Virus record (IMG/VR): IMGVR_UViG_2609459832_000013
Source: a virus
Taxonomy: Duplodnaviria; Heunggongvirae; Uroviricota; Caudoviricetes
Strand: one strand, 5' to 3'
Length of the DNA stretch: 6,121 nt
Shown here: piece after piece, positions 1-6,121 of the stretch
How the letters are laid out: every line of letters begins with the position of its first letter
Numbering within the stretch: the first letter of the stretch is position 1
Notes under the pieces: model-generated
What the model was told of the DNA's origin: nothing
Seen by the model: the letters and a program-made list of their open reading frames with translations, nothing else
Databases searched by the model: none
Translations under genes and position numbers: made by a program

Positions 1-117
1 ACAATCATGGAAAAGGCTTACGAAGAATACTTCGAAGGCCTTGCCGAAGGCGAAGAAGCCCTCAGCTTCAGCGAATTTAAACAGGCGCTTTCCAGCCCGG
101 CAAAATCTAACGGCTGA
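1..117 (+). CDS. Hypothetical small acidic protein, probably the 3' end of a gene starting upstream of the window (or a 36-aa ORF from ATG at 7)
   Basis: Open frame from base 1 to TGA at 115-117, followed by a second stop TAA at 118-120. An in-frame ATG sits at 7-9. Same orientation as, and 29 bp upstream of, the next gene. Too little upstream sequence to judge the start or RBS. Confidence 0.4.
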   Translation, partial: TIMEKAYEEYFEGLAEGEEALSFSEFKQALSSPAKSNG

Positions 118-146
118 TAAGCGAAGCAGCACCGCGAGGAATCAGT

Positions 147-365
147 ATGCAGAAACGAGAACCCGTCATCATCGCGCCAGACTATACCGATGATGAACTT
201 TATGAGTGGATGCACCAGAAAATTAAGGCTGCGCAGGATCTGAAATGGGCCAATGAAGCCAGGGCTAAGCAGGCTGAAAATCTGTCCGCTCTGGAGCAGG
301 ATATCACCAATCTGGAAAAAGCAGCGGCATTAAGCATTGCCAGAATGATTACATACCCACGTTAA
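147..365 (+). CDS. Small protein (72 aa) in the kil slot of a Rac-type early-left operon; tentatively Kil/KilR-like
   Basis: ATG at 147 is preceded by GAGGA (136-140) with a 6-nt spacer; stop TAA at 363-365. It is the first small gene of a co-directional operon leading to exonuclease, xis and int. The Kil assignment rests on size and gene order only and is not verified by alignment. Confidence 0.6.
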   Translation: MQKREPVIIAPDYTDDELYEWMHQKIKAAQDLKWANEARAKQAENLSALEQDITNLEKAAALSIARMITYPR

Positions 366-387
366 TGGTTAACCAACGAGGCTAATA

Positions 388-795
388 ATGGAATTTAAAG
401 ATTTACCAAAAGAAATCCAGACAATTGCTGCAACGACTCTCGGTGATAGTCTGGTGAAAATTGACCCGGCATACACCAAAAAAGAAACCATCGATAATAT
501 GATTCGTAATGTGCGCAATGCTTTTTCAGGGCTATATGGTTCTGATAATCAAAAGCAGGAAAGCGATATTGATGAACGGGTAATTTCTGTTTGCGTGAAT
601 GGTCATGTTATTTCAGCAATCAGAACAGAAACGGCAACTGTTTTTGATTATCTCTGCATGATTCAGAGTCTTGCTGATGCCATGTTTCGTTCAGTGAATT
701 TAGAAAATGATGCAAATCTGCGAGGGCGCACAATAGCACATCCATATGCACATACTTTAGGCTCTGTGGATATCAAAGATCCCACAAATCTTTAA
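388..795 (+). CDS. Hypothetical protein (135 aa), first gene of an AT-rich island
   Basis: ATG at 388 is preceded by GAGG (378-381) with a 6-nt spacer; stop TAA at 793-795. A hand count of the first 60 nt gives about 37% GC, against about 50% in flanking genes. I recognise no domain. Confidence 0.55.
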   Translation: MEFKDLPKEIQTIAATTLGDSLVKIDPAYTKKETIDNMIRNVRNAFSGLYGSDNQKQESDIDERVISVCVNGHVISAIRTETATVFDYLCMIQSLADAMFRSVNLENDANLRGRTIAHPYAHTLGSVDIKDPTNL

Positions 796-1006
796 TGAAA
801 TAGTTAACGCGAATTGTACTTGCTCTTTCAGTTGCTTTCAGAATACGCGTTGAAACTGCTGGCGGTAATTTGGTATTCCATTTATTAAAATCATGCCCGG
901 GAAAGTACTCTTCGAAAATACTTTTAACTGCAGACTCGCCTATTGAAATGCTGCTTACCATGCGATTTTGATAAAGGCATTTAGCAATAAGAGTTGATTT
1001 TAACAT
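773..1006 (-). CDS. Hypothetical protein (77 aa) on the opposite strand, convergent with and overlapping the 3' end of the 135-aa gene by 23 bp
   Basis: On the minus strand the start reads CCTCAGGAGGGTGA-ATG: a consensus AGGAGG Shine-Dalgarno with a 4-nt spacer before ATG (complement of 1004-1006); stop is the complement of 773-775. It is the only credible minus-strand gene in the window and is AT-rich like its partner. Confidence 0.5.
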   Translation of the reverse strand: MLKSTLIAKCLYQNRMVSSISIGESAVKSIFEEYFPGHDFNKWNTKLPPAVSTRILKATERASTIRVNYFIKDLWDL

Positions 1007-1313
1007 TCACCCTCCTGAGGGTTGGTAATTAAGGAGTTCTCCACGGGTGAACATCCGGCACTGACAGTTTACTGAAAGGATATATCCCTGAAAAGTCAGG
1101 GCATAACACGAAAGCGTACGGCGAAGGCCTTCACCTATGAGGCTTGTCGTTAAATTTAATTCGACCGTACGCTTCCGGTTGTGGCAATCCGCGAAATGGC
1201 GCGGCGGTAAGTATGGCGGGGTTATTCCTTCCCCGTTGAGGACACCGGGTTGTCAGGTTGACCATACGCTTAAGTGACAACCCCGCTGCAACAACCCATG
1301 TTGATTACCTTTT

Positions 1314-1353
1314 GGCGGGTATCCGTTTTTTGTTTTCCCTTGTGATACCCGCC
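1314..1353 (+). terminator. Candidate intrinsic-terminator-like hairpin: 10-bp perfect GC-rich stem with a 20-nt loop
   Basis: GGCGGGTATC (1314-1323) pairs perfectly with GATACCCGCC (1344-1353). On the + strand it is followed by CCTTTTAAAG, a short T tract only. The large loop and weak T tract make terminator function uncertain. Confidence 0.25.
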
Positions 1354-1363
1354 CCTTTTAAAG

Positions 1364-1527
1364 TGAATTTTGTGATGCGGTGAATGCGGCTCAGCGCACG
1401 CGGAACAGTTAAAACAAGGCCAGTTGACTTCCGTATTGGTTCTTATGGGTGGGTTCTCTGTATCCGGCGTTAATTGTTAACTGGTTAACGTCACCTGGAG
1501 GCACCAGGCACCGCATCACAAAATTCA
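1364..1527. repeat. Perfect 19-bp inverted repeat whose arms flank a 126-bp segment
   Basis: Left arm TGAATTTTGTGATGCGGTG (1364-1382) is the exact reverse complement of right arm CACCGCATCACAAAATTCA (1509-1527). A tandem near-copy TGAATGCGG (1381-1389) abuts the left arm. The right arm ends 6 nt before the GAGGA Shine-Dalgarno (1533-1537) of the gene starting at 1545. Confidence 0.9.
1469..1489. promoter_or_regulatory. Three direct GTTAA(C) half-site repeats, operator-like
   Basis: GTTAA at 1469-1473, 1476-1480 and 1484-1488 (spacings 7 and 8 bp), inside the segment bounded by the 19-bp inverted repeat. A near-identical two-repeat copy CGTTAATGGTTAAC lies at 360-373, upstream of the ATG at 388. 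Confidence 0.2.
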
Positions 1528-1544
1528 TTGTTGAGGACGCGATA

Positions 1545-1733
1545 ATGGAAACGTTATTACCAAACGTTAATACGTCTGAAGGTTGTTTTGAAATTGGTGT
1601 CACTATCAGTAACCCAGTATTTACTGAAGATGCCATTAACAAGAGAAAACAAGAACGGGAGCTATTAAATAAAATATGCATTGTTTCAATGCTGGCCCGT
1701 TTACGCCTGATGCAAAAAGGATGCTGGCAATGA
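1545..1733 (+). CDS. Hypothetical small protein (62 aa)
   Basis: Internal start of the 1449..1733 track ORF. ATG at 1545 is preceded by GAGGA (1533-1537) with a 7-nt spacer, whereas the ATG at 1449 has no Shine-Dalgarno and would read through the inverted repeat and GTTAA repeats. Stop TGA at 1731-1733 overlaps the next start (ATGA). Confidence 0.5.
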   Translation: METLLPNVNTSEGCFEIGVTISNPVFTEDAINKRKQERELLNKICIVSMLARLRLMQKGCWQ

Positions 1734-1933
1734 ATACTACATTTGCACTTGTTCTGACGGTTTTTCTTGTTTCCGGTGAACCGGTTGACATGGTTACTGG
1801 CGTATACGGCTCAATGAAAGAATGCATGGTTGCCGCAGCGGAACAGAAAATTCCCGGTAACTGTTATCCGGTCGATAAAGTTATTCACATGGATAATAAC
1901 GAAATCCCGGCAGGACTTAAAACAGCACCGTAA
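1730..1933 (+). CDS. Hypothetical small protein (67 aa) with a hydrophobic N-terminal segment (possible signal peptide or membrane anchor) and two cysteines
   Basis: ATG at 1730 overlaps the upstream stop (ATGA at 1730-1733), with AAGGA at 1716-1720; an alternative ATG lies at 1721. The N-terminus reads MNTTFALVLTVFLVSG. Stop TAA at 1931-1933. Confidence 0.5.
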   Translation: MNTTFALVLTVFLVSGEPVDMVTGVYGSMKECMVAAAEQKIPGNCYPVDKVIHMDNNEIPAGLKTAP

Positions 1934-2013
1934 TTAATATCCGGTTTCATTTTTATATGCCAGCAATGGCAGGGATTTGTTCACCCTTAAATCTGTAATG
2001 AGGTTAAAACAAA

Positions 2014-4485
2014 ATGAGTAAAGTCTTTATTTGCGCCGCCATTCCGGACGAACAGGCAATAAAGGAAGAAGGTGCAGTCGCTGTAGCCACTGCCATTGAA
2101 GCCGGCGACGAACGTCGCGCCCGTGCCAAATTTACCTGGCAATTCCTGGAGCAATATCCGGCTGCTCAGGACTGCGCTTATAAATTTCTTGTCTGCGAGG
2201 ATAAACCCGGCATGCCCCGCCCTGCCATCGACTCCTGGGATACCGAATATATGCTGGAAAACCGCTGGGATGAGGAAGGCGCTTCCTTTGTCCCGGTCGA
2301 ACCAGAATCCGATCCGATGATCGTCAATTTTGACAAGCTGTCCCTTGAAGTACAGAACGCGGTCCTGGTTAAGTTCGGTACATGTGAAAACATCACCGTT
2401 GATATGGTGATTAGCGCGCAGGAATTGTTGCAGGAAGACATGGCAACATTCGACGGACATATCGTTGAAGCGTTGATGAAAATGCCAGAAGTTAACGCCA
2501 TGTATCCGGAGCTTAAGCTGCATGCCATCGGGTGGGTTAAGCATAAATGTATTCCTGGTGCCAAATGGCCCGAAATTCAGGCAGAGATGCGCATCTGGAA
2601 AAAACGTCGCGAAGGTGAACGCAAGGAAGCCGGAAAATACACGTCTGTTGTTGATCTCGCCCGCGCCAGAGCCAATCAACAGAACACTGAAAATTCAACA
2701 GGAAAAATCAACCCGGTCATTGCTGCCACTCATCGCGAATACAAGCAGACATGGAAAACACTGGATGACGAACTGGCCTACGCTCTCTGGCCTGGTGATG
2801 TGGATGCCGGAAACATTGACGGCAGCATCCATCGCTGGGCAAAAAATGAAGTTATCGACAACGACCGCGAAGACTGGAAGCGTATCTCGGCATCAATGCG
2901 CAAACAGCCTGATGCCCTTCGCTACGACCGCCAGACTATTTTTGGCCTTGTCCGTGAACGTCCGATCGACATTCACAAAGACCCTGTGGCACTGAACAAA
3001 TACATTACTGAATACCTGACTACAAAGGGCGTGTTTGAAGATGAAGGAAGAAATCAGAGCGCAACTGATACTCTCTCGTCGCCAGTACCAGAAACTGATG
3101 CAGTGGAAACGGCAATTCCGGACAACGAAAAAACCGAATGCAAAGTGGAAGTCGAACCATCTGTAGAACGTGAGGGGCCGTTCTACTTCCTCTTCACCGA
3201 CAAGGATGGCGAAAAATACGGTCGCGCAAACAAACTTTCTGGTCTGGATAAGGCGCTGTCTGCCGGGGCTACTGAAATCACGAAAGAAGAATATTTCGCC
3301 CGCAAAAACGGTACATACTCAGGTTCACAACAAAATACTGGTGCATCTGACACGACCGCACAACCAGGGTCAGTAAAAGTTACCGCTGACGAAGTAAACA
3401 ACATTATGCAGGCAGCCAATATCAGCCAGCCTGACGCCGATGAACTGCTTGCAGTATCACGTGGTGAATTTGTTGAAGGGATTAGCGACCCGAATGATCC
3501 GAAATGGGTGAAGGGAATTGAAACCCGCGATTCTGTGAACCAGAACCAGCAAGAAACGGAACAGAACGGCCAGAAAGCGGATCAAAACAGCCCAAATACG
3601 CAACAAAACGAGCCAGAAACGAAACAATCCGAACCAGTAGCGCAACAGGAACCGGAAAAGATCTGCACCGCCTGCGGTCAGACCGGCGGCGGCAACTGCC
3701 CTGATTGTGGCGCGATGATGGGCGACGCAACATACCAGGAAACGTTCGATGACGAGAATCAGGTCGAAGTTCAGGAAGACAATTCGGAGAAAATGGAAGG
3801 CGCTGAACATCCACACAAGGAGAATGCTGGCAGCGCTCAGGACCACGCCAGCGATAGTGAAACTGGCGAGACGGCAGATCCCTTAATTGCGGTGAACAGT
3901 CATCACATTATCACATCCACCAGCAGAGTGTGGACTCACCTGTCGGTCGACCTTGAAACGATGGGAACAAATCCTGATGCACCAATCAACTCTATTGGCG
4001 GTAAATTCTTTGACCCGACAACCGGAGAGATGGGGCCGGAATTCAGCAAAGCTATCGATCTGGAAACATCTGGCGGAATCATCGACCGGAAAACAATAAA
4101 GTGGTGGGCGAAGCGATCACGCGAAGCGCAATCTGCCATTTTTACCGATGAAATCCCGTTAGATGACGCTCTACTGCAATTACGGGAATTTATCAACGAA
4201 AACTCCGGCGAAAGCTTTGTCCAGATCTGGGGAAATGGAGCCAACTTCGACAATGTGATTTTACGCCGTTCATATGAACGGCAGGGGATCCCCTGCCCGT
4301 GGCGTTACTACAACGATCGCGATGTGCGCACAATTGTTGAACTGGGAAATTCCATTGGCTTTGATGTCAGAATGGCTATTCCATTCGAAGGTGTACCCCA
4401 CAATGCACTTGATGATGCACGTCACCAGGCAAAACAAGTTTCAGCAATCTGGCAAAAACTGATCCCAAGTCAGGCTGATTTTTAA
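2014..4485 (+). CDS. Large prophage exonuclease (823 aa): RecE-like (exonuclease VIII-like) non-catalytic scaffold fused to a C-terminal DnaQ-like DEDDh 3'-5' exonuclease domain
   Basis: Single 2472-nt ORF with TGAGG upstream of ATG 2014. The C-terminal ~180 aa carry the three DEDDh motifs: LSVDLETMG (3940-3966), WGNGANFD (4228-4251) and HNALDDARH (4399-4425). A Q/N/E-rich linker (~3535-3660) precedes a C-x2-C-x7-C-x2-C zinc ribbon (3664-3708). The central segment (ASRGEFVEGISDPNDPKWVKG, CxxC region) resembles my recollection of E. coli Rac RecE; this is not verified by alignment. Confidence 0.9.
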   Translation: MSKVFICAAIPDEQAIKEEGAVAVATAIEAGDERRARAKFTWQFLEQYPAAQDCAYKFLVCEDKPGMPRPAIDSWDTEYMLENRWDEEGASFVPVEPESDPMIVNFDKLSLEVQNAVLVKFGTCENITVDMVISAQELLQEDMATFDGHIVEALMKMPEVNAMYPELKLHAIGWVKHKCIPGAKWPEIQAEMRIWKKRREGERKEAGKYTSVVDLARARANQQNTENSTGKINPVIAATHREYKQTWKTLDDELAYALWPGDVDAGNIDGSIHRWAKNEVIDNDREDWKRISASMRKQPDALRYDRQTIFGLVRERPIDIHKDPVALNKYITEYLTTKGVFEDEGRNQSATDTLSSPVPETDAVETAIPDNEKTECKVEVEPSVEREGPFYFLFTDKDGEKYGRANKLSGLDKALSAGATEITKEEYFARKNGTYSGSQQNTGASDTTAQPGSVKVTADEVNNIMQAANISQPDADELLAVSRGEFVEGISDPNDPKWVKGIETRDSVNQNQQETEQNGQKADQNSPNTQQNEPETKQSEPVAQQEPEKICTACGQTGGGNCPDCGAMMGDATYQETFDDENQVEVQEDNSEKMEGAEHPHKENAGSAQDHASDSETGETADPLIAVNSHHIITSTSRVWTHLSVDLETMGTNPDAPINSIGGKFFDPTTGEMGPEFSKAIDLETSGGIIDRKTIKWWAKRSREAQSAIFTDEIPLDDALLQLREFINENSGESFVQIWGNGANFDNVILRRSYERQGIPCPWRYYNDRDVRTIVELGNSIGFDVRMAIPFEGVPHNALDDARHQAKQVSAIWQKLIPSQADF

Positions 4486-4496
4486 TGTTCAACCAT

Positions 4497-4528
4497 CGCC
4501 GGTTGTGACTGGTATTCTGCAACCGGCG
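4497..4528. repeat. 9-bp inverted repeat (hairpin) in the exonuclease-xis intergenic region
   Basis: CGCCGGTTG (4497-4505) pairs with CAACCGGCG (4520-4528) around a 14-nt loop. No U tract follows on the + strand, so it is not a canonical intrinsic terminator. Confidence 0.3.
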
Positions 4529-4554
4529 CTCATCTGAAGTAAGAGATAAAAGCA

Positions 4555-4806
4555 ATGAGCGAAGTAATCATGATTGTCTCTCCCGGTAAATGGGTATCCG
4601 AAGAACAGCTAATTGCACTGAAAGGAATAAAAAAGGGAACGCTAAAAAAAGCCAGGGAAAAATCGTTTATGGAAGGAAGGGAGTATAAGCATGTCGCCCA
4701 TGACTGTATGCCATGGGATAACAGCCCATGCTTTTACAACCTGGAAGAAATTGACCGCTGGATTGAGCGCCAGGCATCGGCAAGACCAAGACGTCATCTT
4801 ACCTGA
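4555..4806 (+). CDS. xis: Excisionase-like small DNA-binding protein (83 aa)
   Basis: Small basic ORF directly upstream of the integrase in the same orientation. It contains a G-R-E-Y motif (MEGREYKH) like the lambda Xis DGREY region. The start is uncertain: 4555 has a weak Shine-Dalgarno and an alternative ATG lies at 4570. Confidence 0.7.
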   Translation: MSEVIMIVSPGKWVSEEQLIALKGIKKGTLKKAREKSFMEGREYKHVAHDCMPWDNSPCFYNLEEIDRWIERQASARPRRHLT

Positions 4807-4840
4807 CCAAAAGTAACACTAACCAACGAGAGAAGCTGAA

Positions 4841-6121
4841 ATGAAATATCCGACAGGCGTGGAAAACCATGGAGGGAAATTACGTATCTGGTTTGTTTAT
4901 AAAGGTGTAAGAATCAGGGAAAATCTTGGGGTTCCTGACACGGCAAAAAACAGGCGCATTGCAGGTGAGCTGCGCGCCTCTGTTTGTTACGCAATAAAAA
5001 CTGGTGTTTTCGACTATGCAAAACAGTTTCCCTCCTCACACAATCTGGAAAAATTTGGTGAGGCCCGACAAGATTTAACCATAAAGGAACTGGCTGAAAA
5101 ATTTCTGGCACTGAAAGAAACGGAAGTCGCAAAAACGTCACTCAACACGTACCGTGCCGTCATCAAAAATATTCTGAGCATAATCGGTGAAAAAAATCTT
5201 GCATCGTCGATTAATAAAGAAAAATTGCTGGCGGTACGTAAAGAGTTACTTACTGGATACCAGATCCCCAAAAGTAATTATATTGTTACGCAACCGGGGA
5301 GATCGGCTGTCACCGTAAATAATTACATGACAAATCTTTACGCCGTGTTCCAGTTTGGTGTTGATAACGGTTACCTGGCAGATAATCCGTTTAAGGGGAT
5401 CTCGCCATTAAAGGAATCAAGAACCATTCCTGATCCTCTTTCACGGGAGGAATTTATCCGTCTTATCGACGCCTGCAGAAATCAGCAGGCCAAAAATTTA
5501 TGGTGTGTTTCTGTTTATACTGGCGTTCGCCCTGGTGAGCTGTGTGCACTTGGGTGGGAGGACATAGATCTGAAAAATGGAACAATGATGATCAGGAGAA
5601 ATTTAGCAAAAGATCGTTTTACGGTACCGAAAACACAGGCTGGTACCAATCGGGTAATTCACCTTATCAAGCCTGCAATCGACGCTCTCAGGAGTCAGAT
5701 GACACTAACGAGGCTGAGCAAAGAACATATTATTGACGTTCACCTCAGAGAGTTTGGCAGAACGGAAAAACAAAAATGCACATTTGTTTTTCAACCTGAA
5801 GTGTCAGCGAGAGTAAAAAATTATGGTGACCATTTCACCGTTGACTCAATAAGGCAGATGTGGGACGCAGCGATAAAGCGCGCTGGCCTCCGCCACCGCA
5901 AATCATATCAGTCGAGACATACTTATGCCTGCTGGTCGCTGACAGCCGGTGCCAACCCGGCATTCATAGCAAACCAGATGGGACATGCAGATGCGCAAAT
6001 GGTGTTTCAGGTATACGGGAAATGGATGTCTGAAAACAATAATGCACAGGTAGCCCTGTTAAATACACAGCTAAGCGAGTTTGCCCCAACCATGCCCCAA
6101 AACGAGGCGGCGCAAAATTAA
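4841..6121 (+). CDS. int: Phage tyrosine integrase (site-specific recombinase, 426 aa), IntR/Rac-like lambdoid family
   Basis: ATG at 4841 preceded by GAGAGAAG; stop TAA at 6119-6121. The C-terminal catalytic region carries tyrosine-recombinase hallmarks: TGVRPGE (Arg I), SRHTYACW (box II Arg), QMGH (His) and the nucleophile Tyr in QVYGKW. The N-terminus (MKYPTGVENHGGKLRIWF) looks like an arm-type DNA-binding domain. Confidence 0.95.
   Translation: MKYPTGVENHGGKLRIWFVYKGVRIRENLGVPDTAKNRRIAGELRASVCYAIKTGVFDYAKQFPSSHNLEKFGEARQDLTIKELAEKFLALKETEVAKTSLNTYRAVIKNILSIIGEKNLASSINKEKLLAVRKELLTGYQIPKSNYIVTQPGRSAVTVNNYMTNLYAVFQFGVDNGYLADNPFKGISPLKESRTIPDPLSREEFIRLIDACRNQQAKNLWCVSVYTGVRPGELCALGWEDIDLKNGTMMIRRNLAKDRFTVPKTQAGTNRVIHLIKPAIDALRSQMTLTRLSKEHIIDVHLREFGRTEKQKCTFVFQPEVSARVKNYGDHFTVDSIRQMWDAAIKRAGLRHRKSYQSRHTYACWSLTAGANPAFIANQMGHADAQMVFQVYGKWMSENNNAQVALLNTQLSEFAPTMPQNEAAQN

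Follow-up and report, generated by a model that had tools for sequence, protein, structure and literature searches.

A convergent pair of uncharacterized genes in the early-left operon of lambdoid prophages, conserved in at least ten bacterial genera

Why does the early operon of a lambdoid prophage carry, within an AT-rich block, a small gene that opposes the operon, and do this gene and the operon-sense gene whose 3' end it overlaps make up a system of their own? These questions are raised by a stretch of 6,121 nucleotides of Caudoviricetes DNA (IMG/VR record IMGVR_UViG_2609459832_000013), referred to here as the window, the features of which are collected in Table 1. Its gene context is that of the early-left arm of a Qin/dicB-type lambdoid prophage and not of the Rac-like prophage assumed in the initial annotation. 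A RefSeq locus 96%-identical to the window has the identical gene order, is placed behind a dicA-like repressor gene and has every gene on one strand except the 77-aa gene (orf77), which is there the sole annotated gene opposing the operon, as had been supposed. The 135-aa gene (orf135) is co-directional with the dicB operon, which is repressed by DicA in the lysogen and in which both dicB and dicF are toxic upon expression (PMC5069750). The pair had been located between the gene in the kil slot and the exonuclease gene; its left neighbour is ydfC, and on the right the located island is followed by the dicF-like leader and dicB, the exonuclease gene starting 1 kb further on and not adjoining it.

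Table 1. Features of the window and alternative cassettes at the same site in E. coli; positions are those of the window unless a locus (L) is named.
Feature	Position	Strand	Basis or remark
ydfB, 3' end	7-117	+	
ydfC	147-365	+	PHROG 1744; directly upstream of island
Island, AT-rich, 634 bp	386-1019	.	blastn against K-12 locus L002; GC
orf135, 135 aa, two domains	388-795	+	ORF list; PHROG 1363; AlphaFold
N-terminal module, orf135 residues 1-55 (MEFKDLP...)	388-552	+	predicted helical hairpin
Partner domain, orf135 residues ~56-135	553-795	+	alignments; PHROG 23433; dN/dS
23-nt 3' overlap orf135/orf77	773-795	.	quasi-palindrome ATCAAAGAT...ATCTTTAAT
orf77, 77 aa, five-helix	773-1006	-	ORF list; PHROG 10348; AlphaFold; dN/dS
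orf77 Shine-Dalgarno AGGAGG	1011-1016	-	4 nt before ATG at 1006
Untranslated leader	1020-1544		holds dicF in K-12
Weak candidate promoter TTTTCA-17-TAAACT, 8/12	1066-1094	-	read from sequence; below scan threshold
dicB	1545-1733	+	Pfam DicB, E 3e-40
DUF1482/ydfD gene	1730-1933	+	
Exonuclease, 823 aa	2014-4485	+	
Excisionase	4555-4806	+	
Integrase	4841-6121	+	
Cassette orf135/orf77			23-nt 3' overlap
Cassette orf201/orf63	L009 4001-4775		23-nt 3' overlap
Cassette orf212/orf69	L105 2501-3349		3' ends abutting
Cassette orf179/orf80	L106 2501-3263		20-nt 3' overlap

By blastn the Qin prophage of K-12 lacks the block and is colinear with the window to position 385 and again from 1020, the K-12 joint running unbroken from GCTAA into GGTTAGTAATTAAGGAG; the block thus proved to be an insertion relative to K-12 with a clean joint, as suspected. 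The drop in composition, put earlier at about 50% to 37-38% GC, was measured as 38.3% for the island against 48.6% for positions 1-385 and 49.5% for positions 1020-1544, and the GC content of the pair was below that of its flanks in 16 of 16 lineages checked. Comparison of related prophages, proposed earlier as a check, showed the island to be absent from K-12 Qin and carried by 676 of 5426 complete E. coli genomes, e.g. O157:H7, O121:H19 and O111:H8, in all of which its genes are annotated as 'hypothetical protein (x2)'; 12 deposited phage records carry it as well (PPompW prophages and phage Evi). In E. coli this amounts to roughly one complete genome in eight with the pair in a prophage early operon, Shiga-toxin strains of O157:H7, O121 and O111 included. 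Morons of lambdoid phages, as described by Hendrix and colleagues, are autonomous extra transcription units in a phage operon. The moron layout proposed for the island holds as regards insertion, low GC, absence from close relatives and a gene opposing the operon, but the window block has no promoter or terminator of its own and also holds an operon-sense gene.

Both ORFs and the length of their 3' overlap were confirmed. orf77 is matched by the PHROG 10348 profile over residues 1-77 of 77 (E 1.1e-47), its AlphaFold model consists of five helices with a pLDDT of 96.8, and it is not predicted as a membrane protein; the AGGAGG ribosome-binding sequence noted earlier is present at the expected place before its ATG. 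Thirty-three close homologue clusters were found, homologues of exactly 77 aa and 55-72% identity being present in Klebsiella, Dickeya, Xenorhabdus, Morganella, Yersinia, Serratia and Salmonella, and a profile search for distant ones among 1.84 billion representatives returned 163 clusters (50% identity), nearly all of 75-80 aa. orf135 has a ribosome-site sequence, GAGG, at 378-381, 6 nt before its ATG, and is matched by the profiles of PHROG 1363 (E 1.2e-43 over residues 1-130) and PHROG 23433 (E 1.1e-09, residues 58-128). Its AlphaFold model (mean pLDDT 73) has a disordered linker at residues 50-60 between two domains, the C-terminal of which comprises a beta-hairpin and helices with block-mean pLDDT of 74-90 over residues 61-130. 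Pairwise comparison of diverged lineages gave a median dN/dS of 0.19 for orf77 and of 0.40 for the C-terminal domain. orf135 and orf77 are both real genes under purifying selection.

Searches of Pfam, NCBIfam, PADLOC and PDB by sequence, profile and fold gave no significant match for either protein, in agreement with the earlier remark that neither belonged to a recognised family. The only family matches were PHROG 1363/23433 for orf135 and PHROG 10348 for orf77, all of 'unknown function'; these are the same protein families as the pair and carry no function. PADLOC-DB 2.0 gave no match for orf135, orf77, a stand-alone form of the C-terminal domain, a distant orf77 homologue or the other cassettes of Table 1, and neither homology to a known toxin or antitoxin fold nor a known toxin domain was found for either protein. 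The suggested structure comparison of both models gave no characterised fold match; with Foldseek against BFVD the sole match to the orf77 model was an uncharacterised member of its own family. Both folds being without analogues, structure provides no functional lead. In the searched library, literature on ydfC, the RefSeq protein accessions and the PHROG numbers held nothing about these genes. A reading of a conserved ASGKT sequence as a Walker-A motif was rejected, since the lysine is variable (GRT in the window), the spacing wrong and the domain too small; charge complementarity between orf77 and the C-terminal domain was inconsistent across lineages.

The two domains of orf135 have different distributions. 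In E. coli the N-terminal module is also attached to unrelated C-termini, while the C-terminal domain, here termed the partner domain, occurs in other genera as a stand-alone protein of 75-80 aa that aligns with orf135 residues ~58-135; the motif of the domain is VNG...T.TA..DY...LE.EAN..G.TI.H. The profile of this domain gathered 94 homologous proteins, from genera including Serratia, Klebsiella, Raoultella, Hafnia, Citrobacter, Erwinia, Enterobacter, Leclercia and Yersinia. Fusions to other domains also occur (proteins P0151-P0156). A 191-aa Yersinia protein (L015 5212-5787) combines a YdfC-like domain (PHROG 1744, residues 28-88) with the partner domain (PHROG 23433, residues 116-188), and in a 139-aa Citrobacter protein a ClpX C4-type zinc finger is fused to it. 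The Yersinia fusion ties the module to ydfC, the gene that directly precedes the island in the window. The true partner of orf77 is thus no more than the C-terminal ~78 residues of orf135; the first 55 residues form a module apart.

A related arrangement was seen within E. coli, where the slot between ydfA/ydfC and the dicF leader is either empty, as in K-12, or occupied by one of at least four cassettes (Table 1), the ORFs of which are named for their lengths in residues. All four operon-sense genes begin with the common MEFKDLP module, and the convergent small ORF is different in each. The C-domains of three of the four cassettes are unrelated, and orf201 keeps the partner domain with a 73-residue extension; all slot-allele proteins fall into PHROGs of 'unknown function'. 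Recombination joints in E. coli lie exactly at the orf77 stop codon (orf135 residue ~128) and at the orf77 ATG, so that orf77 behaves as a separable cassette.

Across genera the convergent arrangement is almost invariant. A convergent partner was present in 98 of 101 orf77 loci, representing 47 distinct sequence pairs, and the overlap was 23 nt long in 92 of the 101, 26 nt in three and 51 nt in two; its quasi-palindromic sequence arises because the stop codon of each gene is antisense to Ile-Lys codons of the other. Outside the pairing are one locus cut at its end (L088), two with a broken orf77 (L023 and L104) and a Psychrosphaera homologue of 43% identity in a non-phage setting. The pair was verified, with differing flanks, in Escherichia, Dickeya, Serratia, Klebsiella, Yersinia, Erwinia, Citrobacter, Leclercia, Proteus and Photorhabdus. 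orf77 and the ~78-aa partner domain are thus inherited together as one unit, tail to tail, and of the undescribed two-gene system proposed in the initial annotation the co-inherited, uncharacterised pair stands, with the unit consisting of orf77 and the C-domain and not of the whole of orf135.

That these are simply unrelated accessory genes which co-travel through tight packing, the overlap being a by-product of compaction, would fit the position of the E. coli joints, by which orf77 is separable, and the existence of orf77 relatives found alone. These include a distant high-GC clade of 75-aa homologues without a partner in 41 IMG/VR contigs (L108-L148), the neighbours of which (e.g. L133 3001-3228) are terminase small-subunit-like and HNH endonuclease genes, with a PIN/VapC-like gene nearby; scans with single proteins for distant orf77 relatives had found no viral contigs. 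Against mere co-travel stand the persistence of the pair in ten genera whose flanks differ, with 55-70% identity between the proteins, the fixation of the overlap at 23 nt in 92 of 101 loci and the presence of an orf77-family gene facing every partner-family member examined (Erwinia, Leclercia, Citrobacter), and we consider this explanation very unlikely. Because the convergent 23-base overlap recurs in prophages of at least ten bacterial genera, it probably marks the pair as one functional unit tied to the switch between dormancy and growth. The partnerless homologues in the 41 distant viral contigs suggest in addition that orf77 may act on its own.

Overlapping convergent transcripts are also a property of type I toxin-antitoxin loci such as RalR/RalA of Rac and hok/sok. 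The pair is similar to these in having 3'-overlapping convergent units in a cryptic prophage, with antisense pairing expected, and differs in that both strands encode conserved proteins (dN/dS 0.19 and 0.40) and not a protein and an sRNA. Unlike a type II toxin-antitoxin system, in which the antitoxin gene usually comes first, the genes do not form a co-transcribed operon, being convergent in 98 of 98 paired loci.

The position of the pair relative to the repressor was clearest outside E. coli, where it follows directly downstream on a cI-type repressor gene and the partner is encoded on the repressor/early-left strand. In a Klebsiella prophage (L012) the palindrome ACAGWTWAAACTGT has two copies in the cI-cro spacer and two more between the cI terminator and the partner gene (sites at 5492-5529 and 6291-6350), the operator-like 16-mer copies near the partner overlapping a TTGACC-18-TATTAT sequence; these palindromes define OR and OL of that immunity type. 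Phage-specific operator-like repeats are likewise present in both regions in Citrobacter (L018, a 16-mer) and Serratia (L005, a 15-mer). The recurrence of these sequences places the partner, where this could be checked, first behind an early-left promoter under repressor control. Upstream of orf77, approximately 10 of 14 non-E. coli lineages carry TTCACC, a CCAC..GTGG inverted repeat and TGGTATCTT, which reads as an extended -10, and these three elements are shared despite differing immunity regions. Outside E. coli orf77 thus has a conserved promoter of its own, predicted to fire in opposition to the early-left operon. Control of the orf77 promoter by cI was considered and rejected, the promoter-proximal inverted repeat being identical in prophages with different operators.

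No terminator was found between the two genes, or after them inside the block, and a bidirectional intrinsic terminator in the overlap was discounted since the hairpins there are weak (-5.5 and -9.0 kcal/mol) and without a U-tract or T-run. Early-left transcription would therefore cross orf77 and its promoter in antisense on its way toward the downstream early genes, and transcription from the orf77 promoter would run antisense into the partner gene. In other temperate phages convergent promoters cause transcriptional interference, as with pR and pL of coliphage 186. This counts for a reading in which the pair serves the prophage itself as a regulatory device, for instance as an auxiliary switch that would tune early-left transcription or the stability of the repressor or CII, and in which the proteins would act on phage regulators and not on competitors. 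The pair adjoins the immunity region and OL/PL, and the operator-like inverted repeat within the orf77 promoter, kept across immunity types, would fit autoregulation by a module-encoded protein. In such a device, which we regard as improbable, transcription of orf77 would damp leaky early-left expression. A separate observation from the Serratia locus (L005) is a 307-aa gene between cI and the pair (6713-7636, minus strand) that matches the PADLOC candidate defence model PDC-S42 (E 1e-85), so that a candidate defence gene adjoins the module there.

The window copy departs from this wiring on the orf77 side. The conserved extended -10 promoter is absent, the island extends only 13 nt beyond the orf77 ATG on its upstream side, and a promoter scan of the window found no sigma-70 match of at least 9/12 upstream of orf77. 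The weak candidate listed in Table 1 lies in backbone DNA and is present also in K-12, which is without the minus-strand gene. The sequence CTCAGGAGGGTGA (1007-1019) is common to orf77 and to orf63, the unrelated minus-strand ORF of 63 aa in the orf201 cassette; as it precedes the ATG of both, it argues that the minus-strand genes of the slot may share a common expression context or backbone promoter. Loss of the promoter from an intact gene could mean that orf77 of the window is a silent passenger and that only orf135 matters in the E. coli copy, a reading consistent with the 13-nt remnant and the failure of the scan. Under that reading, however, the near-invariance of orf77 in E. coli prophages that differ by ~9% in orf135 would be surprising (between the window and O157:H7 orf77 has one synonymous change, and the partner domain 21 differing sites), as would retention of the consensus AGGAGG in a ribosome-binding context that serves the minus-strand ORF of another allele; we give the silent passenger little credence.

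A tentative model, which we favour as possible rather than probable, is that of an antagonistic pair with mutually exclusive expression, in which orf77 would be a lysogen-phase effector and the partner an early antidote. The pair would be an accessory two-gene module of lambdoid prophages, coupled to the switch between lysogeny and lysis through convergent transcription. In a repressed prophage orf77 alone would be produced, and might serve to exclude other phages or to stabilise lysogeny. Upon derepression or infection, early-left transcription, reading through all of orf77 and its promoter in antisense, would turn orf77 off while the partner is made, and the partner protein, as the phage's own early antidote, would bind and neutralise pre-existing orf77. 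In the version seen in the window the partner domain is fused to the 55-residue N-module and the module lies inside the DicA-repressed dicB operon. This polarity is preferred because relatives of orf77 occur partnerless in 41 viral contigs and because the partner would be made first on derepression; which protein is effector and which antidote is a guess. Against the model, the window copy is without the conserved orf77 promoter and has no good sigma-70 match, no defence-model match was obtained and the folds are without analogues. The polymorphic layout in E. coli, moreover, looks more like a toxin with its immunity gene, which would be the opposite polarity.

With the polarity reversed, the C-domain of the partner would be an early lytic effector, acting in host take-over or anti-defence or being toxic, and orf77 a constitutive immunity protein or inhibitor in the lysogen. 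A constant N-region, a variable C-domain and a co-varying small gene are the pattern of polymorphic toxin-immunity loci, and this pattern was found in the four E. coli alleles, at least four occupying the slot in this layout. In further agreement, the partner domain evolves faster than orf77, and the operon neighbours dicB and dicF are toxic when expressed (PMC5069750). On the other side, the slot pattern and the co-variation in E. coli could come from linkage alone; partnerless orf77 homologues are common in distant phages, which would be odd for an immunity protein; two loci (L023 and L104) have a broken orf77 with the partner intact; and orf77 is not predicted to be a membrane protein, in contrast to the immunity proteins of pore-formers. 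Decay is seen in the other direction as well, orf135 being frameshifted with orf77 intact in L149/L150, and decay in both directions does not discriminate between the proposed readings. We judge the reversed polarity to be rather unlikely, if nearly as likely as the preferred one.

A known arrangement with the reversed polarity is found in the operons of pore-forming colicins (A, E1, Ia), in which the SOS-controlled colicin gene and the immunity gene converge. There, as here, a small opposite-strand gene faces a repressor-controlled gene that joins a constant N-part to a variable C-domain, and the small gene would be expressed during repression of the large one. The two differ in that no sequence or fold similarity to the colicin systems was seen and orf77 lacks a membrane prediction, and in that a prophage early operon and a phage repressor take the place of a plasmid and LexA. 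For the preferred polarity the closest parallels are prophage defence functions with self-immunity located beside the repressor gene, such as BstA/aba of phage BTP1, RexAB of lambda and Nun of HK022. As with BstA/aba, an accessory function lies beside the immunity region, and the proposed lysogen-phase protein would be neutralised by the phage's own lytic programme. BstA, by contrast, is a single protein of ~300 aa and aba a DNA element, whereas here there are two small convergent proteins of new families, and PADLOC has no match for the pair.

The pair is best described as a variant of the conflict or accessory modules known from prophages, its two protein families being without known relatives. 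Strict pairing, a fixed overlap, a position at the repressor-controlled promoter and the existence of alternative cassettes single it out among the small 'hypothetical' genes of phages, and it probably has a role in conflict between phages or between phage and host, or in the control of induction; superinfection exclusion, toxin-antitoxin activity and anti-defence, all named in the initial annotation, are candidate roles. A broader proposal is that it is the founding example of polymorphic convergent effector-antidote cassettes in the first early-left position of lambdoid prophages across Enterobacterales, the other slot alleles being further specificities; this we consider doubtful. If it were true, two new folds would be rendered exclusive by the state of the repressor, a lysogen-phase weapon being disarmed by the first early protein of the phage, and orf201/orf63, orf212/orf69 and orf179/orf80 would be further specificities of one system. 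With orf77 modelled confidently and the partner domain moderately, and neither having a structural relative, working out what the proteins do would bring in new families and perhaps also reveal a novel means by which a function can be tied to the lysogeny switch.

The leader that follows the island has features of its own. At the position of dicF the window holds an sRNA-like element (1296-1365) in which GGCGGGTATC (1314-1323) pairs with GATACCCGCC (1345-1354), the pairing arms being followed by CCTTTT, which resembles the DicF terminator; the 5' part of the element has diverged from K-12 DicF. Rfam did not recognise this element, even from a 111-nt stretch, and a DicF variant whose targeting region differs is a possible identity for it. 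Just upstream of dicB, positions 1366-1522 gave a sub-threshold Rfam match to STnc100, a Salmonella sRNA family (33.7 bits against a gathering score of 47; E 1.3e-4). Upstream of the sRNA-like element the leader is near-identical to K-12 over ~1158-1292 and exactly identical over 1188-1292, with adjacent coding DNA only 86-96% identical; the stretch ~1158-1292 also occurs alone and unannotated in another E. coli chromosome (hit H24), and positions 1158-1296 may constitute a structured or processed RNA region upstream of dicF.

Follow-up and report, generated by a model that had tools for sequence, protein, structure and literature searches.

Identity of the Locus

DicF is among the oldest known bacterial small RNAs, and it ties prophages to host cell division and metabolism. 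The question raised by the present locus is what the untranslated, hairpin-bearing stretch in front of dicB encodes, and on which strand it acts. Here, the window denotes the whole 6,121-nt stretch of viral DNA that was analyzed, and the region examined comprises positions 1007–1544. The initial annotation proposed, from the letters alone, an ORF-poor, GC-richer region carrying structured RNA. No ORF longer than 49 aa is found in 1007–1408, and the region is enriched in GC, although only mildly (49.8% versus 46.4% for the window). Its non-coding, structured nature is borne out by the analyses described below. The surrounding features are as follows.

147–365: ydfC, the upstream flank of the cassette
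388–795, plus strand: a gene encoding a 135-aa protein
773–1006, minus strand: a gene encoding a 77-aa protein
Between the 77-aa gene and dicB: the untranslated stretch under study
1019–1101, plus strand: upstream untranslated segment common to the K-12 Qin prophage, where it lies directly 3′ of ydfC (alignment A1)
1545–1733, plus strand: dicB coding sequence (Pfam DicB PF05358, 136 bits; RefSeq annotation of near-identical loci)
3′ of dicB, in order: a DUF1482 gene, a 3′-5′ exonuclease gene, xis and int

The locus belongs to a Qin-like lambdoid prophage and represents its early-left dicBF operon. Window 1019–1544 is homologous to the ydfC–dicB intergenic region of E. coli K-12 (alignment A1), with approximately 95% identity in the flanks of the dicF position, and the annotated 53-nt dicF of K-12 aligns to window 1309–1354. 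Relative to K-12, the 135-aa gene (plus strand) and the 77-aa gene (minus strand) represent an insertion after ydfC. Megablast placed positions 950–1600 adjoining dicB in 4730 of the 5426 complete E. coli genomes. Within segment 1019–1101 the window lacks 29 bp that are present in K-12 and in strain ESC818, and the gap falls between CACGGGTGA direct repeats.

We consider it quite probable that the region serves a Qin-like dicBF operon as its non-coding RNA cassette, acting on the plus strand and processed by the mechanism proposed in a later section. The cassette consists of four modules, every one of which is maintained by compensatory change. Base identity to the window among 71 related sequences is distributed unevenly: it is 0.96 for the junction domain, falls to 0.52 for the spacer and 0.58 for the hairpin at the dicF position, and reaches 0.82 for the dicB leader and 1.00 from the dicB ribosome site to the start codon. 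This type of locus is already known; the small-RNA allele and the junction domain appear to be undescribed in Rfam and in the literature searched.

Upstream RNase III-Type Helix

The first module is a long-range helix.

1102–1125 with 1160–1183, plus strand: helix of 22 pairs with bulges, present in the minimum-energy fold

The 10-bp stem 1112–1121/1165–1174 (AAGCGTACGG/CCGTACGCTT) recognized by the initial annotation is perfectly complementary at that position and forms the core of the 22-pair helix. The apical insert (1126–1159) is variable and contains the palindrome GAAGGCCTTC. Both palindromes to which attention had been drawn, GAAGGCCTTC at 1123–1132 and GGATATATCC at 1078–1087, are present; their K-12 counterparts are GGATATTTCC and GAGGTAGCTG, the palindromy is not conserved, and the two carry no signal.

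The helix arms vary in sequence and yet remain complementary in 32 locus variants. Arm pairs GCGCACGG/CCGTGCGC, GAGAGCATT/AGTGCTCTC and AAGAGCATTCC/GGAATGCTCTT occur among these variants, the pair in the window being GCGTACGG/CCGTACGC, and the inserts separating the arms range from 29 to 130 nt or more. In the Erwinia and Izhakiella loci, an ARAGORN search of the helix insert found no tRNA or tRNA remnant. A nut-like boxA/boxB arrangement was also considered and rejected: the boxA-like TGCTCTYT seen in cdtI-type loci forms the 3′ arm of the long helix, and its counterpart in the window is degenerate.

The DicF of K-12 derives from processing of the operon transcript, and no internal promoter was found; RNase III produces the 5′ end of a 190-nt DicF species, and RNase E that of the 53-nt species (PMC10448788). 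Counting 190 nt back from the DicF 3′ end in K-12 and transferring the position by alignment, the 5′ end of the longer species maps to window 1172–1177, within the 3′ arm of the helix. The pairing 1102–1125/1160–1183 is a putative RNase III-type substrate.

A Conserved Four-Way Junction

The helix is followed by the most elaborate module of the cassette, module B, which is approximately 96% conserved.

1178–1292, plus strand: module B, a four-way junction of 115 nt, supported by alignment A3, covariation and folding
1178–1185 with 1285–1292, plus strand: closing helix, GUUGUGGC/GCUGCAAC
1189–1193 with 1200–1204, plus strand: hairpin H1, invariant
1215–1221 with 1231–1237, plus strand: hairpin H2, variable in sequence
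1247–1255 with 1275–1283, plus strand: hairpin H3, with a conserved 19-nt loop
1211–1216 (GUAUGG) with 1262–1267 (CCAUAC) of the H3 loop, plus strand: candidate pseudoknot

The stems that had been read at 1189–1193/1200–1204, 1247–1255/1275–1283 and, further downstream, 1314–1323/1344–1353 are all perfectly complementary. H1 is uninformative for covariation because it is invariant. H2 is swapped for other self-complementary sequences (CUGGGG/CUCCAG, CAGGGG/CCCCUG, CAGGUG/CACCUG, CUGGG/CCCAG), and in H3 five pairs are altered on both sides, as in Izhakiella (GGGUAACCA/UGGUUACCC). At the second position of the candidate pseudoknot, C is accompanied by the partner G in all 71 sequences that carry it; the C-G change occurs in the P1 lineage and in one Qin-like locus, and U-G and G-U intermediates are also present.

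A comparison of homologs, proposed as a check on the stems, was carried out and yielded compensatory changes supporting them across related loci. In alignment A3, whose sequences were retrieved by pattern, are related by descent and have eleven bases at either end dictated by the search pattern, 93.7% of the cells are paired across 70 distinct sequences, while slid controls give 37–63%. Ten pairs are changed on both sides in A3, against 3.0 ± 1.1 in shuffles (0 of 500), a comparison uncorrected for kinship. In the closing helix, the pair types are UG 40, UA 26 and CG 3 at one pair, GU 47, GC 19 and UA 3 at another, and CG 55, UA 7 and UG 6 at a third, so that the G-U type dominates two pairs. 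Read on the minus strand, these common G-U pairs would turn into A-C mismatches; they thus favor the plus strand, as does the candidate pseudoknot.

When the predicted processed RNA (1172–1360) is folded, it forms the junction followed by the hairpin, and the minimum-energy and centroid structures coincide. The RNase III helix and the junction are mutually exclusive folds, as part of the 3′ arm of the RNase III helix also lies within the 5′ strand of the closing helix; because positions 1177–1183 belong to both, we infer that RNase III cleavage should switch the fold.

The domain is not confined to Qin-like prophages. Window 1178–1296 recurs on its own in phage genomes (blastn), with copies approximately 92% identical in Stx2c-converting phages, phage cdtI, 2H10 and others, and approximately 77% identical in P1, P7, D6, SJ46 and RCS47. 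In cdtI, the Stx2c phages and P1, blastn finds it at one place per genome; in cdtI it sits in the leader after cI. Pattern scans detected 126 copies in viral contigs, and copies in genome contigs of E. albertii, E. ruysiae, Citrobacter, Trabulsiella, Erwinia tracheiphila and Izhakiella. A total of 510 plasmid records carry the module, mostly of approximately 85–115 kb and non-mobilizable, as expected of P1-like phage-plasmids. A covariance model of the junction (R1) scores 151.9 bits in the window and 87.5 bits in P1. The suggested Rfam search found no family for the domain, either in the window at gathering thresholds or in 950–1600 at E ≤ 10, where the sole match was a sub-threshold hit to STnc100 in the dicB leader.

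In P1 (AF234172), positions 68739–68833 align to window 1189–1285 with 77.6% identity and are annotated as a ‘dicF-like region’, a label reflecting sequence similarity only and naming no structure or function. There, too, the element is followed by a hairpin and a U-run, although in P1 this hairpin bears no relation to DicF. What precedes the element also differs: the ban promoters lie immediately before it in P1, the RNase III helix in the window.

Within the 190-nt K-12 form, the domain surpasses DicF in conservation, and it is common to P1 and to other lambdoid phages of several genera, which suggests that it has its own function. It is not needed for making a hairpin RNA, because the locus Rac-SA53 combines the RNase III helix, a DicF-like hairpin (41.1 bits with the Rfam DicF model) and the leader without a junction. 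A factor-binding role would agree with its conservation, with the pseudoknot and with the way it always precedes a terminator. The junction is most likely a stable, factor-binding 5′ body of the long RNA form.

Could the Junction Act on Transcription Elongation?

A different role for module B would be that of a cis-acting transcription-elongation element, analogous to HK022 put or acting as a sensor, which would allow RNA polymerase to pass the terminator of the small RNA, and others after it, and so to reach dicB and the rest of the early operon. HK022 put RNA, of approximately 70 nt with two stem-loops and present in two copies (putL and putR), suppresses termination by binding RNA polymerase (PMC9378689). 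The window element is likewise a structured RNA encoded in cis in an early operon, 5′ of terminators and with no evident N protein. The junction always lies 5′ of a hairpin and U-run, regardless of the hairpin sequence. In P1, it begins approximately 45 nt past the C1-controlled ban promoters, before a strong terminator and an operon of approximately 4 kb; in cdtI/Stx2c-type phages it is in the early-left leader, and no N-like protein was found downstream. Moreover, its loops, junction and pseudoknot are conserved well beyond the needs of a mere processing scaffold.

However, the junction has no sequence or structure homology to HK022 putL or putR: it measures 115 nt, comprises four helices and a pseudoknot, and exists as a single copy per phage genome, not one per early operon. 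Homology to put was rejected, since scanning HK022 with model R1 yields nothing above noise (7.5 bits, E = 2.8, outside the put sites; the put sequences were located by eye in HK022). Approximately 1 kb separates the junction from the promoter in Qin-like loci, the same layout is expressed by Rac-like loci that lack a junction, and no alternative pairing of the junction with the variable terminators is evident. We regard an elongation element as conceivable but improbable. We would advance only tentatively, and as an unlikely case, the broader proposal that the junction is a new class of phage cis-regulatory RNA in Enterobacterales (Qin-like, cdtI/Stx2c-type and P1-like), binding RNA polymerase or another conserved host factor and governing how transcription passes exchangeable small-RNA terminators to enter toxic early genes, with DicF as one of many swappable seed hairpins on a shared platform.

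A Variable Hairpin at the dicF Position

Downstream of the junction lies the part of the cassette that corresponds to DicF.

1293–1313, plus strand: variable A/U-rich spacer ACCCAUGUUGAUUACCUUUU, a candidate single-stranded RNase E entry site
1314–1358, plus strand: hairpin at the DicF position, with stem GGCGGGUAUC/GAUACCCGCC and a 20-nt U/C-rich loop CGUUUUUUGUUUUCCCUUGU, followed by CCUUUU

A plus-strand small RNA ending at the 1314–1353 hairpin, offered in the initial annotation as the second of two options, is the best reading of the region, because this hairpin occupies the exact dicF position in the dicBF operon. The known counterpart is DicF of the Qin dicBF operon (RF00039; Faubladier 1990, cited in PMC10448788; PMC5069750), which has the same position between ydfC and dicB. 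The two share the RNase III-type helix on the 5′ side, where the end of the 190-nt precursor maps, the GGCGG/CCGCC stem base, a U-run at the same place and the subsequent dicB leader; in the window, the hairpin loop and the 5′ tail are replaced.

The Rfam DicF model (RF00039; threshold 48 bits) finds nothing in 950–1600 at E ≤ 10, while the K-12 control scores 76.7 bits. Because the model does not recognize the hairpin, which nevertheless aligns to K-12 dicF, a small-RNA function of the window allele is put forward as a candidate only: 1314–1358 would act as a divergent DicF-locus allele, that is, as a candidate small-RNA body and partial intrinsic terminator. The DicF 5′ seed UUUCUGGUGA, which serves xylR, pykA and manX, is absent from window 1293–1313. 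The window loop pairs with the ftsZ ribosome site at −14.5 kcal/mol, a value equalled by 57% of shuffles; the K-12 DicF loop reaches −22.8 kcal/mol (5.6% of shuffles as good), and the loop of allele L035 reaches −19.5 kcal/mol (3.4% of shuffles) with a perfect 11-nt match to GGAGAGAAACU. Whole-RNA duplex energies with ftsZ are uninformative, since they ignore internal structure.

The stem has 10–12 bp and is followed by four U's in the window and five in relatives; the U-run follows the hairpin on the plus strand only. A simple terminator scan did not call the 1314–1358 hairpin, which is attributable to the 20-nt loop and the four U's, and the hairpin may terminate weakly. The spacer is poorly conserved, and its K-12 counterpart contains the RNase E-made 5′ end of 53-nt DicF. 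By analogy, we infer that RNase E would cleave the window spacer and release a short hairpin RNA.

A hairpin and U-run stand 3′ of the junction in every one of at least nine sequence classes, which include:

Canonical DicF
The window type
A short form keeping the DicF 5′ seed
A GGUGG/CCACC-compensated form
The cdtI/Stx2c type
Alleles L035, L088 and L138
The P1 type
Long forms burying a ribosome site and ATG

The window type occurs in 158 of the 5426 E. coli genomes, compared with 3954 for canonical DicF; its carriers include ESC818, O121 RM8352 and O55:H7 TB182A. With hairpin and spacer variable between conserved modules, the dicF site looks like a swap cassette.

The same data could also describe a decayed or weak terminator with no role in trans, i.e., a dead dicF allele. 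Both DicF seeds and the ftsZ match are lost from the window hairpin, it is followed by four U's only, and loop length differs among its relatives. Nevertheless, five sequence variants, and 158 genomes, retain the perfect 10-bp stem together with the loop core GUUUU(U)CCC. Other alleles keep C/U-rich loops, and L035 matches the ftsZ ribosome site better than DicF does. We find decay a doubtful account of this hairpin; the sequences of the dicF-site hairpins suggest seed swapping rather than decay.

The dicB Leader

The strongest repeat in the region, a perfect 19-nt inverted repeat at 1364–1382/1509–1527, is absent from the initial annotation and belongs to module D.

1362–1529, plus strand: module D, a leader closed by a perfect helix of 19–21 bp (1362–1382/1509–1529)
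1386–1401, 1466–1492 and 1494–1508, plus strand: inner hairpins
1412–1450, plus strand: variable center
1533–1537, plus strand: dicB ribosome site, GAGGA

Module D ends a few bases 5′ of the dicB ribosome site, and the folded sequence places the dicB start codon inside a small hairpin (1541–1547/1552–1558). From the ribosome site to the start codon, 71 of 71 related sequences are identical. The consensus fold of the module has seven pairs altered on both sides, with G-U pairs that are readable on the plus strand only. A structured leader had indeed been predicted for this region: it exists as the plus-strand leader of dicB, and not as the leader of the minus-strand 77-aa gene.

In phage lambda, the leader of N contains an RNase III-sensitive hairpin. 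It likewise presents a long early-left helix just 5′ of the ribosome site of a dose-sensitive gene, a plausible RNase III control point, although there is no sequence relation between the two leaders and the window has neither a nut site nor an N protein. The placement of a long helix in front of a toxic gene's ribosome site suggests, by this analogy, control by RNase III or at the level of translation. On the modelled fold, module D is likely a second RNase III site.

The sub-threshold Rfam match to STnc100 (RF02076) falls here, with 33.7 bits, E = 1.3e-05 and model positions 21–154 of 206 covered; the gathering score of 47 is not reached. STnc100, found in Salmonella and E. coli, is a small RNA encoded by prophages and a relative of PasD (bioRxiv 10.64898/2026.05.13.724894). 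Window 1366–1522 aligns to it, including the closing helix and the CCUGGAGGCACCAGG hairpin. However, the window element is an internal leader before a toxic gene, whereas STnc100 is a free-standing small RNA of the late region. Module D also directly precedes kilR (Rac-SA53 and a Shigella Stx phage) and tciA (P1, P7 and D6), where it scores 33–44 bits against STnc100. Separately, the Pas small RNAs (PasA–D) were considered as the identity of the region and rejected; they lie in late/structural regions, not at this locus.

Strand Assignment and Coding Potential

The suggested folding check was performed with dinucleotide shuffles, and the region folds better than these controls. Plus-strand z scores are −3.44 (1019–1360) and −6.11 (1355–1560), and the minus strand gives −3.17 (1007–1360). 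Because both strands beat the shuffles, folding energy alone cannot choose between them.

The minus-strand model offered by the initial annotation was a structured 5′ leader of the 77-aa gene, transcribed from a TTGCCA/TCGAAT promoter, with an antisense plus-strand RNA in a type I toxin–antitoxin-like layout. The two hexamers and their 17-nt spacer are present as described. A good ribosome site (GGAGG, 6 nt 5′ of the ATG) precedes the 77-aa ORF, the product of the ORF belongs to the phage family phrog_10348 (function unknown), the minus strand folds better than its shuffles, and any plus-strand RNA would be antisense to a leader on that strand. Against this, K-12 has no 77-aa gene, and neither do 140 of the 142 loci with a junction or 67 of the 69 with dicB, yet the structured region is present in all of these. 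The G-U pairs of the conserved helices fit the plus strand only and would become A-C mismatches on the other strand, the U-run follows the hairpin on the plus strand only, and the minus-strand promoter fails even a lax sigma-70 consensus scan. Nor does the toxin–antitoxin comparison hold: the 77-aa protein is not hydrophobic (mean hydropathy −0.13; best 19-aa window 0.59), and the plus-strand RNAs are sense parts of the operon transcript. The protein matches no Pfam family, and co-inheritance of antisense RNA and toxin gene, as in type I systems, is not seen, the gene accompanying the region in 2 of 142 loci. We judge the minus-strand model to be highly improbable.

A short conserved coding ORF is just as remote an explanation of the conservation. 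ORFs of 26–49 aa exist on both strands, and the K-12 upstream segment has an open 40-codon GTG ORF with an AAGGAG site; the latter is not conserved as coding, since it contains a stop in ESC818 and is shortened by the 29-bp deletion in the window, the ORFs 1137–1277 (plus strand) and 1131–1280 (minus strand) have no Pfam match, single-base indels are frequent within the conserved part (e.g., CCCCG versus CCCCCG in H2), and the pattern of change is pairwise compensation, not codon-like.

Proposed Processing of the Operon Transcript

Bringing the modules together, we propose the following pathway for the plus-strand cassette, in which all cleavage sites in the window are carried over from K-12 by alignment. 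The early-operon transcript would form the 22-bp helix 1102–1125/1160–1183, which RNase III would cleave to leave a 5′ end near 1172–1177. The freed GUUGUGGC (1178–1185) could then pair with GCUGCAAC (1285–1292), closing the pseudoknotted four-way junction. This would yield an RNA of approximately 187 nt ending at the 1314–1353 hairpin and U-run, with a 3′ end arising either from partial intrinsic termination or from a cut in helix 1362–1382/1509–1529 of the read-through RNA. Cleavage by RNase E in the spacer (1293–1313) would release a hairpin RNA of approximately 50–65 nt, whose U/C-rich loop may serve as a pairing seed for targets unlike those of canonical DicF. The read-through RNA would hold the helix-closed leader followed by dicB, and we therefore propose that the cassette sets the amount of the cell-division inhibitor.

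Implications for Prophage Regulation

The dicF position emerges as a swap site occupied by at least nine hairpins, some of which lose ftsZ targeting and one of which acquires a better match. Where DicF is annotated as absent, a strain may therefore carry another regulator at this position; the allele of the window is found in approximately 3% of complete E. coli genomes. The presence of the same helix-closed leader before dicB, kilR and tciA suggests a common way in which phages dose toxic genes.

Genes and RNAs Flanking the Cassette

Relative to the K-12 Qin prophage, the window carries an inserted pair of genes after ydfC. They are convergent, with a 23-bp overlap at positions 773-795:

within 388-1006, plus strand: 135-aa gene (phrog_1363)
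within 388-1006, minus strand: 77-aa gene (phrog_10348)

Rac-SA53 has two genes in a comparable position, rac11 and rac10, of which rac10 likewise encodes 77 aa on the minus strand. Another difference from K-12 lies further along:

2014-4485: intact 823-aa ORF (3′-5′ exonuclease by RefSeq annotation of relatives)

At this position K-12 Qin has no more than the ydfE pseudogene, which is split by IS2. In phage cdtI (L008), the region beyond cro gives two Rfam matches on the minus strand, at 40-127 and 152-228; they score 68.4 bits for C4 antisense RNA and 60 bits for isrK, both above the Rfam threshold.

Variation Within and Around the Non-Coding Modules

Upstream of the RNase III-type long helix, at approximately 1041-1049, 29 bp that K-12 (L002:2090-2212) has between CACGGGTGA direct repeats are missing from the window. 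In K-12, the same segment starts a 40-codon GTG ORF preceded by an AAGGAG site; this ORF is shortened in the window and contains a stop codon in strain ESC818.

In phage cdtI and four further loci (L145, L149, L151 and L153), the long helix has a boxA-like 3′ arm (GTGCTCTCAGCG, ATGCTCTTTCCG, GTGCUCUCUUCG). In these five the arm lies 10-20 nt 5′ of the four-way junction, pairing with CACAACGATGAGAGCA located 100-200 nt upstream. Besides this pairing, the arm may bind NusB/NusE. The insert enclosed by the helix contains a tRNA T-arm-like stretch, GGTTCAATTCCTGCC...ACCGC, in L153, L151 and L050; ARAGORN identified no tRNA gene in these inserts.

Past the junction, by ~100-160 nt, four loci (L050, L149, L151 and L153, from Trabulsiella, Erwinia, Izhakiella and one viral contig) carry long terminator hairpins. 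In these alleles the stem encloses a ribosome site and an ATG, e.g., CCAGGAGGAGCGAAGATAATGTTC; they look like terminators doubling as masks of a translation start. The dicB start codon of the window lies in a hairpin:

1541-1547/1552-1558: 7-bp hairpin holding the dicB start codon, formed with codons 3-5

From the ribosome site through this start codon, the 71 related sequences show no differences.

Loci Lacking an Intact Junction

In Rac-SA53 (L156, 1040-1215), the RNase III-type helix leads straight into a DicF-like hairpin (RF00039, sub-threshold at 41.1 bits) and the kilR leader. Between GGTTGT and AACGACATTG, the junction seems to have been cut out precisely.

Shigella flexneri SFBU1023 (L142) possesses a decayed cassette that no longer has the junction's H1 hairpin or the dicB start and whose DicF hairpin is disrupted; this locus is an example of dicBF locus erosion.

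Follow-up and report, generated by a model that had tools for sequence, protein, structure and literature searches.

An inverted repeat in the dicF-dicB spacer of a Qin-type prophage, probably an RNase III-cut helix closing an RNA domain related to STnc100/PasD

Genes and inverted repeat of the dicF-dicB region

The stretch of viral DNA analysed here (6,121 nucleotides; the window) aligns in its dicF-dicB region to dicF-dicB of the Qin prophage of Escherichia coli K-12, with K-12 dicF corresponding to window 1309-1354. The large ORFs of the window are all on the plus strand, and the small RNA region and the genes 3' of it comprise the following features, given 5' to 3'.

1109-1177, plus strand: upstream hairpin with 13-nt arms (1109-1121 and 1165-1177), found by an inverted-repeat search; the 5' end of the 190-nt DicF of K-12 maps within it
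1309-1359, plus strand: small RNA at the DicF position, a divergent variant, with terminator hairpin (1314-1323/1344-1353) and U-tract (1356-1359), from alignment with K-12 dicF and folding
1533-1733, plus strand: Shine-Dalgarno sequence and dicB, the first gene 3' of the element (GAGGA 1533-1537, ATG 1545, stop 1733), from Pfam (DicB, E = 3e-40) and the RefSeq annotation of homologs
1730-1933, plus strand: DUF1482/YdfD-like protein
2014-4485, plus strand: 823-aa ORF with a C-terminal 3'-5' exonuclease domain
3' of the exonuclease ORF, plus strand: excisionase (xis) and tyrosine integrase (int)

The region 1000-1700 (dicF, the element described below, and dicB) is matched in 4736 of 5426 complete E. 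coli genomes, mostly in multiple copies, with dicB annotated there; the exact window is in no complete E. coli genome of this set, the best full-length match having 96.4% identity. In the 823-aa ORF, which occupies the position that RecE takes in Rac, Pfam finds just a C-terminal Rv2179c-like 3'-5' exoribonuclease, and ~640 N-terminal residues are without a family match. A 77-aa ORF on the minus strand (773-1006), to which Pfam assigns no family, is wedged among plus-strand genes near the 5' side of the small RNA region.

The Rfam DicF model, which gives K-12 DicF 76.7 bits, has no match at E<=1 to the small RNA at 1309-1359. This RNA keeps the terminator hairpin (1314-1353), and its 5' part and loop are unlike those of K-12 DicF and resemble variants in two relatives (L271 and L277); it may have a different set of targets. 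The 5' end of the 190-nt DicF precursor of K-12 is RNase III-dependent (PMC10448788), and 190 nt counted back from the annotated K-12 DicF 3' end leads to window 1172, in the 3' arm of the upstream hairpin, which probably serves as the operon's first RNase III site and gives rise to the 5' end of the ~190-nt precursor.

Ten nucleotides past the equivalent of K-12 dicF begins a perfect inverted repeat, which thus fills the dicF-dicB spacer of this lambdoid early-left operon. Its arms (1364-1382, TGAATTTTGTGATGCGGTG, and 1509-1527, CACCGCATCACAAAATTCA) are 19 nt long, 100% complementary and 126 nt apart, the coordinates being the same as those from which the earlier note on this DNA set out. That note had also placed the repeat just upstream of the ribosome-binding site, which is correct; the right arm stops 5 nt before GAGGA (1533-1537), however, and not 6. 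It is the longest inverted repeat of the whole window, the second-longest perfect one having 13 nt. The expected number of such 19-nt pairs by chance is 6.8e-5 by analytic calculation, close to the earlier estimate of ~1e-4, and the longest non-overlapping perfect inverted repeat in each of 200 dinucleotide-preserving shuffles was 10-15 nt and never 19, so that the repeat is far beyond chance. Together with the upstream hairpin, the stem formed by the repeat brackets the small RNA between two stems of RNase III type.

Covariation of the helix and its enclosed domain

In RNA, the 19 Watson-Crick pairs of the repeat are joined by a G.U pair (G1363.U1528) and an A-U pair (A1362-U1529), which makes a helix of 21 contiguous pairs. 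Folding of 1364-1527 gives -68.7 kcal/mol on the plus strand (z = -6.4) and -58.8 kcal/mol on the minus strand. The arms of K-12 are identical to those of the window except for two C-to-U changes, each facing a G, which form tandem G.U pairs in plus-strand RNA and would be mismatches in DNA or in minus-strand RNA. The G.U pairs and the fold, better by 10 kcal/mol, both point to plus-strand RNA. Among 255 copies, which are not phylogenetically independent, the variants of the arms are mostly of the wobble type; a compensatory change from C-G to U-A exists with both of its intermediates, and a minority of copies has one mismatch.

The alignment used to assess covariation holds 25 long-stem relatives, redundant copies excluded, which come from viral contigs and from E. 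coli, Citrobacter, Klebsiella, Pseudescherichia and Shigella. In the closing helix (P1), the outer 12 pairs are formed in 97.7% of cells, with changes on both sides in 8 of the 12; the inner 9 pairs are paired in 98.7%, and 4 of the 9 covary. The structure as a whole is paired in 97.8% of cells of this alignment, compared with 32-41% after partners are slid by 1-3 columns, and G.U pairs account for 113 of 1200 cells. Several relatives (L035, L040 and L094, Citrobacter L122 and L159, Klebsiella L133 and L152, and L139) have, at the position of P1, a helix of ~20 bp that shares little or nothing of the sequence. These comparisons of sequence support a genuine plus-strand RNA helix, selected for pairing. 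The RNA duplex that the earlier note had suggested for either strand is thereby borne out as a plus-strand helix kept by compensatory changes across the 25 relatives, and the divergence of its arms in homologs, to which that note had pointed, proves to be compensated, a few natural variants having one mismatch.

Within the helix, the plus strand can be divided into the following parts.

1362-1382, plus strand: P1 5' strand (left arm 1364-1382 with A1362 and G1363), from the repeat, fold and covariation; predicted RNase III cut between 1373 and 1374
1385-1402, plus strand: P2 hairpin UGCGGC-UCAGC-GC-A-CGCG, its sequence kept in clade B and its stem covarying relative to clade A (CCCCC...GGGG)
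1406-1412, plus strand: J2/3 pseudoknot strand CAGUUAA, complementary to the P4 loop
1413-1465, plus strand: variable P3 region, which holds TTGACT (1424-1429) and a 16-nt stretch missing in K-12
1466-1492, plus strand: P4 hairpin, stem 1466-1475/1483-1492, loop UUAACUG (1477-1483) as the 3' strand of the pseudoknot; 5 of 9 pairs with changes on both sides
1494-1508, plus strand: P5 hairpin CCUGG-AGGCA-CCAGG, where conservation within the family is highest, from alignment and covariation
1509-1529, plus strand: P1 3' strand (right arm 1509-1527 with U1528 and U1529); predicted partner cut between 1519 and 1520, leaving a 2-nt 3' overhang

The one relevant Rfam match to the window is STnc100 (RF02076) at 1366-1522 on the plus strand, with 33.7 bits and E = 1.3e-4, which is below the gathering threshold of 47 bits; the K-12 element scores 34.4 bits against the same model. 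Family members were gathered by a scan for the conserved block CACCNGGAGGCACCNGGCAC, which is found in at least 120 viral contigs, and an alignment of 62 representatives (the window and 61 relatives) contains 27 invariant columns. The family consensus has a covarying 8-bp P1 core and an invariant P5 hairpin. The P2 stem alternates between a GCGGC/GCCGC type and a CCCCC/GGGGG type, and P1 core, P2 and P5 covary between clades. Copies with the CCCCC-type P2 (clade A) score 52-147 bits and are bona fide Rfam STnc100, whereas clade B, of which the window is a member, goes uncalled by Rfam. Some clade A copies form tandem arrays of 3-5 units, ~250 nt apart, beside phage tRNA genes (L012, 2265-3380; L028, 342-1038).

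In nearly all 62 representatives, the 6-10 nt directly after P2 can pair with the apical loop of P4, in one and the same position but through more than 12 different sequence pairs (for example CAGUUAA/UUAACUG, CCAGUC/GACUGG, AUCAGCA/UGCUGAU, AGACUGACAA/UUGUCAGUCU and UGCCAGGU/ACCUGGCA). The mean pseudoknot score of matched strands is 6.55, versus 4.24 for mismatched strands, and none of 10,000 permutations reaches the observed value (43 distinct loops). In the window, 1406-1412 pairs with 1477-1483. This arrangement explains the GTTAA repeats, of which the earlier note had counted three and there are four (at 1408, 1469, 1476 and 1484): one is the J2/3 strand, and the others make the stem and loop of P4. 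The TTGACT hexamer of the same note is present at the position it gave.

On the strength of alignment and covariation, the enclosed domain is placed in the STnc100/PasD family of prophage sRNAs, as a divergent branch that falls below the Rfam threshold. A preprint of 2026, silent on dicF, dicB and RNase III, ties STnc100 to the sRNA PasD of enteropathogenic E. coli (EPEC; bioRxiv 10.64898/2026.05.13.724894). PasD is an Hfq-associated sRNA, for which alone Hfq-dependent accumulation and RNA partners have been demonstrated (PMC8550237), and PasD2 is the most abundant RNA of CsrA ternary complexes in EPEC.

RNase III processing, gene context and alternative readings

The repeat is probably P1, the closing helix of a structured plus-strand RNA of ~165 nt that occupies the spacer between the DicF terminator and dicB, and is cut by RNase III. 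The 72-nt DicF of K-12 is reported to arise by RNase III processing of the full-length mRNA (Faubladier 1990, as cited in PMC5069750 and PMC9438474). Nineteen nucleotides past the annotated K-12 dicF 3' end lies genome position 1649453, which corresponds to window 1373 and is the tenth of the 19 nt in the left arm; this placement of the 72-nt 3' end by arithmetic from two secondary sources is uncertain by a few nucleotides, and the arm tolerates ~9 nt in either direction. Table S1 of Gordon 2017 lists position 1649470 (dicF-dicB), marked as known, with 0 wild-type versus 26 rnc reads, which are low counts. This position lies beyond the arm, 8 nt into the domain, and therefore supports rnc-dependent processing of the spacer and not an exact site. 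The view of the earlier note that the repeat is an RNase III substrate was right in substance, since the left arm of the K-12 ortholog holds, by these secondary accounts, the RNase III-dependent 3' end of the 72-nt DicF, and the spacer reads are found in rnc only. RNase III processing of the K-12 ortholog is already documented, having been reported in 1990; the finding is real and largely known. The helix, its covariation and strand, the family relationship and the genomic context are established here.

A cut between 1373 and 1374 would have its partner between 1519 and 1520, according to the RNase III rule of a 2-nt 3' overhang (PMC6212723). The pairs that would lie between these cuts are G1372-C1519 and U1373-A1518, in agreement with the in vivo rule (Altuvia 2018, PMC6212723) under which both positions between the staggered cuts are base-paired and at least one of them is a G-C or C-G, the cut position itself being a predicted one. 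The 21 contiguous pairs of P1 fall within the ~20-22 bp, or two helical turns, of duplex that E. coli RNase III takes for double cleavage.

In the proposed mechanism, P1 and its domain would be transcribed on the plus strand within the early-left (dicBF-type) operon of the prophage, and P1 would be made by read-through of the DicF terminator. In the branch to which the window belongs, P1 would have been lengthened to about two helical turns and would thereby constitute an RNase III site. RNase III would cut both strands near the centre, in the window at ~1373/1374 and ~1519/1520; the outer, A/U-rich half would probably fall apart, and the inner 9 bp would hold the domain closed. Three products may be expected: a DicF species with a 3' extension of 19 nt; a folded RNA of ~146 nt (1374-1519), which would resemble the short-stemmed, stand-alone family members if released and stable as predicted; and a dicB-ydfD... 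mRNA with a leader of ~25 nt. The modelled cost of opening the Shine-Dalgarno region (1531-1550) is 9.98 kcal/mol before the cut and 9.03 kcal/mol after it, not a meaningful difference, and an effect of the cut on dicB translation is therefore without computational support.

The length of P1 separates operon-embedded copies from stand-alone copies. In 193 unique elements, many of them close relatives and not phylogenetically independent, a long P1 (at least 17 pairs) leads in 118 of 128 cases to a ribosome-binding site and ORF start within the next 75 nt, without an intervening terminator; with a shorter P1 the terminator comes first in 44 of 65, and such an ORF is present in 2 of 65. The P1 of clade A copies is 6-10 bp. 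The ORFs 3' of long-stem elements belong to at least seven families, including several DicB variants, KilR and small membrane proteins, and a DicF-like sRNA with its terminator is almost always found 5' of the element. In the Rac prophage of K-12 (L351; NC_000913.3 1418230-1418404, minus strand), a long-stem element is located between the annotated sRNA gene kilS and kilR. With the element preceding both dicB and kilR, two prophage division inhibitors share a layout of sRNA, folded element and toxin gene. For the Rac locus, Table S1 of Gordon 2017 lists NC_000913.3 1418510 (kilR-sieB spacer), 8 nt upstream of the kilS 5' end, with 0 wild-type versus 41 rnc reads, and these suggest that Rac, like Qin, has an RNase III site upstream of the sRNA; the literature search returned no RNase III data for the kilS-kilR stem.

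Other arrangements occur among the relatives. In L015 (4747-5234) and L086, four RNA elements stand in a row: DicF, a long-stem element, isrK and a C4-type antisense RNA. In L002 (3400-3655, minus strand), L105 and L115, a short-stem clade B element is followed, at once or ~100 nt further on, by a DicF-like sRNA with terminator, so that the association of the folded domain with DicF-type sRNAs occurs in either order. In L313, ~180 nt upstream of dicB, the end of an IS1 element (…ATCAGTAAGTTGGCAGCATTACC) lies in the left arm, and the outer part of the arm is lost.

A perfect 19-bp inverted repeat of DNA could also be a pair of looping operators, an invertible segment or a small MITE-like insertion, all of which the earlier note had entertained, and three dicB loci without the element might be taken to favour such readings; a function at the DNA level is nonetheless extremely improbable. 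The arms of relatives are unrelated in sequence yet complementary, with many G.U positions that are mismatches in DNA, and what is conserved of the interior is its structure, seen in the covariation of its helices and in the pseudoknot. A paired operator would have to keep the sequence of its arms, of which only the pairing is kept. The element is present in 90 of 93 unique dicB upstream regions, always in one orientation relative to the outer flanks (83 with the exact motif and 7 with point changes), and with 0 inverted among the 90 the invertible switch is not sustained. Nor is the MITE, because the flanks (TTTTAAAG / TTGTTGAG) have no target-site duplication, context and orientation are fixed, and the interior is a structured RNA. 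The clean empty site that the earlier note had envisaged in homologs was not found in the 3 loci without the element, which have their junction within the right arm (...CAUCA/CAAAAUUCA; in DNA ...CATCA/CAAAATTCA), 1-2 nt from the predicted RNase III cut; this proximity may be a coincidence or may mark a module boundary. In these loci (L289, L291 and the second dicB copy of L015), dicB is joined to a different upstream gene. It is likewise very unlikely that TTGACT (1424-1429) belongs to an internal promoter from which the dicB transcript starts, or that the long hairpin is a terminator, despite the presence of the hexamer and the great stability of the hairpin: a promoter scan found no sigma-70-like promoter anywhere in 950-2050, TTGACT sits in the variable P3 stretch that is missing from K-12, no promoter was found inside the K-12 operon (PMC10448788), the right arm is not followed by a U-tract, and there is no Rho-independent terminator from 1527 to dicB.

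An RNA with the same fold might instead act mainly in cis as a leader of the downstream gene: it could shield the dicB mRNA at its 5' end, set the time at which a small toxic protein is translated or bind a protein such as CsrA or Hfq, and RNase III cleavage would then be incidental or only degradative. Long-stem copies do stand directly before small and often toxic ORFs (DicB variants, KilR of K-12 Rac, small membrane proteins), pairing of the outer stem can continue into the Shine-Dalgarno region, and the place of the related PasD2 at the head of the RNAs in CsrA ternary complexes of EPEC fits protein binding. Short-stem members, however, stand alone, end in a terminator and have no ORF behind them, so the domain itself needs no downstream gene; selection for about two turns of perfect duplex suits an RNase III site and would be superfluous in a protective structure; and no change in Shine-Dalgarno accessibility is predicted. 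A mainly cis-acting leader is accordingly judged quite unlikely, and the preferred reading is that P1 is an RNase III-cut closing helix.

Implications and comparison with known systems

The literature search returned no description of the spacer as a member of STnc100/PasD, of the covarying pseudoknot, or of a link between stem length and embedded versus stand-alone copies. For the K-12 dicBF site, the text found contains no account of the spacer as a folded domain and no link to STnc100, and a literature text search for dicF-dicB or kilR-sieB intergenic RNAs yielded nothing further. For work on prophage sRNAs it is useful that the dicF-dicB and kilS-kilR spacers join STnc100/PasD, that the pseudoknot of the family covaries and that stem length marks context; these three results suggest how such RNAs are made and leave the basic picture unchanged. 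The same element precedes two classic prophage inhibitors of cell division, dicB and kilR. A more specific proposal, speculative and rather unlikely as it stands, would have STnc100/PasD be more than one further set of seed-pairing sRNAs, namely a compact pseudoknotted domain with a specific partner, perhaps a protein such as CsrA, that in one branch phages embed in early operons before dicB or kilR and free with host RNase III by means of the extended helix. Read-through of the DicF or KilS terminator would in that case yield three RNAs at once: the sRNA with its extension, the folded domain and the mRNA of the toxin.

Among known systems, the lambda sib element is like the stem of the window in that it belongs to a lambdoid phage with xis and int and that host RNase III acts on a hairpin of the pL-type transcript. 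The sib element is downstream of int and directs 3'-to-5' decay back into int, whereas the stem of the window is 3.3 kb upstream of int. The analogy of logic that the earlier note had drawn to sib fails, because the stem precedes the genes (dicB, exonuclease, xis and int) instead of following them. In the early mRNAs of T7 and in the lambda N leader, long intercistronic hairpins are cut by host RNase III, which separates functional RNAs, and the window likewise has a long hairpin that lies between two cistrons of an early phage operon. At the T7 sites the hairpins are simple and irregular, whereas that of the window encloses a large conserved domain with a pseudoknot, which the cut would set free as well.

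The leader of kilS-kilR in K-12 Rac (KilS, PMC8175672) has the same succession of an sRNA with terminator, a long-stem element and a gene for an FtsZ inhibitor; it differs from the window in its downstream gene (kilR), its sRNA (KilS) and its stem, which consists of 10 bp, a 1-nt bulge and 9 bp, the right arm having an extra bulged A. The closest system is orthologous, namely the dicBF RNase III site of K-12 Qin (Faubladier, Cam and Bouche 1990, as represented in PMC5069750, PMC9438474 and PMC10448788), which occupies the same position between dicF terminator and dicB, has the same arms apart from the two C-to-U changes that give G.U pairs, and has the 3' end of the 72-nt DicF in its left arm. 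The window differs in its perfect 19-bp duplex, in a P3 longer by 16 nt and in its divergent sRNA at the DicF position.

With STnc100 (RF02076)/PasD (PMC8550237; bioRxiv 10.64898/2026.05.13.724894), the window shares the GGUGAAU junction, P2, the complementarity of J2/3 to the P4 loop, the CACCNGGAGGCACCNGGCAC P5 hairpin closed by P1, and carriage by lambdoid prophages. It differs in its score (33.7 versus 47 bits) and in a P1 of 21 bp rather than 6-10 bp, and the element of the window, which is without its own terminator, is set inside an early-left operon before an ORF, whereas STnc100/PasD copies are stand-alone genes, often in tandem arrays near phage tRNA genes.

Follow-up and report, generated by a model that had tools for sequence, protein, structure and literature searches.

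An intact ydfE-type gene of a Qin-type lambdoid prophage joins a RecE-related scaffold to a DEDDh exonuclease domain

Exonuclease/annealase pairs of the SynExo type, such as lambda Exo/Bet and RecE/RecT, combine a PD-(D/E)XK 5'-3' exonuclease with an adjacent gene for an annealing protein. RecE of Escherichia coli K-12 has an Exonuc_VIII domain (PF06630) at residues 2–178 and its PD-(D/E)XK domain (Pfam DUF3799) at residues 615–850, and its N-terminal two thirds improve linear-linear recombineering. The function of the RecE N-terminal region is unknown and the nuclease works without it (PMC11611040). A related gene, ydfE, is present in the Qin prophage of K-12 as a pseudogene truncated by IS2, and we found no study of the YdfE-type exonuclease protein in the literature. 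DexA of phage T4 is a DNA exonuclease of 3'-5' polarity.

Here we analyse an intact allele of ydfE in a 6,121-nt stretch of DNA (the window) from a virus of the Caudoviricetes (IMG/VR record IMGVR_UViG_2609459832_000013). Its features, by coordinates in the window and strand, are the following.

1545..1733, +, dicB, upstream in the same leftward early operon (Pfam DicB, E = 1.4e-39; order as in K-12 Qin)
1730..1933, +, ydfD-like DUF1482 gene adjoining the exonuclease gene on its 5' side (Pfam DUF1482, E = 1e-22; PGAP annotation in UTAK-3)
2014..4485, +, YdfE-type exonuclease gene, complete, 823 aa, intact allele of K-12 ydfE (ORF list, PHROG 2082)
2014..2784, +, N-terminal module, aa 1–257, YdfE_N + YdfE_C, not RecE-like (91% identity to K-12 YdfE)
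2797..3888, +, central scaffold, aa 262–625, homologous to RecE aa 278–591 (BLASTP, 38% identity, E = 2e-60)
3457..3507, +, most conserved scaffold motif, SRGEFVEGISDPNDPKW, aa 482–498 (alignment of 16 diverse scaffold proteins)
3511..3663, +, acidic Q/N-rich linker, aa 500–550 (33% Q+N, 20% D+E)
3664..3708, +, zinc-ribbon motif CxxC-x7-CxxC, aa 551–565 (regular-expression match, CTACGQTGGGNCPDC)
3934..4452, +, predicted DEDDh 3'-5' exonuclease domain, aa 641–813, DexA/Rv2179c-like family (Pfam PF16473, E = 1.1e-61)
3946..3960, +, Exo motif I, VDLET, D646 and E648 (invariant with T4 DexA)
4234..4251, +, Exo motif II, NGANFD, D746 (invariant with T4 DexA)
4399..4416, +, Exo motif III, HNALDD, H796 and D801, of the 'h' type (H-x4-D, invariant with T4 DexA)
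4555..4806, +, excisionase gene, xisR-type, directly 3' of the exonuclease gene (Pfam DUF1233, E = 1.8e-30; PGAP name xisR)
4841..6121, +, tyrosine integrase gene, followed by the prophage end on the rspB side of the Qin site (Pfam Arm-DNA-bind_2 and Phage_integrase; UTAK-3 and K-12 context)

The exonuclease gene, whose ATG has a Shine-Dalgarno sequence (GAGG) 11 nt on its 5' side, is covered end to end by PHROG 2082 (residues 1–823 of 823) and shares 98.5% nucleotide identity with the UTAK-3 'exonuclease' WP_097343114.1. It is the last cargo gene in the leftward early (PL) operon of a Qin/mEp460-type lambdoid prophage; the gene order is cI, ydfA/B/C, dicB, ydfD, exonuclease gene, xis and int, and the place of the gene in the operon agrees with K-12 Qin and with phage Tritos. 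That xis and then int follow it directly had been read correctly from the letters of the window in the original prediction. A simple sigma-70 consensus scan, which an internal or unusual promoter could escape, found no promoter-like site on the + strand in 1000–4900. Rfam at gathering thresholds gave no match in the window, and DicF is not conserved there.

The C-terminal domain is matched by PF16473 (Rv2179c-like) at residues 641–813 over the full length of the model (1–177 of 177), with a score of 208 bits against a cutoff of 27. The five catalytic residues occur in canonical order and do not vary when the domain is aligned with T4 DexA and five homologues from prophages, which agrees with the earlier assignment of three DEDDh motifs to this region in place of a PD-(D/E)XK nuclease. 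The latter (DUF3799) is absent from the 823-residue protein. T4 DexA (PDB 8KEL) is the closest solved relative by sequence, with E = 4e-4 when a single sequence is used and 6e-15 for a profile of prophage homologues. It was also the only solved relative retrieved by sequence search, which returned no exoribonuclease and did not recover Rv2179c itself.

The remainder of the protein had been described as RecE-like, and this description stands for residues 262–625 but not for residues 1–257, which are of the YdfE type. The latter are 91% identical over 256 aa to the product of the IS2-truncated K-12 Qin pseudogene ydfE, show no similarity to the RecE N-terminus and belong to a protein from which PF06630 is absent; the labels YdfE_N (PF27430) and YdfE_C (PF27432) were taken from the precomputed annotations of close homologues. 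The match to the NCBIfam RecE equivalog (PRK09709, NF007259) is partial: only model positions 261–603 of 877 are matched, and the score is 268.8 bits, below the cutoff of 1269. At the DNA level, K-12 recE is matched only at 3438–3887 (aa 475–625, 75%), and this homology stops at the domain junction directly before the catalytic domain, so that alignment to RecE places the exchange of nucleases exactly at that boundary. Within the scaffold, the A, R, G, G, I, S, D and W columns of the motif SRGEFVEGISDPNDPKW are near-invariant across the 16 diverse scaffold proteins. The acidic Q/N-rich linker and the zinc ribbon noted earlier are both found as described; the ribbon, C551-x2-C554-x7-C562-x2-C565, is common to RecE, where CNACGQTGGDNCPDC is aligned to CTACGQTGGGNCPDC. 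By sequence comparison, the protein is made up of three modules: an N-terminus of the YdfE type, a scaffold in the centre that RecE also has, and a DEDDh exonuclease at the C-terminus.

Proteins with this scaffold form a mosaic family: their N-terminus is of the RecE_N or YdfE_N type, their C-terminus is a PD-(D/E)XK, DEDDh or Rad52-fold annealase-like domain, and every N/C combination was found. The diversity of homologues came from a 50%-representative search (the first search gave only fragments at identities of at least 89%), and the loci were retrieved with a motif-centred alignment around SRGEFVEGISDPNDPKW, a broad alignment of 27 sequences being too divergent as a seed. Among the surveyed loci, many of which are close relatives and so do not count as independent events, recT is directly downstream in 22 of the 22 loci with a PD-(D/E)XK domain and in 0 of the 90 with a DEDDh domain; it is likewise downstream in 0 of 2 Rad52-like loci. 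The presence of recT tracks the C-terminal module perfectly in the loci examined, a pattern suggestive of exchange of the catalytic domain together with its partner as one cassette. At the 90 DEDDh loci, neither RecT nor Bet, Erf or Rad52-like genes were detected. RecT was sought with an iterated HMM built here, because K-12 RecT as a single query had missed divergent RecT genes, whereas Bet, Erf and the Rad52-like domain were sought with single-sequence queries; a Pfam batch scan listed the 25 commonest of 51 families. A highly divergent annealase could escape a survey of this sensitivity. The window itself contains no recT, bet or erf, as had been noted, and the annotation of the complete early regions of Tritos and of the UTAK-3 prophage (98% identical) shows no annealase. 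An annealase elsewhere in the early region was considered and rejected, none being annotated in Tritos or UTAK-3 or detected at the 90 DEDDh loci.

The original prediction implied that the gene is rare or novel, and this part of it does not hold. The gene is present at a coverage of at least 80% in 3,526 of 5,426 complete E. coli genomes (~65%), and matches to it are found in 4,786 of the 5,426, often at several sites in each. It has a PGAP name ("3'-5' exonuclease" or, for many copies, "3'-5' exoribonuclease domain-containing protein"), a PHROG of its own, the Pfam N-terminal families YdfE_N and YdfE_C and an allele in K-12, and the YdfE-type exonuclease is therefore an already known, common and annotated lambdoid-prophage gene. 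The plaque-forming phages mEp460 and Tritos carry it. The dN/dS of the whole gene is about 0.26 against four orthologues, with 0.17 for the nuclease domain and 0.17–0.24 for the N-terminal module (reported span 0.17–0.46), values that indicate purifying selection on all three modules. Of 80 viral contigs, 78 carry the 2.5-kb reading frame without interruption; a copy in E. albertii (L013) is frameshifted. A pseudogene reading of the window gene was rejected on the low dN/dS and the intact frame in these 78 of 80 contigs.

Taken together, the best explanation, to which we give a probability of about 0.6 on the evidence of sequence and gene context, is that the protein is a delayed-early 3'-end DNA exonuclease that works outside any exonuclease/annealase pair. 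It would be produced after induction or infection alongside the other delayed-early genes, would be recruited to its substrate through the scaffold that RecE also uses and would be an active exonuclease, dependent on metal, that digests DNA from free 3' ends in the 3'-to-5' direction. Most likely, 3' ends or 3' tails of linear DNA would be trimmed or destroyed, as by DexA in T4; broken host DNA, competitor DNA and recombination intermediates are candidate substrates. Recombination of the phage would then fall to host RecA-dependent pathways. The prevalence of the gene is very high, cryptic prophages included, a counterpoint to a role in the lytic cycle that could mean a host-beneficial role in lysogens.

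We consider it unlikely that the protein is a prophage defence or superinfection-exclusion nuclease resembling HREX, which would degrade incoming phage DNA containing modified cytosines (5hmC) and so protect the lysogen. EcD, a plasmid-borne E. coli homologue of DexA for which such degradation is reported, is described as digesting T4 DNA and giving protection from T4 (Kang et al. 2025, PMC12153337), and the DexA/Rv2179c family is common to EcD and the YdfE-type protein. The very high frequency of the gene in E. coli, where a genome has several copies, the intact reading frames under purifying selection and the presence of standalone homologues in the same slot in ST64B and PhiR47_1 are also in its favour. 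It is opposed by the location of the gene at the distal end of a repressor-controlled PL operon with no promoter-like site in 1000–4900 (simple scan), and by a search of PADLOC-DB 2.0, which returned 0 families at E ≤ 0.01. Moreover, in an alignment at 25% identity that is uncertain, notably around D169, the reported 5hmC readers of DexA are not kept (W152 is replaced by Tyr and D169 by Ser) and the tetramerisation residue D90 is Asp here and Ala in EcD. EcD is a separate, standalone protein with the start MIDTET; whether it could be the YdfE-type protein itself was considered and rejected, since the primer sequences in the supplement show a different standalone homologue.

The family PF16473 is named after the exoribonuclease Rv2179c, a counterpoint to the reading as a DNA exonuclease. 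We think it improbable, however, that the domain is an RNA or oligonucleotide 3'-5' exonuclease like Rv2179c, with nanoRNAs, the 3' ends of RNA or linear oligonucleotides used in signalling as substrates and, for instance, a part in anti-defence or RNA turnover. Although the definition of the family ('3'-5' exoribonuclease Rv2179c-like') and the PGAP name of many copies point in this direction, the sole solved relative retrieved is the DNA exonuclease DexA (profile E = 6e-15) and not Rv2179c, and the scaffold to which the domain is fused carries, in other proteins, a DNA exonuclease or a Rad52-fold annealase-like domain.

A classical recombination exonuclease, with an annealase supplied by the host or from another part of the phage genome, would fit the exo/bet or recE/recT slot that the gene occupies between kil/dicB-type genes and xis, and would fit the central region in common with RecE, but is very improbable. 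The DEDDh fold implies 3'-5' polarity, by which 3' tails would be removed rather than created; the score against the NCBIfam RecE equivalog is far under its cutoff; and neither the 90 loci nor the early regions of Tritos and UTAK-3, as annotated, yielded a RecT, Bet, Erf or Rad52-like gene. With neither an adjacent gene for an annealing protein nor a PD-(D/E)XK 5'-3' exonuclease, the locus differs from lambda Exo/Bet and RecE/RecT in both components, and a SynExo recombinase role would be precluded because the polarity is wrong for 3' tails and there is no annealase. Since the absence of the annealase is systematic (recT at 22/22 PD-(D/E)XK loci against 0/90 DEDDh loci), the earlier view that the protein probably does not act as a classical recombination exonuclease is well founded. 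Finally, an evolutionary leftover, that is, a functionless chimera from illegitimate or homologous exchange between prophages, is hardly credible: the clear mosaic with junctions at module boundaries, the IS2-truncated remnant that is all K-12 keeps and the frameshifted E. albertii copy are outweighed by the dN/dS of the nuclease domain (0.17) and N-terminal module (0.17–0.24), the frame unbroken in 78/80 viral contigs, the retention of all catalytic residues and the presence of the gene in plaque-forming phages such as mEp460 and Tritos.

The window gene itself is not new, despite the lessons of the survey. The label "exodeoxyribonuclease VIII", still frequent for YdfE-type genes, implies a recombination nuclease of 5'-3' polarity like RecE, something that the YdfE-type protein cannot be. 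Similarity to the N-terminal or central region of RecE is an unreliable basis for annotation because 3'-5' nucleases and annealase-like domains are carried on this scaffold too. The role of the scaffold, if worked out, would also be relevant to the N-terminal two thirds of RecE, which are as yet unexplained. Beyond the reading as a delayed-early 3'-end DNA exonuclease, it is possible, though we hold this idea as tentative and rather doubtful, that the RecE/YdfE scaffold is a general targeting platform for interchangeable DNA-end effectors in enterobacterial temperate phages, the effector being a 5'-3' nuclease paired with RecT, a nuclease of 3'-5' polarity or a Rad52-fold annealase fused to the scaffold. 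The textbook RecE/RecT would then be just one among several uses of the scaffold, and the DEDDh version, the commonest in E. coli, would have a so far undescribed early function, which could be 3'-end destruction of host or rival DNA, or counter-defence.

Compared with known systems, the locus is closest to K-12 YdfE (b1577, Qin), which lies in the same place (dicB, ydfD, ydfE, [xis], int, beside rspB) and is an N-terminal fragment cut by IS2, whereas the window gene encodes the full 823 aa. The full-length orthologues of mEp460, Tritos, PhiR42_1 and PPompW (PHROG 2082) have 90–98% nucleotide identity, and the C-terminal domain of the window protein represents an allele with some divergence, having 82% identity to the Tritos domain. 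RecE (exodeoxyribonuclease VIII, Rac) resembles the window protein in its region 278–591, with the SRGEFV.GISDPNDPKW motif and the CxxC-x7-CxxC ribbon, and its gene occupies the same leftward early operon position upstream of xis/int; it differs in having an Exonuc_VIII N-terminus, a PD-(D/E)XK 5'-3' domain and then recT, where the window protein has a YdfE N-terminus, a DEDDh domain and no recT. T4 DexA and EcD belong to the same DEDDh subfamily (Pfam Rv2179c-like) and the five catalytic residues align, DexA being about 25% identical to the window domain and having extra loops that are missing from it; both are standalone proteins of about 190–230 aa, whereas the window domain is the C-terminus of 823 aa. 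Standalone prophage DEDDh exonucleases such as Sb30 of ST64B and the 'exodeoxyribonuclease VIII' of PhiR47_1 (189–190 aa) are 53–56% identical to the C-terminal domain and are encoded in the same slot, as the last gene of the leftward operon before xis/int, but unlike the window protein they are without the N-terminal module and the RecE-like scaffold. Proteins of Rac-like prophages that combine Exonuc_VIII with the Rv2179c-like domain (for example P0125, 805 aa, and P0212, 721 aa) have the same scaffold and DEDDh C-terminus, and their genes are directly followed by an excisionase-like gene and an integrase without recT, and differ in their N-terminus, which is of the RecE type (PF06630) where that of the window protein is of the YdfE type.

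The window, 6.1 kb long, covers the distal portion of the leftward early operon in a Qin/mEp460-type lambdoid prophage, with its genes arranged as listed.

Genes of the window
Window start: end of ydfB, inferred from a 98% match to E. coli UTAK-3; absent from the ORF-tool list
147–365: ydfC
388–795: 135-aa ORF, phrog_1363, function not assigned by PHROG
773–1006, minus strand: 77-aa ORF, convergent
1545–1733, plus strand: dicB
1730–1933, plus strand: ydfD-like gene, DUF1482
2014–4485, plus strand: 823-aa ORF, YdfE-type exonuclease
4555–4806, plus strand: excisionase (xis)
4841–6121, plus strand: tyrosine integrase (int)

The annotated gene order is identical in the UTAK-3 prophage, which is 98% identical and adjoins rspB. 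Annotations of phage Tritos and of the cryptic prophage Qin of K-12 show this order too; in Qin the counterpart of the 823-aa gene is the pseudogene ydfE, interrupted by IS2. K-12 YdfE shares 91% identity with residues 1–256 of the window protein and this, together with the matching Qin gene order, identifies the gene as an intact ydfE allele. As originally predicted, xis and int come straight after it with no gene between them. In the 69-nt gap from the exonuclease stop codon to xis, the 8-bp sequences GCCGGTTG and CAACCGGC form a perfect inverted repeat around a spacer of 15 nt (4498–4528), with no T-run after it.

The upstream part of the protein had been described as RecE-like. This holds for residues 262–625, which align to K-12 RecE 278–591 (BLASTP, E = 2e-60), but not for the first 257 residues, which are unrelated to the RecE N-terminus. 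Identity to RecE is very high from about residue 470 on, including the CxxC-x7-CxxC zinc ribbon, which was found as expected at residues 551–565; the acidic Q/N-rich linker lies at residues 500–550 (33% Q+N, 20% D+E). DNA homology to K-12 recE covers window positions 3438–3887 at 75% identity and stops exactly before the catalytic domain. Pfam Exonuc_VIII matches RecE (2–178) and not the window protein, and the NCBIfam RecE equivalog aligns over model positions 261–603 only, scoring 269 bits where its cutoff is 1269. In precomputed annotations, close homologues are assigned to two more recent Pfam families, PF27430 YdfE_N and PF27432 YdfE_C.

Residues 641–813 match the whole of the Pfam model PF16473 ("3'-5' exoribonuclease Rv2179c-like") with E = 1.1e-61. 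All three DEDDh motifs are present in the canonical order that had been noted: D646 and E648 in VDLET, D746 in NGANFD, and H796 and D801 in HNALDD. When the protein is aligned with T4 DexA and five prophage homologues, none of these residues varies. Every sequence criterion tested places the protein in the DEDDh Rv2179c/DexA-like family. A PDB sequence search with the whole protein found T4 DexA only (8KEL, E = 4e-4), and a profile of seven prophage domains from which DexA had been left out recovered it at E = 6e-15, with no other significant PDB match. As DexA, a DNA exonuclease, is the nearest solved relative, we consider DNA a likelier substrate than RNA, despite the exoribonuclease name of the Pfam family. 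EcD, an E. coli DexA homologue, is reported to degrade 5hmC-containing T4 DNA and to protect cells (Kang et al. 2025, PMC12153337); it is not the window protein, being standalone and different, with primers that encode MIDTET.... The PADLOC defence models gave no match to the window protein.

A search of the central region against 50%-identity representatives returned 147 proteins (E-value ≤ 0.001), which were classed by local domain searches and Pfam. Their N-terminus is of RecE type (Exonuc_VIII) or YdfE type, and their C-terminus is a PD-(D/E)XK nuclease (DUF3799), a DEDDh domain or a third, Rad52-like domain of ~290 aa with the motif KKSLTDAxKKALSxLGFxADV. Every combination of the two ends was found.

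Representative proteins with recombined ends
Exonuc_VIII N-terminus, Rv2179c-like (DEDDh) C-terminus: P0125, P0140, P0212, P0254, P0255
YdfE N-terminus, PD-(D/E)XK C-terminus: P0148, P0203, P0215
YdfE N-terminus, third-type C-terminus: P0173, P0180, P0191, P0251
Exonuc_VIII N-terminus, third-type C-terminus: P0208, P0250

In one further representative (P0161, 703 aa), RecE 1–528, comprising Exonuc_VIII and the central region, is joined directly to a RecT domain, the PD-(D/E)XK nuclease domain being deleted. The Rad52-fold variant, which carries an exonuclease annotation, was not found described in the literature searched.

The conserved scaffold motif, used as a search pattern on a single genome from each GTDB species, retrieved 29 loci spanning Escherichia, Citrobacter, Atlantibacter, Leclercia, Kluyvera, Enterobacter and others; loci obtained by other routes were added and all were classified locally. 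To detect RecT we used an HMM whose iteration started from K-12 RecT plus one divergent RecT that Pfam had confirmed.

Loci with recT immediately downstream, by C-terminal type
PD-(D/E)XK: 22 of 22 (three appear frameshifted)
DEDDh, genomic and phage loci: 0 of 10
DEDDh, 80 best IMG/VR loci: 0 of 80
Rad52-like: 0 of 2

recT accompanies the PD-(D/E)XK type only, a pattern with no exception among the loci surveyed, many of which are close kin, so that the counts are not independent events. The original prediction had found no annealase partner and argued that a 3'-5' exonuclease cannot produce the overhangs that RecT and Bet anneal; the argument is sound and the survey supports it (0/90 DEDDh loci versus 22/22 PD-(D/E)XK loci). 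Bet, Erf and Rad52-like searches found no match in any surveyed DEDDh locus, and when 94 ORFs drawn from eight DEDDh loci were run through Pfam as a batch, none of the 25 commonest families (of 51) was an annealase. At the Rad52-like loci a Sipho_Gp157 gene comes next. In other settings, Rac-like ones included, the DEDDh gene likewise leads directly to an excisionase-like gene and integrase. Among the 80 best IMG/VR loci (L043–L122, with near-identical exonuclease genes), only 17 share the xis/int type of the window and the others have different integration modules, indicating that the exonuclease gene travels with several of them. The literature searched gave no description of an exception-free tie between recT and the type of C-terminal module.

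The gene is under purifying selection. Against the orthologues of Tritos, E. albertii and E. ruysiae, dN/dS is 0.17–0.24 for the N-terminal module, 0.31–0.46 for the central region and 0.17 for the DEDDh domain, and the 2.5-kb frame is intact in 78 of 80 viral contigs, with the catalytic residues kept. A second copy in Escherichia albertii NBRC 107761 (L013, 7968–8548) has its DEDDh domain split across two frames, which probably makes it a frameshifted pseudogene; L011, the first copy of that genome, is intact. The exonuclease ATG is preceded, at a distance of 11 nt, by GAGG. A crude scan of the plus strand from 1000 to 4900 found no sigma-70-like promoter, which fits transcription from PL together with the rest of the operon.

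The interval between ydfC and dicB (366–1544) is unlike that of Tritos and K-12 Qin. It lacks canonical DicF, a 19-nt partial match at 1310–1329, adjoining a terminator-like hairpin (1314–1327), being the sole remnant, and contains instead the 135-aa ORF overlapping the convergent 77-aa ORF, both hypothetical in the UTAK-3 annotation. Positions 1343–1529 are 79% identical to Rac DNA just upstream of kilR (K-12 1418250–1418422, beside the kilS sRNA), with a sub-threshold Rfam STnc100 sRNA match at 1366–1522 (33.7 bits, E = 2.4e-5; gathering score 47). This stretch is a possible leader or sRNA element in front of dicB. Outside the window, by the lysis genes of the UTAK-3 prophage (L002, 3396–4614), are genes for a scabin-related ADP-ribosyltransferase and a subtilase-family AB5 toxin B-subunit, possibly toxin cargo.

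The gene is already known: it has catalogue entries, PGAP names it correctly, and it is extremely common. Among complete E. coli genomes (5,426 in all), 4,786 give a match, which in 3,526 spans 80% or more of the gene, with a median of two and a maximum of ten places per genome. Copies at ~90% nucleotide identity are carried by plaque-forming or induced phages, among them Tritos, mEp460, PhiR42_1, HannyBb and the EHEC PPompW prophages, and at least 585 IMG/VR stretches encode relatives. PHROG 2082 ("exonuclease") covers residues 1–823; PGAP uses "exonuclease", "3'-5' exonuclease" and "3'-5' exoribonuclease domain-containing protein", and older records "exodeoxyribonuclease VIII". A literature search found no study on the protein itself.

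Architecture, catalytic residues, operon position, the mosaic make-up of the family, the restriction of recT to the PD-(D/E)XK type and purifying selection are established by these results. Beyond them, we propose that the window protein is catalytically active as a 3'-5' DNA exonuclease, expressed at the delayed-early stage and tethered through the scaffold that RecE uses as well, which would strip 3' ends or 3' tails from linear DNA and not generate them. Since tails would be removed rather than made, it would not feed an annealase or act as a SynExo (paired exonuclease/annealase) recombinase. We give this mechanism as a whole a probability of roughly 0.6. Candidate uses are the degradation of host or rival DNA, the trimming of recombination intermediates with host RecA pathways then taking over, and the exclusion of modified phages; any single one of these roles is much less probable than the mechanism itself.

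Compared with RecE, the protein has one region in common and differs in equivalog score, nuclease domain, N-terminal domain and recT partner, and for these reasons lies outside the RecE family. Compared with DexA, it retains the tetramerisation residue D90, and residues tied by Kang et al. to 5hmC recognition are not conserved (W152 to Tyr and D169 to Ser, in an alignment at 25% identity that is uncertain around D169). The standalone DEDDh domains of Salmonella phage ST64B (Sb30) and phage PhiR47_1 (~190 aa, 53–56% identical) occupy the same slot as the window gene, before the integration genes.
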